Part shown: piece after piece, positions 1-64,000 of the stretch | How positions within the stretch are numbered: position 1 is the first letter of the stretch | Layout of the letters: the number at the start of each line of letters is the position of its first letter | Assembly: GCA_026399025.1 (NCBI GenBank) | Contig: JAPLRU010000090.1 | Coordinates: 46,881 to 110,880 of the forward strand | Length of the DNA: 64,000 bases | Direction: 5' to 3' | Source of the DNA: Methylobacter sp. | GTDB lineage: Bacteria; Pseudomonadota; Gammaproteobacteria; Methylococcales; Methylomonadaceae | The notes under the pieces: model-generated | Told to the model about the DNA's origin: nothing | Databases searched by the model: none | What the model saw: only the letters and a program-made list of their open reading frames with translations | Translations under genes and position numbers: made by a program

Positions 1-1
1 G

Positions 2-1096
2 TTCACCTCGGTGGGGCCGTTGCTGAGCAAGATCGGCAACGGCGGCAAAGGTATTGCCTGGAACACCGAAGCCGAAGTCAAACAACTGGGCGAGTTGAAC
101 CGGCTGGTGACCGATGAAGGCATCAGCAAAGGCTTGCCGCGCATCGAAACCGATATTGACGCAACCGAAGTTATCTTGATGCTGGCGCCTGAAACCAATG
201 GTCATGTCGCGGTTAAAGCCTGGGCGGCGCTGAGCAAAATCACCGGGCGGGATCACACCCATCTGGCATTGCCGCGCGAAGACGATAAAATCCGCTTCCG
301 CGATGTCCAGGCGCAGCCGCGCAAGATTATTTCGTCGCCGACCTGGAGCGGCCTGGAATCCGAGCAAGTCTGTTACAACGCCTGTTACACCAATGTCCAC
401 GAGCGCATTCCCTGGCGCACCTTGACCGGTCGCCAGCAGTTTTACCAGGATCATAGTTGGATGCGGGCATTCGGCGAGACTTTGTGCGTGTACAAACCGC
501 CGGTCGATACCCGTTCTATTGCGCCGATTTTGGGGCAAAAGCCCAACGGCAATGACGAACTGGTATTGAATTTCATCACCCCGCACCAGAAATGGGGCAT
601 ACACAGCACCTATACCGATAATTTGTTGATGCTGACTTTGTCGCGCGGCGGGCCGATTGTATGGATGGGCGAAATCGATGCGGCGAAAGTCGGCATTAAA
701 GATAACGACTGGATCGAAGCGTACAACGTTAACGGTGCGCTGGTCGCTCGGGCGGTGGTCAGTCAGCGCGTCCCGGAAGGCATGTGCATGATGTATCACG
801 CCCAGGAAAAGACCGTCAACGTGCCGGGTTCGGAAACCACCGGCGGCCGCGGCGGTATCCATAATTCAGTGACTCGGGCGACGCTTAAACCGACGCATAT
901 GATCGGCGGTTACGCCCAGCTCAGTTACGGCTTTAATTATTACGGCACGGTCGGTTCCAATCGCGATGAATTTGTGATTATCCGCAAAATGAGCAAAGTG
1001 GATTGGCTGGATGAACAAATCCCCCCTTTTTCAAAGGGGGGTGACGAAGTTGGTGGTATTTCAACTGAGCAAGCCGCATCGGGAGACGAACAATGA
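2..1096 (+). CDS. narG: Respiratory nitrate reductase alpha subunit NarG, C-terminal fragment (5' end lies outside the window)
   Basis: Open frame runs from the window edge. The translation has NarG C-terminal blocks (HSTYTDNLLMLTLSRGGPIVWM, MCMMYHAQEK, KVDWLDE). Its stop overlaps the narH ATG (ATGA at 1093-1096). narHJI follow directly. Confidence 0.9.
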   Translation, partial: FTSVGPLLSKIGNGGKGIAWNTEAEVKQLGELNRLVTDEGISKGLPRIETDIDATEVILMLAPETNGHVAVKAWAALSKITGRDHTHLALPREDDKIRFRDVQAQPRKIISSPTWSGLESEQVCYNACYTNVHERIPWRTLTGRQQFYQDHSWMRAFGETLCVYKPPVDTRSIAPILGQKPNGNDELVLNFITPHQKWGIHSTYTDNLLMLTLSRGGPIVWMGEIDAAKVGIKDNDWIEAYNVNGALVARAVVSQRVPEGMCMMYHAQEKTVNVPGSETTGGRGGIHNSVTRATLKPTHMIGGYAQLSYGFNYYGTVGSNRDEFVIIRKMSKVDWLDEQIPPFSKGGDEVGGISTEQAASGDEQ

Positions 1097-2727
1097 CTAA
1101 TTTGTCTGGAACAAATTTGGACCGCGAAGCGGGTTCCGAAGGAACGCGATCCAGGAAAGGATCGCGCAATATTCGCGCACAAATAGGCATGGTGTTGAAC
1201 CTGGACAAGTGTATCGGCTGTCACACTTGCTCTGTTACCTGCAAAAACGTCTGGACCTCGCGTAAAGGGGTTGAGTATGCCTGGTTTAATAATGTCGAAA
1301 CCAAGCCGGGCGTAGGTTTTCCGCAACAATGGGAAAATCAGGATAAATGGAACGGCGGCTGGATACGCAAAGAAGACGGCACTTTGGAGTTACGCCAAGG
1401 CGGCAAGCTCAAAAGTTTAAGGAATATTTTCGGCAACCCCGATTTACCGGAAATCGACGATTATTACGAACCGTTCGATTTTGATTATCAGCATTTACAT
1501 ACCGCCAAAGAATCCAAAACACCGCCGACTGCGCGCCCGTATTCGGTGATTACCGGCGAGCGCATGGAGAAAATCGAAGGCGGCCCGAACTGGGAGGAAA
1601 TTCTGGGTACCGAATTTTCATCGCGTTCGCGCGACACCAACTTCGACAATATCCAAAAAGATATGTACGGTGAATTTGAAAACACTTTCATGATGTATTT
1701 GCCGCGCTTATGTGAACACTGTCTTAACCCGAGTTGCGTTGCGGCTTGCCCCAGCGGCTCGATTTATAAGCGGGAAGAAGACGGTATTGTGCTGATCGAC
1801 CAGGACAAATGCCGCGGCTGGCGGATGTGCGTTTCCGCCTGTCCGTACAAAAAAATTTACTACAACTGGGAAAGCGGAAAATCGGAAAAATGCACGTTCT
1901 GTTATCCGCGCATCGAAGCCGGGGAGCCGACAGTGTGTTCGGAAACCTGCGTTGGACGGATTCGTTATTTAGGCGTGTTGCTGTATGACGCCGACCTTAT
2001 CGAACAGGCCGCAAGCTGCGAGAACGAACAGGATTTGTATCAACAGCAGCTGGATGTTTTCCTCGATCCTTTCGATGAGGAGGTGATAGCGGAAGCGCGA
2101 GCTGCCGGTATTCCCGAATCCTGGCTGACAGCGGCACAGGAATCGCCGGTTTATAAAATGGCGATAGACTGGAAAGTGGCGTTTCCGCTGCATCCTGAAT
2201 TTCGCACGCTGCCGATGGTTTGGTATGTGCCGCCGTTATCGCCGATTCAATCGGCGGCGGAAAACGACCAAATCGGTATGGATGGCGACATTCCGGACGT
2301 GCGTTCGTTGCGTATTCCGGTGCAGTATTTGGCTAACTTATTGACAGCGGGTAAGGAAGAACCGGTCGTGTCGGCTTTGGAGCGGATGTTGGCGATGCGC
2401 GCTTTTATGCGCGGTCTTAGCGTGGATGGCACGGTCAATACCGATGTTTTGGCGCGCGTCGGTTTGACTCAATTGCAGGTTGAAGAAATGTATCGCTACA
2501 TGGCGATTGCCAATTACGAGGACCGTTTCGTGATTCCAAGCAGTCATCGCGAATATGCCGGTTCAACGTTCGACGCTTACGGCGAGCAAGGCGGCTGCGG
2601 ATTTAGTTTCGGTAGCGGCTGTTCGACAGGCAATAATGATACCAATCTGTTCGGCGGTAACAAGAGGTCGCAACGTAGCGGCGGCATTCCGATCAATATT
2701 CCTATTAAAGTCGAACCGGTAAGATGA
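1093..2727 (+). CDS. narH: Respiratory nitrate reductase beta subunit NarH (Fe-S subunit)
   Basis: GMVLNLDKCIGCHTCSVTCKNVWTSRKGVEYAWFNNVETKPG and further Cys clusters (CEHCLNPSCVAACPSG, CRGWRMCVSACPYKK, CTFCYPRIE) match the NarH four-cluster pattern as I recall it from E. coli NarH. About 30 aa of N-terminal extension if the ATG at 1093 is used. Confidence 0.93.
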   Translation: MTNLSGTNLDREAGSEGTRSRKGSRNIRAQIGMVLNLDKCIGCHTCSVTCKNVWTSRKGVEYAWFNNVETKPGVGFPQQWENQDKWNGGWIRKEDGTLELRQGGKLKSLRNIFGNPDLPEIDDYYEPFDFDYQHLHTAKESKTPPTARPYSVITGERMEKIEGGPNWEEILGTEFSSRSRDTNFDNIQKDMYGEFENTFMMYLPRLCEHCLNPSCVAACPSGSIYKREEDGIVLIDQDKCRGWRMCVSACPYKKIYYNWESGKSEKCTFCYPRIEAGEPTVCSETCVGRIRYLGVLLYDADLIEQAASCENEQDLYQQQLDVFLDPFDEEVIAEARAAGIPESWLTAAQESPVYKMAIDWKVAFPLHPEFRTLPMVWYVPPLSPIQSAAENDQIGMDGDIPDVRSLRIPVQYLANLLTAGKEEPVVSALERMLAMRAFMRGLSVDGTVNTDVLARVGLTQLQVEEMYRYMAIANYEDRFVIPSSHREYAGSTFDAYGEQGGCGFSFGSGCSTGNNDTNLFGGNKRSQRSGGIPINIPIKVEPVR

Positions 2728-2731
2728 TCTC

Positions 2732-2830
2732 GTTCCCACGCTCCGGCGTGGGAATGCAGTCAGAGCCGCTCCGGCGGCTCGGGACGCAGAGCGTCCACCA
2801 CGGCGTTCCCACGGAGACCGTGGGAACGAT
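2732..2830. repeat. REP-like palindromic units (GTTCCCACGCTCCGGCGTGGGAA type), two or three units
   Basis: Self-complementary units gttcccacgctccggcgtgggaa (2732-2754) and gttcccacggagaccgtgggaac (~2805-2827). The same unit recurs at ~26984, 27165, 33911, 45535, 45609 and 45667. Confidence 0.7.
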
Positions 2831-2839
2831 AAAAGACAA

Positions 2840-2904
2840 TTCACCACGAAGACACGAAGATCACGAAGTTTTATTTCTTCGTGATCTTCGTGTCTTCGTG
2901 GTGA
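2840..2904. repeat. Long perfect hairpin repeat (TTCACCACGAAGACACGAAG family), 29-bp stem
   Basis: ttcaccacgaagacacgaagatcacgaag / ttttatt / cttcgtgatcttcgtgtcttcgtggtga. Family members also at 27039-27130, 51036-51151 and 63593-63730. Confidence 0.8.
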
Positions 2905-2934
2905 GCTAATCAATCTGTTTAGATTATAAATATT

Positions 2935-3639
2935 ATGCAAACCCTAAAAGTTCTATCGCTACTGCTAGGCTATCCCGAAGCCGAGATGCTTGAAGCATTA
3001 GATGAAATGGCCGCTGTCGTCGAACGGGAAAACCTGTTGCCGGACGACCATAAAAAAGCCGTGCTGGCGCTGATCGATTCCTATCGCGGTGCAGACTTGC
3101 TGGATAGCCAAGAGCGTTATGTCGCGTTATTCGACCGTGGGAGGTTTTTGTCCTTGCACATTTTCGAGCATGTCCACGGCGAATCCCGCGACCGTGGTCA
3201 AGCGATGGTTAACCTGCTGCAAATGTACGAAGCGCACGGCTTTGAAATGTCCACCCATGAGTTACCGGATTACATCCCGCTATTTCTGGAATTTCTGTCG
3301 CAGCAAGAGCAAGCCGAAGCGGTGCAGCTACTGCATGATGCGATGCCGGTGTTAAGTTTGCTGGGCGCGCGCTTAAGCGAACGCGGCAGTGAATTTAGCG
3401 CGGTGTTCGACGCACTGGCAGGTTTTGCAGGCGATCCCGAAGCGCTTGATGAAATCCGCCAACAAGCCGCCGCCGAAGGCGAGGATGAAACTTTGTCTAA
3501 CATGGATCAAATCTGGGAAGAAGAAGCCGTCAGTTTTATGGGGGCGGTAGACACCTGCAAAAGCCAAGCAGATGCTGTCAGCCCCATCACTATCATGCCA
3601 CGCGATCAATTCATCACATCGCAACATCGTTCTGTTTAG
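2935..3639 (+). CDS. narJ: Nitrate reductase molybdenum cofactor assembly chaperone NarJ
   Basis: Positioned between narH and narI. 234 aa with the NarJ-like motif QERYVALFDRGR..SLHIFEHVHGESRDRGQAMV. Confidence 0.85.
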   Translation: MQTLKVLSLLLGYPEAEMLEALDEMAAVVERENLLPDDHKKAVLALIDSYRGADLLDSQERYVALFDRGRFLSLHIFEHVHGESRDRGQAMVNLLQMYEAHGFEMSTHELPDYIPLFLEFLSQQEQAEAVQLLHDAMPVLSLLGARLSERGSEFSAVFDALAGFAGDPEALDEIRQQAAAEGEDETLSNMDQIWEEEAVSFMGAVDTCKSQADAVSPITIMPRDQFITSQHRSV

Positions 3640-3651
3640 AAGGAGTCCATC

Positions 3652-4329
3652 GTGGATTATCTCAATACCTTATTGTTCGGTTATTACCCTTATATCGCTA
3701 TCAGCGTATTCTTCATCGGCAGCTTGGCGCGTTACGACCGCGATCAATACACTTGGCGCACCGGTTCCAGCCAATTTCTGCGCGCTAAAGAATTAAGGCT
3801 GGGCAGCAATTTATTTCATATCGGCATCTTGCTGCTGTTTGTCGGCCATTTTGTCGGTCTGTTGACGCCGCCTGCGGTTTATCATGCGCTGGGCTTGTCG
3901 ACCTCGGCCAAACAAATTCTGGCCGTTATTGCGGGCGGTGTTTTCGGCGGCGTTTGTTTAAAAGGCATCATCATTTTGATACGCCGTCGCCTGACCGATG
4001 CCCGGATTCGCGCTACCAGCAGCCGCATGGATATTTTCATTCTGCTGCTGATCGGCGTACAGCTGGCGCTGGGCCTGCTGACTTTGCCGATTTCGCTTTA
4101 TCATTATGACGGCGCCAATATGTTGCTGTTGGCGGAATGGGCGCAACGCATTGTGACTTTTCAAAGCGGTGCGGCCGATCAAGTCAGCGAGATCGGTTTC
4201 ATTTTTAAGTTACATTTATTTTTAGGCCAAACTTTGTTTTTGGTTTTTCCGTTTAGTCGTTTGGTGCATGTGTGGAGCGTTCCGCTGGGCTATGTCACGC
4301 GCCCTTATCAAGTTGTGCGTAGGCGTTAA
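3652..4329 (+). CDS. narI: Respiratory nitrate reductase gamma subunit NarI (dihaem cytochrome b)
   Basis: GTG start 6 nt after AAGGAG. 225 aa, multi-TM, with N-terminus LLFGYYPYIAISVFFIGSLARYDRDQYTW and His residues in the TM helices, typical of NarI. Last gene of narGHJI. Confidence 0.88.
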   Translation: MDYLNTLLFGYYPYIAISVFFIGSLARYDRDQYTWRTGSSQFLRAKELRLGSNLFHIGILLLFVGHFVGLLTPPAVYHALGLSTSAKQILAVIAGGVFGGVCLKGIIILIRRRLTDARIRATSSRMDIFILLLIGVQLALGLLTLPISLYHYDGANMLLLAEWAQRIVTFQSGAADQVSEIGFIFKLHLFLGQTLFLVFPFSRLVHVWSVPLGYVTRPYQVVRRR

Positions 4330-4468
4330 GACGCGATGAATCCATTACTGAAAAACGTCCCAGCTATCGTTATCGCTCCGGGTTTTGCTATGATGATTGA
4401 ATTAACTTTGGCCCGCCGCCTTTGATTAAGAGCGCGTCGGCTGAATTATCGGGTATTCATGATGCAGC

Positions 4469-5725
4469 TTGATCGATAGTTTGCATTGCGAAAAGATAGC
4501 GTGGGATAACTTTTTACGTAACGTTTTTATGACATTAGCCAAATCTTCTATACCTCCTTCATCCGAATGGGATGAAGCGACTTATCTGAGTGAGAATCCG
4601 GATGTTGCTTTAGCGGTTGACGCTGGAACAATGAGTTCAGGATACATCCATTACTGCAATCACGGGCGCTTGGAAGGGCGGCGCGGCGCGTTTCTTTCGA
4701 CTGCCAACAACACAACATTACGGCTTACGCGACATTGCCTTGATCCATGGATCAACTTTGAAGTCAGCGCGAAAGGGGAAGTGCGCCCCTGTTGCATTTC
4801 ATCCGGCATGGGGCAGTTGGAGGATATAGAGAAACAGCGTCATGCCGCAGCCTTTCGTGATTTGCGCCGGTCTCTTCTGAGTGGTGAGTTGCCGGATATG
4901 TGTCAGCGTTGTCATATTCGCTCAATGACAGCCGTGGAAAATCTGGAATTGTCGGTTAAATCTTTATTTCCGCCCGAACAGGCCGATTTACTTTGCCCCG
5001 GAGCGCTTGCCGAGCTTCGGGTTGATATTAACGAACAATGCAACCTTCGCTGTACCTACTGCGCGGTAAGCCAACCGGGTTATCAGGGCATACCGATGTC
5101 TGAAACGATCTTACAAAAAATCATCGAATCTTTACCTAAACAAGTTGATAAGCTGCAAATCAATTTAAACGGTCATGGCGAAACCACCTATCACCCGTCT
5201 TGGGTAAGTTTTGCTAAGCGAATTCAAGAGCTTGGTGCGATGGCAACTATTTTGTCGAATTTTGCCAAGCCTTTTAACGACGAAGAAATCGATATATTCG
5301 CACGGATGAGGGTTATTCAGATCAGCCTGGACACAGTGGATGAGGATTTACTGCGCGACATCAGGCGTAAAGTTTCGTTAGGCACTATTTTGCGTAATAT
5401 TCATAAAATTCGCATTCAAGCCTTCAAGCGCGGACTTAACCCGCTATGGTCCATCAGCTGCGGTATTTACGATAAGAATATTTCAGGACTGGATGACATT
5501 GCTGTTTTTGCGATAACGGAAGGATTCAAATCCATTACTTTTTGGAATCTGGTTGAATATCCTGCGATCTCTGAAGATGCGGTTACGGCCCGCTCTTTGT
5601 CTTCTTTGCCTAAACATGAACGTGAGCATGCAGCTAAGAAAATTGGCGAAGTTTTGGCGCTGCTTAAAAAACATCATGTATTTGTCGAGATACCCACGGA
5701 CTTAACCGGCGGACTATCCGTTTAA
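4469..5725 (+). CDS. Radical SAM protein with an N-terminal SPASM/twitch-like Cys motif. Start uncertain: TTG at 4469 or ATG at 4529.
   Basis: CNLRCTYC (CxxxCxxC radical SAM cluster motif) lies mid-protein. Upstream is CLDPWINFEVSAKGEVRPCC...CQRCH, which resembles the C-terminal SPASM signature. The N-terminus has a YLSENPDVALAV...HYCNHGRLEGR motif. Confidence 0.75.
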   Translation: MIDSLHCEKIAWDNFLRNVFMTLAKSSIPPSSEWDEATYLSENPDVALAVDAGTMSSGYIHYCNHGRLEGRRGAFLSTANNTTLRLTRHCLDPWINFEVSAKGEVRPCCISSGMGQLEDIEKQRHAAAFRDLRRSLLSGELPDMCQRCHIRSMTAVENLELSVKSLFPPEQADLLCPGALAELRVDINEQCNLRCTYCAVSQPGYQGIPMSETILQKIIESLPKQVDKLQINLNGHGETTYHPSWVSFAKRIQELGAMATILSNFAKPFNDEEIDIFARMRVIQISLDTVDEDLLRDIRRKVSLGTILRNIHKIRIQAFKRGLNPLWSISCGIYDKNISGLDDIAVFAITEGFKSITFWNLVEYPAISEDAVTARSLSSLPKHEREHAAKKIGEVLALLKKHHVFVEIPTDLTGGLSV

Positions 5726-5732
5726 GTGAACG

Positions 5733-5814
5733 GCCGTAGGCTGCGGTGAGGAACGAACCGCACCGTTCGCGTCGCCCTCGATTGATGCGGTTCACTGCGT
5801 TCACCACATCCTAC
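5733..5814. repeat. Small dispersed repeat (GGTGCGGTTCGTTCCTCACCGCAGCC family), two inverted units
   Basis: ccgtaggctgcggtgaggaacgaaccgcacc and gatgcggttcactgcgttcaccacatcctac. Related copies at 26938-26972 and 58969-58996. Confidence 0.6.
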
Positions 5815-5849
5815 ATTATTGCCTTGTATAGTGTTTTTTGCGAGCTGCC

Positions 5850-6065
5850 TTATTCGGCTTTCAGGCGGCGTTTATAGCGGTAAAAGGCCCGTGTTCTTAA
5901 AGAATGCAAGCGCATCATATAATCCGAGGGTTTTGGCATCGTATAACTTACGATTCTAATGTCGTCGTAAAGTTTAAAGGCTTGTTTGGTTAATTCTCTG
6001 GGTGTCATAACATCAATTTCTCCGTTTTCATAAACCATTGTTGAAGGCGTATTTGTGGAAGGCAA
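5850..6065 (-). CDS. Hypothetical small protein (62-71 aa)
   Basis: ORF only. No recognisable motif, no clear RBS. Confidence 0.25.
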   Translation of the reverse strand: MPSTNTPSTMVYENGEIDVMTPRELTKQAFKLYDDIRIVSYTMPKPSDYMMRLHSLRTRAFYRYKRRLKAE

Positions 6066-6326
6066 TACACTAAGTTAAATGGCTGGATTTAGGTATATCG
6101 CAAAATGCTTAGAACACGGAAAGAGGTCACGGCATCGTTAACCTTGACTTGCTTGAGTGGTTGATGGGGTTGTTAATGGCTGACGGCTTGGTGTTCAATG
6201 CTTTTGCGTTAACGGCTCGGCTGCTAAAGCGGTCGTCGGCTGAACGGAGCCGAAGCCAAACCGTGTTCGATTCGCTTAGCGAGACAAGCACGGGCATTGG
6301 CTTCAGACCCACTGAAGCTTTTTGTT

Positions 6327-7241
6327 TCATTCGGAAAATTTTATCAAGATGTTAACGCGCCGATTCTTCTCGCGTCCGGCCGGGGTCGAGTTATCGGCAA
6401 TCGGCATGGTGTCGGCGTAAGTGGTGGCCCGCAAATGGCGGCTGTCCAGTTGTTGCGAGACCAAATAATGTAAAACGCTGGTGGCTCTGGAGGCGCCCAA
6501 TTCCCAGTTAGACGGAAACTGGGCGGATTTAATAGGGAGGTTATCGGTATGGCCTTCAATCAAAATCAAGCCGACAGCTTGTTTCAATACCGGGACAAGG
6601 CGCTTTATCAAGGCTTCTCCCGAAGCGGTTAGAGCGGCCTCCGACGATTTAAACAGCACCTTGTCCTGAATCTCAAGCTGCGCATAACCTTGGGTTACTT
6701 TTATATGAACGGCTTTGTTAAGGCCGAACTCGTCGATTGCCTTGGTTAATTGCTGTTGCAATTTGTCTTCTTCGTCCGAGTGGCCGTTTGCTTGCAAAGG
6801 CGCGGTGGGTTGGGGCGGGTTGGGGTTTGCAGTTGCGATTTCAGGTGTTTGCGCGGGCGCCGGGGTAATGCTGTCGCTGTCTTTGGCTGCGGCTTTAAGG
6901 TCGGCGTTATCGGCTTTGATCTCGGCTGCATTTTCAGGGAGGGCGATAGCTTGAAGGGGTTTATTTTCAACGGCAACCAGAGGCGGGCAATTTACGATGA
7001 CCGGCGTAGCCGCGGGAGGACATGTGACGGCCGGCGCCTTTTTAGGCTTGACCGCTTGCGGTTTTATAGTCGTTACTTTTATGTCGCCTAAAGTAATCAA
7101 GGTGATGACCAGCATGACGATCAATACAAAGACATCGAGGTAAGTTAACAGCCATTTTTTTGAGTCGTGTGTATTCGGTTGGTCCAGTAAATCCTCTAAA
7201 GACAGCGAGGACTGTAGTTTGGAAAAGGGGTCTTTACTCAT
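6327..7241 (-). CDS. MotB/OmpA-like stator or peptidoglycan-anchoring protein with a long Pro/Ala-rich linker
   Basis: N-terminal TM segment carrying the conserved Asp (WLLTYLDVFVLIV). C-terminal OmpA-like domain (LILIEGHTDNLPIKSAQFPSNWELGASRATSVLHYL...RRVNILI). Lies immediately downstream of a MotA-like gene. Confidence 0.8.
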   Translation of the reverse strand: MSKDPFSKLQSSLSLEDLLDQPNTHDSKKWLLTYLDVFVLIVMLVITLITLGDIKVTTIKPQAVKPKKAPAVTCPPAATPVIVNCPPLVAVENKPLQAIALPENAAEIKADNADLKAAAKDSDSITPAPAQTPEIATANPNPPQPTAPLQANGHSDEEDKLQQQLTKAIDEFGLNKAVHIKVTQGYAQLEIQDKVLFKSSEAALTASGEALIKRLVPVLKQAVGLILIEGHTDNLPIKSAQFPSNWELGASRATSVLHYLVSQQLDSRHLRATTYADTMPIADNSTPAGREKNRRVNILIKFSE

Positions 7242-7278
7242 GGCAGTCGCTGATCGGTTTGTTGGGCGGCGGGGATTT

Positions 7279-8091
7279 TTAATCTTTTAGCTCGTTGTCA
7301 TAATGCATGATGAATGACTTCAGGGTTTCACGCACAAACGACGGACTGCGACGGTCCGCAATCAGGGTAATGCCTTCCATGACCATGCTCATGATCATAA
7401 TGCGCTGTTCAGTGCGCCGCTCCAGTTTTATCGCAATCGGGTTAAAGACAAGGTTAGCCATGATCAAGCCGTAAAAGGTGGTAACCAGGGCGGTGCCCAT
7501 GTTGTAGCTGATGCCGCCGATGTCTTTAAGCTCGATGATTTGCAGCATGTTGGTCATCGATATCAGGGTGCCGAGCATACCGAACGCGGGAGAATAAGAG
7601 GCCAGCGTATAGAATATATTGGCTTCGGCTCTTTCTTTGGCTCTCAGACGGGCAATGCGCCATTTTAGCAACGACAGAATATCTTCCACCGGCGTATTGT
7701 CTACGACCAGTTGGAAGCCTGTTTTTAAGTAGGGGTTATTGATGTTGTCGATGGTGTTTTCTATGGACAGTTTATCCTTGTTAAACCACATTTGCGCCAC
7801 TCGGGTAATTTCGTTGGCTTCTCGTTGGGGATTGAGGCTTTCGTAAAAGAAAATAAGTTTCAGCGATTTCAAGCCGTGTTTAATGTCTCTTAACGGATAG
7901 CTTAAAAAAATAGCGGCTGTGGTGCCGCCAATCACAATCACCAGCCCCGGCAAGTTGATAAAAGAAAGCGGATCGTTCGCGGCAAATAAAACAATAAAAA
8001 CGAATAACAGGATGCTGAGAAAAATGCCTAAAGCGGTTGAATAGTTAACTTTTTTTAGAAAGGTATTGAGCGATGGCCGTTTGAACTTCAT
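7279..8091 (-). CDS. MotA/PomA-family proton or sodium channel protein (MotA/TolQ/ExbB superfamily)
   Basis: 270 aa with 4 TM segments. C-terminal SPAFGMLGTLISMTNML...TALVTTFYGLIMANLVFNPIA matches the MotA/ExbB channel core. Confidence 0.8.
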   Translation of the reverse strand: MKFKRPSLNTFLKKVNYSTALGIFLSILLFVFIVLFAANDPLSFINLPGLVIVIGGTTAAIFLSYPLRDIKHGLKSLKLIFFYESLNPQREANEITRVAQMWFNKDKLSIENTIDNINNPYLKTGFQLVVDNTPVEDILSLLKWRIARLRAKERAEANIFYTLASYSPAFGMLGTLISMTNMLQIIELKDIGGISYNMGTALVTTFYGLIMANLVFNPIAIKLERRTEQRIMIMSMVMEGITLIADRRSPSFVRETLKSFIMHYDNELKD

Positions 8092-8278
8092 TGACGTTGA
8101 CTATGTGGGGGTGGGTAACTTTCTGGGTGAGCTGGTGCAGGGGATATCATACGCTGGAGATGAGTAAGATTGCATATTATTGATGATTGAAAGCGACCGG
8201 GAAAGTGATCGAAAGTGTGCTTGCAATCATTTTCCCGGTTGGCTTGGTAACAGTTTAGCGATGGCGGTGAAGACTCGC

Positions 8279-9964
8279 CTAAAAATAGCGGCCGTTTATA
8301 AGAAAGTGGACCGCGATACTGCCGAAATAGCCCAGCGCGATGACCGGCGTCCATTTCAAATGGCTGGTAAACGTATAAACCCCCTTGGCCTGTCCCATTA
8401 AGCCGACGCCCGCGGCGGAACCTACCGCCAACATGCTGCCGCCTACGCCGGCGGTCAAGGTCACCAGCAGCCATTGTCCCTGAGAAATGTCCGGCGCCAT
8501 GGTTAATACCGCCAGCATGATGGTGCCGTTGTCGACGAATGCCGAGGCGATGCCTACCAGAATATTAGCTAGGGTCGGGTCGGTACCGCCGTACAAAAGC
8601 TGAGACGCTACGCCCAGATAGCCGATGAAGCTCAAACCGCCGACGCAGACCATGACGCCGTAGAAAAACAGCAGCGTGTCCCATTCCAATTGCGCGACTT
8701 TCTGAAAAACGTCAAAGGATTGGTTTTGCTCTAAATCGTGTTGCCGGTCTTGCGTTTTTAAGGCTTCGTGCAGCTGATGCTCGGTAATGACGTGTTCTTT
8801 AACCAGTAATTCGCCGAGGCGCGCTCTACGCGCCGCTAAACCTTCGATATGATGGGTTTCGATTTTCTCGGAATTGATGATGTCGTTATTGGATGTGGCT
8901 GTTTTTTGCAGATAAAAGCTGAAAAATTTCAAATAAGTCAGGCCGAGCATCATGCCGGCGGCCGGGGGCAGATGTAAGAAGTTTTCAAAGCAAGTCGCGG
9001 TAATAATGGTGCAGGCGAATAACGCGATGATGATCAGTCCTCCCCGTTTCATGGCCGGAGCTTCCAAAACGGCGTCGGGTCTTTGTTGGGGAATCCGAAA
9101 ATGCATGATGGCGGCCGGTAACACAAAATTGACGATGGCGGGAATCAATAAAGAGAAGAAATCGGCGAACGGCACGACGCCTTTTTGCCACACTAACAGG
9201 GTGGTAATGTCGCCGAATGGGCTGAACGAGCCGCCGGCATTGGAGGCTATCACGACATTGATGCAGGATAAGGTGACGAAGCGCGGGCTGCCTTTACCCA
9301 TCGCCAAAATAACCGAGCCCATCAGTAAGGCGGTAGTCAGGTTGTTGCATACCGACGAAATGAAAAATGCCTGAAAGCCGGTAATCCAGAATAATTGGCG
9401 GTAACTGAAGTTTTTGCTTAACAGCCAGACGCGCAGGTTTTCGAACACGCCTCGGTCTTCCATCGCGTTTAAATAAGTCATTGAAACCATAATAAACAAA
9501 AACAGTTCGGCATAGCCTTCCAGCGTTGCACGGAACGCCACTCCCGCTTGTTCGCTCATGCCGCCGTTGACGTAAACGGCGGCGATAAATATCCAGATTA
9601 AACTGGCTGCGAACACCATGGGTTTTGATTTTCGCAGCTCGGTGACTTCTTCGGTCATGGCCAGAAAGTAAGCGACAGCAAACAGCACCAACGCCAGATA
9701 ACCGACCCAATGCTGAGTCAGATCCAAGGGTTGCGTTGTATTAACAGCGCTTGATGCTTCGGCGGCGCTCGATAGCGAAGGCAACAACAGTGCAAGTAAC
9801 AGCAGCTTATATTTTGAGCGCGGCAATTTAAGAAGTCCGAGCGTTTTATCTACGGCGGGGCGGTTTTTATCCACTATGTCTACAAGCAGAGATGTTTTGA
9901 ACAACGCAATGCCGGATGCGAGCATCATTAAGGTAACAATGAATAAAAACATTTCAAATTGCAT
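8279..9964 (-). CDS. nhaD: NhaD-type Na+/H+ antiporter (ArsB/NhaD permease superfamily) with an enlarged central loop
   Basis: Multi-TM protein. Blocks FDVFQKVAQLEWDTLLFFYGVMVCVGGL and FVDNGTIMLAVLTM...QWLLVTLTAGVGGSMLAVGSAAGVGLMGQA resemble NhaD as I recall it. The ATG at 9964 is preceded by GGTGGG; the track ORF starts at a TTG at 9985. Confidence 0.78.
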   Translation of the reverse strand: MQFEMFLFIVTLMMLASGIALFKTSLLVDIVDKNRPAVDKTLGLLKLPRSKYKLLLLALLLPSLSSAAEASSAVNTTQPLDLTQHWVGYLALVLFAVAYFLAMTEEVTELRKSKPMVFAASLIWIFIAAVYVNGGMSEQAGVAFRATLEGYAELFLFIMVSMTYLNAMEDRGVFENLRVWLLSKNFSYRQLFWITGFQAFFISSVCNNLTTALLMGSVILAMGKGSPRFVTLSCINVVIASNAGGSFSPFGDITTLLVWQKGVVPFADFFSLLIPAIVNFVLPAAIMHFRIPQQRPDAVLEAPAMKRGGLIIIALFACTIITATCFENFLHLPPAAGMMLGLTYLKFFSFYLQKTATSNNDIINSEKIETHHIEGLAARRARLGELLVKEHVITEHQLHEALKTQDRQHDLEQNQSFDVFQKVAQLEWDTLLFFYGVMVCVGGLSFIGYLGVASQLLYGGTDPTLANILVGIASAFVDNGTIMLAVLTMAPDISQGQWLLVTLTAGVGGSMLAVGSAAGVGLMGQAKGVYTFTSHLKWTPVIALGYFGSIAVHFLINGRYF

Positions 9965-10111
9965 ATATAGCCCACCGGAATACAAAAGAGGATGAAAATT
10001 CTAGACTAATTTAATAAGGATATTATATTTGAAACAGCATGAGCATGTGCTAATAAATACGCAGCGTGTGGGCCGGGCGACCGCTATAGAGCCTATAAAC
10101 GATAGCTTGGC

Positions 10112-10366
10112 TTAGGTCTTGGGCGGTTTAAGTTGATGCAAAACTTCAATGCCTTTTTTTCGCTGTGCTCTGATGATTTCCAATTCGGTTTGATAGTGTT
10201 TTATTAAGCAGTCTTGGTCTGCTTGTTGCAGTGCGTGGGTAATCTTTAGCTCTTTTTTCTTGAGTTTAAGCAGGATTTTTTTTAACTCCTCGATATGTTG
10301 TCTTTTTTTATGGTTGTCGGTGTTAAAGAAGGCCTGTAATTTATGGAGCAGTTTTTCTATTTTCAT
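10112..10366 (-). CDS. Hypothetical small coiled-coil protein (84 aa)
   Basis: Lys/Glu/Leu-rich ORF 27 nt downstream of the Na/Pi cotransporter gene on the same strand. No known motif. Confidence 0.4.
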   Translation of the reverse strand: MKIEKLLHKLQAFFNTDNHKKRQHIEELKKILLKLKKKELKITHALQQADQDCLIKHYQTELEIIRAQRKKGIEVLHQLKPPKT

Positions 10367-10393
10367 GGCTGGAATGACAGGTTTAGTGGTGTG

Positions 10394-12202
10394 CTAGCGC
10401 TTATCCACGCTGTGAATAACGTCATTAATTTCAGTTTCATTGAGGGCTAATTGGTGTTCAACTCCGGTAGCGCCGTTGTTACCGTATAAAAACAATGTTT
10501 CGGCGGCTTTCAGCAGGTTTTTCTTAATACTGCGCATATAGGCGCTGTCGTTAATCAACGAAGAGCCGGTTTCCGGGGTTATTTTTTGTTCTCTAATCAG
10601 CGTTTCAATGGCGCGATTCATCTGCAAGTCATCGTTTTTTATCGATGCTTTTAAGGTGTCTAACGACAATAAAGGTAATTCATTGCTTTCAAGTTCATGC
10701 CTGAAGGTTTCAATATTTTTTATATGCAAGGCTATTTGATAGGCAATTTTATGGTATTCATCAGCAGTGGCTTGATTGCTCGAGAGCCTGAATCGGCTCC
10801 AGTTCTTTTGCAGATGCTTGGTGTCTTTAATGGCTTCGACCACATGTTTGTTGGCTTCGCGTAACCAGGACAGCTTGGCCGATTGGGTCATTTGCCAGCT
10901 GAATCCGGCCTGACTGATAAACGCGATAATGGCGCTGTACAGACCTTTTATACGTTGTTCATAAGCGGCGTCTATATCGTATTCAATGGCATCGCCGGTG
11001 TGTTTTAGCCGCTGTGCCAACGAATCGTTTTGTTGAAGGTCGTGTTCGTCCAGGCCGAAAGTGCGCAAAATGATATGGAGAGCGTTTTCGTATAAATGGA
11101 TGCTTTCCAGTCTGACCGATTCAACCACTGTTTCAGGAAAATCCATGGCGGATAAGTCCAAATATTTCGGCATGAAAGTCGTTGGGCGTTTTTCTGTGAA
11201 GATTTTTTCCAGTAATAAAACCTGTTGATTGATGAGCGGGAAAAAGATCACGATGCCGACAGCATTAAACAAGCTGTGAAAGATGGCCAGTTTCAGCGTC
11301 GGGTCCGCAACGGAAATGCCTAAATGTGCGCTGATGATGTCGACAGCCATGCTGAACTGCTTAACAAAGATCAGCACGATGATGCCGGTGCACAAGTTAA
11401 TTAATAAGTGCGAGCCTGCCAGCCGCTTGCCTTGAATATTGGCGCCCAGCGAAGCAATGATCGCGGTGACGGTGGTGCCGATATTGGCGCCTATCACCAG
11501 CGCCAGCGCATTGTTATAAGTAATTTGATGCACCGAAACCGCAGTAATGGTGAGCAGCAAGGTGGCGTGGCTGGACTGCATGATAACGGTGGCGATGATG
11601 CCGATGACGGTGTAGATCAGTAAGCCTTTAATGCCGGACATCGAATAATGGGCCAGGTTTATCGTGCTTTCAACGTGTTCAAAACTATCCTTCATGTAAT
11701 GGATGCCGAGCAGCAGAAAGCCCAGTCCGGTCAGGATATAGCCGATGCCTTTCAGCTGTTTGCCGTTCTGGAATATGCATAAAACGCCAAAAACCAGCAG
11801 CGGCATCGCGTAAGTGGCGATATTCACTTTTAACCCCAATCCTGCGATCAGCCAAGCGCCGGTTGTCGTGCCCAGATTGGAGCCGAAAATAATGCCGATA
11901 CCGGCGACCAAATCCAGTAAGCCGGCGCTGAGGAATGACACGGTGATAACCGAGACCAAGCCGCTGGATTGCATTAACGTAGCCGACAAGAAGCCGAAGC
12001 CGAAGCTTTTCCAAGAGGTGTCGGTGGTTTTTTGCAGAATCCGTTCCAGCACGCCGCCGGTAAAGGCTTTAAAGCCTTGCTCCAGGGATAACATACCGAA
12101 CAGGAATATCGAGACGCCCGCGGCAATGCCTCTAAAGGCATCGCTTAGCCAAAAGCCATAAGACAATAGCGAAATGACAATCGGCAAAAGCGCTCTGGGC
12201 AT
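10394..12202 (-). CDS. Na/Pi cotransporter family protein (NptA/YjbB type) with a C-terminal PhoU-like region
   Basis: Duplicated SxGLVSVITVSF...GSNLGTTTGAW / GANIGTTVTAIIASLG motifs typical of the Na/Pi-cotransporter II-related family. Long helical C-terminal domain. Confidence 0.85.
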   Translation of the reverse strand: MPRALLPIVISLLSYGFWLSDAFRGIAAGVSIFLFGMLSLEQGFKAFTGGVLERILQKTTDTSWKSFGFGFLSATLMQSSGLVSVITVSFLSAGLLDLVAGIGIIFGSNLGTTTGAWLIAGLGLKVNIATYAMPLLVFGVLCIFQNGKQLKGIGYILTGLGFLLLGIHYMKDSFEHVESTINLAHYSMSGIKGLLIYTVIGIIATVIMQSSHATLLLTITAVSVHQITYNNALALVIGANIGTTVTAIIASLGANIQGKRLAGSHLLINLCTGIIVLIFVKQFSMAVDIISAHLGISVADPTLKLAIFHSLFNAVGIVIFFPLINQQVLLLEKIFTEKRPTTFMPKYLDLSAMDFPETVVESVRLESIHLYENALHIILRTFGLDEHDLQQNDSLAQRLKHTGDAIEYDIDAAYEQRIKGLYSAIIAFISQAGFSWQMTQSAKLSWLREANKHVVEAIKDTKHLQKNWSRFRLSSNQATADEYHKIAYQIALHIKNIETFRHELESNELPLLSLDTLKASIKNDDLQMNRAIETLIREQKITPETGSSLINDSAYMRSIKKNLLKAAETLFLYGNNGATGVEHQLALNETEINDVIHSVDKR

Positions 12203-12295
12203 GTTATCTGAAAGGTTTTTTACTGGAGTTAAGACCGGCTTAGGCTAAGCGGGGCCGAAGTGAATGAGGGCGATTGTGCTCTCGCCCGGGCAGGC

Positions 12296-13126
12296 TTAGA
12301 GGGGCGGTTGTTTTTCGCCGGTCGATTTGATCTGCACCGTATCGCCGACAGTCAATTGCCCGCATTGATCATGCAGGGCATTTTGCCCGAAATAGACTTT
12401 ATTTTGCCATTTTCGGGTGCGGTTAAGGGTAGTGAGCGGTTCTTTGCCGATTTGCGCGGTTTCAGGGTCGATGGTTGGAACGGAGCACCGGGAACAGGGT
12501 TTGGGCAGCCTGAAATCGATTGAGTTAATGCTGATTTCGCGCCAGTTGTCTTCCGCATAAGCGGGACAGCCGGAAATGACCAAGTTGGGCCTGAAACGGG
12601 TCATCGGTAAATTCAGTTGCATTTGATGATTCAAGGCGGCCAGCGAGTTTTCCGAAATAATCAGGAAAGGGAAACCGTCGGAAAATGCGACCTTATCGCT
12701 AGGCTTAGCGTAATGAGGATCAACCGGTCGAATAACATCGTCCGGCTGGTAAACCAAGCGGCACTCTTGTTTTAAAAAATCGCTGAGCCATTGGTCGGCT
12801 TCGCTTGAAACGCTACGGGCAGCGCACTGGTCATGCCAAATGCCGCTGTTAATGATTTCTCCTTCAACAGGATCAAGGGGGAGCGGCAGGTTTTCCATGT
12901 CCGGTGCGGACAGGATCAGGTTTTTATCGGTTAATGCGGTTTTAATTAACGCCATTTTCGGCAATTTCCGCTGGCTGAGGAATTGCCGGTCATTATCGAT
13001 AAGCATCCATTTTCTGTCATGCTGAAAGCCTTTTTCAGTGATAGGCCAGCTGTTTGCGCTAATACCTGATAATGATTTGACGGGATAGACGAATATTCCG
13101 CTGAGTATAATGTGTGTCATCGGCAA
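12296..13126 (-). CDS. MOSC domain-containing protein (YcbX-like)
   Basis: N-terminal beta-barrel motif (IFVYPVKSLSGI) and MOSC core (RFRPNLVISG...PCSRCSVPTIDPET). Confidence 0.85.
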   Translation of the reverse strand: MPMTHIILSGIFVYPVKSLSGISANSWPITEKGFQHDRKWMLIDNDRQFLSQRKLPKMALIKTALTDKNLILSAPDMENLPLPLDPVEGEIINSGIWHDQCAARSVSSEADQWLSDFLKQECRLVYQPDDVIRPVDPHYAKPSDKVAFSDGFPFLIISENSLAALNHQMQLNLPMTRFRPNLVISGCPAYAEDNWREISINSIDFRLPKPCSRCSVPTIDPETAQIGKEPLTTLNRTRKWQNKVYFGQNALHDQCGQLTVGDTVQIKSTGEKQPPL

Positions 13127-13138
13127 CGGGCTGCGTTG

Positions 13139-13489
13139 TTAACCTAATAATGATTTTACAGCACCGGAGAATACGTTACTGTGAGCGGCATGCGCCTGAG
13201 ACGGGTTGCTTTGAAAATCAGAGATAAGCCGACTTAGAGCTTGTTGGGCTTGATCCTTGGTTTCAATTGAAACAGGTCTGTCGCTGCTTTTTACCGGTGA
13301 AGAAGTCGATAGTTTTAGTGATGTATTGGACAGTTTTACGGTTTCGGTGGAAAGCTTTTGGCTGTCGTCTTGATCGCTATCAGGCCGGGTTTCGATGGTA
13401 GGCTCATTATTTTCCAGGTTTTTCGCCCGGTTTGACGAGTGGGCGCTAATGAGCGGGTCTTGTCGTGGTTTTGTCGTGATCGGGTCCAT
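13139..13489 (-). CDS. Hypothetical Ser/Thr/Gln-rich, probably disordered protein (116 aa)
   Basis: ORF only. Low-complexity composition, no signal peptide or known motif. Confidence 0.35.
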   Translation of the reverse strand: MDPITTKPRQDPLISAHSSNRAKNLENNEPTIETRPDSDQDDSQKLSTETVKLSNTSLKLSTSSPVKSSDRPVSIETKDQAQQALSRLISDFQSNPSQAHAAHSNVFSGAVKSLLG

Positions 13490-13756
13490 TTTAGTGTCCT
13501 TTTAGCTTAAGTTAAGGGCCGTAAGAACGGCGTTGGTTCTGCCTTGAGTAAAATCTGATTTTAAAGCAGAGTTATTGTTATTGATGCTGAACTTTTTATA
13601 GGTCTAAGTCAATATTCATTTACAACTTATGCGGTTTAACTCAATAAAATTTATTTTGTTAAAACATAAATTATTTTAGTGAACTTCATCGAAAAACAAA
13701 ACAAAGTTAATGAATCCGTTAAAATTAGCGTCTGTGCATTTTATTAAGGTTAGAAA

Positions 13757-14953
13757 ATGATACGATCAAGTGGCTTGTTTTTTCGGGTAGCTGTTGTTTT
13801 TTTGTTTATTCTTCATTTACTTAACGCGAATCTTGGTTATGCCGAAACTAAACAGACAATCAATATCGCTTATTTGACGCAACAGCAAAAAGCCCCGCCT
13901 CCGTTATCTAACATGGATGCGTTTATCGAAGACAAAGGCGTTTTGGGCGCGGAGCTGGCAATTGATGACAATAATACGACCGGGCAATTTACCGGACAGC
14001 AGTTTGTGCTGAAAAAGTTCATCGTGCCGCTGGATGGCAATGTGGTCGATGCTTTTAATAAAGATATAGGCAGCCAATACGCGTATGTCGTTGTCAACTT
14101 GCCCGCCGATCTTTTAAATAAAATCGCCGATTTACCCGCTGCAAAACAGAAGCTGCTATTTGATGCGGCAACGATTGACGATGCGCTGCGCAATGAGCAA
14201 TGCCGCAATAACGTAACGCATATTTTGCCTAGCCGAGCCATGCGAGCGGATGCGTTGGCGCAATATATGATGAAAAAGCGCTGGAATAAGTGGTTTTTAG
14301 TGGTTGGCGCTAGCGAGGAGGATCGCTTGTTTGCTGAAGCGCTCAAACGCGCGGCTAAACGTTTCGGTATGAAAATAATTGAGGAAAAAACCTGGGAGCA
14401 TACTTATGATGCGCGGCGCACGGCACAGTCGGATGTCGCGGTATTTACCCAGGTGGACGATTACGATGTGTTGGTGGTTGCCGATGAGCAGGGGCAGTTT
14501 GGCGAATATCTTGAATACAGAACCTGGAATGCAAGGCCGGTAATCGGTACTCAAGGATTGGTCGCCACAGCATGGCATCGAACTCATGAACAATGGGGCG
14601 CGGTGCAGATTCAAAATCGCTTTAAAGAGCGGGCCGGGCGTTGGATGGAAGAGCAGGATTATGCGGCTTATCTGGCCGTCAGAGCTATTGGCGAAGCCGT
14701 AACCCGTACCAAATCCGGTGATTTACAACCCGTTAAGGATTATATGTTGAGCGATGCTTTCGCCTTGCAGGGATATAAAGGCAATCCTTTGTCGTTCCGA
14801 TCTTGGGACGGGCAATTGCGGCAACCTGTTTTGTTGGCTGCGCCCAGGTCGCTGGTTGCGGTCGCGCCGATTGAGGGTTTTTTGCACCCCAAAACCGAAC
14901 TCGATACCTTGGGTTACGACCAACCTGAATCGACCTGTAAATGGAGTAAATGA
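13757..14953 (+). CDS. ABC transporter substrate-binding protein of the PQQ-dependent alcohol dehydrogenase-associated type
   Basis: Signal peptide and a periplasmic-binding-protein-like sequence. First gene of the SBP / YVTN propeller / ABC ATPase / ABC-2 permease quartet that accompanies PQQ dehydrogenases in other bacteria (pedABC-like context). Confidence 0.75.
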   Translation: MIRSSGLFFRVAVVFLFILHLLNANLGYAETKQTINIAYLTQQQKAPPPLSNMDAFIEDKGVLGAELAIDDNNTTGQFTGQQFVLKKFIVPLDGNVVDAFNKDIGSQYAYVVVNLPADLLNKIADLPAAKQKLLFDAATIDDALRNEQCRNNVTHILPSRAMRADALAQYMMKKRWNKWFLVVGASEEDRLFAEALKRAAKRFGMKIIEEKTWEHTYDARRTAQSDVAVFTQVDDYDVLVVADEQGQFGEYLEYRTWNARPVIGTQGLVATAWHRTHEQWGAVQIQNRFKERAGRWMEEQDYAAYLAVRAIGEAVTRTKSGDLQPVKDYMLSDAFALQGYKGNPLSFRSWDGQLRQPVLLAAPRSLVAVAPIEGFLHPKTELDTLGYDQPESTCKWSK

Positions 14954-15915
14954 TGAACAAGAATGCTTTAACGCTATTTTTAACCATTGTATTAACCGGA
15001 GCGGCACAGGCTGAAACGGTGTTTGTTACGCTTGAAAAAGATAATGCACTGGCGGTTGTCGATCCCATCGACGGCAAGCTCATTAAAACAGTGGAAATCG
15101 GCCGGCGCCCCAGAGGCATCGCGATCAGTCCCGATAACAAGTTTTTGTATATCGCAACCAGTGATGACAACACTATCAGGATCATCGATGCCGACACGCT
15201 GAAAGAAACCGGAAAGCTGCCGTCCGGCGAAGACCCGGAGACCTTTGCGTTAAATCCTGCGGGCGACCGGCTTTATGTATCGAATGAAGACGACAGCCAA
15301 GTAACCGTCATCGACATTGCCCATAAAAAAGCCGTCAAGCAGATTAAGGTGGGTGTGGAACCTGAAGGCATCACTGTGAGTCCTGATAACCTCTGGGTTG
15401 CCAGCGCTTCCGAAACGACCAATATGGTGCATTGGATCGATACCAAAACCAATGCCATCGTGGAAAATACCTTGGTCGATCCGCGTCCTCGTGCGCTTGG
15501 CTTTACTGCCGACAGCCAACAATTGTGGGTTACCTCGGAAATGGCCGGTACTTTGATGATTCTGGACGTTAAAACCAAGCAGATCGTCAAAACGATCAAG
15601 TTTGATGTGCAAGGCGTGACGGCCGATAAAATCCAGCCGGTCGGCGTCGTTATCGATAAGGACAGAAAGCGCGGCTATGTGGCATTAGGTCCGGCAAACC
15701 GTGTGGCGGTCATTAACGCCCAGACTTTCGAGGTGGAAAAATACTTGCTGGTTGGTCAGCGGGTTTGGAATCTGGCGTTTTCACCGGATCAAAAGCGGCT
15801 TTACAGCACTAACGGCACCAGTAACGATATTTCACTGATCGATCTTGATGCGCAGACTGTGACCAAGTCGGTCGGTGTAGGTACTTATCCCTGGGGAGTT
15901 GCAGTCAAGCCATGA
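14950..15915 (+). CDS. YVTN-family beta-propeller repeat protein (PQQ-dependent catabolism-associated)
   Basis: Signal peptide and repeated P.GI..SPD...LY..N motifs (RPRGIAISPDNKFLYIA, PETFALNPAGDRLYVSN, PEGITVSPDNLWVA). ATGA overlap with the upstream gene. Confidence 0.8.
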   Translation: MMNKNALTLFLTIVLTGAAQAETVFVTLEKDNALAVVDPIDGKLIKTVEIGRRPRGIAISPDNKFLYIATSDDNTIRIIDADTLKETGKLPSGEDPETFALNPAGDRLYVSNEDDSQVTVIDIAHKKAVKQIKVGVEPEGITVSPDNLWVASASETTNMVHWIDTKTNAIVENTLVDPRPRALGFTADSQQLWVTSEMAGTLMILDVKTKQIVKTIKFDVQGVTADKIQPVGVVIDKDRKRGYVALGPANRVAVINAQTFEVEKYLLVGQRVWNLAFSPDQKRLYSTNGTSNDISLIDLDAQTVTKSVGVGTYPWGVAVKP

Positions 15916-16652
15916 ATGCGTCCATAGCGTTATCCGTCGAGGATTTAAGTTTTTCCTATGGCGGCAAAACAGCACTGACCCAGGTTAATTTCAAGATTAA
16001 ACCGGGAGAATGCACGGTTTTATTGGGTCCTAACGGGGCGGGGAAGAGTACCTTATTTTCCTTGATTACCCGGTTATATGACACGCGTGACGGTCGGATC
16101 GAATTATGCGGTTTTGATATTAAACGGCAAACCTTGTTGGCACTGGCAAAGCTGGGCGTGGTTTTTCAGCAGACTACGCTGGATATGGATTTGTCGGTCA
16201 TGCAAAACTTGCGTTATCACACCTCTTTGCATGGCATGGGTCGCAAACAGGCTATGCAAAGAATCCAGCAGGAATTGGAGCGGTTAGCTATGTATGACCG
16301 GCGTTTTGAGAAAATACGCCAGTTAAACGGCGGCCACAGGCGGCGCGTGGAAATTGCCCGCGCTTTATTGCATAAGCCGTCGGTGCTGTTGCTGGATGAA
16401 CCTACCGTCGGTTTGGATGTGCCCAGTCGCTTAGCCATCGTCGACTATGTGCATCAATTAGCCGTTGAGGAAAAATTGGCGGTGTTATGGGCGAGCCATT
16501 TGATTGATGAAATTTATCCCGACGATCATTTAATCGTGTTGCATAAAGGCCGGGTTAAAGCCAACGGAACGGTTGACGACGTGCTTAAAACAACCAACAG
16601 CCCAACCATTAAAGATGCTTTTTATACCTTGACGCAAGGAGAGCAAGAATGA
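15912..16652 (+). CDS. ABC transporter ATP-binding protein
   Basis: Walker A GPNGAGKST, signature LNGGHRRRV, Walker B LLLDEPTVGLD. Start overlaps the upstream stop. Confidence 0.9.
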   Translation: MNASIALSVEDLSFSYGGKTALTQVNFKIKPGECTVLLGPNGAGKSTLFSLITRLYDTRDGRIELCGFDIKRQTLLALAKLGVVFQQTTLDMDLSVMQNLRYHTSLHGMGRKQAMQRIQQELERLAMYDRRFEKIRQLNGGHRRRVEIARALLHKPSVLLLDEPTVGLDVPSRLAIVDYVHQLAVEEKLAVLWASHLIDEIYPDDHLIVLHKGRVKANGTVDDVLKTTNSPTIKDAFYTLTQGEQE

Positions 16653-17515
16653 CTAATCTTCCAGGAGAAGATTTGCCTTTACCCGAAGGGCGAAGGGCAG
16701 GAAAGCCCTTCGTGAGCATGCTTCATTATTGGCGTGCCATGTGGGGCATTATCTGGCGTGAATTATGGCGTTTTGTTACCCAGCGCGAGCGCTTTATTTC
16801 CGCGTTAGTCAGGCCTTTGGTCTGGCTGTTTGTATTCGCGGCCGGCTTTAGAGCCGCATTAGGTCTTGCGATTACGCCGCCTTATGAAACTTATATTCTT
16901 TACGATGTCTATATTACTCCCGGCCTGATCGGCATGATTCAGTTGTTTAACGGTATGCAGAGTTCGTTATCGATGGTTTATGATCGGGAAATGGGCAGTA
17001 TGAGGATATTGATGGTTTGTCCGTTGCCGCGCTGGTTTTTATTGCTCAGCAAATTGCTGGCCGGTACCGGCGTATCTGTTCTGCAAGCCTATGTGTTTTT
17101 GGCGATTGCGTGGTTTTACGATATTCAGGCGCCATGGCAGGGCTATTTGTGGATTTTGCCGGCGTTGTTATTGTCAGGGTTAATGCTGGGCGCTTTAGGC
17201 TTATTGCTGTCATCTTTTATCAAGCAATTGGAAAATTTTGCCGGGGTGATGAACTTTGTGATTTTTCCGATGTTTTTTATGTCAACCGCTTTGTATCCTT
17301 TATGGAAAATTAAAGAGTCCAGTGCGCTGCTTTATCATCTGGCGCACTATAATCCGTTTTCACAGGCCGTCGAATTGATTCGTTTTGCTCTGTACGGACA
17401 ATTCAACAGTTATGCGTTTACTTATACCTTGCTCGCTTTTAGCGTATTTATGACGGCCGCAATCATTGGCTATAACCCGTCAAAAGGAATGATGATGAGA
17501 AAGGGCGGGGCTTGA
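16649..17515 (+). CDS. ABC-2 type transporter permease
   Basis: Six predicted TM segments. Overlaps the ATPase gene stop. ABC-2 family-like sequence. Confidence 0.85.
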   Translation: MTNLPGEDLPLPEGRRAGKPFVSMLHYWRAMWGIIWRELWRFVTQRERFISALVRPLVWLFVFAAGFRAALGLAITPPYETYILYDVYITPGLIGMIQLFNGMQSSLSMVYDREMGSMRILMVCPLPRWFLLLSKLLAGTGVSVLQAYVFLAIAWFYDIQAPWQGYLWILPALLLSGLMLGALGLLLSSFIKQLENFAGVMNFVIFPMFFMSTALYPLWKIKESSALLYHLAHYNPFSQAVELIRFALYGQFNSYAFTYTLLAFSVFMTAAIIGYNPSKGMMMRKGGA

Positions 17516-17590
17516 GCATTCAAACAGCGGATTTTGGGGTGATAGCGTTACAGTGTATTCAAATTCGGTTAATTACTAAAACAGCAAAAT

Positions 17591-17634
17591 TCCGGAGTGC
17601 AAGCTTCGCTTGCCGGCGCAGGCGAAGCATGCGC
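17591..17634. repeat. Small palindromic dispersed repeat (CCGGAGTGCAAGCTTCGCTTGC family)
   Basis: tccggagtgcaagcttcgcttgccggcgcaggcgaagcatgcgc. A related copy at 63877-63926. Confidence 0.5.
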
Positions 17635-17721
17635 TTATCCGCCCCCTGCGCCCTTGCACACAATACATTGCCAAGTTTTTGTTAAACTACGCCACGCATT
17701 AAAAATAAATTCGGTAAATAA

Positions 17722-19311
17722 GTGAAGAACTCTTTTTTTCTGGTTATCCCAGCGCAACAAAACAATCCCCAGCGTGTAAAAGAATTTGAAACCAAAGCAT
17801 TGCAACATTGGGTTGCTGAGTTACCTACGGCTAATCCCGGCTTGGCCACGCGCCTGCTGCACGATTTTCTTATCGACTTTAATGCCATTCAGATGAATAT
17901 CCAGTTAAGGCTGGATGCGTTGGAGCTATTAAGCCCGAGTGTTCATGTCATTGAAGACTACCTTCGATCCAGATTGATTAAAGCCGGTTTTCCGAAAGAA
18001 GAAAATGACAAGAAGATTTTGACCGTCTTGGTTTCTATTGAAAAGGAATTCACCATCGGCTATTGGATGGTGCTGAAAGAGCTAACCAAGCGCAATGTCG
18101 GCTGGTTTCAAGGAAAAAATGCAGCATTAGCGCTTCAGCGTTGCATCAAAGGCTTGAGCAATATTATCGTCAGTCATTTTATTATGGGAATGCCGATACC
18201 CGATTGGGTATGGATCGACTTACATTCGCTTTACAACTTGGGGCTAACAATAAAACAAAGTACCGCTAAAGTCGCCAATGATATAAGCCAGTCCACTAAG
18301 GCCGGCAGTCCTGAAGACTGCTATCGGCAGATTCTTTTGTTGAGCCTTGCCGACCCGACCGGCTTAATGCAAAAAGAAATTTTATTGGTTTATGGTTTTA
18401 TCGAAACCGTAGGTTCTTTGGTCGGCTTAAAAAAAGAGCGGGTTAATGGTCAGCAAATACAAAGCGTTGTTTTAACCGACGAGGATAAATCGCCTTTTCA
18501 TCAGTTTGAAGCAACTGTCAAAAACGATTCGTCAACACTGTACCTGGATTTTAGCAAATTGTTTAAGGCTTTTAGGCAGAAAGAAAAGCTGATTAATGCG
18601 GCCGAGGCAAGGTTTAGTTCGATGCATGCCTCGAAAGCTACTATCGAAAAGCCTTCGGCAGAGTTGCTCGATTATCTGGAACAAAGATGGCACGGCGTTG
18701 ATTTGCAAGGGGTGCCCTTTTTTAGCGATAGAACGGATCGGTATATCGCCGTAGGTTTGGAGTCTGCCCATGAATTGCAAAACGCGTTGGAACCCGTTAG
18801 CGAAAAAGACCTGGAGCTTCGCGTTCAATCCGCATCGGATAGGCTATTGTCCGGGATATTTGAAAAAACAGGCGTGTTGTCGGTAGGTAGTCTGGTCAGT
18901 TTTAGAAAAACCGACAGTCCTGAGCATAAGCGCTCGTTAGGCATTGTTAATAAAATCATTGTCGATAGGCAAAGCGGTAGAATAAATTTCGGTATGCAGT
19001 TATTGGCGCATCAATCCATTGCCGTCACTTATGTTCACTTGGATGAGGCTGGCAAGGACATTCCGCAGAAAGGCTTGTTTTATAGCGCAAAAGAGTTGGA
19101 ATATGAAAAAAGTTACCTCATTACCGATAGTTTTATGCTGAAAGACGGCGATGTGATCCGAATGTTTATGAACAACGAAGATTTTCCCGTAGTCCTAAGC
19201 GGCAGGAAGAATGTCGGGTTGGGCTACTGGCAGTTTGAATGTCGCCGGGTAGCGGAAAAAGGCAGGGCGCCGGTACCGGCTCAGGGTAAAAAAGGGTACG
19301 ATTTCATTTAA
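17722..19311 (+). CDS. Hypothetical protein, 529 aa, function unknown
   Basis: Long ORF (GTG start) with coding-like composition. I do not recognise any diagnostic catalytic motif. Confidence 0.6.
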   Translation: MKNSFFLVIPAQQNNPQRVKEFETKALQHWVAELPTANPGLATRLLHDFLIDFNAIQMNIQLRLDALELLSPSVHVIEDYLRSRLIKAGFPKEENDKKILTVLVSIEKEFTIGYWMVLKELTKRNVGWFQGKNAALALQRCIKGLSNIIVSHFIMGMPIPDWVWIDLHSLYNLGLTIKQSTAKVANDISQSTKAGSPEDCYRQILLLSLADPTGLMQKEILLVYGFIETVGSLVGLKKERVNGQQIQSVVLTDEDKSPFHQFEATVKNDSSTLYLDFSKLFKAFRQKEKLINAAEARFSSMHASKATIEKPSAELLDYLEQRWHGVDLQGVPFFSDRTDRYIAVGLESAHELQNALEPVSEKDLELRVQSASDRLLSGIFEKTGVLSVGSLVSFRKTDSPEHKRSLGIVNKIIVDRQSGRINFGMQLLAHQSIAVTYVHLDEAGKDIPQKGLFYSAKELEYEKSYLITDSFMLKDGDVIRMFMNNEDFPVVLSGRKNVGLGYWQFECRRVAEKGRAPVPAQGKKGYDFI

Positions 19312-19560
19312 ATAACACATGTTATTGAAATACAGCGTTATATGCATATAGCACTTGAAAAGTTTTTTTATCGTGGTAAGTTGGCAAGTCAAGTTGATTG
19401 TTGGTGATGAATTGTCGGCTTTTTAAAATGCAGGTATGAAAAGTAAGGGTTGCTAACTCGTGTCGAGATAGTTTGAGTATATGAGTTATCAAGGTAATCA
19501 GGTAATATGCTACGAGTAAAACCTGAACATAATAAAAAATTACAATAGTGAGGATACGAA

Positions 19561-20046
19561 ATGAGTAACGAAGAAAATGCTAAAAAGACTGTCGAAGCTG
19601 CAAAAGAAACGGCTGACAAACTGTTATCATCAATGATGAGGTTAAAAGAGCAGAACCCCAAAGTATTTTTTGGGGCTATTGGCGGTCTAGTCTTTCTATT
19701 GCTTGTCATGATGATGAGTGGCGGTAATCCAGAGATTGTTTCCGGCCCTTCAGCCAAGAATCTCGTTGCAGGCCAGCGCTATGTTTTGAAAAATCCTAAT
19801 ACTTATGAAATTCAGTCGCCTATTCAATTAGTTGCCGTACCTGGCGCTATAGCGGCATTTGATGACAGTGAAGATGAAGAAAAAGGCAAGGTTGAATCTT
19901 GCAGACGCATAGCACAAGGAACGGCCGTATCTGTTGTAGACTTCCAGGATTTTGCAGGAAAGAAAAATGCATTTGTTAAAGTTCAGGTTGAAGATGGTGA
20001 GTGCAAAGGCAGTTCCGGTTGGGTTCTGGCAATTGATGTTCAATAA
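19561..20046 (+). CDS. Hypothetical single-pass membrane protein (161 aa)
   Basis: ATG preceded by GAGGA. One TM segment (VFFGAIGGLVFLLLVMMM) followed by a small beta-rich C-terminal domain. Confidence 0.55.
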   Translation: MSNEENAKKTVEAAKETADKLLSSMMRLKEQNPKVFFGAIGGLVFLLLVMMMSGGNPEIVSGPSAKNLVAGQRYVLKNPNTYEIQSPIQLVAVPGAIAAFDDSEDEEKGKVESCRRIAQGTAVSVVDFQDFAGKKNAFVKVQVEDGECKGSSGWVLAIDVQ

Positions 20047-20049
20047 TAG

Positions 20050-20077
20050 TTGACAAAGCCCAAAAAGAGCTTATAAT
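20050..20077 (+). promoter_or_regulatory. Sigma70-type promoter of the tRNA-Gly/tRNA-Cys operon
   Basis: Perfect TTGACA (20050-20055), 16-nt spacer, perfect TATAAT (20072-20077). Ends about 18 nt upstream of the tRNA-Gly 5' end. Confidence 0.7.
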
Positions 20078-20095
20078 GAGCAAATAAATTGAAGC

Positions 20096-20170
20096 GCGGG
20101 AATAGCTCAGTGGTAGAGCACAACCTTGCCAAGGTTGGGGTCGCGAGTTCGAATCTCGTTTCCCGCTCCA
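20096..20170 (+). tRNA. tRNA-Gly (anticodon GCC)
   Basis: Acceptor stem GCGGGAA/TTCCCGC, anticodon loop CTTGCCAAG, T-arm GGTCGCGAGTTCGAATCTCG, encoded CCA. Near-identical in layout to E. coli tRNA-Gly(GCC). Confidence 0.97.
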
Positions 20171-20183
20171 ATTAATTAAAAGA

Positions 20184-20209
20184 AAGCCGCGAACCATCGC
20201 GGCTTTTTT
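20184..20209 (+). terminator. Rho-independent terminator-like hairpin after tRNA-Gly
   Basis: aagccgcga-acca-tcgcggctt followed by a T run (tttta). Confidence 0.7.
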
Positions 20210-20222
20210 ATTTCACTTTTAC

Positions 20223-20296
20223 GGCTGCGTAGCAAAATGGTTATGCAGTGGCCTGCAAAGCCATCTACGGCGGTTCGATTCCGCCCGCAGCCTCCA
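20223..20296 (+). tRNA. tRNA-Cys (anticodon GCA)
   Basis: Acceptor stem GGCTGCG/CGCAGCC, anticodon loop CTGCAAA, T-arm GGCGGTTCGATTCCGCC, encoded CCA. Confidence 0.95.
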
Positions 20297-20313
20297 AAAA
20301 GTTAAATAAAATC

Positions 20314-20337
20314 AACCGCTTAATTGCGGTTTTTTTA
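20314..20337 (+). terminator. Rho-independent terminator after tRNA-Cys
   Basis: aaccgc-ttaatt-gcggtt followed by tttttt. Confidence 0.7.
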
Positions 20338-20475
20338 TGCCTGCTATTTTTTAATGCGGTAAAAATACTAAGAAATAGGGTAAAAATAGCTTATAAATAC
20401 CTTTTGGAGTGGTCGAAACCACCCCGTAACAGATTGGCAAGGGTATGGCGACAATTAGGCAGCGATCATCAGGTG

Positions 20476-23427
20476 TTAATCCGCTTTTAAAGACAACTGG
20501 GTAACAATTTCGCCATTCTCTCTGTTCGGATCGATTGCGGTATCCAATATAAATATCCGCTCGTTGGCTATGCCGCCTTTTTGCACGATGTAGTTGGCAA
20601 TCGCCCGCGCTCTTTCGGCGGCCAAATCCTTTAGTCGCTGTTCTTCCGGTTTAATGATGGCTGACAGTTTTTCCTTGGCGACCGCATAAAACTCGTCTGT
20701 GTCGGTATCGGCCTTAGTGTCGACCAAGCGTAGCGTCCCCAGCAACGGTTTTTCCACCAGCAACGGAAGCTTTTCAACAAACAACTGCTCCATCAAGCGT
20801 CTGTAATCCTGGTCGGAAATAACGACATATTCCGGACGTATTTTTCTGCCGCCTTTTTTATTAATCTCATCGGCTTTTATCCGTTTAAGTTGGTCGTATA
20901 ACGCGTCGTCGCTGACCGCCGGCCAATCCTGCTGCTGGAAAGCGGCTCCTTTGATTTCCAGTTTTAACACCGGCCGCGCTTTTAAGGCCTTGGCTAAATC
21001 GTCCAGCTTGCGGATTTGCTGCTGATTTAACTCCGCGCTACCCGCAGGAAAACTGACTGTACTTAAGTCCTCTTCACTGCCTATCAACGAAGCTAAGGCA
21101 CGAAAAGGCGAGGTGATGACTTTGCCGATCGCATTCGCTATCGCATCGCCGATAAGATGCGTCACGCTGAATTGAGGATCTTCCAAGCTGCCGGAAATAG
21201 GTACATGCAGTTTTATTTTGCCTTCGGAATCCTTCATCAAAGATACCGCCAATTCCATCGGCAAGGACACGGCATTGGGGTTTTCCACTTTTTCGCCCAA
21301 TTCGAAGCGATCGATCAGGATGTTGTTGGTTGCGGTCAGCTCTTTATGCGCGACTTTATAATTGAGTTTCAACGACATTTTGCCTTTTTCAACTTTATAA
21401 CCGGCAAACTGCACCATGTAAGATGAAATTAACGGCATCGGCATGCCGGTAAAATTCACCGCGACGGTGTAATCGCCTTGGTAAGGGCTGATTTCGCCTT
21501 TGATATCGACCGGGGACAGGTCATAAGCGTTGCCTTTTAAATCGAATTTGACGGTTGATTTTTGTTCCGAGGAAAGGCCGCCGGCGCCGCCGTCCAGGCT
21601 TTTGATTTGCGCGGCGAACGGCAAAATCAGCGAGAGATCGGAAAAGTCGGTCGAGCCGTCGACAATTTGAATGTTGCCCAAGTTGAATATCGGCTTTTGT
21701 GCTTCATTGTCTTGTTTTGGCAAGGAAGGAGGGCTATCTGGTGTCCGCTCTTTGTTTTGCGGCAGGAGGGCAGGGGGGGATTTAATGATAATGTCGCCGA
21801 AATTAACGGTCTTGTCCTTTCGGATCACGACTCTGGCATAAGGCTTATCGATCAGCAAGGTTTCGGCGCTGTAGCGATTTGCCGGCAGCTCCACATCGAT
21901 GCCGCTCAGTGTTAAATTATCCCATTTTATAAAATCCTTGTTTTTCAACTGGTCTCGGGTTAAAAAATCGGCAATTTCGCTGTTGCCGGTAAATTTAAGC
22001 TCCAGTTTGTCTTGTGCCGATTTGGCGACCGAAATTTTGCCGTCAATAGCCAGTCTTCCGTCGATCACGTCCAGCCGCGCAAAATTATCGACATAAGTCT
22101 GGAAGTCTTCCAGAGCAATCTCTTTGGCATTAACCGCTATCTGCGCCGACAACGGTTCGATCACGGTGTTGCCGTCCAGCGTGATCAGACCGTTTTTATT
22201 AAATCCGACACTGAGCTGAAAAGGCAGGTTCGCACCGGCTTTATTAGTGAAATTGGTCAGCTTGAAATGGATCGGTTTGACGCTCAGCGTGACCGGATTT
22301 TTCACAGTCCGGTCTTCAAAAGTCAGCCCGAAATTATCGACTGCGACAGTGTTGATTTGGATGCTCCAAGGTATTGCTTGCGTAGGAGCGGGGACGGATT
22401 CGGTTTTTGCAGTGGCCAACAAGGCTTGATAATTAAGCGTGCCGTCGCTATTCAGCCAGGCTTTTAAATTGGCGTCTTTGGCGGCAACCGATTCAATCAT
22501 CAGTTCATGCCGGTCGAGATTAAACGCGATGCCCCGCAGCGCAACAACAGGTATTTTAACCGGCGCTTTATCCTGGGGACTTAGCGAAACTTGAAGGTTG
22601 CGCAGTTCGATTTTGCCTTGATTGACGTTAAGGTTAAATTTATCGCCGGTATAATCGGTTTTGTAATCGGCCTCAAACCGCGCATGGCCGCGCAAATCGG
22701 CTTGTATAACATCTTGCAAAGCCAGCGCCTGTAGTCTGGATAGCTGCACATTATCCAATGTGAGATGCCCGGATGAAGATAATGGCTTTAAATTCAACGC
22801 ACCTTGCCAATCCAGTTTGCCGCCCGAGCTTAATTCCAGGGATAAACTCAGCTTGGATTGCCGATCCGTCTGAGCAGTCAGGTTTTCAATCAGCAGATTG
22901 ATCGGGTACACCGTTTCCTGTTCGGGACTTTTAAAATGGGCATCATCCCAATCCAATTTGCCTTCGGAGATCGACAGTTTGACGATATTGACCGGAAAAA
23001 TTTTAGCCTTATCCGTTTGGGTTTTGTCGCTGTCTTTAATCAGGTCGTTAAAATTGAAGCTTCCGTTTTTATTCCTGGCAATACGGATACTCGGTTTATG
23101 CAGCGATATTTTGTCAATAATCAGTGCCGCTTGACCGATAGATTGCCGCGCATTGAGCTCGATAAAAAGATCGTCAAAGCCGACAAAGCGGCGGGCGTCG
23201 GGGTCTTGAAGCGCGAATCCGTGTAGGCTTAAGCGGAGCGAAAAAGGATCGAATCGAACCGCGGCAAGCGATGCTTTCCGGCCGGTTTGTTGTTGGATGA
23301 GTTCGGGAAGTTTCGCTTTGACCAGCGTCGGCAACACATAATAGCCCAGCATTGCGTAGACCCCGAGAAGACTGCCCGCGATAAGAACAGTCGTTTTGAT
23401 CTTGGCTGCTAGGGAAGGGATTTTCAT
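20476..23427 (-). CDS. DUF748/AsmA-like large envelope protein (983 aa)
   Basis: N-terminal TM anchor, then a long beta-rich region with repeated segments typical of AsmA/DUF748-family proteins. No enzymatic motifs. Confidence 0.7.
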   Translation of the reverse strand: MKIPSLAAKIKTTVLIAGSLLGVYAMLGYYVLPTLVKAKLPELIQQQTGRKASLAAVRFDPFSLRLSLHGFALQDPDARRFVGFDDLFIELNARQSIGQAALIIDKISLHKPSIRIARNKNGSFNFNDLIKDSDKTQTDKAKIFPVNIVKLSISEGKLDWDDAHFKSPEQETVYPINLLIENLTAQTDRQSKLSLSLELSSGGKLDWQGALNLKPLSSSGHLTLDNVQLSRLQALALQDVIQADLRGHARFEADYKTDYTGDKFNLNVNQGKIELRNLQVSLSPQDKAPVKIPVVALRGIAFNLDRHELMIESVAAKDANLKAWLNSDGTLNYQALLATAKTESVPAPTQAIPWSIQINTVAVDNFGLTFEDRTVKNPVTLSVKPIHFKLTNFTNKAGANLPFQLSVGFNKNGLITLDGNTVIEPLSAQIAVNAKEIALEDFQTYVDNFARLDVIDGRLAIDGKISVAKSAQDKLELKFTGNSEIADFLTRDQLKNKDFIKWDNLTLSGIDVELPANRYSAETLLIDKPYARVVIRKDKTVNFGDIIIKSPPALLPQNKERTPDSPPSLPKQDNEAQKPIFNLGNIQIVDGSTDFSDLSLILPFAAQIKSLDGGAGGLSSEQKSTVKFDLKGNAYDLSPVDIKGEISPYQGDYTVAVNFTGMPMPLISSYMVQFAGYKVEKGKMSLKLNYKVAHKELTATNNILIDRFELGEKVENPNAVSLPMELAVSLMKDSEGKIKLHVPISGSLEDPQFSVTHLIGDAIANAIGKVITSPFRALASLIGSEEDLSTVSFPAGSAELNQQQIRKLDDLAKALKARPVLKLEIKGAAFQQQDWPAVSDDALYDQLKRIKADEINKKGGRKIRPEYVVISDQDYRRLMEQLFVEKLPLLVEKPLLGTLRLVDTKADTDTDEFYAVAKEKLSAIIKPEEQRLKDLAAERARAIANYIVQKGGIANERIFILDTAIDPNRENGEIVTQLSLKAD

Positions 23428-23639
23428 GAAGCTCGGTCGCCTAAAGTTTTTAATTGGTTAGCGCCATTATAAACAAAAAAGGCGGCTCTCAGGTTGCGCG
23501 GGTTCCGAGGCTTTAGCTTCGCCAGGCGGCAAGCTTGCGCTCAGTCGATTCAGAGCGCAGGGATGTATTTTATAGAGTCCGAAGTGAATAAATCGACATC
23601 GTTCTCTTGAAGCTTGAGGGGCAATAACCGTTCGCCGTA

Positions 23640-23957
23640 TCAATTCAGTAGCGTTACAGCCTGCGAGAATAAGTGCAGCCAAGCGGATTTAATAGCCGGC
23701 CATGAAACAGAACCGGCCCTGACCATGCCGACGATGCCGACCATAATCCAAAACACGTTCAGCAAGGTATAGGCGTTATCTTTTTTGAGTATCGAACACC
23801 AGGACAGTATCACCGCATCGGCGGTATTAAAAGCCCAGACAAACAAAAACGGACTTTCAGCGCCCAGCCAACTGACCAACGAGAAGCTGAAAATGCGCAT
23901 CAGCACGCCGAGCATTTCGATAAATTTTATGTATTTGAGGACGAATGAATTCAGCAT
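23640..23957 (-). CDS. Hypothetical small integral membrane protein (about 90-105 aa)
   Basis: Three hydrophobic segments. Sits directly downstream of uvrA on the same strand. Confidence 0.4.
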   Translation of the reverse strand: MLNSFVLKYIKFIEMLGVLMRIFSFSLVSWLGAESPFLFVWAFNTADAVILSWCSILKKDNAYTLLNVFWIMVGIVGMVRAGSVSWPAIKSAWLHLFSQAVTLLN

Positions 23958-23964
23958 AGGATGA

Positions 23965-26793
23965 TTATTTAACCACAGGCTCGAAAAAGCGCTTTAGATA
24001 CTGCCCCGTATGCGAGGCCTCGTTTTCAGAAACCTGTTTCGGGGTACCTTCCGCCACTAATATTCCGCCGCCGTCGCCGCCTTCGGGGCCCATGTCGATG
24101 ATCCAGTCGGCGGTTTTAATCACATCCAGGTTATGCTCGATGACAATAACGGTATTGCCGTGATCGCGCAGGGTATGCAACACGGTCAATAATTGCTTGA
24201 TGTCGTGAAAATGCAGGCCGGTGGTCGGTTCATCGAGTATATATAAGGTTTTGCCGGTATCGCGCTTGGACAGTTCTTTGGCGAGCTTGACCCGTTGCGC
24301 TTCGCCGCCGGACAAGGTGGTCGCATTCTGGCCCAGGGTGATATAACTCAGGCCGACTTCAACCAAGGTGTGTAATTTACGCGCCAGCGTCGGCACCGGG
24401 CTGAAAAATTCGGCCGCATCTTCAACGGTCATGTCCAGTACTTGATTGATGGTAAGGCCTTTATAGCGTATCTCCAGCGTTTCTCGGTTATAGCGTTTGC
24501 CGCCGCAACTGTCGCAGTTGACGAAAATATCCGGTAAAAAATGCATTTCGACTTTAATCACCCCGTCGCCTTTGCAGGCTTCGCAGCGGCCGCCTTTGAC
24601 GTTAAAACTGAAGCGACCCGGCGAATAACCGCGCGAACGCGCTTCGGGCGTCGCCGAAAACAATTCGCGGATCGGCGTGAACAGACCGGTATACGTGGCC
24701 GGGTTCGAGCGCGGTGTACGGCCGATCGGGCTTTGGTCGATATCGACAACTTTATCGAAATGCTCCAGGCCTTCGATAGCATCGCAGGGCGCAGGAATAA
24801 TTCCGGCCCGGTTGATTAACCGCGCCGCGTGGCAATACAAAGTATCGTTGATCAGCGTCGATTTACCGGAACCGGAGACGCCGGTGACGCAAGTCAGCAA
24901 GCCGACCGGGAAGGCGATATCGACATTTTTCAGGTTATTGCCGTGGGCGTTGCGTATCACTATCTGTTTATCTTTATTCACCGGCGTTAATACTGCGGGT
25001 ACGGCAATGCCGACTTTGCCCGATAAGTATTGCCCGGTTAATGAATCTTCGTTATTGATGATGTCTTGCAAGGTGCCTTGCGCAATGATTTGCCCGCCAT
25101 GCACGCCGGCGCCGGGGCCTATGTCGACGATATGCTGGGCCGAGCGGATCGCATCCTCGTCATGCTCAACCACGATCACGGTATTGCCCAAATCGCGCAA
25201 ACGAAACAAAGTGTTCAGCAAGCGCTGGTTGTCGCGTTGATGCAAGCCTATCGACGGCTCATCCAGCACATACATCACCCCGACCAAACCGGCGCCGATT
25301 TGGCTGGCAAGGCGGATACGTTGCGCTTCGCCGCCGGACAGCGTGTCGGCGCTGCGATCCAGAGTTAAATAATCGAGGCCGACATTAACTAAAAATTCCA
25401 GCCGTTCCTGAATTTCCTTGACGATTTTTGCGGCTACTTCGCCGCGTTTGCCGGTCAAGTTCAGGTTTTTAAAAAAATCCAGGGATTTGCGGATCGGAAA
25501 ACGGGTCAGATGATGCAGCGGCAAATCTTCAATGAATACGTTTCTGGCCGAGATGTTAAGCCGGGCGCCATCGCAACTATTACAAGGTTTTTGGGATAAA
25601 TATTTAGCCAATTCGTCGCGCACCAATTGCGAATCGGTTTCGTGGTAACGCCGATCCATATTGGCAACGATGCCTTCGAAACTATGGCGTTTCTTTTTGA
25701 CCGAGCCGGTTCCGGCCATGAACTTAAATTCAATCGCTTCACGGCCGCTGCCGTACAGAATAATGTCTTGCGTTGCTTTGGACAGTGTTGAAAACGGAGC
25801 TTCCGGGTCGAAGTGATAATGCTGAGCCAGCGAACAGATGATTTGGTAATAATAGGCGTTGCGCCGATCCCAGCCGCGAATCGCACCGCCGGCCAGACTG
25901 ATGTCGGGGTTATGGACAATCAGTTCGGGATCGAAATGCTGGCGCACGCCCAAGCCGTCGCAACTGCTGCATGCGCCTTTGGGGTTGTTAAACGAGAAAA
26001 TGCGCGGTTCCAGTTCGGTCAGCGAGTAGCCGCAATGGGGGCAGGCGTAGCGTTCGGAAAACAGCAGTTCGGTGGCATCGTCGATACAGGCTGCAATCGC
26101 GATGCCGTCGGCAATGCGCAGGGCGGTTTCAAAGGATTCGGACAGCCTTAGCGCGATGTCGTCGCGGATTTTAAAGCGGTCGACAATGACTTCAATGGTG
26201 TGTTTCTTTTTTAAATCCAGTACCGGCGGTTCATCCAAGTCGTACACGGTGCCGTCGATGCGGGCGCGGATGAAGCCTTGGGCGCGCAGGTCGTCGAGCA
26301 ACTGGATATGCTCGCCTTTGCGGTCGTTGACCACCGGAGCCAGCAACATCCAGCGCTGGTCCTGGGTTTGCGACAAGACATGGTCAACCATTTGGCTGAC
26401 CGTTTGCGCTTCCAGTGAAACGTGATGCTCGGGGCAACGCGGCGTCCCGGCGCGGGCATAGAGCAATCTTAAATAATCGTAGATTTCGGTGATGGTGCCG
26501 ACGGTGGAACGCGGATTGTGCGAGGTGGATTTTTGTTCGATGGAAATGGCCGGGGACAGGCCTTCGATATGGTCGACATCGGGCTTTTCCATGATGGCTA
26601 GGAATTGCCGGGCGTAAGTGGACAGAGATTCTACATAGCGCCGCTGGCCTTCGGCATAAATGGTGTCGAAGGCCAACGATGATTTGCCCGAACCGGACAG
26701 GCCGGTGATGACGATGAGGCTATCTCTGGGCAGATCAAGATCGATATTTTTCAGATTATGGGTTCTGGCGCCACGGATGCTGATCGTATCCAT
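23965..26793 (-). CDS. uvrA: Excinuclease ABC subunit A (UvrA)
   Basis: [24 protein letters not shown]...[28 protein letters not shown], two ABC modules, zinc-finger Cys pairs. 942 aa from the internal ATG at 26793; the track ORF extends 20 codons further upstream. Confidence 0.97.
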
Positions 26794-26937
26794 TAAGTAA
26801 TTCCCGCAAATTAAACAACCGCATAATATACGAGCAAAGCGGCATGAATACAAACTGCGTCATCCGCGGAATGAGGTATCGAATACACTACGGTAGGTTA
26901 TCGCGATGTCCTGCGAATTGAGGGTAAGGAATGAGCG

Positions 26938-26972
26938 TGAACAGTGCGGTTCGTTCCTCACCGCAGCCTGCG
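26938..26972. repeat. Copy of the GGTGCGGTTCGTTCCTCACCGCAGCC repeat family
   Basis: gaacagtgcggttcgttcctcaccgcagcctgcgg. Compare 5733-5764 (opposite orientation) and 58969-58996. Confidence 0.55.
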
Positions 26973-26983
26973 GCGCTCGAATA

Positions 26984-27184
26984 GTTCCCACGCTCCGGAG
27001 GCTGTGAAAGTATTCGTTTTAGAACAAAAGAAAAAGCCTTCACCACGAAGACACGAAGGACACGAAGTTTTTAATGCGTTGAGTTTAATCAATTATTTTT
27101 TCTTCGTGAACTTCGTGTCTTCGTGGTGAATAGGTTTTTAAACTCATTTTGATAATACTTTCACAGTCTCTCCGGCGTGGGAAC
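26984..27184. mobile_element. MITE-like non-coding element (~200 bp) with ~31-bp imperfect terminal inverted repeats and a central long hairpin
   Basis: Left end gttcccacgctccggaggctgtgaaagtatt. Right end aatactttcacagtctctccggcgtgggaac. Core ttcaccacgaagacacgaaggacacgaag...cttcgtgaacttcgtgtcttcgtggtgaa. A second, inverted copy with an internal insertion lies at ~63545-63786. Confidence 0.6.
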
Positions 27185-27442
27185 GATAGCTGTGGGGGAT
27201 TTATTATTGCGAGTTACCTAAGTGAGCAAAATGTAGATTCGCTAACGAATTAAAAGCTATAGCTATCTATAATTAAACACCCGTAATGAGTACTCGGCGC
27301 GGTGCATTTAAACCCTGAGTTTCAGCCGGTCGTTAATGCATAACTTTATGGTTTATACTAATCTTTAATCAATTTTGGCAATGAGGCTGTTACCGTCAGG
27401 GCTCATTGCTGTAACAAACCGCCAACGGGACGCCGTAACATC

Positions 27443-27967
27443 ATGCATAAGCAGCCGCAAACCAGCTCAGGATTTACCTTAACCGAGCTGATGATCACCT
27501 TGGCTATTGCCGGGACACTGGTAGGGATCGCCATTCCCAGCTTTACTTCCATGGTTACCGGCAACCGATTGACTACCTATGCCAACGAATTGATGACCGC
27601 ATTAAACTTGGCGCGCAGCGAAGCCATTAAACGCGGTGAGCAAGTGACAATCACGCGAAAGGGCGGAAACAGTCAAGAGTGGGAAAGCGGCTGGGATGTA
27701 TTTGTCGACGTCGACCGCGACAATGTATTTAACAATAATGACATATTATTAAGAACCTACGATGCCTTACCCAGCGGCTATACCTTAAGAACAGGCCTCA
27801 GCACATACCAAGACTATGCCGGTTATTCACCCAGCGGTTTAAGTATTGTGGCTGTTAACGATACTTTTAGATTATGCAACGGCACGGATACCGCAACATC
27901 CCGCGCCATTACCGTTAATACTATCGGTCGAGCCCGCGTTTCAACAGGTACTGATTTCTGTCCTTAA
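27443..27967 (+). CDS. fimT: Type IV minor pilin, GspH/FimT(FimU) family
   Basis: Prepilin leader and N-methylation motif SSG|FTLTELMITLAIAGTL. First gene of a fimT-pilVWXY1 cluster. Confidence 0.8.
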   Translation: MHKQPQTSSGFTLTELMITLAIAGTLVGIAIPSFTSMVTGNRLTTYANELMTALNLARSEAIKRGEQVTITRKGGNSQEWESGWDVFVDVDRDNVFNNNDILLRTYDALPSGYTLRTGLSTYQDYAGYSPSGLSIVAVNDTFRLCNGTDTATSRAITVNTIGRARVSTGTDFCP

Positions 27968-27987
27968 TTCATTTTAAAAATATCCCG

Positions 27988-28503
27988 ATGAACAAAAACG
28001 CCGGATTTACACTGATTGAAGTCCTGATAGCCATGCTGGTGTTGGCGGTCGGCTTGCTGGGCTTGGCCGGCCTGCAAGCAACCGGTCTTAAAAATAACCA
28101 GAGCGCTTATAACCGCAGCCAAGCCATACAATTGGCCTATGACTTGGCTGATAGAATACGGGCTAATAGTAATGGCGCAAGCGGACTGCCTAGCATCGCT
28201 TCCTATACGGCAACCCTTCCAAGCGCAGCCGTCGCTCAACCTAACTGTTTAACTGTCGGTATAACCTGTACCCAGGCCCTGATGGCGCAAAACGATCTTT
28301 TTGAATGGAACAATGCAGTAACGACTGTCTTGCCCGGAGGCGTGGGTACTATCGCTTCCGTGACAGCCCTACCTACCGTCACTATCACGATTACTATCAC
28401 CTGGGATGATAACCGCGATGGCAATATTGACGGCAACGACCCCAACTTTCAAACAAGTTTTCAGTGCCAAAATCCTCCCGCTACCACCGAATTATATTGT
28501 TAA
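27988..28503 (+). CDS. pilV: Type IV pilus minor pilin PilV
   Basis: MNKNAG|FTLIEVLIAMLVLAVGLLGLAGLQ is a typical PilV N-terminus. Position in the operon fits. Confidence 0.85.
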   Translation: MNKNAGFTLIEVLIAMLVLAVGLLGLAGLQATGLKNNQSAYNRSQAIQLAYDLADRIRANSNGASGLPSIASYTATLPSAAVAQPNCLTVGITCTQALMAQNDLFEWNNAVTTVLPGGVGTIASVTALPTVTITITITWDDNRDGNIDGNDPNFQTSFQCQNPPATTELYC

Positions 28504-28504
28504 T

Positions 28505-29392
28505 ATGAGTACCGAGTTTTTAACGCAAACGGCTATCCGGGAGGGTGTTCAATCGGTTCATGATCTGAACGCCATCGATAAAGGTAATGCCGCAACAGTG
28601 CCGGGCGCAGTCGATCCGCATCGCCGCCAACTCGGCATGACCTTGATAGAAATCATGATCGCCTTGCTCATCGGCGCGTTTTTACTGGGCGGGGTGATGC
28701 AAATTTTTGTAAGCAGCCAACAAACCAACAGAATGCAGGAAAATTTATCCCGATTGCAGGAAAACGGCCGGTTTGCGATGGAATTTATTAGCAAGGATAT
28801 TCGCCGAGCCGGTTATTGGGGCTGTCTTCGCCCAAGCAGCCCTGATATTGATATTGCCGGAACAAATGATAATACCGCCAATGGCGATAATATTGATAAC
28901 GGTACCGATACACTAATTCTGAGAGGGGCATTTTCTCCTCAGGTAAGCGCGTGTATTGAGCCGCCCATAGTAGGCTGTCCGCTTCCTTTTGTAAGAACCC
29001 CAACAAGCTGTGGTGATCAAGGTGTTATAACGGATACTTATTATACTGATCCCACTTCAACGATTACGTATCTGATAAACGGTAGTGTGTTACAACAAAA
29101 TACCAATGGACAGAATAACGGATTGATTGAAGGTATTGAAGATATGCAGATTTTATACGGCGTGGATACCGATACCGATGGCACCGCCAATTATTATGTA
29201 TCGGCAAATAATGTAGTTAATATGGCTCAAGTTATCAGCATCCGCATTAGCCTGTTAGCCGCCACTGTTGACGACAACCTCGCCGCTCAACCTTTAACTT
29301 ACACCTACAACGGAGTGACGACCACACCGGCAGATCTCAGAATCAGACGGGTATTTAACACCACGATAGCCATGCGTAACCGGCTGCCGTAA
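28505..29392 (+). CDS. pilW: Type IV pilus minor pilin PilW. Start uncertain: ATG 28505 coupled to the pilV stop, or GTG 28598.
   Basis: RRQLG|MTLIEIMIALLIGAFLLGG with Glu at +5. PilW-like C-terminus (IRISLLA...RRVFNTTIAMRNRL). Confidence 0.8.
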   Translation: MSTEFLTQTAIREGVQSVHDLNAIDKGNAATVPGAVDPHRRQLGMTLIEIMIALLIGAFLLGGVMQIFVSSQQTNRMQENLSRLQENGRFAMEFISKDIRRAGYWGCLRPSSPDIDIAGTNDNTANGDNIDNGTDTLILRGAFSPQVSACIEPPIVGCPLPFVRTPTSCGDQGVITDTYYTDPTSTITYLINGSVLQQNTNGQNNGLIEGIEDMQILYGVDTDTDGTANYYVSANNVVNMAQVISIRISLLAATVDDNLAAQPLTYTYNGVTTTPADLRIRRVFNTTIAMRNRLP

Positions 29393-29409
29393 AACGGAGG
29401 CACTTATCA

Positions 29410-30039
29410 ATGAACAATCAACAAGCAGTCAGGCCCCGAGCATCGACTCCGCTCAGTGAAAGACTTAATTCAATAGGATTGGAGAACATGCCGCGGGCCT
29501 CCATGCAGGTGAACCCAGCCTATCAATCCGGCGCTGTATTGATAATCAGTTTAGTGATGTTGCTGCTATTGACGCTGATCGGCACGACCGGTATGCAAAC
29601 CACATCGCTGGAAGAAAAAATGGTCGGCAATATGCGCGATCAAAACAATGCTTTCCAGATCGCAGAGACGGTTTTACGTGCCGGAGAAGCAATAGTTCAA
29701 GCCGCAACCCCGACATCTCTTGCGACTCTCTGTGGTCTATGCACCAACGGTTATTATGACAGTTCCACGGATGCAACCGCTTGCCCGCAACCGCCTAATT
29801 GGCAAACTATTGATTGGACCGACCCTAGCCAAGTTGCCACCTATAACGTGAATGGCACTAACTACGCCTATTATATTGAGCGACTCGACGTCAGTGTATC
29901 TTCTGACGGGAATCTTGTTGCAGGAACGCCAGTAGATGGGGTAGCTACTCCATCTACCAATTGGTATCGAATCACTGCGCGCGGGACAGGCAGTATGAAT
30001 AATGCCGTGGTTTTGTTGCAATCGACTTACACGCGGTAA
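29410..30039 (+). CDS. pilX: Type IV pilus minor pilin PilX
   Basis: GGAGG RBS. PilX_N-like segment QSGAVLIISLVMLLLLTLIGTTGMQTTSLEEKMVGN. Position between pilW and pilY1. Confidence 0.75.
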   Translation: MNNQQAVRPRASTPLSERLNSIGLENMPRASMQVNPAYQSGAVLIISLVMLLLLTLIGTTGMQTTSLEEKMVGNMRDQNNAFQIAETVLRAGEAIVQAATPTSLATLCGLCTNGYYDSSTDATACPQPPNWQTIDWTDPSQVATYNVNGTNYAYYIERLDVSVSSDGNLVAGTPVDGVATPSTNWYRITARGTGSMNNAVVLLQSTYTR

Positions 30040-30079
30040 ACAGTGTCTTCAGTGACGTATTGGTATTCAGGGATCAGTT

Positions 30080-33000
30080 ATGAACGCTAACAACATCTAC
30101 AAAACGATTACTTTGCTCGTTACTCTGGTTGGCGCTGCACTGACGCCGGCGTTAGCGCTAACGATCACCCCCGCCCAAAAACCCTTGTACATAGGTTCGT
30201 CCAAGGCATCGCCCAATATTATGCTGATGATAGATAATTCAGGGTCGATGAGCACCAATGTTACCACGGTGGCCCATACCCCTAACGACATGCCGGCAGG
30301 TACTAGCTATACTTGCAGCTCAGCTGTCTTTGGCGGTGCGCCGGATATAGCCGGTGCAACAACGACCATTAATATGGTGGTGGATTCGTCCGGCGTACCC
30401 AGATTCTGTACTAACAGTTTCTGCAGCACCAGTTCAGCCTTTAGCCTGTTAAAGTGTTTTGATAATACAAAATACTATAAAGTCAAATACTTTCGCGGCA
30501 CCAGTCTGGCTTCCGATGTTTATCTGGGCTTAAATTTGAACTGGTATTTCAAGAGCGGCAGTTTTACCAAGGGGAGTTTGCTGTGGGGAGCCACAAGCAG
30601 AGACCGCATAACTATTGCCAAAGAGGCCGCTACCACGCTGGTGAACTCACTGGTGCCTGATGAAGGTAACGCCCCGACGGTACGTTTGGGCTTGACAACC
30701 TTTAACGGAAATACCGGCGGGCAGATATTATCGGATATGGGAGCGCTGACTAATTCTTATGCAGAGGACATCAATGCTCAAATTGCGACATTGACGCCTA
30801 CCGGCTTTACTCCTCTGGCGGAAGTTTTGGCGGATATCGGACGATATTTCAGTGATGGCGGGGGAGCTTATACCGGTGAACTTATATTACATCCCGGCCA
30901 AAGCAATCAAAAATCAGAGCCTCTGGATACTATTTATAATAATGGACTTGCCACCCCCACCTCGCACAGTATCAAAAATAGTACCGATCATGGCACATTA
31001 AGCGTAGCTGTTGAAAATTATTGCCAGAAAAATTTTGCGATTCTAGTCACCGATGGTTTGCCCAATAAAGATCGCGAGATCAGTTTGTCCTTGCGTGATT
31101 ATTCCGGCGATTGCGTTAAAGGTCTTTGCGATGCAACGCCTTCAGCAGACTCTACCAGTGATATGCCGGGAGGTGTGATGAGTTCAAGCGTTTCGACATG
31201 TGATCCTGGCAAATATTATTTAGCCTGTAAAAATGGTGCCAGAGTAGGTCGTAAATACGAAAGCTACGGTTCCGACTACCTTGATGATGTTGCCCAAGCT
31301 TTATATGAAATGGATTTGCGCCCGGATTTAATCAAACCCTCAGCCAGCTACAAGAATAATCTGGTGACTTATGCGATTGGTTTTGCCGATCCCAGTTTAA
31401 CCGAAGATCTGAATGGCAATAGCGTGTTGGATCCTGGAGAAGATGTTAATGCTAACGGCAAGCTGGATAACGATTCTATACTCAAGGATGCGGCGGCGCG
31501 AGGCGGCGGCAAGTTTTATTTTGCCAATAACCTTGGCGAGCTGACCGACTCGTTAAATAATATTTTGTCCGATATTTCCACTAAAGTAGGCTCGTCTTCT
31601 TCGGTAGCGGCGAATTCGACAAAGCTGGGCACCGATACGGCTATTTATCAAGCCAAGTTCGACAGCAGCGATTGGACGGGGAGTTTTGTCGCCTTACCAC
31701 TCAGTGCCAGTGAAGATATTAACGGTAACGGACTTCTGGATACGGGCGAAGATATTAATGATAACAAGATATTAGATGCCGGCATCATTGGCGATATCCA
31801 ATGGGAAGCCGCTAAAAAAATTCCGGTTTTTAGCTCGCGCAATATTTTTACTTATAATCCGGATCACTCGCCCAAAGGCGTACTGTTTCAATGCGACAAT
31901 CTAACCGACGGTCAGAAAACACACCTAGGCATCGGTAACTGTTCAAACTCCAGCGATCAGGGCGTCTGGCGCTTGAATTATTTGCGCGGCGACTTGACTC
32001 ATGAAGCCAGAAATCCATTGCGTAAAGCCGCAGATCCCAATCCCGAACCTAGACCGGCGGGCGGGATTTTTCGTAATCGCACCCGCTTTGACAATGCGAC
32101 CGGTTATGCGTTACAGCCCGACCCGTGGCTGTTAGGCGACATCGTCAATTCCGATCCGGTTTATGTCGGCTCTGAGCACTACGGTTACGATAAATTGCCC
32201 GGCACCGCGCCCGAAAGAAGCAGTTACTCAAGCTTTGTGAACCTTAACAAAACCCGGCAAAGAATGGTTTATGTCGGCGCTAATGACGGCATGCTTCATG
32301 GCTACGACGCTAATTTAATCAGCACCAATAGCGGGGAGGAAATTTTCGCCTACATCCCGAATGCGGTTTACAGTCAATTAACTGCGTTATCGGCACCCGC
32401 TTATGTTCATCAATATTCGGTGGACGGCTCGCCGCGCGTCAGCGATGCCTATTTTGCCGACAGCTGGCACACCGTATTGGCCGGCACCACCGGTGCGGGG
32501 GGGAAAGCGGTATTTGCGCTGGATATTACCGATCCTAAGGGTTTTACGGGTGATGATGTGCTGTGGGAAATCAGCGATACCACCAGTCCTCTGGCCTCGG
32601 ATCTGACGACAGATACTTCGGCATTGCGCGGATTCCAAAACAACATGGGCTACTCTTTGCCGCAGCCGTCTATTGTGCGGATGAACGACGGCTCGTATGC
32701 GGCTATTGTCGCAAACGGTTATGCCGGCGCCAATAATCTGGCCGTGTTATATGTTGTTGATATTCAAACCGGCCATATTATCAGGGCATTCAGTACCGAG
32801 ACCGGAAGTTCGGATCATCCTAACGGTTTATCGGCGCCAATTGCCGTTGATGTTGATAATAATCGAACCGCGGACGCCATTTATGCGGGCGATTTATTGG
32901 GTAATTTATGGAAGTTTGATGTGAGTTCCACCTCTCCAAACGCCTGGACAATAGCTTACAGCGGCTCTCCGTTATTTGTGGCTTGCAGTAGTAATGCGCT

Positions 33001-33790
33001 TCCGTGCGAGACCACTGCTCGGCAGCCGATTACCGCCAGGCCGCAAGTGGGCAAGGCCGAAGATAAGAAAAGTATTATGGTTTATTTCGGTACCGGCAAA
33101 TATTTTGAAGAGTCGGATGTTAATGTGGCCGATGCGCAAACCCAGAGTCTTTACGCTGTGTGGGACAATAACGCGGTGGTCGCGCGTAGTGAGTTACAGC
33201 AGCAAAGCATCGTCGCTGAATTAAAGGTAGGTAACTTTAATTCGCGAGTGACTACAAATAACGCTGTCGATTATTCAACTAAAAAAGGCTGGTATATGGA
33301 TTTGTCGGTAGCCGGCAGTGAAGGCGAACGATCTGTCAGTACGCCGCTAATACTGGGTAAGCGGGTTATTTTCACGACATCGATACCTATTCCGCCAAAA
33401 GGTACCGAGAGTTGCAGTTCGGGTTCCGATGGCGTTAGCTGGATAATGGAAATGACTGCATTAACGGGGAGCCGTATTGATAGCGGAGCTAGTGGATCCG
33501 GCGGAACCGGCACTTTCGATCTTAATGGCGATGGCGTTATTGATAATAATGATTTAGTTACTATTACTATCGATGGCGTTACTGTAGCAGTTACAGTCAG
33601 TGGTATATTGCCCGAGTACGGTATTTTCGACACGCCCACCATTGTTAATATCAATAAAAATGTAGCTGAACTACTCATTAACGGCAGCAATCAGGACAAT
33701 GGTGTTGGCTCGGTTAAGTCGGCGTATGAGTCTGATGGCACAATGCCCCCTTTAGGCAGGCAATCCTGGCAACAATTGAATATCAATTGA
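30080..33790 (+). CDS. pilY1: PilY1-like type IV pilus tip adhesin / biogenesis factor (1236 aa) with an N-terminal vWA domain
   Basis: MIDAS-like MLMIDNSGSMS near the N-terminus. C-terminal PilY1 propeller blocks (GANDGMLHGYDA, GDLLGNLWKFD). EF-hand-like FDLNGDGVIDNNDLV. Follows pilX. Confidence 0.85.
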   Translation: MNANNIYKTITLLVTLVGAALTPALALTITPAQKPLYIGSSKASPNIMLMIDNSGSMSTNVTTVAHTPNDMPAGTSYTCSSAVFGGAPDIAGATTTINMVVDSSGVPRFCTNSFCSTSSAFSLLKCFDNTKYYKVKYFRGTSLASDVYLGLNLNWYFKSGSFTKGSLLWGATSRDRITIAKEAATTLVNSLVPDEGNAPTVRLGLTTFNGNTGGQILSDMGALTNSYAEDINAQIATLTPTGFTPLAEVLADIGRYFSDGGGAYTGELILHPGQSNQKSEPLDTIYNNGLATPTSHSIKNSTDHGTLSVAVENYCQKNFAILVTDGLPNKDREISLSLRDYSGDCVKGLCDATPSADSTSDMPGGVMSSSVSTCDPGKYYLACKNGARVGRKYESYGSDYLDDVAQALYEMDLRPDLIKPSASYKNNLVTYAIGFADPSLTEDLNGNSVLDPGEDVNANGKLDNDSILKDAAARGGGKFYFANNLGELTDSLNNILSDISTKVGSSSSVAANSTKLGTDTAIYQAKFDSSDWTGSFVALPLSASEDINGNGLLDTGEDINDNKILDAGIIGDIQWEAAKKIPVFSSRNIFTYNPDHSPKGVLFQCDNLTDGQKTHLGIGNCSNSSDQGVWRLNYLRGDLTHEARNPLRKAADPNPEPRPAGGIFRNRTRFDNATGYALQPDPWLLGDIVNSDPVYVGSEHYGYDKLPGTAPERSSYSSFVNLNKTRQRMVYVGANDGMLHGYDANLISTNSGEEIFAYIPNAVYSQLTALSAPAYVHQYSVDGSPRVSDAYFADSWHTVLAGTTGAGGKAVFALDITDPKGFTGDDVLWEISDTTSPLASDLTTDTSALRGFQNNMGYSLPQPSIVRMNDGSYAAIVANGYAGANNLAVLYVVDIQTGHIIRAFSTETGSSDHPNGLSAPIAVDVDNNRTADAIYAGDLLGNLWKFDVSSTSPNAWTIAYSGSPLFVACSSNALPCETTARQPITARPQVGKAEDKKSIMVYFGTGKYFEESDVNVADAQTQSLYAVWDNNAVVARSELQQQSIVAELKVGNFNSRVTTNNAVDYSTKKGWYMDLSVAGSEGERSVSTPLILGKRVIFTTSIPIPPKGTESCSSGSDGVSWIMEMTALTGSRIDSGASGSGGTGTFDLNGDGVIDNNDLVTITIDGVTVAVTVSGILPEYGIFDTPTIVNINKNVAELLINGSNQDNGVGSVKSAYESDGTMPPLGRQSWQQLNIN

Positions 33791-33867
33791 TAGTGCGGAT
33801 GTGAAAACAGCATTTCTCAATATAGGTGTGCCGCGGGTACCGGAGAATAGCACGATTGCATCATTGT

Positions 33868-33932
33868 AACGCTCCAGCGTCACCGCAACGCTGGAGCGTT
33901 GCAGACTGAATTCCCACGCCGGAGCGTGGGAA
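33868..33932. repeat. REP-like palindromic units between the convergent pilY1 and adhesin genes
   Basis: aacgctccagcgt-caccgca-acgctggagcgtt, followed by ttcccacgccggagcgtgggaa. Confidence 0.6.
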
Positions 33933-34095
33933 CTATAAGTTTTTAAATCAGCTCCATCCGCGTCATCCGTCGACTGCAAGGATGCAGGAGGTAGGGCAAT
34001 GCAGGAGCAATTGCCGAGTTCCATTAATCGTTTCCAGCATACGCTGAACAGTTACAAAACACATCATAATGGTATTTTTAAAAACGCATTATCCC

Positions 34096-37000
34096 TTAGA
34101 TAAAGGTACCTGTTGTTAACGAAGTAACTGTTGAGCTGCCGACTAATGAAATAAGGAGATCGTCAGTAGTCCCACTGCTGTAATCGAACTGATCATTGGC
34201 ATTCATATCAACGGCCAGATATTTAATGGTGCCGTCTGTCACAATCGCAGCTTCAATCGTCCCGGCGTGTGATGCAAATCCAAATCCCGATTGCGTCAAC
34301 AACGTATTCATGCTGGCGGCAAATGCGGCTTGGTTGAGGGTTCCGGAAACAGCGGTGCCGATATTGGTTACTGTAACAGGCAAGTCAATCCTGTCCGCTA
34401 AAACGCCGTTTAGCACTAAATCGTTATAAAGGTCATATCCATTTCCCGGCGCATCGTTAATATCCGCTGTGGCAAACACTACCGTGTCGTTACCTGTTCC
34501 TGTTGCTATTGTATCTTTGCCAATACCGCCGGTAATCGTATCGTTACCGGCGCCTCCATCAATGCTGTCACTGCCCGCTAAACCGGTAAGCGTATCGTTA
34601 TTCGATGTGCCGGTAAGAAAGTTGCGTGGGATGAAGTTGTTGTTTACCAGCAATTGCGCGAGCGAACTCGTGCTGTTGTACACGTTATAGGTGATTGAAC
34701 TATTGGTCGCGGTCCCCTGCGCAGTCCAGGCGCCTAACATAGTGACCGAATTTCCCCAGCCTCCGTCAACCACTAATTGATGGCGGTCAACGCCGGCACT
34801 CAATCCTACCCAGCCATTGCCGCTGTTAAACCGGTTCATGCCGCTTATATCCAGTATATCGGCAGCGGTGAGCTTCAGGCTGTTATTGCTGCTATTGCTG
34901 TTCAGATCGATACGCTCAATGCTTTCAATCCGGCTATAAGTCATCTGATTACTAATCGCTGTTAAATCCAAGGTGATATTTGTGCCGGACAATACCAGCG
35001 TATCGATGCCGCTGCCGCCGTCGATACGCGCCAGATTGCCGTTAGTCGCATCCGGCACATTCGAAACAAGATTGGCAATGTTGTTGGCGGAAAGTTGAAA
35101 GCTGTCATTGCCGCCTCCGCCATAAAGCACATCGGCGCCGCCGGCGCCAACCAAAGTATCATTGCCGCCTTTAGCGATGATGGTTTCGCTTGCCGCCGTA
35201 CCGGTGAGTGTCTCGGCGTTATCGGTGCCGACCTGATCGACTATGGCCGTTTGGCCGAACAGGCTGCTGTTGCTACCGAAGATCACGTAACTGCGACCTG
35301 CATCGGTCGCTATTTCATCATTTTGAGGCGCTCCGATGATAATATCGGCGAAGCCGTCGGCATTGACATCGCCCGCGGCGGCCACCGAAAGGCCGGTATA
35401 ATCTTCGGTAGTCGTGCCGTTGACGACAAAACCGCCGCTGCCGTTTTCAACGTCGGAAAGGTTAACCGCCGTCGTCGTGGTTTTTCCTAATACCAGATAG
35501 GTGCGTCCCGCAAACGCGCGGGTCGATGAGGGCGTCGCCAAGTTTGCACCAATCAGCAAATCGGCCAGACCGTCACCGTTAAAATCGCCCGCCGAAGCCA
35601 CGGAAATGCCGCTGCCGTCATTTGCGGCTTGACCGTTGATGACAAAACCGGCAGTGCCCAACGCGGCAAGATCGACAGCTGCCGTAGTGGCCTTGCCGAA
35701 GACGACATAGCTGCGCCCCGCATCGCTAGCTATTGCGTCATTTTGCGGGGCTCCGACAATCACATCGGCATAGCCGTCGCCATTGACGTCACCGGCCGAG
35801 GCGACGGAGTAGCCGCTCAGATCGCCCGCCGTTTGCCCGTTGATCACAAAACCGCCGGTAGGCGTAGCCGCCGCAACAGAAGAAAGGTTAACCGCCGCGG
35901 TATCCGCTTTGCCGAATACGACATAGCTGCGCCCTGCATCCGCACGGGATGAAGGATCGCTTTGAGGCGCGCCGACAATGACATCGGCTAAGCCATCGCC
36001 ATTGACATCGCCGGCAGAAGCCACGGAAATGCCGCTCCAATCGTCGGCCGCCTGTCCGTTGATGATAAAACCACCGGTACCAGCGGCAACGGCGGAAAGG
36101 TTAATCGCCGTAGTGTCGGTTTTGCCGAACACCACATAGCTGCTGCCCGCCCATGCCGAGGCTCCAATTGCGCCGACAATGAGATCGGGTAAGCCGTCGC
36201 CATTGACATCACCGGCCGAAGCCACGGAGAAACCGCTTTGATCGCTGTCGGCTTGTCCGTTAATCACAAAGCCGCCGCTACCCGCCGCAATGGCGGAAAG
36301 ATTAACGGCTGTCGTGTCGGTTTTGCCGAATATCACATAGCTATGGCCGGTCCCATTCAAGCTGGTATAAGCGCCTACGGTATCGCCTACGATCAGGTCG
36401 GCCAGTCCGTCGGCATTGATGTCACCGGCTGACGCGACAGAAATGCCGCCCATATCGTTCATCGTAGTTCCGTTAATAACAAAGCCCCCGATACCTGCGG
36501 TAATGGCTGAAAGATTAACCGCAGTGGTGGCGGTTTGACCGAAAACCACATAACTGCGGCCCGCCCAGTTACCTGCCGATGAGTTACTGTTAAAGCCGCC
36601 GATAATCAAATCATCCAAACCATCGCCGTTGACATCGCCTGCGGAAGCAACCGAAACACCGCTTAAACCTTCCTGCGATTCTCCATTAATGGCAAAACCG
36701 GTACTGGCAAGGGTGCTGATTTCAAGGGCCGGCGTATATACGGTCACTGAATTAGTGGATGCTAAAGAGACGTTACCCGCCTTATCGACGGTATAGACAT
36801 GGTAAACACCGTTCACCAGCCGGGTTGCAGCCAGCTGGGTATTGAAATTTACCGTTTTAATGGGCACGCTGTTCCACAAACTGCCGTCAACGCCTGTGAT
36901 CGAGGCCAAGTTAGTCACCGCAACGCTGTCATTGACCAAGTAAGCCGTACCCAATTCAGTGCTTTGAACGGTCGCTTTGGCGGTGCTTTGAAGCGTTGCG

Positions 37001-40000
37001 GCGACCACTGTTGCTGACGGTGCGGTCGTATCGATAGTTACCGAGTTGGTCGAGGCAATAGACAAGTTACCGGAAGCATCAACGGCATAGACTTTATAGA
37101 TGCCGTCGATTAAGCCCGTTGCGGCCAGTAAGGTGCTGGCGTTGGCAGCCGCAAGGGTAACACTGTTCCAGAGATTATCAGCCGCGCCGGTAATGGAGGC
37201 AAGAGTGGTAACGGCAAGCGTATTTTTCACCAAATACGCGGTGCCGACTTCCGTACTTTGAACAGACGCATTGGCGGTATTTTGCATGGTCGCAACATTG
37301 ACAATGGCCGTAGGCGCGGTGGTATCGGCTACATTCACCGAAGCGGTTGACGCCAAAGACAAGTTGCCCGCGGCATCGGTGGTATAAAGCTTATAGCTGC
37401 CTAACTGCAACCCGGCTGCCGCAAGATTGGTATTGGTATCTATCGCAGTAATCGCGACGCTGTTCCATAAGGCGGAGTCAGCGCCGGTAATCGATGCCAC
37501 GGTGGTAACGGACACCGTGCTGTTGACCAAGTAAGCGGTGCCCGGTTCAGAGCTTTTAACAATCGCGTTGGCGGTATCGTTAACGCTTGTGTTGCTGACC
37601 AGTGTTGCGATAGGGGCTGTGTTGTCTACTGTGACCGTATTGGTCGAAGCTACAGACAGAGTGTTCTGGGCATCGACTACATAGACTTTATAGGTACCGT
37701 CAATCAGTCCGGTGGCGGCTAGTGCCGTGTTGGTATTTGCCGCCGCAATAGTGACACTGTTCCATAAGTTGTCAGCCTTGCCGGTAATGTCCGCAACTGT
37801 AGTAACAGAAACGGTGCTTTTCACCAAATAAGCGGTACCGACTCTACTGCTTTGAACCGTGGCATTGGCGGTGTTCTGAATCGTCGCCGAGGTCACGCTG
37901 GCGGTAAAATTGGAATTGACGGGTACTGAAGCACTTGACGCCAGGGACAAATTTCCCGCTACATCGGCGGTATAAACTTTGTAAGTGCCCGTGGCCAAAC
38001 CTACCGCAGCCAGCGAAGTATTGGTACTGGCTACGCCTATCGCGACACTGTTCCATAAATTGTCAGCCGCGCCGGTAATGTCGGCCAGATTGTTGACTGT
38101 AACCGTATCTTTCACTAAATAAGCCGTGCCTGTTTCGGTGCTTTTAACGGTTACGTTGCCTGTATCCTGAACTGTCGTCGTGGTAACGCAGGTTGCCGTG
38201 GGTGCCGTGGTATCAATGGTTACCACTAAACCGGCGGTAACCGTACTGACATTACCCGCCGCATCGGTTGCCTTCGCCGTTAGGGTATGCGCGCCGCTGA
38301 GCAGCGACGATGTGATAATACTGTAGTTACCACCGGTCGCAGTACCCGTGCCGAGTACTGTCGTGCCGTTGGTGTCATAGATTTTTACCGTGCTCCCGGC
38401 TTCGGCCGTGCCTATAACTGTCGGCGTGGTCATGTTGGTAATGTTGTCGGTACTCGACGCGCCCTTGTCCGAAGCCGCATCCAGGTCAGGCGTACTCACA
38501 ACCGGCACGACGGCGTCAACCAGGTAGCCGGAGTTGTCCGCGACCAGCGCATGGGTTAGCGTGGCGGGATTGCCGGCGGCATCTTTCAGCGTGCCGCCGT
38601 TGAGCGTGATACTGTTGGCGGCTATGCTGATGCCGTTGGTATCGGTTTGTCCGGCAAGGATGGTATAGCTAAACACCAATGTGGTGCTGCCGCTGCCGGA
38701 GGCATAATTGGCCTGCACGGTAGTGCCGCCGATATTAAGCGCCAATCGCGGTGTGCCGGTGACGAGGATGGCCTCGCTCATGTTGACGCTGACGCTGATC
38801 ACATCGCCTGTGTTGACGCTGCTGTTCTGGATGCCGGTGGCCGAAGTGACTGCAACGCTGTTGATAGTCGGAGCGGCGGTATCAACAAACAGAATGCCGG
38901 ACGGGTTAAATGTGCCTGCGACATTGGCGTCTTCAAGAAGAGCGTTTTGGATGGTTGCCGAATTCAGGTTAAATGCCGTGACGGTTAAGTCGACATTGGT
39001 GTTTTGTGGGGCGGCAGGGGTGTAGGTAAAAGACAGTATAGTGGTGCCGGTTCCGCCTGTGTAAGTCGCAGTCCCGCCGGTGTTTAACGTCAGCGTTGGC
39101 GAACCGCCGGCCACAGTGACCACATCAGTAAAAGTCACCGTCAGCGTGACGGTCTCGCCGGTTGCCAAGTCGCCGTCGTTAGCGCCGTAATCGACAGACG
39201 ATATAGCGAGTGGGATGCCGCCGTAAGTCAGGCTTAATTCGCCACCGATTGCGGTCAGGTAAGATACCGTCTTACCGGTCAAATCAATCAATACATCGTT
39301 AGCAGCCGTCGTGCCTTGTCGGTACACATAGCTGTGATCGGCCGTTGTGAATGTAACTGCCGTTGCATTCAAAGTGCGGTTGGTTTGCAGGTATTGGACA
39401 ACTGCCGCGACATCCGTCGTTGAGGTTAGATCTACTGCGGAACTGAAGGTATTCGCATCGTCAAAGGTAATTATTCCGTTTGTGATACTGTGCGACTTTA
39501 CCGCAACGCTATTATTTAACAGTAACGTTGAATCTGTGCCATTCGTAGCTGCTGTATCCGGCGCTACTGTTATCGTTGTAAACGTCAGCTTTTCACCGGC
39601 TTCTATGTCGGTGATAACGTCATATCCGGAAAGAGTGCCGTTTATTCCCGTACCGCCGATACTAAGAACGGACTCGCCCGGCGTAAAGATAAACCGGTCC
39701 GCGCCTGTTCCTCCCGTCAAGGTGTCCGCACCGTTGCCCCCTGTCAACGTGTCTACATCGTCGCCTCCCGTCAATGAGTCGGCGCCATCGCCCCCCGTCA
39801 ATGAGTCGGTGCCTGAATTTCCCGTTAGTATATTATTGGTGCTATCACCGGTGACCGTATCGTTACCCGAGCCGCCGATGAAGTTTTCGATATTTCTGAT
39901 CCTGTCGTTTGATCCTCCCGATCCGGTTACTGTTGCGTAAGTGCTGGTATTGAGCGTGACGGTTAGCGCCGCTGCATAAATTGAGTAATTCGCCGTATCG

Positions 40001-42150
40001 CTACCTGAGCCGCCGTCAATACTGTCAACCAGAGCATCAATCGTTGCGTTATAGGTGTCATTGCCAGCGCTAAAGGTAACGGTTTCTTTACTGGAGGCGC
40101 TGCCGGTGACCGTATCATTGCCGGTGGCATCATTAATGCTGAGCGTATCGCTGGAAGTACTCCATGTGGTGAATGTCCAAGCCGCCGCAGAAAAAACATT
40201 GGCGTTATTAATGGTAATAGTTTGAGTATCACCGCTATGGCCTATAACGGTTAATGTGTCCGAGATTAGTCCCGTTCCAAATTGGCTGGCGTCAAAGGTG
40301 GCGGTTTGTCCCGAGGTAAAGGTCAGGTTCTCAATGCTATTGATTTGGGTTGCGGCAGTAAAATCTACATTTTGACTACTGTTGAGTTTGAGGGTATCGG
40401 TTCCGCTTGCTCCGGTGTCATTAATAATTTCTCCCGCATCTACATCGCCGGCATCGAAAGAATAAGTATCGCTCCCATCGCCACCATTCAGATTATCGGC
40501 ACTATCTCCTCCATCAAGAGCGTCATTGCCGGCATTACCGGTCAAAATGTTGGCAACGCTGTCGCCCGCAATCGAATCGACTCCCGAACCGCCGGTGAAA
40601 TTTTCGATATTCCTGATCGTGTCGTCGTTTGAACTTCCTGATACGGTTACGGGGGCATAATTGCTTGTATTAAGAACAACGGTTAAATCAGCCGTATAAC
40701 TTGAATAGTCGGCGGTATCGTTGCCACTTCCTCCATCAAGAGTGTCACTGCCGTCATTACCGCCATCAAGCGTGTCATTGCCTGCGCCGCCATTAATCGA
40801 ATCCGAGCCGTTATTACCGATCAATATATTGTCAAGGCCGTCTCCGGTGAGGGTATCGTCACCCGAACCACCGATGAAGTTTTCGATATTTTTAATCTTG
40901 TCGTTTGAGCCACCCGTTACGGTTACCGTTACATAGGTATCTGTATTGAGGGTAACGCTCAAATCTACTGTTCTTGTCGAATAATCCGCTGTATCGTTAC
41001 CTAAACCGCCGTCAATACTGTCCTTGGAAGTGCTGCCGGTAATCGTATCATCGCCGGTCGTGCCGTTAATAATGAGGAGGTCGCTATTAGAACTGAAAGA
41101 GGAGTAATACCATGTAGTAAATGTCCAATTAGCCGCAGAAAAGTTACTGGCGTTATTAATAGTGATGGTTTGCTTATTACTATCGCTTTGACCCGTAACG
41201 CTCAACGTACTTGATATTTTCCCGGTTCCAAATTGGTCGGCATCAAAGGTGGCGGTTTGCGCTCCGGTAAAGGTCAATTTCTCAATGCCGGCGATTTGAG
41301 CCGCCGCGGTAAAATCAACGCTGCCGTTGAGTTTGAGGGTATCGCTTCCGCTGGTTCCGGTGTCGTTGATGATTTCGCCCGCGGCTACATCCGAAGTAGT
41401 AAACAGATAAATATCGCTTCCGTTACCGCCGTTAAGGCTATCCGCATCGCTACCGCCGTTAATAGTGTCATTGCCGTCCCCTGCAACAACGGTGTCATTG
41501 CCTTGATAACCGACAATGCTATCGCCTGTTGAATCAATTAGGTTGGATTTAGAGCCACCGGTAAATCCGGTTATGGTCGAAGTCGCTGTAGAATCCGTGG
41601 CGATTGCCACGTCGTTACCACTGGTGCCGTCAAAAGTTGTCATTACGCCGCTATAACTTGCTTGTCCTGTTACTGTTAACGGCACTCGCGCTGTGACAAC
41701 GCCTATTTGTTTATCAAGTGCCCAACAGCCGCCAAGTACCGCCGCACCGACTAGATCGGTCGCCGCCGCAACCGCTGTGCCCAGCTTTTGAGCCAATGCG
41801 TTGATAAACGAGGTTCCGCGTTCATCAGCTCCGGTATGGCAACTCCATAACAGTAAATTGCCGTTTTTAGCCAAGGCTTGTCCTATTTCGGCAAAGTCCG
41901 CGTGGTAATCGTTCAGCGTTTCAAGCGAGACCGCCCCGGCGCCGAAGCTGATTTCACCGGCGCGACCATGGGCGATAATGTGAATGGCCGCCAGTTCCTT
42001 ACGGCCTTGAACAGCGCGGGCAATTTGCGCAAGGGCGGGTTCCGCAGCGCTAAGCGGCACTGTATCGACATCGGCGCGCATTCCGGCCGGCAGCACATCC
42101 GGGTCAGTGACATTGCAATCTATAAAAACGATTTCTTTGATGGTAAACAT
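34096..42150 (-). CDS. Giant repetitive surface protein / putative T1SS-secreted adhesin (~2684 aa). Domain order: DUF4347-like N-terminus, RTX Ca-binding repeat blocks, Ig-like domains, five ~95-aa tandem modules, seven FG-GAP repeats, C-terminal RTX repeats.
   Basis: ATG at 42150 with GGAG 8 nt upstream (the track ORF begins 30 codons earlier). N-terminus [12 protein letters not shown]...[15 protein letters not shown]. Many GGxGxD nonapeptides ([37 protein letters not shown]). Seven [20 protein letters not shown]-type FG-GAP repeats. Five GTAYLV-containing modules. Confidence 0.85.
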
Positions 42151-42450
42151 GGACTGTACTCCGGGGATTAATGGGGTTTCATATGAGTTGTTACGGTATA
42201 TTCTCTCAAAACCGGCATGAGATAAGCCTAACTCAATCACAATTCGAGTTTTTAATTTAGAGTTCCTGTTTTACAGAGGGATAATCAATACAGACAATGA
42301 CCGGGACATGCAGGAATGCCTATAGTATAGTTACAAATTATGCCCGGATTGCCGATCATTTTACTTCCGTATCTCGCCGTCAGAGTGAGCGAACAGTGTC
42401 CGGCTTGCGGACGCTACGGGCCGATCCTCGAATTTTTTGGAATAAATTTT

Positions 42451-42906
42451 ATGAAACACAGACCTCAAGGTTTTACCCTGATAGAACTGATGGTAACCGT
42501 GGCTATCGTTGGCATTTTAGCGGCGGTGACTTATCCCAGTTATCAAGACAGCGTGACTAAATCACGCCGAGCCGATGCCAAAAGCGCTCTGCTGGAGCTG
42601 GCGAATTTCATGGAGCGCCATGCTACCGAAGCCGGTTGCTACATGGATGCGGGCGCCGACGGTCAATGCGGAACGGGGGATGAGACGATTCCGGTTCTGC
42701 CGTTTACGACTACGCCTAAAACAGGGACGGCTTATTACGATTTGGTGCTTTTTCCGGTGGATGCGACCTCGTTTACGTTGTCCGCCAATCCCATAGTCGG
42801 CAGCTCTCAAGCCAATGACGCGTGCGGCTCTTTAACGTTGACAAATACCGGCGTTAAAGGCGTGATTCCTCTAGTCCCGGGTCTTACCGGAGCGGATTGC
42901 TGGTAA
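42451..42906 (+). CDS. pilE: Type IV pilin-like protein PilE (minor pilin)
   Basis: MKHRPQG|[49 protein letters not shown] is a typical PilE N-terminus. C-terminal Cys pair. Confidence 0.85.
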
Positions 42907-42963
42907 CGACCGGCAAATACAGGTCAATGAAAACTAAGCCAAAATTTTAATAAGGAATTTCTT

Positions 42964-43449
42964 TTGAACACAAACGCTTTTTGTCTTTGCGGCTCGGGCA
43001 TCGAATACGCTCACTGCTGCGGCCCCTTTCATTCCGGCGCAAAAAGGCCTACAACTGCGGTCGCTTTAATGCGTTCGCGTTTTACCGCTTATGCTTTGCA
43101 TAATGGCGATTATTTAGTGGCGACTTGGGACGCCACGGTGCGGCCGGAGTTAATCGATTTCTCCAAGGAAACGGTCGCTTGGCAGCGTTTGGAAATCGGT
43201 AAAACCAAAAAAGGCGGGAGCAAGGATGCTAAAGGCGTGGTGGAGTTTAAGGCGTATTACCTGCAAGACGGCGAAGAGTACGTTATGACTGAGATCAGCC
43301 AGTTCACGCAACGAGCGGGCGGCTGGTTTTATTTGGACGGGCTGGTTAAATCGATAGCGAAGGTGGGCTTGCAAACTAATCTGGGCAAAAATGCGCCGTG
43401 TTCGTGCGGCAGCGGTAAGAAGTTTAAGCGTTGTTGCGGGACTGAGTGA
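42964..43449 (+). CDS. ychJ: YchJ-family protein (UPF0225) with SEC-C metal-binding motifs at both termini
   Basis: N-terminal CLCGSG..YAHCC and C-terminal CSCGSGKKFKRCCG. TTG start. Confidence 0.8.
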   Translation: MNTNAFCLCGSGIEYAHCCGPFHSGAKRPTTAVALMRSRFTAYALHNGDYLVATWDATVRPELIDFSKETVAWQRLEIGKTKKGGSKDAKGVVEFKAYYLQDGEEYVMTEISQFTQRAGGWFYLDGLVKSIAKVGLQTNLGKNAPCSCGSGKKFKRCCGTE

Positions 43450-43456
43450 CGAAGCT

Positions 43457-43484
43457 TGTGGGCGGGAATTTAGTCGCGCCCACA
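43457..43484. terminator. Hairpin between the convergent ychJ and lipoprotein genes (possible bidirectional terminator)
   Basis: tgtgggcg...cgcccaca, an 8-bp perfect stem. No strong T run. Confidence 0.35.
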
Positions 43485-43502
43485 GTAGACTAAAACTTCA
43501 AT

Positions 43503-43910
43503 TTATTTTTCATCCTTGGTGGGTTCTTCCGACTCCCCGATCAGCGCGGATAAGCAGTCCATCTGACTTTCGGTATAGTTGGCATGGGCTTCCGCCAATT
43601 CTTTCGCCGAACCGAATTCAGTGCGCAGTTCGTCAAGCGATTTTTTAGGATCTTTAGACGAGGACAGCGTCAACATTTTGGTATAGCTACGGTAGGCCAT
43701 CAAGCGTTTGGGGTCGAGCGCGAAAACGCCGGGCATGTTGTTCGAGACAGTATCAACGACGCATTTAGCCATGCGTTCCGGGGATAATTTATAGTCCTTA
43801 ATATCTTTTTCCAACTGCATTTGCTCCAATACAGTTTGTTCGAATTCGTTTCTATCCGCGCAGGCGGGGAGTAATAATGCAGATAGGGAAATGAGCAGTA
43901 GTTTTTTCAT
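43503..43910 (-). CDS. Hypothetical lipoprotein (135 aa)
   Basis: Signal peptide with lipobox MKKLLLISLSALLLPAC. No known domain. Confidence 0.6.
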   Translation of the reverse strand: MKKLLLISLSALLLPACADRNEFEQTVLEQMQLEKDIKDYKLSPERMAKCVVDTVSNNMPGVFALDPKRLMAYRSYTKMLTLSSSKDPKKSLDELRTEFGSAKELAEAHANYTESQMDCLSALIGESEEPTKDEK

Positions 43911-43992
43911 GTCTGTGTAACCGTGTTATTAGTAAAAATGCAATGTGCGGCATTATACGCATGTAGCTTAGGTGCAAGGTAAAAAGGTTCAA

Positions 43993-44041
43993 GGTAAAAG
44001 GTAAAAGGTAAAAGGTAAAAGGTAAAAGGTAAAAGGTAAAA
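43993..44041. repeat. Heptanucleotide microsatellite (GGTAAAA)x7
   Basis: Seven perfect tandem copies read directly from the sequence. Confidence 0.95.
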
Positions 44042-44083
44042 GGCAAAAGGCAAAAGGCAAAAGGCAAAAGGCAAAAGGCAAAA
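44042..44083. repeat. Heptanucleotide microsatellite (GGCAAAA)x6
   Basis: Six perfect tandem copies directly abutting the GGTAAAA array, followed by the degenerate unit GGTATAA. Confidence 0.95.
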
Positions 44084-44096
44084 GGTATAATATTTT

Positions 44097-44138
44097 GAAC
44101 CTTGAACCTTGAACCTTGAACCTTGAACCTTGAACCTT
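44097..44138. repeat. Heptanucleotide microsatellite (GAACCTT)x6
   Basis: Six perfect tandem copies. The last unit overlaps the plsC stop codon. The reverse complement AAGGTTCAAGGT occurs at 43984-43995. Confidence 0.95.
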
Positions 44139-44895
44139 AATCCATCTCCTTCATTGCCTGAGTTATCCAGGCTTCCGCTTCGGCATTGATGTCGGCGGCT
44201 TTACGGCCTTGGGTTTCTATAACTGGACCGATTTTCAACTTGATTACGCCGGGATATTTTAAAAAACTATAACGCGGCCAAAAATCGCCGGCATTATGGG
44301 CAACCGGAACAACCGGAACGCCGGTTTTATGCGCCAGCATCGCGCCGCCGATGTTGAATTTCAAGACTTCCCGAGCTCCGGCGCGAGTGCCTTCCGGAAA
44401 AATCAGCACCCACAAGCCTTGGTTTAAATATTTAGTGCCTTGTTCCAGCAAAGAACGTAATGAGGCGCGCTGGTTTTTTCTATTGATGACGATGGATTTC
44501 AACGTGAGCAATGACCAGCCCCAAATCGGCAGATAAAGCAGTTCTTGCTTGATGACCACCGAATGAGGCGGCAGAATATATCTTAACGCCAGCGTTTCCC
44601 ATGCCGACTGATGGTTGCTCAAGATAATCGCAGGTTGCTGCGGATTAATGTGTTCCAATCCTTCCACTTCATAGGTAAGGCCGCAAAAAACTTTGGTCAT
44701 CCAACTGATGATAGCGCACCAGGCATGGCCGAGTTTCCAGCGTATTTTAAAAGTCGTCAGCATACCTAAAATAAGCAATATGCCGATGATGGTCGCGGTA
44801 GAGAAAATGCCCAAAAATAATAGAGCCGAGCCTATATAGTTTTTAGGTCTAGGGTCTTGATACGAGATATTTTGCTGCGTCATATAAGTTCTCAA
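44137..44895 (-). CDS. plsC: 1-acyl-sn-glycerol-3-phosphate acyltransferase (PlsC family)
   Basis: NHQSAWE (HX4D/E-type acyltransferase motif) and FPEGTR motif. N-terminal TM segment. Conserved position downstream of gmhB. Alternative start at 44883. Confidence 0.85.
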   Translation of the reverse strand: MRTYMTQQNISYQDPRPKNYIGSALLFLGIFSTATIIGILLILGMLTTFKIRWKLGHAWCAIISWMTKVFCGLTYEVEGLEHINPQQPAIILSNHQSAWETLALRYILPPHSVVIKQELLYLPIWGWSLLTLKSIVINRKNQRASLRSLLEQGTKYLNQGLWVLIFPEGTRAGAREVLKFNIGGAMLAHKTGVPVVPVAHNAGDFWPRYSFLKYPGVIKLKIGPVIETQGRKAADINAEAEAWITQAMKEMD

Positions 44896-45397
44896 AAATG
44901 GGAATGTTGAGATGAGGATTGTTGTCTAGGGTTTGTCGGCCTTTGCCGGTTTTGACCAGTATCGGGCTTGCACCGACAGCCTGTGCGGCTTGAACATCGC
45001 GCAATGAATCGCCGATAACCGCGATACCGCTTAGTTTTACATGATTGTCTTTGGCAAAGGCTTCGAGAAGCCCCGGTTTGGGTTTGCGGCAAGTGCAGTC
45101 ATCGTCAGGGCCGTGCGGACAAAAATAGATCGCGTCGATTGTTCCGCCTTTTTGTTCAACCATAGTCCGCATTTTTGCGTGAATGCTTTCCAACGTCGCG
45201 GCATCGAATAAGCCGCGCGCCAGACCGGACTGGTTGGTAACTACAACAACTTTATAGCCATGTTGATTGAATAAGGCGATAGCTTCAAGACTGCCTTCAA
45301 TCGGCAGCCATTGTTCCGGGGATTTTATGAAGTCGTCCGAATCGTGGTTAATAACGCCATCACGATCCAGCAACACGTAGCGGTTTTCGGGCATCAT
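44849..45397 (-). CDS. gmhB: D-glycero-beta-D-manno-heptose-1,7-bisphosphate 7-phosphatase (GmhB, HAD family)
   Basis: LLDRDGVIN (DxD HAD motif), the Zn-binding motif CPHGPDDDCTCRKP, and GDSLRD. Confidence 0.9.
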   Translation of the reverse strand: MMPENRYVLLDRDGVINHDSDDFIKSPEQWLPIEGSLEAIALFNQHGYKVVVVTNQSGLARGLFDAATLESIHAKMRTMVEQKGGTIDAIYFCPHGPDDDCTCRKPKPGLLEAFAKDNHVKLSGIAVIGDSLRDVQAAQAVGASPILVKTGKGRQTLDNNPHLNIPIFENLYDAAKYLVSRP

Positions 45398-45404
45398 TTA
45401 TATA

Positions 45405-45685
45405 GCGTTCCCGCACTGCTGGGGCGGTCCTGACTGCACTTCCACGCTGGAGCGCTCGTTTTTATACACAAATATTCGCAAGACATAGTCCCTGCAAGCG
45501 CGGCAGGCATTCGCGTAGGGCGCGCCTTTTATAGTTCCCACGCTCCGGCGTGGGAATTCAGTCCGCAACGCTTCAGCGTTGCGGGACGCCGGAGCGTCTA
45601 CCCCTGCATTCCCACGCCGGAGCGTGGGAACGATGCAAATGGCGATGTAGCGCAGCACATATGTGCCGGAGCGTGGGAACGATGA
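45405..45685. repeat. Cluster of REP-like palindromic units filling the glyS-gmhB spacer
   Basis: At least three GTTCCCACGC(N)GGAGCGTGGGAAC-type units (45535-45557, 45609-45631, 45667-45680 partial) plus cgcaacgcttcagcgttgcg and degenerate copies. Confidence 0.65.
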
Positions 45686-45703
45686 GCTACGGAATAAATT
45701 CAT

Positions 45704-47782
45704 TTACGACTGCAATTTGGAAATATCGGCGCAGGTCAAAAACTGCTCGGACAACAGATTCAGCAAAGCCAGCCGGTTGGCGCGCAAGTCAAGATCGTCG
45801 GTCATTACCATCACATGATCGAAAAATGCGTCGACATCATTGCGCAAACCGGCCAAACGGTTCAGCGTCGCTTGGTAATTACGTTGCGCCAGTAACGGTT
45901 TAATGTCGTCCGCGGATTGCAACGCGGCTTGTAACAACTGCTTTTCTTGCGCTTCAAGCAATGCACCGACGCTTGCCGCCGCTTCGGTATCCGATTTTTT
46001 CAGGATATTGCGGATGCGTTTATTCGCCGCCGCCAGGCTTTCGGCTTCGGGTAATTGTCTGAACGCTTTCACCGCTTGCAACCGCTGCATGAAATCCAAC
46101 GGTTCGGGTGGTTTAACTGAAATAACGGCATCGAATTCATCGGCGGTGTAGCCTTGGTCAAGGCAATAGCCTTTCAAGCGGTCGAAAATGAAATCGATAA
46201 CCCGGTCGGCTGTTTCGGCTTGATCGCCGGTTTGGCCTGCAACGGTTTTAATCTGGACACTGGCAAACTCGGTCAATTCAACGATATTAATGTTGAGTTG
46301 ATTCTCTATGATAGTACGGAGAATGCCTAAAGCGGCCCGGCGCAACGCATAAGGATCTTTGTCGCCGGTAGGAATCAAGCCGACCGCAAAAATACCGACC
46401 AGCGTATCTATTTTTTCGGCGATAGCCAGAATTTGCCCGGTTGCACTGCTCGCGGTCGGACTGCCGGATTGTTTGGGGAAATACTGCTGTTCAAGCGCCC
46501 AGGCGACCGCTTTCGGCTCGTGCTCCGCGAGCGCATAGTAGCGCCCCATAATGCCTTGCAAGTTGCCGAATTCGCTGACCATTTCGGTCATTAAATCGGT
46601 TTTTGCCAATAGCGCGGCGCGTTCGGCCAATTCGACATCGGCGCCTAAATGTCCGGCGATAAATTTTGCCAGATTGCGAACGCGTAGGGTTTTATCGTAA
46701 ACCGTGCCCAAACTCTCTTGGAAAATAACGCTGGATAAGCTGTCCACGCGATCTTCCAAGGTTTTCTTTCGGTCCTGGTTCCAGAAAAACTCCGCATCGG
46801 AAAGGCGCGGGGTGACCACGCGCTCATTACCCTGTTGGATGGATTTAGGATTGGTGCTTTCGATATTGCTGAAGGTAATGAAGTTCGCCAATAAACCGCC
46901 GTCGGCATTTTTAACCGGGAAGTATTTTTGGTTGGTTTGCATCGTGGTAATCAGCACTTCCGGCGGCAATTCCAGGTAGCGCGGATCGAAAGTTCCGGTA
47001 ATCGGCACCGGCCATTCGTTTAAGGCGGCAATTTCTTCCAATAAATCGTCTTCGATATGGGCAATACCGCTCACTGCGGCGGCGGCTTGTTGCGCCGCAT
47101 CGCGAATGATGTTTTTTCTTTGTTCAATATCGGCAATGACGCGGCCTTGTTGGTACAGGGCATCGGCGTAATCTTCCGGCTTGGTTAGGGTAATTTCTTG
47201 CGGCGCATGAAACCGGTGTCCTTGCGTAGCCGCGCCGGTTTTTAGGCCCAGGATTTCGGTATCGATGACCTTATCGCCGTAAAGCAAAACCGCCCAGTGT
47301 ACCGGTCTGACAAATTCGGTCGTGAAACTGCCCCAGCGCATCCGCTTGGCAATCGGCAATCCGGCGATGCTTGAGCGGATGATGTCGGGAATCAGGCTTT
47401 CCGTGGCTTGGCCTTTGACGGCTTGGGTAAAGCTGAGCCATTCGCCTTTGTCGGTTTTTAGGCGTTCCAATTGCTCGAAAGTGGTGCCGCAGCTGACTGC
47501 AAAACCCATCGCTGCTTTGCTGGGTGTGCCGTCCGGCGCGAAGGCCGCTTGCAGCGCAGGGCCGCGTTTTTCGACGGTTTTATCCGGTTGCGCGGTGGAC
47601 AGGTTTTCGATGAAAACGGCCAAGCGTCTGGGGGTGGCGTAAGCTTTGCTGCCGGTAAAGGTTAATTCGGCGGCGTTAAGGCCTTGAATGATGCCGTTTA
47701 ATAAAGCGTTGCTCAGTTTTAGCAAAGTCTTGGGCGGCAGTTCTTCCGAACCTAATTCGAAAAGTAAGTGTTGTGCGGTCAC
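45704..47782 (-). CDS. glyS: Glycine--tRNA ligase beta subunit
   Basis: GTG start. MTAQHLLFELGSEELPPKTL... is a typical GlyS N-terminus. 692 aa. Confidence 0.97.
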   Translation of the reverse strand: MTAQHLLFELGSEELPPKTLLKLSNALLNGIIQGLNAAELTFTGSKAYATPRRLAVFIENLSTAQPDKTVEKRGPALQAAFAPDGTPSKAAMGFAVSCGTTFEQLERLKTDKGEWLSFTQAVKGQATESLIPDIIRSSIAGLPIAKRMRWGSFTTEFVRPVHWAVLLYGDKVIDTEILGLKTGAATQGHRFHAPQEITLTKPEDYADALYQQGRVIADIEQRKNIIRDAAQQAAAAVSGIAHIEDDLLEEIAALNEWPVPITGTFDPRYLELPPEVLITTMQTNQKYFPVKNADGGLLANFITFSNIESTNPKSIQQGNERVVTPRLSDAEFFWNQDRKKTLEDRVDSLSSVIFQESLGTVYDKTLRVRNLAKFIAGHLGADVELAERAALLAKTDLMTEMVSEFGNLQGIMGRYYALAEHEPKAVAWALEQQYFPKQSGSPTASSATGQILAIAEKIDTLVGIFAVGLIPTGDKDPYALRRAALGILRTIIENQLNINIVELTEFASVQIKTVAGQTGDQAETADRVIDFIFDRLKGYCLDQGYTADEFDAVISVKPPEPLDFMQRLQAVKAFRQLPEAESLAAANKRIRNILKKSDTEAAASVGALLEAQEKQLLQAALQSADDIKPLLAQRNYQATLNRLAGLRNDVDAFFDHVMVMTDDLDLRANRLALLNLLSEQFLTCADISKLQS

Positions 47783-47804
47783 GATAGGTTGCCTTTATGT
47801 GTCG

Positions 47805-48356
47805 TTATAAGTTTATTAATTCGAGTTTGTCTGCATTATAAGGATGTTCTTTTAAATACCGTGTCCAATTAGCTAACAGGTTGATACCGAGTGCATTGTG
47901 TTTTTGTAAATCGCGGAATAAAAGTTTGAATTTTGGATCTTTCTTGCTGAACTCGTTTTTTGTCTCATCGATAAGTCCTTTTAATGTGGTCGGTAAATTA
48001 TAAGATTCTAAAGAAATACCCACAGCACAAGATTCATCAAGAATCCATTGTTCAATTGGAGGATGAAATATCAAGTAATGATTTTTGTCTTTATGTTTAT
48101 ATAATTTTAAATTTTGTTTTTTAACGACTAATTTAAACTCGGAAGTACGTGATAATGGCCTTCTATCTTGATCGACAATACCTACAGCAAAATTATCTTT
48201 CAATTTTCCTATCATTTCATCGACGACTTTATTGCAACTATGTTTGTGATTATAACCGTGCGCACTGCCAATTCTTTCGGGAGGTGCAATCGTTTCAATC
48301 AAGTTAGTGTCAATATAGCATTCCGGCATAACACAAAAATTGATATTAAATTTCAT
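47805..48356 (-). CDS. Small protein (~183 aa) with a TOPRIM-like Glu...DxD signature. Partner of the upstream ABC-type ATPase. Start uncertain (48356 or 48374).
   Basis: AT-rich ORF overlapping the ATPase gene stop. Hydrophobic strand ending in Glu (INFCVMPE) and a strand ending in DxD (FAVGIVDQD). The TOPRIM assignment is inference, not a recognised family hit. Confidence 0.55.
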   Translation of the reverse strand: MKFNINFCVMPECYIDTNLIETIAPPERIGSAHGYNHKHSCNKVVDEMIGKLKDNFAVGIVDQDRRPLSRTSEFKLVVKKQNLKLYKHKDKNHYLIFHPPIEQWILDESCAVGISLESYNLPTTLKGLIDETKNEFSKKDPKFKLLFRDLQKHNALGINLLANWTRYLKEHPYNADKLELINL

Positions 48357-49386
48357 CCGTAAATAGCTCAGCATTAAAGAATAGGTCTAGTCCATATTCA
48401 TACACATCATTTAATTCGTCATCAGTTAATCTTTTAATAACAGTCTGACCATCTTTAAAATCGGCCATAAATATTGCTAAATCAACGTGAGCATTTTCTA
48501 AGAAAGCATCCAAAATATAAGGGCTATGTGTGGCAATAAAAAACTGATTAGTTTCAGAACTTATTATTTCTTTTGCTATGTGGGTAATATAAGGCGGAAA
48601 ACAGTGCGCTTCAGGTTCTTCAAACAACAAAATCGAATCTTCGTTAGAAGCAATGGCGGTTTTAAAAAATATTATTCTTTGTAGGGTGTCGGCTATCGAA
48701 TAATAAGGAAGTAAAAATACCTCGCTATCTTTTATTTCCTTCATGATTTTTAATGCTTGGTTTGCGGTATCAAAAACCAGTTTCAAACCATATTCAGCAA
48801 AAATACCCGACAGTGTTTTTTTTAAGTGCTTATGCTCTTGAATAACATTAAGTAAATTTACTCCAAAAGGTGGCATAAGATACGGAATATTTAATTTTTC
48901 CAAAGCCGGATTATGGGTAAATTTATACTGTTTAATATTGTAAAATCCACCAAATTCAATAATGTCTAGTTCAAGATCATTATTTACGGTTAATTTGGAA
49001 TATGCCCCATCAATAAAAAGTGATATAACAAGCTGTTTATCAAAAAGTTGAATAGTATCGTTAAAGTTTTTATGATTTAGATTTTGATAGTCAACACGGC
49101 AACTGGGCTCATTGCCATCATCGTTAATTGCTACCGTAATTGGTGCATTAGTGTCGCCATCAAAAAACAATTCCGGCGTATTGTCGAATCTTACAAATTG
49201 TGTCAATTTTTTGTTTTTGTTAAGGCGACTATAATTCAGGCCAAATAATCCAATCGCCTCCAAAATATTAGACTTCCCAACATTCGGCTTTCCAATCAGC
49301 AAATTAATCCGCCTGCAATCGTTTAAAGTGACATCTTTAAGCGATTTGAAATTGGTAATATGTACTGAGTTGAAAAACGTTGCCAT
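48346..49386 (-). CDS. ABC/SMC-like AAA ATPase of the OLD / AAA_15-AAA_21 type (346 aa)
   Basis: N-terminus ITNFKSLKDVTL...LIGKPNVGKSNILEAIGL (Walker A), signature-like SIADTLQR, Walker B SILLFEEPEAH, H-loop FIATHSPYIL. ATG lies 12 nt after the glyQ stop. Confidence 0.8.
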   Translation of the reverse strand: MATFFNSVHITNFKSLKDVTLNDCRRINLLIGKPNVGKSNILEAIGLFGLNYSRLNKNKKLTQFVRFDNTPELFFDGDTNAPITVAINDDGNEPSCRVDYQNLNHKNFNDTIQLFDKQLVISLFIDGAYSKLTVNNDLELDIIEFGGFYNIKQYKFTHNPALEKLNIPYLMPPFGVNLLNVIQEHKHLKKTLSGIFAEYGLKLVFDTANQALKIMKEIKDSEVFLLPYYSIADTLQRIIFFKTAIASNEDSILLFEEPEAHCFPPYITHIAKEIISSETNQFFIATHSPYILDAFLENAHVDLAIFMADFKDGQTVIKRLTDDELNDVYEYGLDLFFNAELFTDEI

Positions 49387-49398
49387 GTGTTACTCGGC

Positions 49399-50304
49399 TT
49401 ATTGATTGCACATCGGAAATCCCAACGATTCCCTACGTTGGTAATAAACCTCAGCAACCGATTTAGCCAGATTCCTAACTCGTAACAAATAGCGTTGCCG
49501 CTCGGTAACCGAAATAGCATGACGCGCGTCCAGTAGGTTAAACGCATGAGAGGCTTTCAGCACCATCTCATAAGCCGGTAACGGCAAATTCAACTCGATC
49601 AGCTTGGTGCATTCGCGCTCATAAGTCTCGAAACACTGAAACATGAACTCGACATTGGCGTGTTCGAAGTTATAAGCGGACATTTCCACTTCGTTTTGAT
49701 GAAACACGTCGCCGTAAGTCACTGTGCCGAACGGGCCGTTAGTCCACACCAAGTCGTAAACGCTTTTAACGCCCTGCAAATACATCGCGATACGTTCCAG
49801 GCCGTAAGTGATTTCGCCGGTGATCGGCCTGCACTCAAGCCCGCCGACTTGCTGGAAATAAGTAAACTGGGTCACTTCCATGCCGTTCAGCCAGACTTCC
49901 CAGCCCAAGCCCCAGGCACCTAAGGTCGGCGATTCCCAATTGTCTTCGACAAAGCGCACATCGTGTTCAAGTAAATCCAAACCCAAATGGCGCAACGAAC
50001 CCAGATATAAGTCCTGGATATTGTCCGGCGACGGCTTTAACACGACTTGATATTGGTAGTAATGCTGCAAGCGGTTGGGGTTTTCGCCGAAGCGGCCGTC
50101 GGTCGGTCGGCGCGACGGTTGTACATAGGCGGTATTCCAAGGCTCGGGGCCGATGGCGCGTAAAAAGGTGGCGGGATGGAAAGTTCCCGCGCCCACTTCC
50201 TGATCCAAGGGTTGCAATAAAATGCAGCCTTGAGCTGACCAGTATTCCTGTAAGGCCAGGATGAGTCCTTGAAAAGTAGATAAGTCGTTGTTTATGCTGG
50301 ACAC
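49399..50304 (-). CDS. glyQ: Glycine--tRNA ligase alpha subunit
   Basis: [46 protein letters not shown]... is highly conserved GlyQ sequence. 301 aa. Confidence 0.97.
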
Positions 50305-50561
50305 GGTTTAATGCTCTTGGGCAATAAAAAGTCGGGGATTATAACTGATAAACCGGTATCAGGCATATCGTTAGTTGGCCGCGCACAAGTACAGCTGATT
50401 TCGCCTGATGACTTATCTATCCAAAACGAAATTGTTTATACTCGAACGTCATCAAAGCCGGAAACGGCGCTTTACACCGTTATCGGGATTTTGATGACTA
50501 TCCGAACAAGGGTTTACTTAACGTTAAATGGCGTACTTTTTTTAATAAAAGGAGAATCGAC

Positions 50562-51017
50562 ATGAACGATCAAGAAAAACAACGGGCTGTAGATATTCTT
50601 AATCTTATTATGGAGCTTGAATTGGCGGGCGTTGTGCGCTACACGCATTACTCGCTGATGGTTTACGGTTATAACCGCATTCCTATTGTTTCGTGGCTTA
50701 AGAGCAATGCCGATGAAAGTTTGATTCATGCCCATAAAGCCGGTGAGTTGGTTACTTTATTGGGTGGGCATCCGTCGCTTAAAATCGGCCCTTTATTGGA
50801 AACGGCTAAACATGATATCGGCGATATTCTAAGAGAAAGCCTGGAACATGAGAAAACCGCGATAGCCGCTTATTTTGAATTGCTGAAAGTTTCGGAGGGC
50901 GTTTCAGTGCTGTTGGAAGAATACGCGCGAGAGATGATTGCCGGAGAAGAGCTGCATCTTGATGAAGTGAATAAAATGCTGCGAAAACCGGGCGATGTAC
51001 AGCCGTTTAGTTCGTAA
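50562..51017 (+). CDS. Bacterioferritin-family (ferritin-like) protein
   Basis: 151 aa four-helix-bundle pattern with the ferroxidase-type ligands E..Y...E..H (ELELAGVVRY; ADESLIHAHK; LEHEKTAI; AGEELHLD). Confidence 0.78.
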   Translation: MNDQEKQRAVDILNLIMELELAGVVRYTHYSLMVYGYNRIPIVSWLKSNADESLIHAHKAGELVTLLGGHPSLKIGPLLETAKHDIGDILRESLEHEKTAIAAYFELLKVSEGVSVLLEEYAREMIAGEELHLDEVNKMLRKPGDVQPFSS

Positions 51018-51035
51018 GGCTGATCGTAAAAAGAA

Positions 51036-51151
51036 TTCACCACGAAGGCACGAAGAGCACGAAGTTTTATAAGCTTCGTGCTCTCGGCAACTGCTCCATG
51101 CGTTGCTCTACCTCCTGTATCCATACAAGTCGTTCGTGTCTTCGTGGTGAA
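51036..51151. repeat. Hairpin repeat (TTCACCACGAAG family) carrying a ~50-bp internal insertion
   Basis: ttcaccacgaaggcacgaagagcacgaag ... cttcgtgctc [tcggcaactgctccatgcgttgctctacctcctgtatccatacaagtcgt] tcgtgtcttcgtggtgaa. The same insert occurs in the copy at 63593-63730. Confidence 0.65.
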
Positions 51152-51181
51152 GCTTTTAATAAATGCGTCGATTGTCGGGAA

Positions 51182-53830
51182 TCAATCAAGCCCCTGATCC
51201 TGCAACAGCTTAACAAACGCGTCCGCCGGCACCGGCGGGCTTTTGATATAGCCTTGATAGGTGTCGCATCTTTTTTCCCGCAAGAACGCCAGTTGTTCCG
51301 GCGTTTCCACGCCTTCGGCCAGCACTTTAAAGCCCAGAATATGCCCCATAGCGATAATCGTCGCGGCAATTTCCATATCGTCCCGCAAGTGAGGAATGTC
51401 ATCGATAAAGCTTTTGTCGATTTTCAGCACATCCAACGGAAAGTGCTTTAGATAAGCCAATGACGAAAAACCGGTGCCAAAGTCGTCAATGGCTAGACGA
51501 ATGCCCTGCGCACGCAGTTTGTTCAAAAGTTCCATGACATGATCCTGGTTTTCCATCAGTCCGCTTTCGGTCATTTCCAGTTCCAGATACTCGGCCGGAA
51601 ATCCGGTTTCGTGCAGCACGGTAGCCACTAAGCTGCTGATATCGCCGCGGCGGAATTGCTGAGGGGAGACGTTGACCGCCAAGGTGAGCGGCATTAGCCC
51701 TGCATCCAACCAACGACGGCCTTGTCGACAGGTTTCCCGCAACACCCATTCGCCGATTTCCAAAATCAGCCCGGTTTCTTCCGCGATCGGGATAAAGCGG
51801 AGTGGCGGAATCAAGCCTTCCTGCGGATCTTGCCAGCGCACCAAAGCCTCGGCGCCAACGATGCGGCCGTCGGCAATATCCACCTGCGGCTGGTAGAACA
51901 CCCGTAGTTCGCCTTGTTCAATCGCCCGCCGCAGCCGCGTTTCCAACGCGATGCGCTCGCGGGCTGCGATGGTTTGGTCTTCGGAAAAATAAGCATAGCA
52001 GCCGCGTCCTTGATCCTTGGCCTGATACAAAGCGGCATCGGCGTGATCCATCAGCATTTCATAGCTGGCCCCGTGTTCGGGATACAGGCTGATGCCGATG
52101 CTGGCGCCGATTTGGACGTCGTTGCTTTGACTGAGCTGAAAAGGTTTGCTTAACACCAGGATAATGTCTTCAGCCACCCGTGCGGCATCTTCAGGATGGG
52201 CAATATCTTCCAGCAAGACCACAAATTCATCGCCGCCCAGACGTGCGACCATGTCGACGTCGCGCAGCCTTGCCAGAATGCGGGCCGCGACTTGTTGCAG
52301 CAATTCGTCGCCGGCGGCATGGCCCAAACTGTCGTTGACCGCTTTAAAGCGATCCAGGTCAAGCATCAGTAATGCCAGTCGATTGCCTTCACGGCGTTCC
52401 ACTTCGATGCTGTGTTTCAAGCGCTCCAACAACAAACGGCGGTTGGGCAACTTGGTCAGCGGATCATAAAAGGCCAATTGCTTGATTTCTTCTTCGGCGG
52501 CTTTGCGGGAAGTGATGTCGGAGAAGGACGCTACATAGTGATTGACTTGTTCGTTCGGGTCGTCGGATTCTTTCACCGCGGTGATAATCAGCCATTCCGG
52601 ATAAATCTCGCCGTTCTTGCGCCGGTTCCATATTTCACCTTGCCAGGCGTTGTGGCTATTGATGCTCTCCCACATGGCGCTGTAAAAAGATTTGTCGTGT
52701 AGCCCGGAACTGAGCAAATTAGGGGTTTTACCGATGACTTCCTGAGCGCTGTAACCGGTGATTCGGGTAAAGGCCCGGTTGACTTTGAGGATGACATTAT
52801 CGGCATCGGTGACCAGCATGGCGTCCTGCAACTCAAAGGCGGTGGCGGCGATATGCAGGTCCACTTCATCCTGCTTTTGCTTGGTGATGTCGGTGATGAA
52901 GCCGTGCCAAAGCACCGAACCGTCGGCCTGCCGCTGCGGCAGCGCATTGCCGAACAGCCAACACACCGGAGCATCGTCGAACTTTAAGCGATATTCCTGC
53001 CGCCAGGGCGTTAAGTGTTGCGCCGAGACTTTAAAGGACGTTTTGAACCGCTCCAGGTCATCCGGGTGCAAGGCCGCGAGTACTTTGCCAGCGTCTTCGC
53101 TGACTTCTTCCGGACTGACTCGGTAGATAGTTTGAATGGCTTCATTAGCGTAAGGGATGCGCGAACTGCCGTCGGGAAACAATTGAAACTGGAACACCAG
53201 CCCCGGCACCTGGCTGGCGATTTTCTGAAGCCGATCCAGGGCCTCCTGGCTGGATTGCTCGGCTTTTTGGCGTTCAATGACCTCTTTTGCCAGTTGCATA
53301 GTGCGTGAAGACAAGGCTTCGAACATCGACAGCATGGTTTCGATCAGCACCTTCATCGCGCCGCTCATTTCCTGATCGGCTTGCTCCTTTGCTTGGATTA
53401 ACGGTATGCCGGATTGCACCGCCAGCACGACCTTGGCCATGCGCATATCGGTATCCAGAATATGAAAGGCCAACCATTGGGTTAGGAAGGTGAGAATTTC
53501 TTCAATGACTTGATCCAAGGGCCTGAGGGTTTTTCCCCCCATAATCCTGTTTACAGTGGTCAAAAATCGCCGATGATCGTTTTTATGTTTGGTTTCCCAA
53601 GTATCTTCAGGAAAGTAGGCATGCCAAATAGCTTCTTCTTCCTGAAAATGGTAAATGGCGTATTCCGCCAAGTCGTTGAAAACATTATTCAAGGTGGGTA
53701 CGTCGGACTGATAGGCCAAATGACCGGCCAGTACATTTAACAACTCAACCAAGCGCTGATGCTGTACATCAATTTGAGGCACTCCGGTCTCGAAATTTTT
53801 ATTCCAAGGAAAAACTTCAACTGAATACAT
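51182..53830 (-). CDS. Bacteriohemerythrin-PAS-PAS-GGDEF-EAL c-di-GMP turnover protein
   Basis: N-terminus FPWNKNFETGVPQIDVQHQRLVELLN (hemerythrin-like). PAS regions. GGDEF (RLGGDEFVVLL) and EAL (EALVRW...DDFGTG) motifs are both intact. Start at MYSVEVF (53830). Confidence 0.88.
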   Translation of the reverse strand: MYSVEVFPWNKNFETGVPQIDVQHQRLVELLNVLAGHLAYQSDVPTLNNVFNDLAEYAIYHFQEEEAIWHAYFPEDTWETKHKNDHRRFLTTVNRIMGGKTLRPLDQVIEEILTFLTQWLAFHILDTDMRMAKVVLAVQSGIPLIQAKEQADQEMSGAMKVLIETMLSMFEALSSRTMQLAKEVIERQKAEQSSQEALDRLQKIASQVPGLVFQFQLFPDGSSRIPYANEAIQTIYRVSPEEVSEDAGKVLAALHPDDLERFKTSFKVSAQHLTPWRQEYRLKFDDAPVCWLFGNALPQRQADGSVLWHGFITDITKQKQDEVDLHIAATAFELQDAMLVTDADNVILKVNRAFTRITGYSAQEVIGKTPNLLSSGLHDKSFYSAMWESINSHNAWQGEIWNRRKNGEIYPEWLIITAVKESDDPNEQVNHYVASFSDITSRKAAEEEIKQLAFYDPLTKLPNRRLLLERLKHSIEVERREGNRLALLMLDLDRFKAVNDSLGHAAGDELLQQVAARILARLRDVDMVARLGGDEFVVLLEDIAHPEDAARVAEDIILVLSKPFQLSQSNDVQIGASIGISLYPEHGASYEMLMDHADAALYQAKDQGRGCYAYFSEDQTIAARERIALETRLRRAIEQGELRVFYQPQVDIADGRIVGAEALVRWQDPQEGLIPPLRFIPIAEETGLILEIGEWVLRETCRQGRRWLDAGLMPLTLAVNVSPQQFRRGDISSLVATVLHETGFPAEYLELEMTESGLMENQDHVMELLNKLRAQGIRLAIDDFGTGFSSLAYLKHFPLDVLKIDKSFIDDIPHLRDDMEIAATIIAMGHILGFKVLAEGVETPEQLAFLREKRCDTYQGYIKSPPVPADAFVKLLQDQGLD

Positions 53831-54091
53831 AATGCTCTCGCCCAACCTAGAGGCTTGGTTGGATTTTAGGGGGAAATTAAGATGACACGATTATATAGGT
53901 TTTAACGGATGCGGTTTTATAAAAGCTGATTTTTGCCGCGGCCCTTTAAACTAAAGGCGCATGTGCATTGCCGTTATCGCTTTGTTTTCTGATGCGTTTG
54001 CGTTTAGTGATAAAATGCACAAACCAAAACGTAATCTTACTTTTTTAGCCGAACATTATTCCTTGTCACTTAACAGCAGAAATTCACAATC

Positions 54092-54439
54092 ATGAGTACC
54101 TCTCCACTCGATGTAGCGCCTTCTGAGGACATCTTTTCTTCGACTTTTTTAATGGGCAATGTCGGCGCACCGTTTGTTATCGGCTTGGCGGTCGGTTATT
54201 TCGCCAAAAAAATGTTGCGCACAGCCTTGTTTCTGGGGGGAGCGGCGATCACCCTGCTGTTTGTTGCGGAATATTACGACATTATCGATATCACCGATGA
54301 AAAGCTGCAACACGCCGCCACGGCCGCTACCGAAGCCGCAAAAAGCTCCGGCGGGTTTTTGGTGGATCGCTTGACCGGCATTACCAGCAAAGGCGCCAGC
54401 GGCGTCGGCGGTTTTTTTGTCGGCTTTAAACTAGGCTAG
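54092..54439 (+). CDS. FUN14-family small membrane protein
   Basis: 115 aa with Gly-rich TM segments (GAPFVIGLAVGYFAKK...GGAAITLLFV) resembling the FUN14 family. Confidence 0.6.
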   Translation: MSTSPLDVAPSEDIFSSTFLMGNVGAPFVIGLAVGYFAKKMLRTALFLGGAAITLLFVAEYYDIIDITDEKLQHAATAATEAAKSSGGFLVDRLTGITSKGASGVGGFFVGFKLG

Positions 54440-54468
54440 TTTCAACGGCTACACTTCTATTTATCAAC

Positions 54469-54822
54469 ATGATCACACCCACCACCCTGTTTAAATGTTT
54501 GTCCGATGAAACCCGTTTGCGTTGCGTGGTTTTGCTGCATAAACAAGGCAAACTCTGCGTTTGCGAATTAACCCATGCGCTGGATTTATTACAACCCAAA
54601 ATATCGCGCCACCTTGCGCAACTGCGCCATAGCAAGCTGCTGCTGGACAGCCGCGAAGGGCAATGGGTGTATTACCAAATTAATCCCGAGTTACCGGCGT
54701 GGGTTTTTGACATTTTAGACGTTGCCGCCGACCAGTTCGCGACCCATGCCAAACAGCAAAATGACACGAGCCGTTTGCAGACCATAGGCGACCGTCCCGA
54801 CATGAACAAGCCTTGCGGCTGA
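54469..54822 (+). CDS. arsR: ArsR/SmtB-family metalloregulatory transcriptional repressor
   Basis: LSDETRLRCVVLL...LCVCELTHAL...SRHLAQLR (the CVC metal site in the HTH region). Precedes arsC-acr3. Confidence 0.85.
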   Translation: MITPTTLFKCLSDETRLRCVVLLHKQGKLCVCELTHALDLLQPKISRHLAQLRHSKLLLDSREGQWVYYQINPELPAWVFDILDVAADQFATHAKQQNDTSRLQTIGDRPDMNKPCG

Positions 54823-54834
54823 ATTTTTTTGCCC

Positions 54835-54858
54835 TATAATATTCGTTTATTCGAATAT
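54835..54858 (+). promoter_or_regulatory. Candidate -10 box overlapping a 7-bp inverted repeat (possible operator) upstream of arsC
   Basis: TATAAT at 54835-54840. ATATTCG (54839-54845) / CGAATAT (54852-54858) separated by 6 nt, in the 56-nt arsR-arsC spacer. Confidence 0.3.
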
Positions 54859-54878
54859 ATAAATGTAAGGGGCAAACC

Positions 54879-55358
54879 ATGTTAAACGTTTTGATTTTAT
54901 GTACCGGGAATTCTTGCCGCAGTGTGTTGGGCGAGGCGCTGATTAATCATCTGGGCGGCGACCGGTTTCGGGCTTTTTCGGCCGGCAGTCATCCGACCGG
55001 CACAGTAAACGCCAACGCGTTGGCGACATTAGCCCGTCACGGCCTCTCAACCGAGGGTTTTTCCAGTCAATCCTGGGATGAATTCGACGACAAAAACATC
55101 GATATTGCGATTACCGTTTGCGACAGCGCGGCCGGGGAAGTCTGCCCGGTTTACTTGAATAATACGGTTCGGGCGCATTGGGGCTTGCCCGACCCGGCGC
55201 ATGTCGACGGTAGCGCCGAAGTGATTGAAGCGGCTTTCGAAGCCACTTACGCGGCTCTGGAAAAACGCATACGGCAATTGTTGGCGCTGCCGGTTGAGAC
55301 GATGTCCAAGCCTGAATTGACTGAGGCGCTGAATAAAATCGGCGCGGAAACGTTATAA
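54879..55358 (+). CDS. arsC: Arsenate reductase, LMW-PTPase (thioredoxin-coupled) type
   Basis: [10 protein letters not shown]-loop (CX5R) plus the downstream Cys pair [11 protein letters not shown]. Confidence 0.9.
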
Positions 55359-55368
55359 GGCAGCCGAC

Positions 55369-56424
55369 ATGACAAACCAAACTAACACCGTTAAACATTT
55401 GGGATTTGTAGAACGCTTCCTGACCCTATGGATATTTATCAGCATGGCGGGCGGTATCGCACTGGGCTATTTTATTCCCGGCGTCACCCAATGGCTGACC
55501 CGCTTTCAGGTCGGCACCACCTCCATGCCCATTGCCGTCGGTTTGATTCTGATGATGTACCCGCCGCTGGCTAAGGTTCGCTACGAGGAATTACCCGAGG
55601 TTTTTAAAAACACCAAGATTTTGCTGCTGTCTCTGGTCCAAAATTGGATCATCGGCCCGGTGTTGATGTTCGCGCTGGCTGTTATCTTTCTGCGGGATTA
55701 CCCGGAGTATATGGTGGGTCTGATTATCATCGGCTTGGCGCGCTGTATCGCTATGGTGCTGGTCTGGAACGAACTGGCCGACGGCGATAGCGAATATTGC
55801 GCGGGTCTGGTGGCTTTCAATTCGATCTTTCAAATGCTGTTTTTTTCGGTTTACGCCTATGTTTTCGTCACCGTTCTGCCCGCGTGGCTGGGTATCGCTT
55901 CCGGCCTTGAAGTTCAGGTGACTATGCTTCAAGTGGCTAAAAGTGTGCTGATTTACTTAGGCATTCCTTTTTTCGGCGGCATGTTCACGCGCTTTTTTTT
56001 GGTGCGGCGCAAAGGTGTGCAGTGGTATGAACAAGTCTTCGTGCCCAAAATCAGCCCCATCACTTTAATTGCGTTGCTGTTCACCATTTTGGTGATGTTT
56101 TCCCTGAAAGGCGAATACATCGTGCAATTGCCGATGGATGTGGTGCGTATCGCGGTACCGCTGGTGATCTACTTTCTGCTGATGTTCCTGGTTACCTTTT
56201 ATATGTCGGCCAAAGCCGGGGCGGGCTATCGGGTTAGCGCCACCTTGTCGTTTACCGCGGCCGGCAATAATTTCGAATTGGCTATTGCGGTAGCCGTCGC
56301 GGTTTTCGGATTGCAATCGGGACAGGCTTTTGCCGCCGTCATCGGCCCGCTGGTCGAAGTTCCGGTACTGATCGGCTTGGTGAAGGTGGCTTTTTATTTC
56401 AGGGAAAAATACTGGCGCGAGTAG
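55369..56424 (+). CDS. acr3: Arsenite efflux transporter ACR3
   Basis: 351 aa, about 10 TM segments. ACR3-like blocks ([51 protein letters not shown]). Confidence 0.9.
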
Positions 56425-56480
56425 TGTGGGAATCCCGGCATAGCGCAGTTATCAAACCGATTTGTCTAAAACCGGCAGGC

Positions 56481-56512
56481 AAAAAAAATGCGGCCGGTTA
56501 GGCCGCATTATA
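56481..56512 (-). terminator. Rho-independent terminator (minus strand) downstream of the PD-(D/E)XK-like gene
   Basis: On the minus strand: aatgcggcc-taacc-ggccgcatt followed by tttttttt. Confidence 0.6.
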
Positions 56513-56679
56513 GAGAAGGATATAAAACTCTGAATCCCGAGGAAGGAATTTGCATCTCAAGAGTTGCAGCTATATTAACGATAAACGGTAAACAAAGGAA
56601 TGTGACATATTGTCGCGCGTCAGAGTGTCGCAACGCCGGAACTCAGTAATGTTACTTAAACGGTAAAGCCTTGGCGTTG

Positions 56680-57270
56680 TTACCACGTTTTAGCTTTAAA
56701 TTTTAAATCGTTACGCAGCACTAATTGATCTCCGGTTTGGCCTATCACATATAAGCCCTGCCGATAGGCATATTGAGCGACATTGTCAGGAATAACCATG
56801 CCTGTTACGGCTCCCATAACGCGTTTGTTACTGTAGGCGGGCAATAAACGTTTCAGCTTTTCCAGGCGCTGCAAATGCTCGTTGATATCGTCAATGCTGA
56901 GTGTGCTTTTGCATTCGATAGCGATTATATCGGTGTCATTAACCACCAATAAGTCCACTTCAATGCCTTCGCCATGGCGCCTGGAGCTGACGTTCCGGTG
57001 TACCTCGTGGACGTCGATTCCGCGCTCTTGAAACAAGCGCACGGCGGCCGGATACACCATTTCCTCAATAAAGTCGCCGAGTTTATTGCTCAATCGGCCG
57101 ATGTTTTCGGTCACTTGCTTGATTTTTCTGTCGGTTTCCTGAAATTTCTTGTCGGTTGCTTGAAACTTCTTATCGGTTTCCTGAAACCTTCTATCCGTTT
57201 CCTGGAATTTTCTATCGGTCTCCTGAAAGAGTTTCCAAATATCTTCTAAGGTCGGTTGTGCGAGGCTCAT
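56680..57270 (-). CDS. PD-(D/E)XK nuclease-like protein with an N-terminal heptad tandem repeat (coiled coil)
   Basis: ATG at 57270 with GGAGAA 5 nt upstream. (K/R)FQETD(R/K) occurs five times. C-terminal GIEVDLLVVNDTDIIAIECK fits a D...ExK restriction-endonuclease-like motif. Confidence 0.6.
   Translation of the reverse strand: MSLAQPTLEDIWKLFQETDRKFQETDRRFQETDKKFQATDKKFQETDRKIKQVTENIGRLSNKLGDFIEEMVYPAAVRLFQERGIDVHEVHRNVSSRRHGEGIEVDLLVVNDTDIIAIECKSTLSIDDINEHLQRLEKLKRLLPAYSNKRVMGAVTGMVIPDNVAQYAYRQGLYVIGQTGDQLVLRNDLKFKAKTW
57127..57231. repeat. 21-bp tandem repeat x5 inside the PD-(D/E)XK-like gene
   Basis: tctgtcggtttcctgaaattt / cttgtcggttgcttgaaactt / cttatcggtttcctgaaacct / tctatccgtttcctggaattt / tctatcggtctcctgaaagag. 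Confidence 0.85.
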
Positions 57271-57523
57271 GGCGTTCTCCAAAGTGTTGGCGCTATTTTA
57301 AAACAAACGCCGGGCTTTTGAGGGATAAAATCCTTATTTCTTTAGCGAGGCATCGGCGGTTTGTCGGCTGAATTCGGCATTATCACCGCGCGACCGGATC
57401 GGTCTCCGCTATTGTTAAGCGTTACTTTACTTCATAATTTTTTGCAGACAATTGGCCGTGCGCCTGTCAAAATTCAATAATGTTTTCATCCACCGACTCG
57501 TCCCTAGCCGATCCCTACCTGCC

Positions 57524-58747
57524 ATGAAACTGCAACACGTCGATCTACATAACGCTATTACCGCATTAAGTTGCGCGCTGGATTTAGTCGGCGTCGACGA
57601 AGTCAGGCACGGTAAACGGGTAGCCGTCATGGCTCGGACTATTGCCCTGCACCTGAACTGGCCGGAACTTGAGTGCCGCTCCATCCTTTACTCCGGCATG
57701 TTGCACGATTGCGGGGTGTCCAGAATTCATGAACACCGCCAACTCACCGAAACGCTGGAATGGGACGGCGCCGAAGAGCACTGTATACGCGGCGCCGATT
57801 ATTTGTCAGCCTGTTCGCCGGTTGCGCATTTAGCCCTCGAAGTTCGCTATCACCATAGTCGTTGGGAAAAATTGCCGGCGTTGCCGATAGATCATCGCGT
57901 TCGCTTGCGCGCCAATCTGCTGTTTCTGGCGGACCGAATCGACGTGCTGCAAGCGCCTTTCCTGAACAATGGCTTGATCCTTATCGAGTATCCGGCAATC
58001 ATCAATCGCATCAAAACGCTGTCAGGCACATTGTTCGCCCCGGAACTGGTCGATGCTTTTACCGAAGTCGCCAATGTCGAAGCTTTTTGGCTGGCGATGG
58101 AGCCCGAATACCTGGATGAAGATTTACATCTGATCGGTAGCCATATTCCGGCGGTTCTGCTCGATATTGCTGCGCTCAAAGAATTGGCGCGGCTGTTTTC
58201 GCGCGTGGTGGACGCCAAATCCCCGTATACCGACGAGCATTCGCAACGGGTCGCGCATATCGCCCGGCAATTGGCCGTCGATTTCGGTGTTGAAGGTCAT
58301 GAACTGGAGCAGGTTGAAATCGCCGGGCTATTGCACGACATCGGCAAATTGCGGGTATCCGAGGATATTATCGACAAGCCGGGTAGTCTGACGCCGGAGG
58401 AACGGGCCACGATGCACCGCCACAGTTACGATACCTTCCGCATTCTGCAACGGGTGTTCGACGATTCAAAGATTCCGGTATGGGCCGGGTTCCATCATGA
58501 GACCTTGCTCGGCGACGGTTATCCTTTTAGAACCGAAAAAAAAGAACTGGACCTGGAATGCCGTATCATCAGCGTTGCCGATATTTTTCAGGCTTTAGCC
58601 CAAGAAAGGCCTTATCGTCATACCATGAGTCTTGAGTATATTCTCAACGACTTAAAAGCTCGCGTTGCCAGCGGTCGGCTCGATGCGGAAGTGGTGGCTA
58701 AGTTGATCGATAACGCCGAAGTGTATTACCGGCTTGCGGTCGCGTAA
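57524..58747 (+). CDS. HD-GYP domain protein (c-di-GMP phosphodiesterase family) with a second, degenerate N-terminal HD domain
   Basis: C-terminal HDIGKLRV...HHETLLGDGYPF (HD and GYP motifs). N-terminal HDCGV...RYHHSRWE. ATG at 57524 preferred over the TTG at 57452. Confidence 0.85.
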   Translation: MKLQHVDLHNAITALSCALDLVGVDEVRHGKRVAVMARTIALHLNWPELECRSILYSGMLHDCGVSRIHEHRQLTETLEWDGAEEHCIRGADYLSACSPVAHLALEVRYHHSRWEKLPALPIDHRVRLRANLLFLADRIDVLQAPFLNNGLILIEYPAIINRIKTLSGTLFAPELVDAFTEVANVEAFWLAMEPEYLDEDLHLIGSHIPAVLLDIAALKELARLFSRVVDAKSPYTDEHSQRVAHIARQLAVDFGVEGHELEQVEIAGLLHDIGKLRVSEDIIDKPGSLTPEERATMHRHSYDTFRILQRVFDDSKIPVWAGFHHETLLGDGYPFRTEKKELDLECRIISVADIFQALAQERPYRHTMSLEYILNDLKARVASGRLDAEVVAKLIDNAEVYYRLAVA

Positions 58748-58968
58748 TTTATCGAAAAATAAAAGCCGGACCGCTTATATTACGAACGCAGCCGAGAGTG
58801 TGAAAGAATTAGTCAAATCAGTTTAAAAGCCTGCATTTTCACTCCGCAAACGTGCCATTGCTTGGCGCTTCGGGAGCGGGCGCGGCCAGTCAGCAGACTA
58901 TCGGTGCTGTACGTGATGACACAAAGGCCGGCGGCTTGGGTGGCGGGATGGGTTGGTTAAGTAAGAAC

Positions 58969-58996
58969 GGTGCGGTTCGTTCCTCGCCGCATCTAC
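58969..58996. repeat. Copy of the GGTGCGGTTCGTTCCTC(A/G)CCGCA repeat family, abutting the csgG stop
   Basis: ggtgcggttcgttcctcgccgcatctac. Confidence 0.5.
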
Positions 58997-59919
58997 AGTC
59001 CTTCTACAGGCTTTAAATTAAGCACGCGGCCTTTGTCGTCGAAGTCGGCAATCATTTTAGAATCGCGCTGTTTTAAATAGTCTTCAATTTTAGATTTGAT
59101 CAGGGTTTGATCCTTAAAACTCCAGGTCTTATTAACCAAACCTTCCATAATCATGCCGTAAACACAGGCTTCTATGGCTTCCATGACCGCCATTTGCGGC
59201 GGTTCGTTACTGGTAATGCCGGCCTCGGCTTCCAGCAAGCGCATAAAAGAAACGAAGCGGTACAGCCCGGAATCCAATTGCATCGAAAAAATCGTTTTTC
59301 TGGCATCGACATGATTGATAACCGAGCCGTTTTTTACCGATACCGCTCTTAGCATACTGGTTACCGTGTCTCGCCTGAATTCCGTGGAGCCTCCCAGTCC
59401 GAAATAGCGCGCGCCCAAGCCGCCTGTTAATAAATTAGTCTCGTAGGCAATAATTCCACCTTCCAGCAACACCGGGGCATACAGCAGCGGCGGCAGATTG
59501 GGGCCGTGGGCTTCGCTTTTACTGTGGTCGTTGGCGTACATCTCACGGGTTTGCGCGATGATTTTGCGTTCGTTCATTAAATCGGTCAGTCCTTCTCTTT
59601 CCAGCACGGTAAACCATCTGCCGTTACCGGCTTCCATTAAAGCGCGAATCAGCATGGATGTTGCGCCTTGGGTGACCGCGGTGGAATATTGCACTTGCGC
59701 GTCGCTGCTTTTGTATTGGCCGGTCTGGTCGCGAAATTTATACACCGCAACCACAATCGGTTCTACCGGAGGCGGCAAGGAGCGGAGTAAGTCGGAAATG
59801 CCGGAGCGATAATCGGTGGTCGCCTTACCGGAGCTGATCGGCTGGAATACGCTGGAACAAGCACTTAGGGTCAACGCGGCCGCAACACCGCACAGCAATC
59901 TGCGAGAAAATTTAGTCAT
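58993..59919 (-). CDS. csgG: Curli production assembly/transport outer-membrane lipoprotein CsgG
   Basis: Lipobox ALTLSAC. VAVYKFRDQTGQYK, ATSMLIRALMEAG and GGLGARYFG blocks typical of CsgG. Follows csgE-csgF. Confidence 0.92.
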   Translation of the reverse strand: MTKFSRRLLCGVAAALTLSACSSVFQPISSGKATTDYRSGISDLLRSLPPPVEPIVVAVYKFRDQTGQYKSSDAQVQYSTAVTQGATSMLIRALMEAGNGRWFTVLEREGLTDLMNERKIIAQTREMYANDHSKSEAHGPNLPPLLYAPVLLEGGIIAYETNLLTGGLGARYFGLGGSTEFRRDTVTSMLRAVSVKNGSVINHVDARKTIFSMQLDSGLYRFVSFMRLLEAEAGITSNEPPQMAVMEAIEACVYGMIMEGLVNKTWSFKDQTLIKSKIEDYLKQRDSKMIADFDDKGRVLNLKPVEGL

Positions 59920-59984
59920 GGTGGTGTGATAGTGGTTAGGTTAGCGCGGCGCAATACGACATAACGCTATGCGGAAATTATTGT

Positions 59985-60446
59985 TTATGGCGTAGTGGTA
60001 ATCGGGACATAAGGAACGGTCAGCGTGGTATCGGTAATGCCGTCGGTAATGTTGATGGAGATATTGCCGTTGACCGGTTCGGAACTCACCTGCACGGAAA
60101 AAGTATTACTGCCGTCTCCGCTCAGGTCGAAATTAAGGGTAGAACCCAGTTTAATGTTACCGTTGCTATCGAATAGATTGAGTGTCGAAGAGCGTGACAC
60201 CTGGCTGAGAATGGCGCTTTGCAAGCTGCTTTTGAAACGGTCGATCGGGGTTTGTTGGGTAGCCGAAGTGCGGGCCGCGGCCGGATCTTTTTGCGTATTT
60301 TGAGCGTTAGCCTGATTTAGCAAAGTTGAGCCGTTCAATGGATTGCCGCCAAAGCTGGGGTTTTCAAAATGATGCACTAATTCAGTGGCCGTCGCCGGCG
60401 CGGAAAATAGGGCCAGTAATCCGAGATAAATCGATAATAGATGCAT
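59985..60446 (-). CDS. csgF: Curli assembly protein CsgF
   Basis: Signal peptide, then ELVHHFENPSFGGNPLNGSTLLNQANAQN, matching the conserved CsgF N-terminal motif (F.NP.FGGNP.NG..LL..A.AQN). Confidence 0.85.
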   Translation of the reverse strand: MHLLSIYLGLLALFSAPATATELVHHFENPSFGGNPLNGSTLLNQANAQNTQKDPAAARTSATQQTPIDRFKSSLQSAILSQVSRSSTLNLFDSNGNIKLGSTLNFDLSGDGSNTFSVQVSSEPVNGNISINITDGITDTTLTVPYVPITTTP

Positions 60447-60447
60447 G

Positions 60448-60813
60448 TTAATAAACCTCTAAACCGTGCAAAGCATCCTTGTTCCGCTGAATATATGATT
60501 CCAGTAAGGCGCGCGCCGCCTGGGCTTTTTCTTCGATACCGCTGGGACGGGTTCCCACACGATCCTGAAACACGATATCGTCGTTGATTTCTATCCAGAT
60601 AATGTTGCCCGCGAAAATATCGGGGCGTTCGTTTACGCTAATGGTGACGTTTGGGTCCGGCGGTTCCCAGCCGCTAATCAAGTCTTGATAAAACAAATGG
60701 CCGACGCGGGAGACGGTTTGATCGACGATCAGCCCGCCTATTTCAATATTCGGTTGGGCGCTTGCCGTTAACCACAGCGCCGGCAACAAAATACCAAGAC
60801 CATAGCGTTTCAC
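60448..60813 (-). CDS. csgE: Curli production assembly/transport protein CsgE
   Basis: Signal peptide, then EIGGLIVDQTVSRVGHLFYQDL, resembling the CsgE core. Positioned before csgF. Confidence 0.85.
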   Translation of the reverse strand: MKRYGLGILLPALWLTASAQPNIEIGGLIVDQTVSRVGHLFYQDLISGWEPPDPNVTISVNERPDIFAGNIIWIEINDDIVFQDRVGTRPSGIEEKAQAARALLESYIQRNKDALHGLEVY

Positions 60814-61172
60814 AACAGCTTGCCTTGGCGAATGACCACGCGGTTGCCGCCGCCGTTTTGCTTAACCGTCGCTTGATTATTGCCGCCCGATTGAGTCACT
60901 TCGTTGCTGTTGCAACGGCCGCGCTGGCTGATGTCCGCACGGTTGGCGCGGCCGAGTTGTCGGAGCGTCAGGGCATTGTCGCGGCCCGATTGTTCAATGA
61001 ATTTTTCATTGTAGGGATCGGCTTGGACGATAGTTTGTTGGTTACCGTTCGGGTCTTTCATGGTATTCGCCTCGGTTGCGGCAGAGCTTGCGCAGTTTTC
61101 TTGTTCCGCGGCGCCGCTGGCTAGCGTATGCAGGCACAGCAGCATCGCTAATAAAGTGTTGTCCGTTTTCAT
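60810..61172 (-). CDS. Short curlin-repeat protein (about 120 aa); possible CsgB-like nucleator or accessory curlin
   Basis: Signal peptide (MKTDNTLLAMLLCLHTLASGAA). About five 11-residue Q-x-G-x-x-N-x-x-x-x-x-Q-type units (IEQSGRDNALTLRQ LGRANRADISQ RGRCNSNEVTQ SGGNNQATVKQ NGGGNRVVIRQ). Its stop overlaps the csgE start. Confidence 0.6.
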   Translation of the reverse strand: MKTDNTLLAMLLCLHTLASGAAEQENCASSAATEANTMKDPNGNQQTIVQADPYNEKFIEQSGRDNALTLRQLGRANRADISQRGRCNSNEVTQSGGNNQATVKQNGGGNRVVIRQGKLL

Positions 61173-61527
61173 AGTGTTTTCCCTCATCAAAGTAAAGATA
61201 GGGTCTCCGCGAACTGCCCGCTTTACGGCAGAGTTAGAGCTGTTTGTAGGATAGAGAGTTCAGTTTTTTAATCAATAAGTGCCATTACTTATCGATTGAA
61301 ACCTCTATTAAGCTCAATATCTCACTAAAGCTCGGATATTTTTTAACTCCAAGACTTCTACGATGGTTAAGAGACCGATTCCGGCATAAAAGCCGGAATG
61401 ACGGTCGCTTGTTAGCGGAAATATTTTCGGATTAAAGGCAGAGTAGCGCCCGGCAATCCAGAAGGGCGGGCAGAGATAAATCCCTGCCTATCTTCTTCAT
61501 TGCCGGGAATAACGCCGTTTAGCCAAA

Positions 61528-62238
61528 TTAATTTTGGTTCACTGTAGCGACATTCAAAGCGCCGACCTGATCAACTTCGGAATTGTGTAAATTTCCTGTT
61601 TGAGTCACGGTTGCCGAATTATTAATCCCCAATTGATCAACATCTGAAATAGTGTTGTTACCGTTTTGGGCTACGAGGGCATAGTTCCAGTCGCCTGAAC
61701 CATCCCATCCGGCAAAATTACCGTGTTGAACGATTGTCGATTTGTTGTAATTACCGGTTTGAGCGACCGCGGCCGAATTGTTGTCGCCATTTTGACCGAT
61801 GGTCGACTCATTGGAATTACCGGTTTGAACGGCTACGGCGACATTGTCCGAGCCGCCTTCATTCGGACCTATCGGACCGTTATGCCCGGTATAAAGGCCA
61901 TTGCCGGTTTGGGGGGCAATAGTGGACTTATTGCTATCGCCTGTTTGCGTGCTGGCGGCGCTATTACCGCTGCCGTATTGATAGTGGGTGGCTTCATTGT
62001 CGCTACCGACTTGGCTTACGTCGGAATCGTTTTGCGCCAATCCTTGGCTGATTTGCTCTATCGTGGCCTTATTGCCGCTGCCGATTTGGTCTACGTCGGA
62101 TGCGTTCGTGCCTGTTTGGTTGATAGTCGCTTCATCCGATGCGCCGATTTGAGTTACAGTACTGGTGTTAGCGGCGAAAGCGCTGGAAGACATGATAATG
62201 CTGATGGCGATAGCCAAACTGGTTTTTTGAATGTTCAT
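61528..62238 (-). CDS. csgA: Curlin-repeat protein (CsgA-like major subunit candidate), 236 aa
   Basis: Signal peptide MNIQKTSLAIAISIIMSSSAFA. Many units of the S/N-x-A/V-x-V/I-x-Q-x-G-x-x-N type (ATINQTGTNASDVDQIGSGNKATIEQ...). Confidence 0.8.
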   Translation of the reverse strand: MNIQKTSLAIAISIIMSSSAFAANTSTVTQIGASDEATINQTGTNASDVDQIGSGNKATIEQISQGLAQNDSDVSQVGSDNEATHYQYGSGNSAASTQTGDSNKSTIAPQTGNGLYTGHNGPIGPNEGGSDNVAVAVQTGNSNESTIGQNGDNNSAAVAQTGNYNKSTIVQHGNFAGWDGSGDWNYALVAQNGNNTISDVDQLGINNSATVTQTGNLHNSEVDQVGALNVATVNQN

Positions 62239-62419
62239 AGGTCTGTACTCCAAATTAAGGTTTTTGAGTGTAAATTGAACGATGGAACCTAGGGTGCCTA
62301 ACGCTTTATTTACAGGTTAATGGGGCGTTATAGCCCAGGGCTCCTGCCGCCGTGTCCGTTATCGTGAGTTCCTTATTATGTTCCTTTTACCGCGTGCATC
62401 CTGCTGAGGCTTCCTTGCC

Positions 62420-63076
62420 TCAACTTCCATTTTGGGTAACACCGATACTGCTGTTGTTACCGTTAAGCTCCAAGCTGTAATTTAATGCGTTGCCGACTTG
62501 TAACGCGGTCACGCTGTTATGATTGCCGGCGATCTGAATGTTGGAAGTGTTGCTGTCGCCGTTTTGCGTCAGGTAAAGCCCGTTGTTGTTACCGTCAACC
62601 GCCATCGCCGCGCTGTTGTAGTCACCCTGTTGCGTTACCGCCACGTTGTTGCCGTTACCGTCCGCATTGACCAGCACATCTTGGCCCAAGCCGTTTTGCT
62701 CAATGCGGACTTGATTGTTGTCACCGTCCACATTAGCTAAAGCGGTGTTGTCGCTTTGCCATTGCTGAACGGTGATATCGTTCAGCTTGCCGAAGTCATT
62801 GATTTCAGCGGTGTGCCGACTCCCCGATTGATCGATTTCAGCGCTACCGTTAACGGCCGTTAAATCCTCATCAAGCTCGGTACGCGTTGCGACTTGACGA
62901 ATATGCGCGATATTGCCGTCACCCGATTGGCTGATTACGGCTTGGTAGGCATTGCCAACCTGTTCAATAGCAGCCGTATTGCCAAAATCCGCATCGGCGT
63001 AAGCGAGCGGTACCACCCAAAAAATGCCGGATAAAATCCGGGTCGCTCTGCTTTTTGTAAGAGGACTTTTAATCAT
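62420..63076 (-). CDS. Curlin-repeat protein (second CsgA/CsgB-like paralogue), 218 aa
   Basis: ATG at 63076 with a GGAGA RBS. Signal peptide. Repeats AAIEQVGNAYQAVISQSGDGNIAHIRQ ... NNVAVTQQGDYNSAAMAVDGNNNGLYLTQNGDSN. Confidence 0.8.
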   Translation of the reverse strand: MIKSPLTKSRATRILSGIFWVVPLAYADADFGNTAAIEQVGNAYQAVISQSGDGNIAHIRQVATRTELDEDLTAVNGSAEIDQSGSRHTAEINDFGKLNDITVQQWQSDNTALANVDGDNNQVRIEQNGLGQDVLVNADGNGNNVAVTQQGDYNSAAMAVDGNNNGLYLTQNGDSNTSNIQIAGNHNSVTALQVGNALNYSLELNGNNSSIGVTQNGS

Positions 63077-63544
63077 TACATCTCCATATAAGTGAGCGGT
63101 CTTTGTAAAAAAACGGGGCTTTAAGAATCCATGTATCACCCGTTTTTTTGTTCGGGTTGTCTGTAACGTTGGGTTATAGTCTAGCGATAATGTTATGTTG
63201 CAACAATGGCACAATAATGCATTTCCGGGGTTTATTTCGAACTTGGATTTTATTGCAAGTTATTGAAAATAAATTATAAAATAAAGATACTGAGGTTTTT
63301 TTGAGTTGCCATATTTAAAAATAGAAAATGCCCGGATTTTTTACTGCCGCAGCATCGATTTCTTTTACGGTTGGCTTGTCGTTTTTGCCGAATGAACGGA
63401 ATTTCAGGGATGGGTTTTGTTAGTCCGGTCAGTGCAAAACCGGACCGGAGAGGTGCGTCTTAAACGACTCAATCAGGAATCTACACGATAAATGCTGTGT
63501 TTCATTGGAAGGCTTTTTGTGCGGGCGTTTTATCGCCGCTTCCC

Positions 63545-63786
63545 AATTTTTAGAGTCTGTGAAAGTATTATCAAAATCAATTTAAAAACCTATTCACCAC
63601 GAAGACACGAAGTTCACGAAGAAAAATAATTGATTAAACTCAACGTATTAAAAACTTCGTGTCCTCGGCAACTGCTCCTGCGTTGCTCTACCTCCTGCAT
63701 CCGTACAGTCGTTCGTGTCTTCGTGGTGAAGGCTTTTGCTTTTGTTCTAAAACGAATACTTTCACAGTCTCTTTAGCTTGGGAATC
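63545..63786. mobile_element. Second MITE-like element: inverted copy of the 26984-27184 element with a ~48-bp internal insertion and degenerate ends
   Basis: agagtctgtgaaagtatt ... ttcaccacgaagacacgaagttcacgaag ... [tcggcaactgctcctgcgttgctctacctcctgcatccgtacagtcgt] ... tcgtgtcttcgtggtgaa ... aatactttcacagtctct. Collinear with the reverse complement of the 27-kb copy. Confidence 0.55.
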
Positions 63787-63876
63787 GGTCATAAAGTTTT
63801 GGGAGGCTTTACATGAGCTAGCCGGTATGGATAGAGCTAAGGCATGAGTATGAAATAAAGTGGGCAACTGTATGCA

Positions 63877-63926
63877 GCCGGAGTGCAAGCTTTGCTTGCG
63901 TTTGCAGGCCGAGCCCGCACTCCGGC
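63877..63926. repeat. Copy of the CCGGAGTGCAAGCTT(C/T)GCTTGC palindromic repeat
   Basis: gccggagtgcaagctttgcttgcgtttgcaggccgagcccgcactccggc. The outer arms ccggagtgc/gcactccgg pair. Confidence 0.5.
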
Positions 63927-64000
63927 CATGAGCAACTTGACTAAGTTATTCCATGCTCCTTTCTAAGGGGATATGAGAGTTCGGTTAAAGATAAATAACT

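Follow-up and report, generated by a model that had tools for sequence, protein, structure and literature searches.

A foreign two-gene cassette encoding an ABC-type ATPase and a protein of no described family lies between glyQ and glyS in a Methylobacter sp.

Layout and Composition of the Cassette

In the window (i.e., the whole stretch of 64,000 nucleotides of Methylobacter sp. DNA analysed here), the two subunit genes of glycyl-tRNA synthetase are separated by a cassette of two genes, and all the features described below lie on the minus strand. Along that strand, the order is glyQ, a 12-nt gap, the ATPase gene, an 11-nt overlap, the partner gene, a 22-nt gap, and glyS. The upstream flank is glyQ, which encodes the alpha subunit (49399-50304; Pfam PF02091 tRNA-synt_2e, 2.7e-151), and the downstream flank is glyS, which encodes the beta subunit and starts with GTG (45704-47782; PF02092 tRNA_synt_2f, 4.2e-202, plus DALR_1). 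From the stop of glyQ to the ATG of the ATPase gene, the spacer read directly from the sequence (49387-49398; gccgagtaacac) is not long enough for a promoter or a terminator. It is followed by the gene of an ABC-type (AAA_21/AAA_15) ATPase of 346 aa, recognized by Pfam, PADLOC, and its motifs (48346-49386), putatively acting as sensor or motor, and then by the gene of a 183-aa protein of an uncharacterised family, delimited by its homologues (47805-48356), the putative effector. The small ORF had been listed as 47805-48374 (189 aa); judging from the homologues, it begins with the ATG at 48356 (MKFNINF...), where it overlaps the ATPase stop by 11 nt. The last spacer, from the small-ORF stop to the glyS GTG (47783-47804), carries an AAAGG Shine-Dalgarno-like element. 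Thus, the gene coordinates and spacer lengths given by an earlier, sequence-only reading of this DNA all hold.

That reading had also pointed to a sharp break in G+C, to the lack of an evident promoter or terminator, and to the lack of an integrase and of flanking repeats, and we confirmed each of these observations. The GC content of the whole cassette is 0.326 vs 0.513 in the flanks (3 kb on each side); measured over 300 nt at a time, it is 0.30-0.34 across 47850-49200 vs 0.48-0.57 in glyS and glyQ. Neither spacer contains a terminator-like site, and the 10 promoter-like matches are not above chance (9.2 ± 2.8 expected from shuffling). A scan of positions 43000-52000 with Rfam revealed no RNA element. 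No integrase was found, nor direct or inverted repeats flanking the cassette edges. Without flanking repeats, and with no room in spacers of 12 and 22 nt, an integrase, att-site, or transposon mechanism was rejected. Inserted into an otherwise tightly coupled glyQ-glyS pair, the cassette is foreign in its composition, and we infer that it is co-transcribed and co-translated with the glyQS operon.

The ATPase

By its domains and motifs, the first protein is a genuine AAA_21/AAA_15 ABC-type ATPase, and we regard this assignment as secure. Its matches to Pfam AAA_21 (PF13304, 1.1e-15, 58.9 bits for a cut-off of 27, aa 27-293 against positions 1-304 of the 304 of the profile) and AAA_15 (PF13175, 4.9e-15, 56.4 bits for a cut-off of 32.1) both exceed the thresholds. 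The motifs named by the sequence-only reading are in place and conserved among 75 family members: the Walker A or P-loop GKPNVGKS (aa 32-39, 49270-49293), whose columns are at least 95% conserved in the 75-sequence alignment; the segment running from the signature-like SIADTLQR (aa 230-237) to the Walker B/D-loop ILLFEEPE (aa 252-259; 48610-48699), in which LLFEEPE (aa 253-259) is the Walker B; and the H-loop ATHSP (aa 285-289, 48520-48534). Taken together, the columns of GKPNVGKS, SIADTLQR, LLFEEPEAH, and ATHSP are at least 80-95% conserved. The protein also has a hypervariable insert (around aa 85-160, 48907-49134), a candidate recognition module, where the mean pairwise identity is 0.10-0.29 vs 0.8-0.95 in the nucleotide-binding lobes among 19 members of the glyQ/glyS clade.

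The best PADLOC matches of this protein are all defence ATPases (AriA, AbiLi, ATPase-Toprim, PDC-M38A, HEC-01A, GajA, NsnB, and Old), in agreement with its earlier description as an OLD/AAA_15/AAA_21-type ATPase. AriA comes first (1.3e-18 and 1.2e-17, 63-66 bits), followed by AbiLi (3.1e-18, 64.4 bits) and PDC-M38A (1.1e-16), and GajA and Old reach 1e-14 to 1e-15; with 50-66 bits, these matches are weak, and they are due for the most part to the nucleotide-binding lobes common to ABC proteins. The AriA models score like those of AbiLi, ATPase-Toprim, PDC-M38A, and HEC-01A. The protein also resembles the NCBIfam retron Eco8 effector (2.4e-14, 52.9 bits, far below the cut-off of 250) and the Eco8 OLD nuclease in the PDB (3.4e-05). 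The ABC lobes of the OLD nucleases and of Gabija GajA are thus related to those of the cassette ATPase, but the OLD, GajA, and Eco8 matches are confined to its N- and C-terminal segments and stay far under the family cut-offs. Moreover, OLD and GajA carry a recognisable TOPRIM domain within one polypeptide, whereas the cassette encodes two proteins with no recognisable TOPRIM.

The Partner Protein

The partner protein has 69 homologues, and its family comprises at least 1,213 clusters at 50% identity (E ≤ 1e-3), mostly in Bacteroidota and methanotrophs. The ATPase gene is directly upstream of the partner gene wherever the contig covers this position, and the two genes abut or overlap wherever both are called, i.e., in most of the 90 loci. 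In nearly all loci (about 75), the PEC residues come after a short hydrophobic stretch at the N-terminus. Three motifs stand out in a 23-sequence alignment: PECYIDT (aa 11-17, 48306-48326), with E12, C13, D16, and T17 invariant; FAVGIVDQD (aa 56-64, 48165-48191), with F56, G59, D62, and D64 invariant; and IEQW (aa 101-104, 48045-48056), with E102 and W104 invariant. With its invariant E, D, DxD, E, H, and C residues, the partner resembles a compact enzyme, most likely a metal-dependent hydrolase or nuclease. Since it matches no nuclease or effector family or fold, the label of effector nuclease is drawn only from these invariant acidic, His, and Cys residues.

The sequence-only reading had seen a minimal TOPRIM domain in this protein and had placed the pair with PARIS or AbiL. 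The pattern behind this claim (i.e., a Glu after a hydrophobic strand and DxD after a later one) is present: E12 and D62xD64 are invariant in the 23 sequences, and each comes after a predicted beta-strand in the model. The partner could then be a highly diverged minimal TOPRIM nuclease cleaving tRNA, in a true TOPRIM-based system of the PARIS or AbiL type, and the rank of AriA and AbiLi among the PADLOC matches of the ATPase favors this explanation, as does the genuine DUF4435 PARIS-like pair that occupies the same junction in relatives (see below). However, an E...DxD match alone is non-discriminating between folds, and so is motif spotting in general here, the N-terminal hhhPECxxDTN motif recalling a PIN-type motif equally well.

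All the direct tests of a TOPRIM identity failed. Pfam, PADLOC, NCBIfam, and PHROGs gave no match for the partner or for 23 of its homologues; this holds in particular for the TOPRIM, DUF4435, RloB, DUF4276, and OLD models among the families that the earlier reading had proposed to check. PF14491 and PF20469 did not match the partner or 22 homologues at E ≤ 1, PADLOC gave nothing for the partner at E ≤ 1, AriB and AriAB included, and AbiLii and RloB (PF13707) did not match it either. A profile search of PDB sequences with the partner returned just two matches, neither of them TOPRIM, with E of at least 0.8. The predicted structure (AF2, pLDDT 92.9) brought no TOPRIM-like fold match: Foldseek gave best E values of 0.19 (PDB) and 0.077 (BFVD), and none of the 50 top-ranked matches listed was a TOPRIM protein. 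Structures of PARIS and Gabija (8UX9, 8SM3) are deposited (PMC11464382). By hhalign, comparisons of the alignment of the partner family with two partner families from the glyQ/glyS hotspot were negative; the probability against the bona fide DUF4435/OLD-TOPRIM AriB-like family was 0.7%. As a positive control, the partner of the PARIS-type pair at locus L092 matches PADLOC AriAB at 1e-9, and its relatives match PF14491 and PF20469. The canonical TOPRIM core has the order beta1-alpha-beta2-alpha-beta3(DxD); unlike this core, the model of the cassette partner has helices alone separating the strand of the E from that of the DxD. The N-terminal part alone (aa 1-116) models poorly (pLDDT 61), and the partner appears to be a single folding unit. 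We rejected a TOPRIM, DUF4435, RloB, or DUF4276 identity on these sequence, profile, fold, and profile-profile comparisons, and with no DUF4435, AriB, AbiLii, or RloB match, the claimed PARIS or AbiL membership is unsupported as well. The partner is in no described family and has no known-fold match; a tRNA-cleaving TOPRIM system is an unlikely explanation of the pair, which looks instead like an uncharacterised anti-phage-type system.

The glyQ/glyS Junction in Relatives

We examined 80 gammaproteobacterial metagenome loci and found both glyQ and glyS in 75 of them. The gap between the two genes is 8-129 nt in 73/75, around 300 nt in L153, and filled by around 2 kb of cargo in L092, which agrees with the adjacency that the sequence-only reading had taken as normal. 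That reading had suggested aligning the junction across relatives. When this was done, occupancy proved to vary between lineages, with other cargo at the same site. Universal conservation with host-like composition, named beforehand as speaking against the earlier reading, was not what we saw: the cassette is AT-rich, and L091, L093, and L095 have an empty junction. Among these, L091 is one of the closest metagenomic relatives, with GlyQ 92% and GlyS 81% identical to those of the window; there the two genes are coupled as glyQ-TAA-A-ATG-glyS.

Where the junction is occupied, it carries the ATPase-partner family in 22 loci and a DUF4435/AriB-like PARIS-type pair in L092 and L171, the stop of the AriB-like gene overlapping the glyS start; in four loci (L022, L024, L028, and L035), a second ATPase and a 181-aa protein form another pair in tandem. 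We conclude that the glyQ/glyS junction is a hotspot for at least three different ATPase-partner cargos, a feature absent from the earlier reading. A spacer of 12-28 nt containing AAAGG precedes the glyS GTG in most occupied Methylomonadaceae loci. The C-terminus of GlyQ reads GFPMC(Q/N).. at occupied sites vs GFPMLTEQG(A/T) at the empty L091 and L093. E. coli GlyQ presumably ends likewise in ...GFPMC..., and for this reason the occupied form may be the ancestral one; the idea that the insertion had remodelled the glyQ 3' end was dropped, the E. coli end being the same as the occupied form.

Exchange of Alleles between Strains

The comparison of two strains of Methylovulum psychrotolerans (loci L002 and L035) reveals a second level of variation that the sequence-only reading had missed. 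Their glyQ and glyS genes are 94-100% (mostly 97-100%) identical in nucleotides, whereas their cassettes are only 30-88% (mostly 50-65%) identical, and the ATPase insert is the least alignable stretch between the two alleles. The breakpoints are sharp and coincide with the edges of the cassette, up to which the flanking genes keep their 94-100% identity and show no co-conversion tract. The cassette tree and the GlyS tree are incongruent, and the dS of the cassette is 3-5 times that of the flanks. The ATPase and small-gene modules are also mosaic: L056 and L059 have identical small genes and ATPases that are 67% identical. These data demonstrate that the cassette is swapped as alleles between strains. 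Furthermore, with dN/dS values of 0.06-0.31, both cassette genes are under purifying selection.

Other Insertion Sites

The same two-gene family is embedded in other operons, at the nuoF/nuoG, parE/parC-like, phoH/purC, and further junctions in Bacteroidota, and it also occurs in rfb-type (O-antigen synthesis) and sufD contexts; the genomic relatives considered were the best 80 of at least 239. At nuoF/nuoG, the end of the small ORF extends 8-14 nt into the start of nuoG. In 89/90 loci, the AT content of the cassette exceeds that of its flanks. Around 40% of the loci examined lie outside any operon, some of them beside a type III restriction-like helicase or an XRE-type HTH gene. In the tree, each insertion site corresponds to one old monophyletic clade of the family; by itself, this pattern resembles long-term residence more than island-like flux, which counts against a defence reading. 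In the literature searched, we found no description of genes between glyQ and glyS or between nuoF and nuoG.

The earlier reading had speculated about a tie between the cassette and tRNA charging. A specific link to tRNA or to glycyl-tRNA synthetase was rejected, the family sitting inside such unrelated operons (nuoF/nuoG, parE/parC-like, phoH/purC, rfb-type, and sufD), and because of these sites nothing connects the pair to tRNA charging. One could also imagine the pair as a domesticated accessory or quality-control module of its host operons, acting in the assembly, turnover, or stress control of multi-subunit enzymes. Its translational coupling to the flanking subunit genes, its long residence within clades, and the purifying selection on both genes would suit such a role. 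Nevertheless, the flanking operons have little in common (aminoacylation, respiration, DNA topology, purine synthesis, and O-antigen synthesis), the non-embedded loci and the close relatives missing the pair are hard to reconcile with it, and the extreme allelic divergence, the hypervariable insert, and the AT-richness are atypical of housekeeping accessory factors. We therefore consider domestication very improbable.

No member of the family was found in GenBank phages, in the PLSDB plasmids, or in IMG/VR, and on this ground a phage, plasmid, or satellite origin was rejected. Many defence systems, PARIS included, are common on mobile elements, and the absence of the family from these collections is a further observation against a defence reading.

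Relation to Known Systems

PARIS, which associates the ABC ATPase AriA (around 53-55 kDa) with the DUF4435/TOPRIM nuclease AriB, illustrates an ATPase-effector logic in which a variety of effectors are paired with AAA15/21 ATPases (PMC11464382). The cassette likewise consists of two co-oriented, abutting genes, with the AAA_15/21 ATPase upstream of a smaller putative effector. AriA is the top PADLOC match of the cassette ATPase, mainly covering aa 6-91, the cassette ATPase has a variable insert, and a PARIS-like pair lies at the identical junction in relatives. The differences concern both proteins: the partner has 183 aa vs around 300 aa, with no DUF4435/TOPRIM signal by sequence, profile-profile, or fold comparison, and the ATPase has only 346 aa. 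PARIS is often carried by P4-like satellites, where, as on phages and plasmids, the cassette family was not found.

The AbiL or RloA-RloB systems (AbiLi ATPase plus an AbiLii RloB-like TOPRIM) share the two-gene architecture. Their ATPase is similar in size, and the AbiLi model aligns over nearly the whole protein (aa 5-309 against 2-313 of 340), albeit with a low score; the partner, however, has no match to AbiLii or RloB. Rlo genes, too, are known from within an operon, that of the type I R-M hsd genes; their hosts are restriction-modification operons, whereas those of the cassette family are housekeeping operons.

Another explanation would make the pair a selfish element of the homing or addiction type at subunit-gene junctions of essential enzymes, in which the nuclease-like partner, aided by the ATPase, would cut empty junctions or kill the cells from which the cassette is lost, and which would be copied or retained without benefit to the host. 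Its model would be mobE, the free-standing homing endonuclease gene between nrdA and nrdB of T-even phages. As with such genes, the foreign DNA lies precisely between two subunit genes, its presence is variable, and there is no integrase, transposase, or repeat. The seamless, co-oriented insertion in several independent operons (glyQ/glyS, nuoF/nuoG, parE/parC-like, and phoH/purC), the allele-replacement breakpoints right at the cassette edges, and the persistence of the cassette despite its foreign composition are also what a selfish element would produce. On the contrary, Pfam shows no HNH, GIY-YIG, LAGLIDADG, or other homing-endonuclease domain in either protein, the cassette has two genes, one of them for an ATPase, and the flanks show no co-conversion tract. 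A single deep, ancient clade per site gives no sign of recent spread to new sites, and empty sites persist among close relatives. Finally, three unrelated partner families, one of them PARIS-like, share the same junction, which fits a hotspot better than sequence-specific homing. On balance, we find a selfish element improbable.

Chromosomal defence hotspots between core genes offer a parallel at the level of the locus: occupancy is variable, more than one kind of system is found at a given site, conserved flanks mediate the exchange of alleles, and the cargo is AT-rich. The glyQ/glyS hotspot differs from them in that it sits inside the translationally coupled operon of one essential enzyme and in that its cargo is limited to small, promoterless, co-oriented ATPase-partner pairs. 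We found no description of such a hotspot in the papers searched, nor of defence systems in essential operons, nor of this ATPase-partner family.

Proposed Explanation

The reading that we prefer, with a confidence only a little above even, is that of a defence pair similar in logic to PARIS and AbiL, endowed with a new effector, residing at an operon-junction hotspot, and exchanged by recombination. We deduce the defence role only from the families that the pair resembles, from the way its hotspot behaves, and from its evolutionary dynamics. The two genes would form a system that shares its logic with the ABC-ATPase-powered PARIS, AbiL, and Gabija/OLD systems. The ATPase, with its conserved lobes and hypervariable insert, would probably be the sensor or a sequestering scaffold, and the partner probably the effector, released or activated upon a trigger. 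A rare ancestral insertion would have brought the pair to the exact glyQ/glyS junction of Methylomonadaceae, where it would share the transcription and translation of the glyQS operon and would since have been maintained and have diversified. Homologous recombination, with the conserved essential genes as arms, would bring in other alleles and at times entirely different ATPase-partner systems. The location would then be a safe, constitutively expressed harbour and a hotspot, rather than a functional link to glycyl-tRNA synthetase.

A bolder version, to which we give little credence, is that of an undescribed and widespread class of promoterless two-gene modules (an ABC ATPase plus a new-fold effector) that would have colonised the subunit junctions of essential enzymes (GlyRS alpha/beta, NuoF/NuoG, and type IIA topoisomerase B/A). 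The embedding would then be mechanistically meaningful: with expression coming solely from the host operon, phage shut-off or damage at the locus would shift the ATPase:effector balance and fire the effector. The alternative within this version is a new ATP-dependent homing or addiction element targeting operon junctions.

If the pair is indeed a defence system of the kind that we favor, its partner family (with its clusters at 50% identity) would be a new effector family for ABC-ATPase-powered immune systems, and bacteria would tolerate, and keep for a long time, foreign immune genes spliced seamlessly into the operons of essential multi-subunit enzymes. Such an operon-junction niche escapes the guilt-by-association searches based on defence islands. 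It suggests a simple new search rule: subunit genes that are normally neighbours can be screened for AT-rich pairs of co-oriented genes lying between them. The genetics of methanotrophs is concerned in a practical way, as the expression of glyS probably depends on read-through of a foreign cassette.

The cassette and its surroundings

Two co-oriented genes lie on the minus strand between glyQ (49399-50304, minus strand; Pfam GlyQ match, 2.7e-151) and glyS (45704-47782, minus strand, GTG start; Pfam GlyS match, 4.2e-202), and the layout proposed in the sequence-only reading holds in every detail. The ATPase ORF (48346-49386, 346 aa) follows glyQ after a spacer of 12 nt, and the small ORF ends at 47805, 22 nt before glyS. 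The ORF list starts the small gene at 48374 (189 aa); since its homologues put the start at ATG 48356 (MKFNINF...), the protein has 183 aa and its gene overlaps the ATPase stop by 11 nt. The composition is foreign, and the sharp break claimed earlier is confirmed: GC is 0.30-0.34 within the cassette versus 0.48-0.57 in glyQ/glyS, and 0.326 for the whole cassette versus 0.513 for the adjoining 3 kb to either side. The flanks themselves are nearest to Methylobacter (GlyS 91-92% identity). Neither spacer carries a terminator-like site, and promoter-like matches show no excess over the shuffled expectation, in agreement with the earlier remark that no promoter or terminator is evident; the cassette is probably co-transcribed with glyQS. 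Flanking repeats, also reported as missing, were not found, and an Rfam search of the cassette region gave no match.

Some neighbouring features were also recorded. The glyS-gmhB spacer (45398-45703) measures around 300 nt versus around 110 nt in Methylovulum (locus L001), and is packed with REP-like units, GTTCCCACGC...GCGTGGGAA(C/T), that are palindromic and rich in GC, are present in both orientations and generate a spurious 101-aa ORF. Just 3' of plsC (43976-44138), two heptamer arrays lie side by side, perfect or nearly so: 16 copies of AAGGTAA (43976-44087) and six of TTGAACC (44095-44138). On the minus strand, they give rise to odd 'LPFTFYLLPF' ORFs; they could be phase-variable or act as a regulatory spacer. 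On the opposite strand 5' of glyQ, a 151-aa ORF (50562-51017) has, by eye, a ferritin/Dps-type look, and beyond it the motifs of an 887-aa ORF (51182-53845), also read by eye, suggest a hemerythrin-like/PAS/GGDEF/EAL signalling protein; both are ordinary neighbours.

The ATPase

The assignment of the 346-aa protein to the AAA_15/AAA_21-type ATPases stands. It passes the Pfam thresholds of both AAA_21 (58.9 bits, aligned along the full profile) and AAA_15, and its Walker A, SIADTLQR, LLFEEPEAH and ATHSP motifs are conserved among 75 family members, which makes the superfamily secure. In PADLOC, its top matches are all defence ATPases, led by AriA (1.3e-18) and AbiLi (3.1e-18, near full length) and followed by ATPase-Toprim, PDC-M38A, HEC-01A, GajA, NsnB and Old, at low scores of 50-66 bits. 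NCBIfam matches fall far under the cut-offs, and among PDB sequences only RecF and the OLD nuclease of retron Eco8 match, in the N-terminal lobe. These matches do not place the protein securely in any named defence family. Among the 19 members of the glyQ-glyS clade, the nucleotide-binding lobes share 80-95% pairwise identity, versus 10-29% in a hypervariable insert at aa ~85-160.

The small protein

The partner belongs to an uncharacterised family that matches no known domain or fold. It has 69 close homologues, and an exhaustive profile search extended the family to at least 1,213 clusters at 50% identity (E<=1e-3), or 596 at E<=1e-10. Neither the protein nor any of 23 homologues matches Pfam, PADLOC, NCBIfam or PHROGs, even at E<=1. 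The residues E12, C13, D16, T17, Y35-N36-H37, F56, G59, D62, D64, E102, W104 and K133 are invariant in the alignment; with its acidic, His and Cys members, this set is enzyme-like. On account of these conserved residues, and nothing else, the protein may be a metal-dependent hydrolase or nuclease.

The sequence-only reading had called it a minimal TOPRIM and the pair a PARIS/AbiL-like system. The E...DxD pattern behind this proposal is real, but the identity failed in every test, and we rejected it. Nothing relevant emerged when all PDB sequences were searched with a profile. The AlphaFold model (pLDDT 92.9, pTM 0.89) has only helices between the strand preceding E12 and the strand preceding the DxD; the latter is followed by a hairpin and a fifth strand leading to the ExW helix, then by a C-terminal helical bundle. 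The best structural matches of this model had E values of 0.19 in the PDB, where PARIS, Gabija and OLD structures are present (PMC11464382), and 0.077 in BFVD. By hhalign, the probability of a match to a genuine DUF4435/OLD-TOPRIM AriB-like family, assembled from a neighbouring cargo, is 0.7%. That the protein is a cryptic TOPRIM after all is thus improbable, and the pair as a PARIS/TOPRIM system is not supported, its partner failing in membership. A model of the N-terminal part only is poor (pLDDT 61), so the small protein apparently folds as a single unit.

Insertion sites of the pair

In all examinable loci of a set of 90, from genomes and assemblies, the two genes abut or overlap, with the ATPase gene directly 5' of the small one, and in 89 of the 90 the cassette is AT-richer than its own flanks. 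In the Methylomonadaceae (Methylobacter, Methylovulum, Crenothrix, Methylocucumis, Methylomonas), the pair always sits between glyQ and glyS. In Bacteroidota, it is found between nuoF and nuoG, where the small-ORF stop overlaps the nuoG start by 8-14 nt; between phoH and purC (13 loci); between the genes for subunits B and A of a type IIA topoisomerase (parE-parC-like, in Bacteroidales); 3' of sufD; 3' of metH; and between rfbF-like and rfbG-like genes, the downstream one matching sugar 4,6-dehydratase families (PF16363, PF01370) and the upstream one named by eye. Looser, non-operonic settings also occur there, beside XRE-type HTH genes and, by reading, a type III restriction-like helicase. 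This occurrence in unrelated operons undercuts the link to tRNA charging on which the sequence-only reading had speculated. As to the pair being a homing-type or addiction-type selfish element, the family does occupy several sites, but each insertion site forms a single monophyletic clade in the family tree, which points to a small number of old insertions and not to active hopping, and we hold such an element to be unlikely. Searches of GenBank phages, PLSDB plasmids and IMG/VR yielded no member of the family.

The glyQ-glyS junction is a hotspot with three different ATPase-partner cargos. A GlyQ-based metagenome scan gave 80 gammaproteobacterial loci, 75 of them with both glyQ and glyS, and the gap is 8-129 nt in 73 of these 75. 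In one locus (L153:5867-6195) the gap is around 300 nt, above this usual range but not large enough to house a cassette; a remnant is one possible explanation, an unrelated insertion another. The cross-genome comparison showed that the insertion is not universal and that other cargo uses the same site. The closest relatives (L091, L093, L095; for L091, GlyQ 92% and GlyS 81% identity to the window) have an empty junction with glyQ-TAA-A-ATG-glyS coupling, and they are interleaved with occupied lineages in the GlyS tree. Another locus (L092, GlyQ 90%) carries a PARIS-like pair (L092:5911-7883), i.e., an AAA_15/21 ATPase and a 303-aa protein that matches PADLOC AriAB at 1e-9 and whose relatives match DUF4435 and OLD-like TOPRIM. 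The same pair is wedged identically between glyQ and glyS in L171 (2913-4906); in both, the partner has around 300 aa and its stop overlaps the glyS start. More distant relatives of the L092 pair stand alone. The third cargo occurs in four genomes (L035:3318-4917; L022:3099-4704; L024:3207-4866; L028:281-1325), where it stands in tandem with the first cassette, on its glyQ side and still inside the junction. It couples an AAA_21 ATPase of around 360 aa with a partner of around 181 aa bearing the motifs ILCED, VMIDDD and RNIESWF, which has no Pfam or PADLOC match and no detectable homology to the cassette small protein (hhalign 1.4%).

A few kb from glyQS in Methylovulum, we also observed further genes of defence or TA type: an SduA_C (Shedu-like) gene downstream in M. 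psychrotolerans (L002:10909-11718), and upstream in M. miyakonense a HicA-type toxin (L001:2886-3300) with a small upstream ORF as possible antitoxin.

Allele exchange and selection

Cassette alleles are exchanged between strains. Two Methylovulum psychrotolerans loci (L002 and L035) share 94-100% nucleotide identity in glyQ/glyS (mostly 97-100%) versus 30-88% in the cassette (mostly 50-65%), with sharp breakpoints, one in the final ~20 nt of glyQ and the other where the small ORF ends, and the L035 allele groups with Methylomonas alleles. The modules are also mosaic. At two phoH-purC loci (L056 and L059), the small genes are identical, with ATPases at 67% and flanks at 94-99% identity; in the window, the ATPase is 89% identical to that of L016 and the small protein 89% identical to that of L011. 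Synonymous divergence in the cassette reaches 3-5 times the flank value (L033/L043). Both genes are under purifying selection (dN/dS 0.06-0.31 versus 0.01-0.08 in the flanks), and taken together these data indicate that both are functional and that the alleles predate the host lineages carrying them. Purifying selection would also fit a housekeeping accessory role, but the empty junctions of close relatives speak against it, and we hold such a role to be very improbable.

Meaning of the pair

The best-supported reading, to which we give somewhat better than even chances, is an ABC-ATPase-powered two-gene system working like PARIS or AbiL and long resident at operon junctions. The role of sensor or scaffold would fall to the ATPase, which carries the hypervariable insert, and that of effector to the small, conserved, enzyme-like protein; the pair would probably serve in defence. 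In this long-term setting, the flanking essential genes may supply the system with transcription and translational coupling, shield it from deletion and act as homology arms when alleles are exchanged.

ATPase-effector pairs of the AAA15/21 type are well known and diverse (PMC11464382); hence the cassette is no new category. A literature search with little coverage of subscription journals found no earlier description of such a pair or niche. What is unusual is, first, a large partner family matching no domain or fold and, second, the niche: the pair is embedded seamlessly and co-oriented between genes for subunits of essential enzymes, in three independent operons or more, and one of these junctions, glyQ-glyS, is a hotspot hosting three different ATPase-partner cargos.
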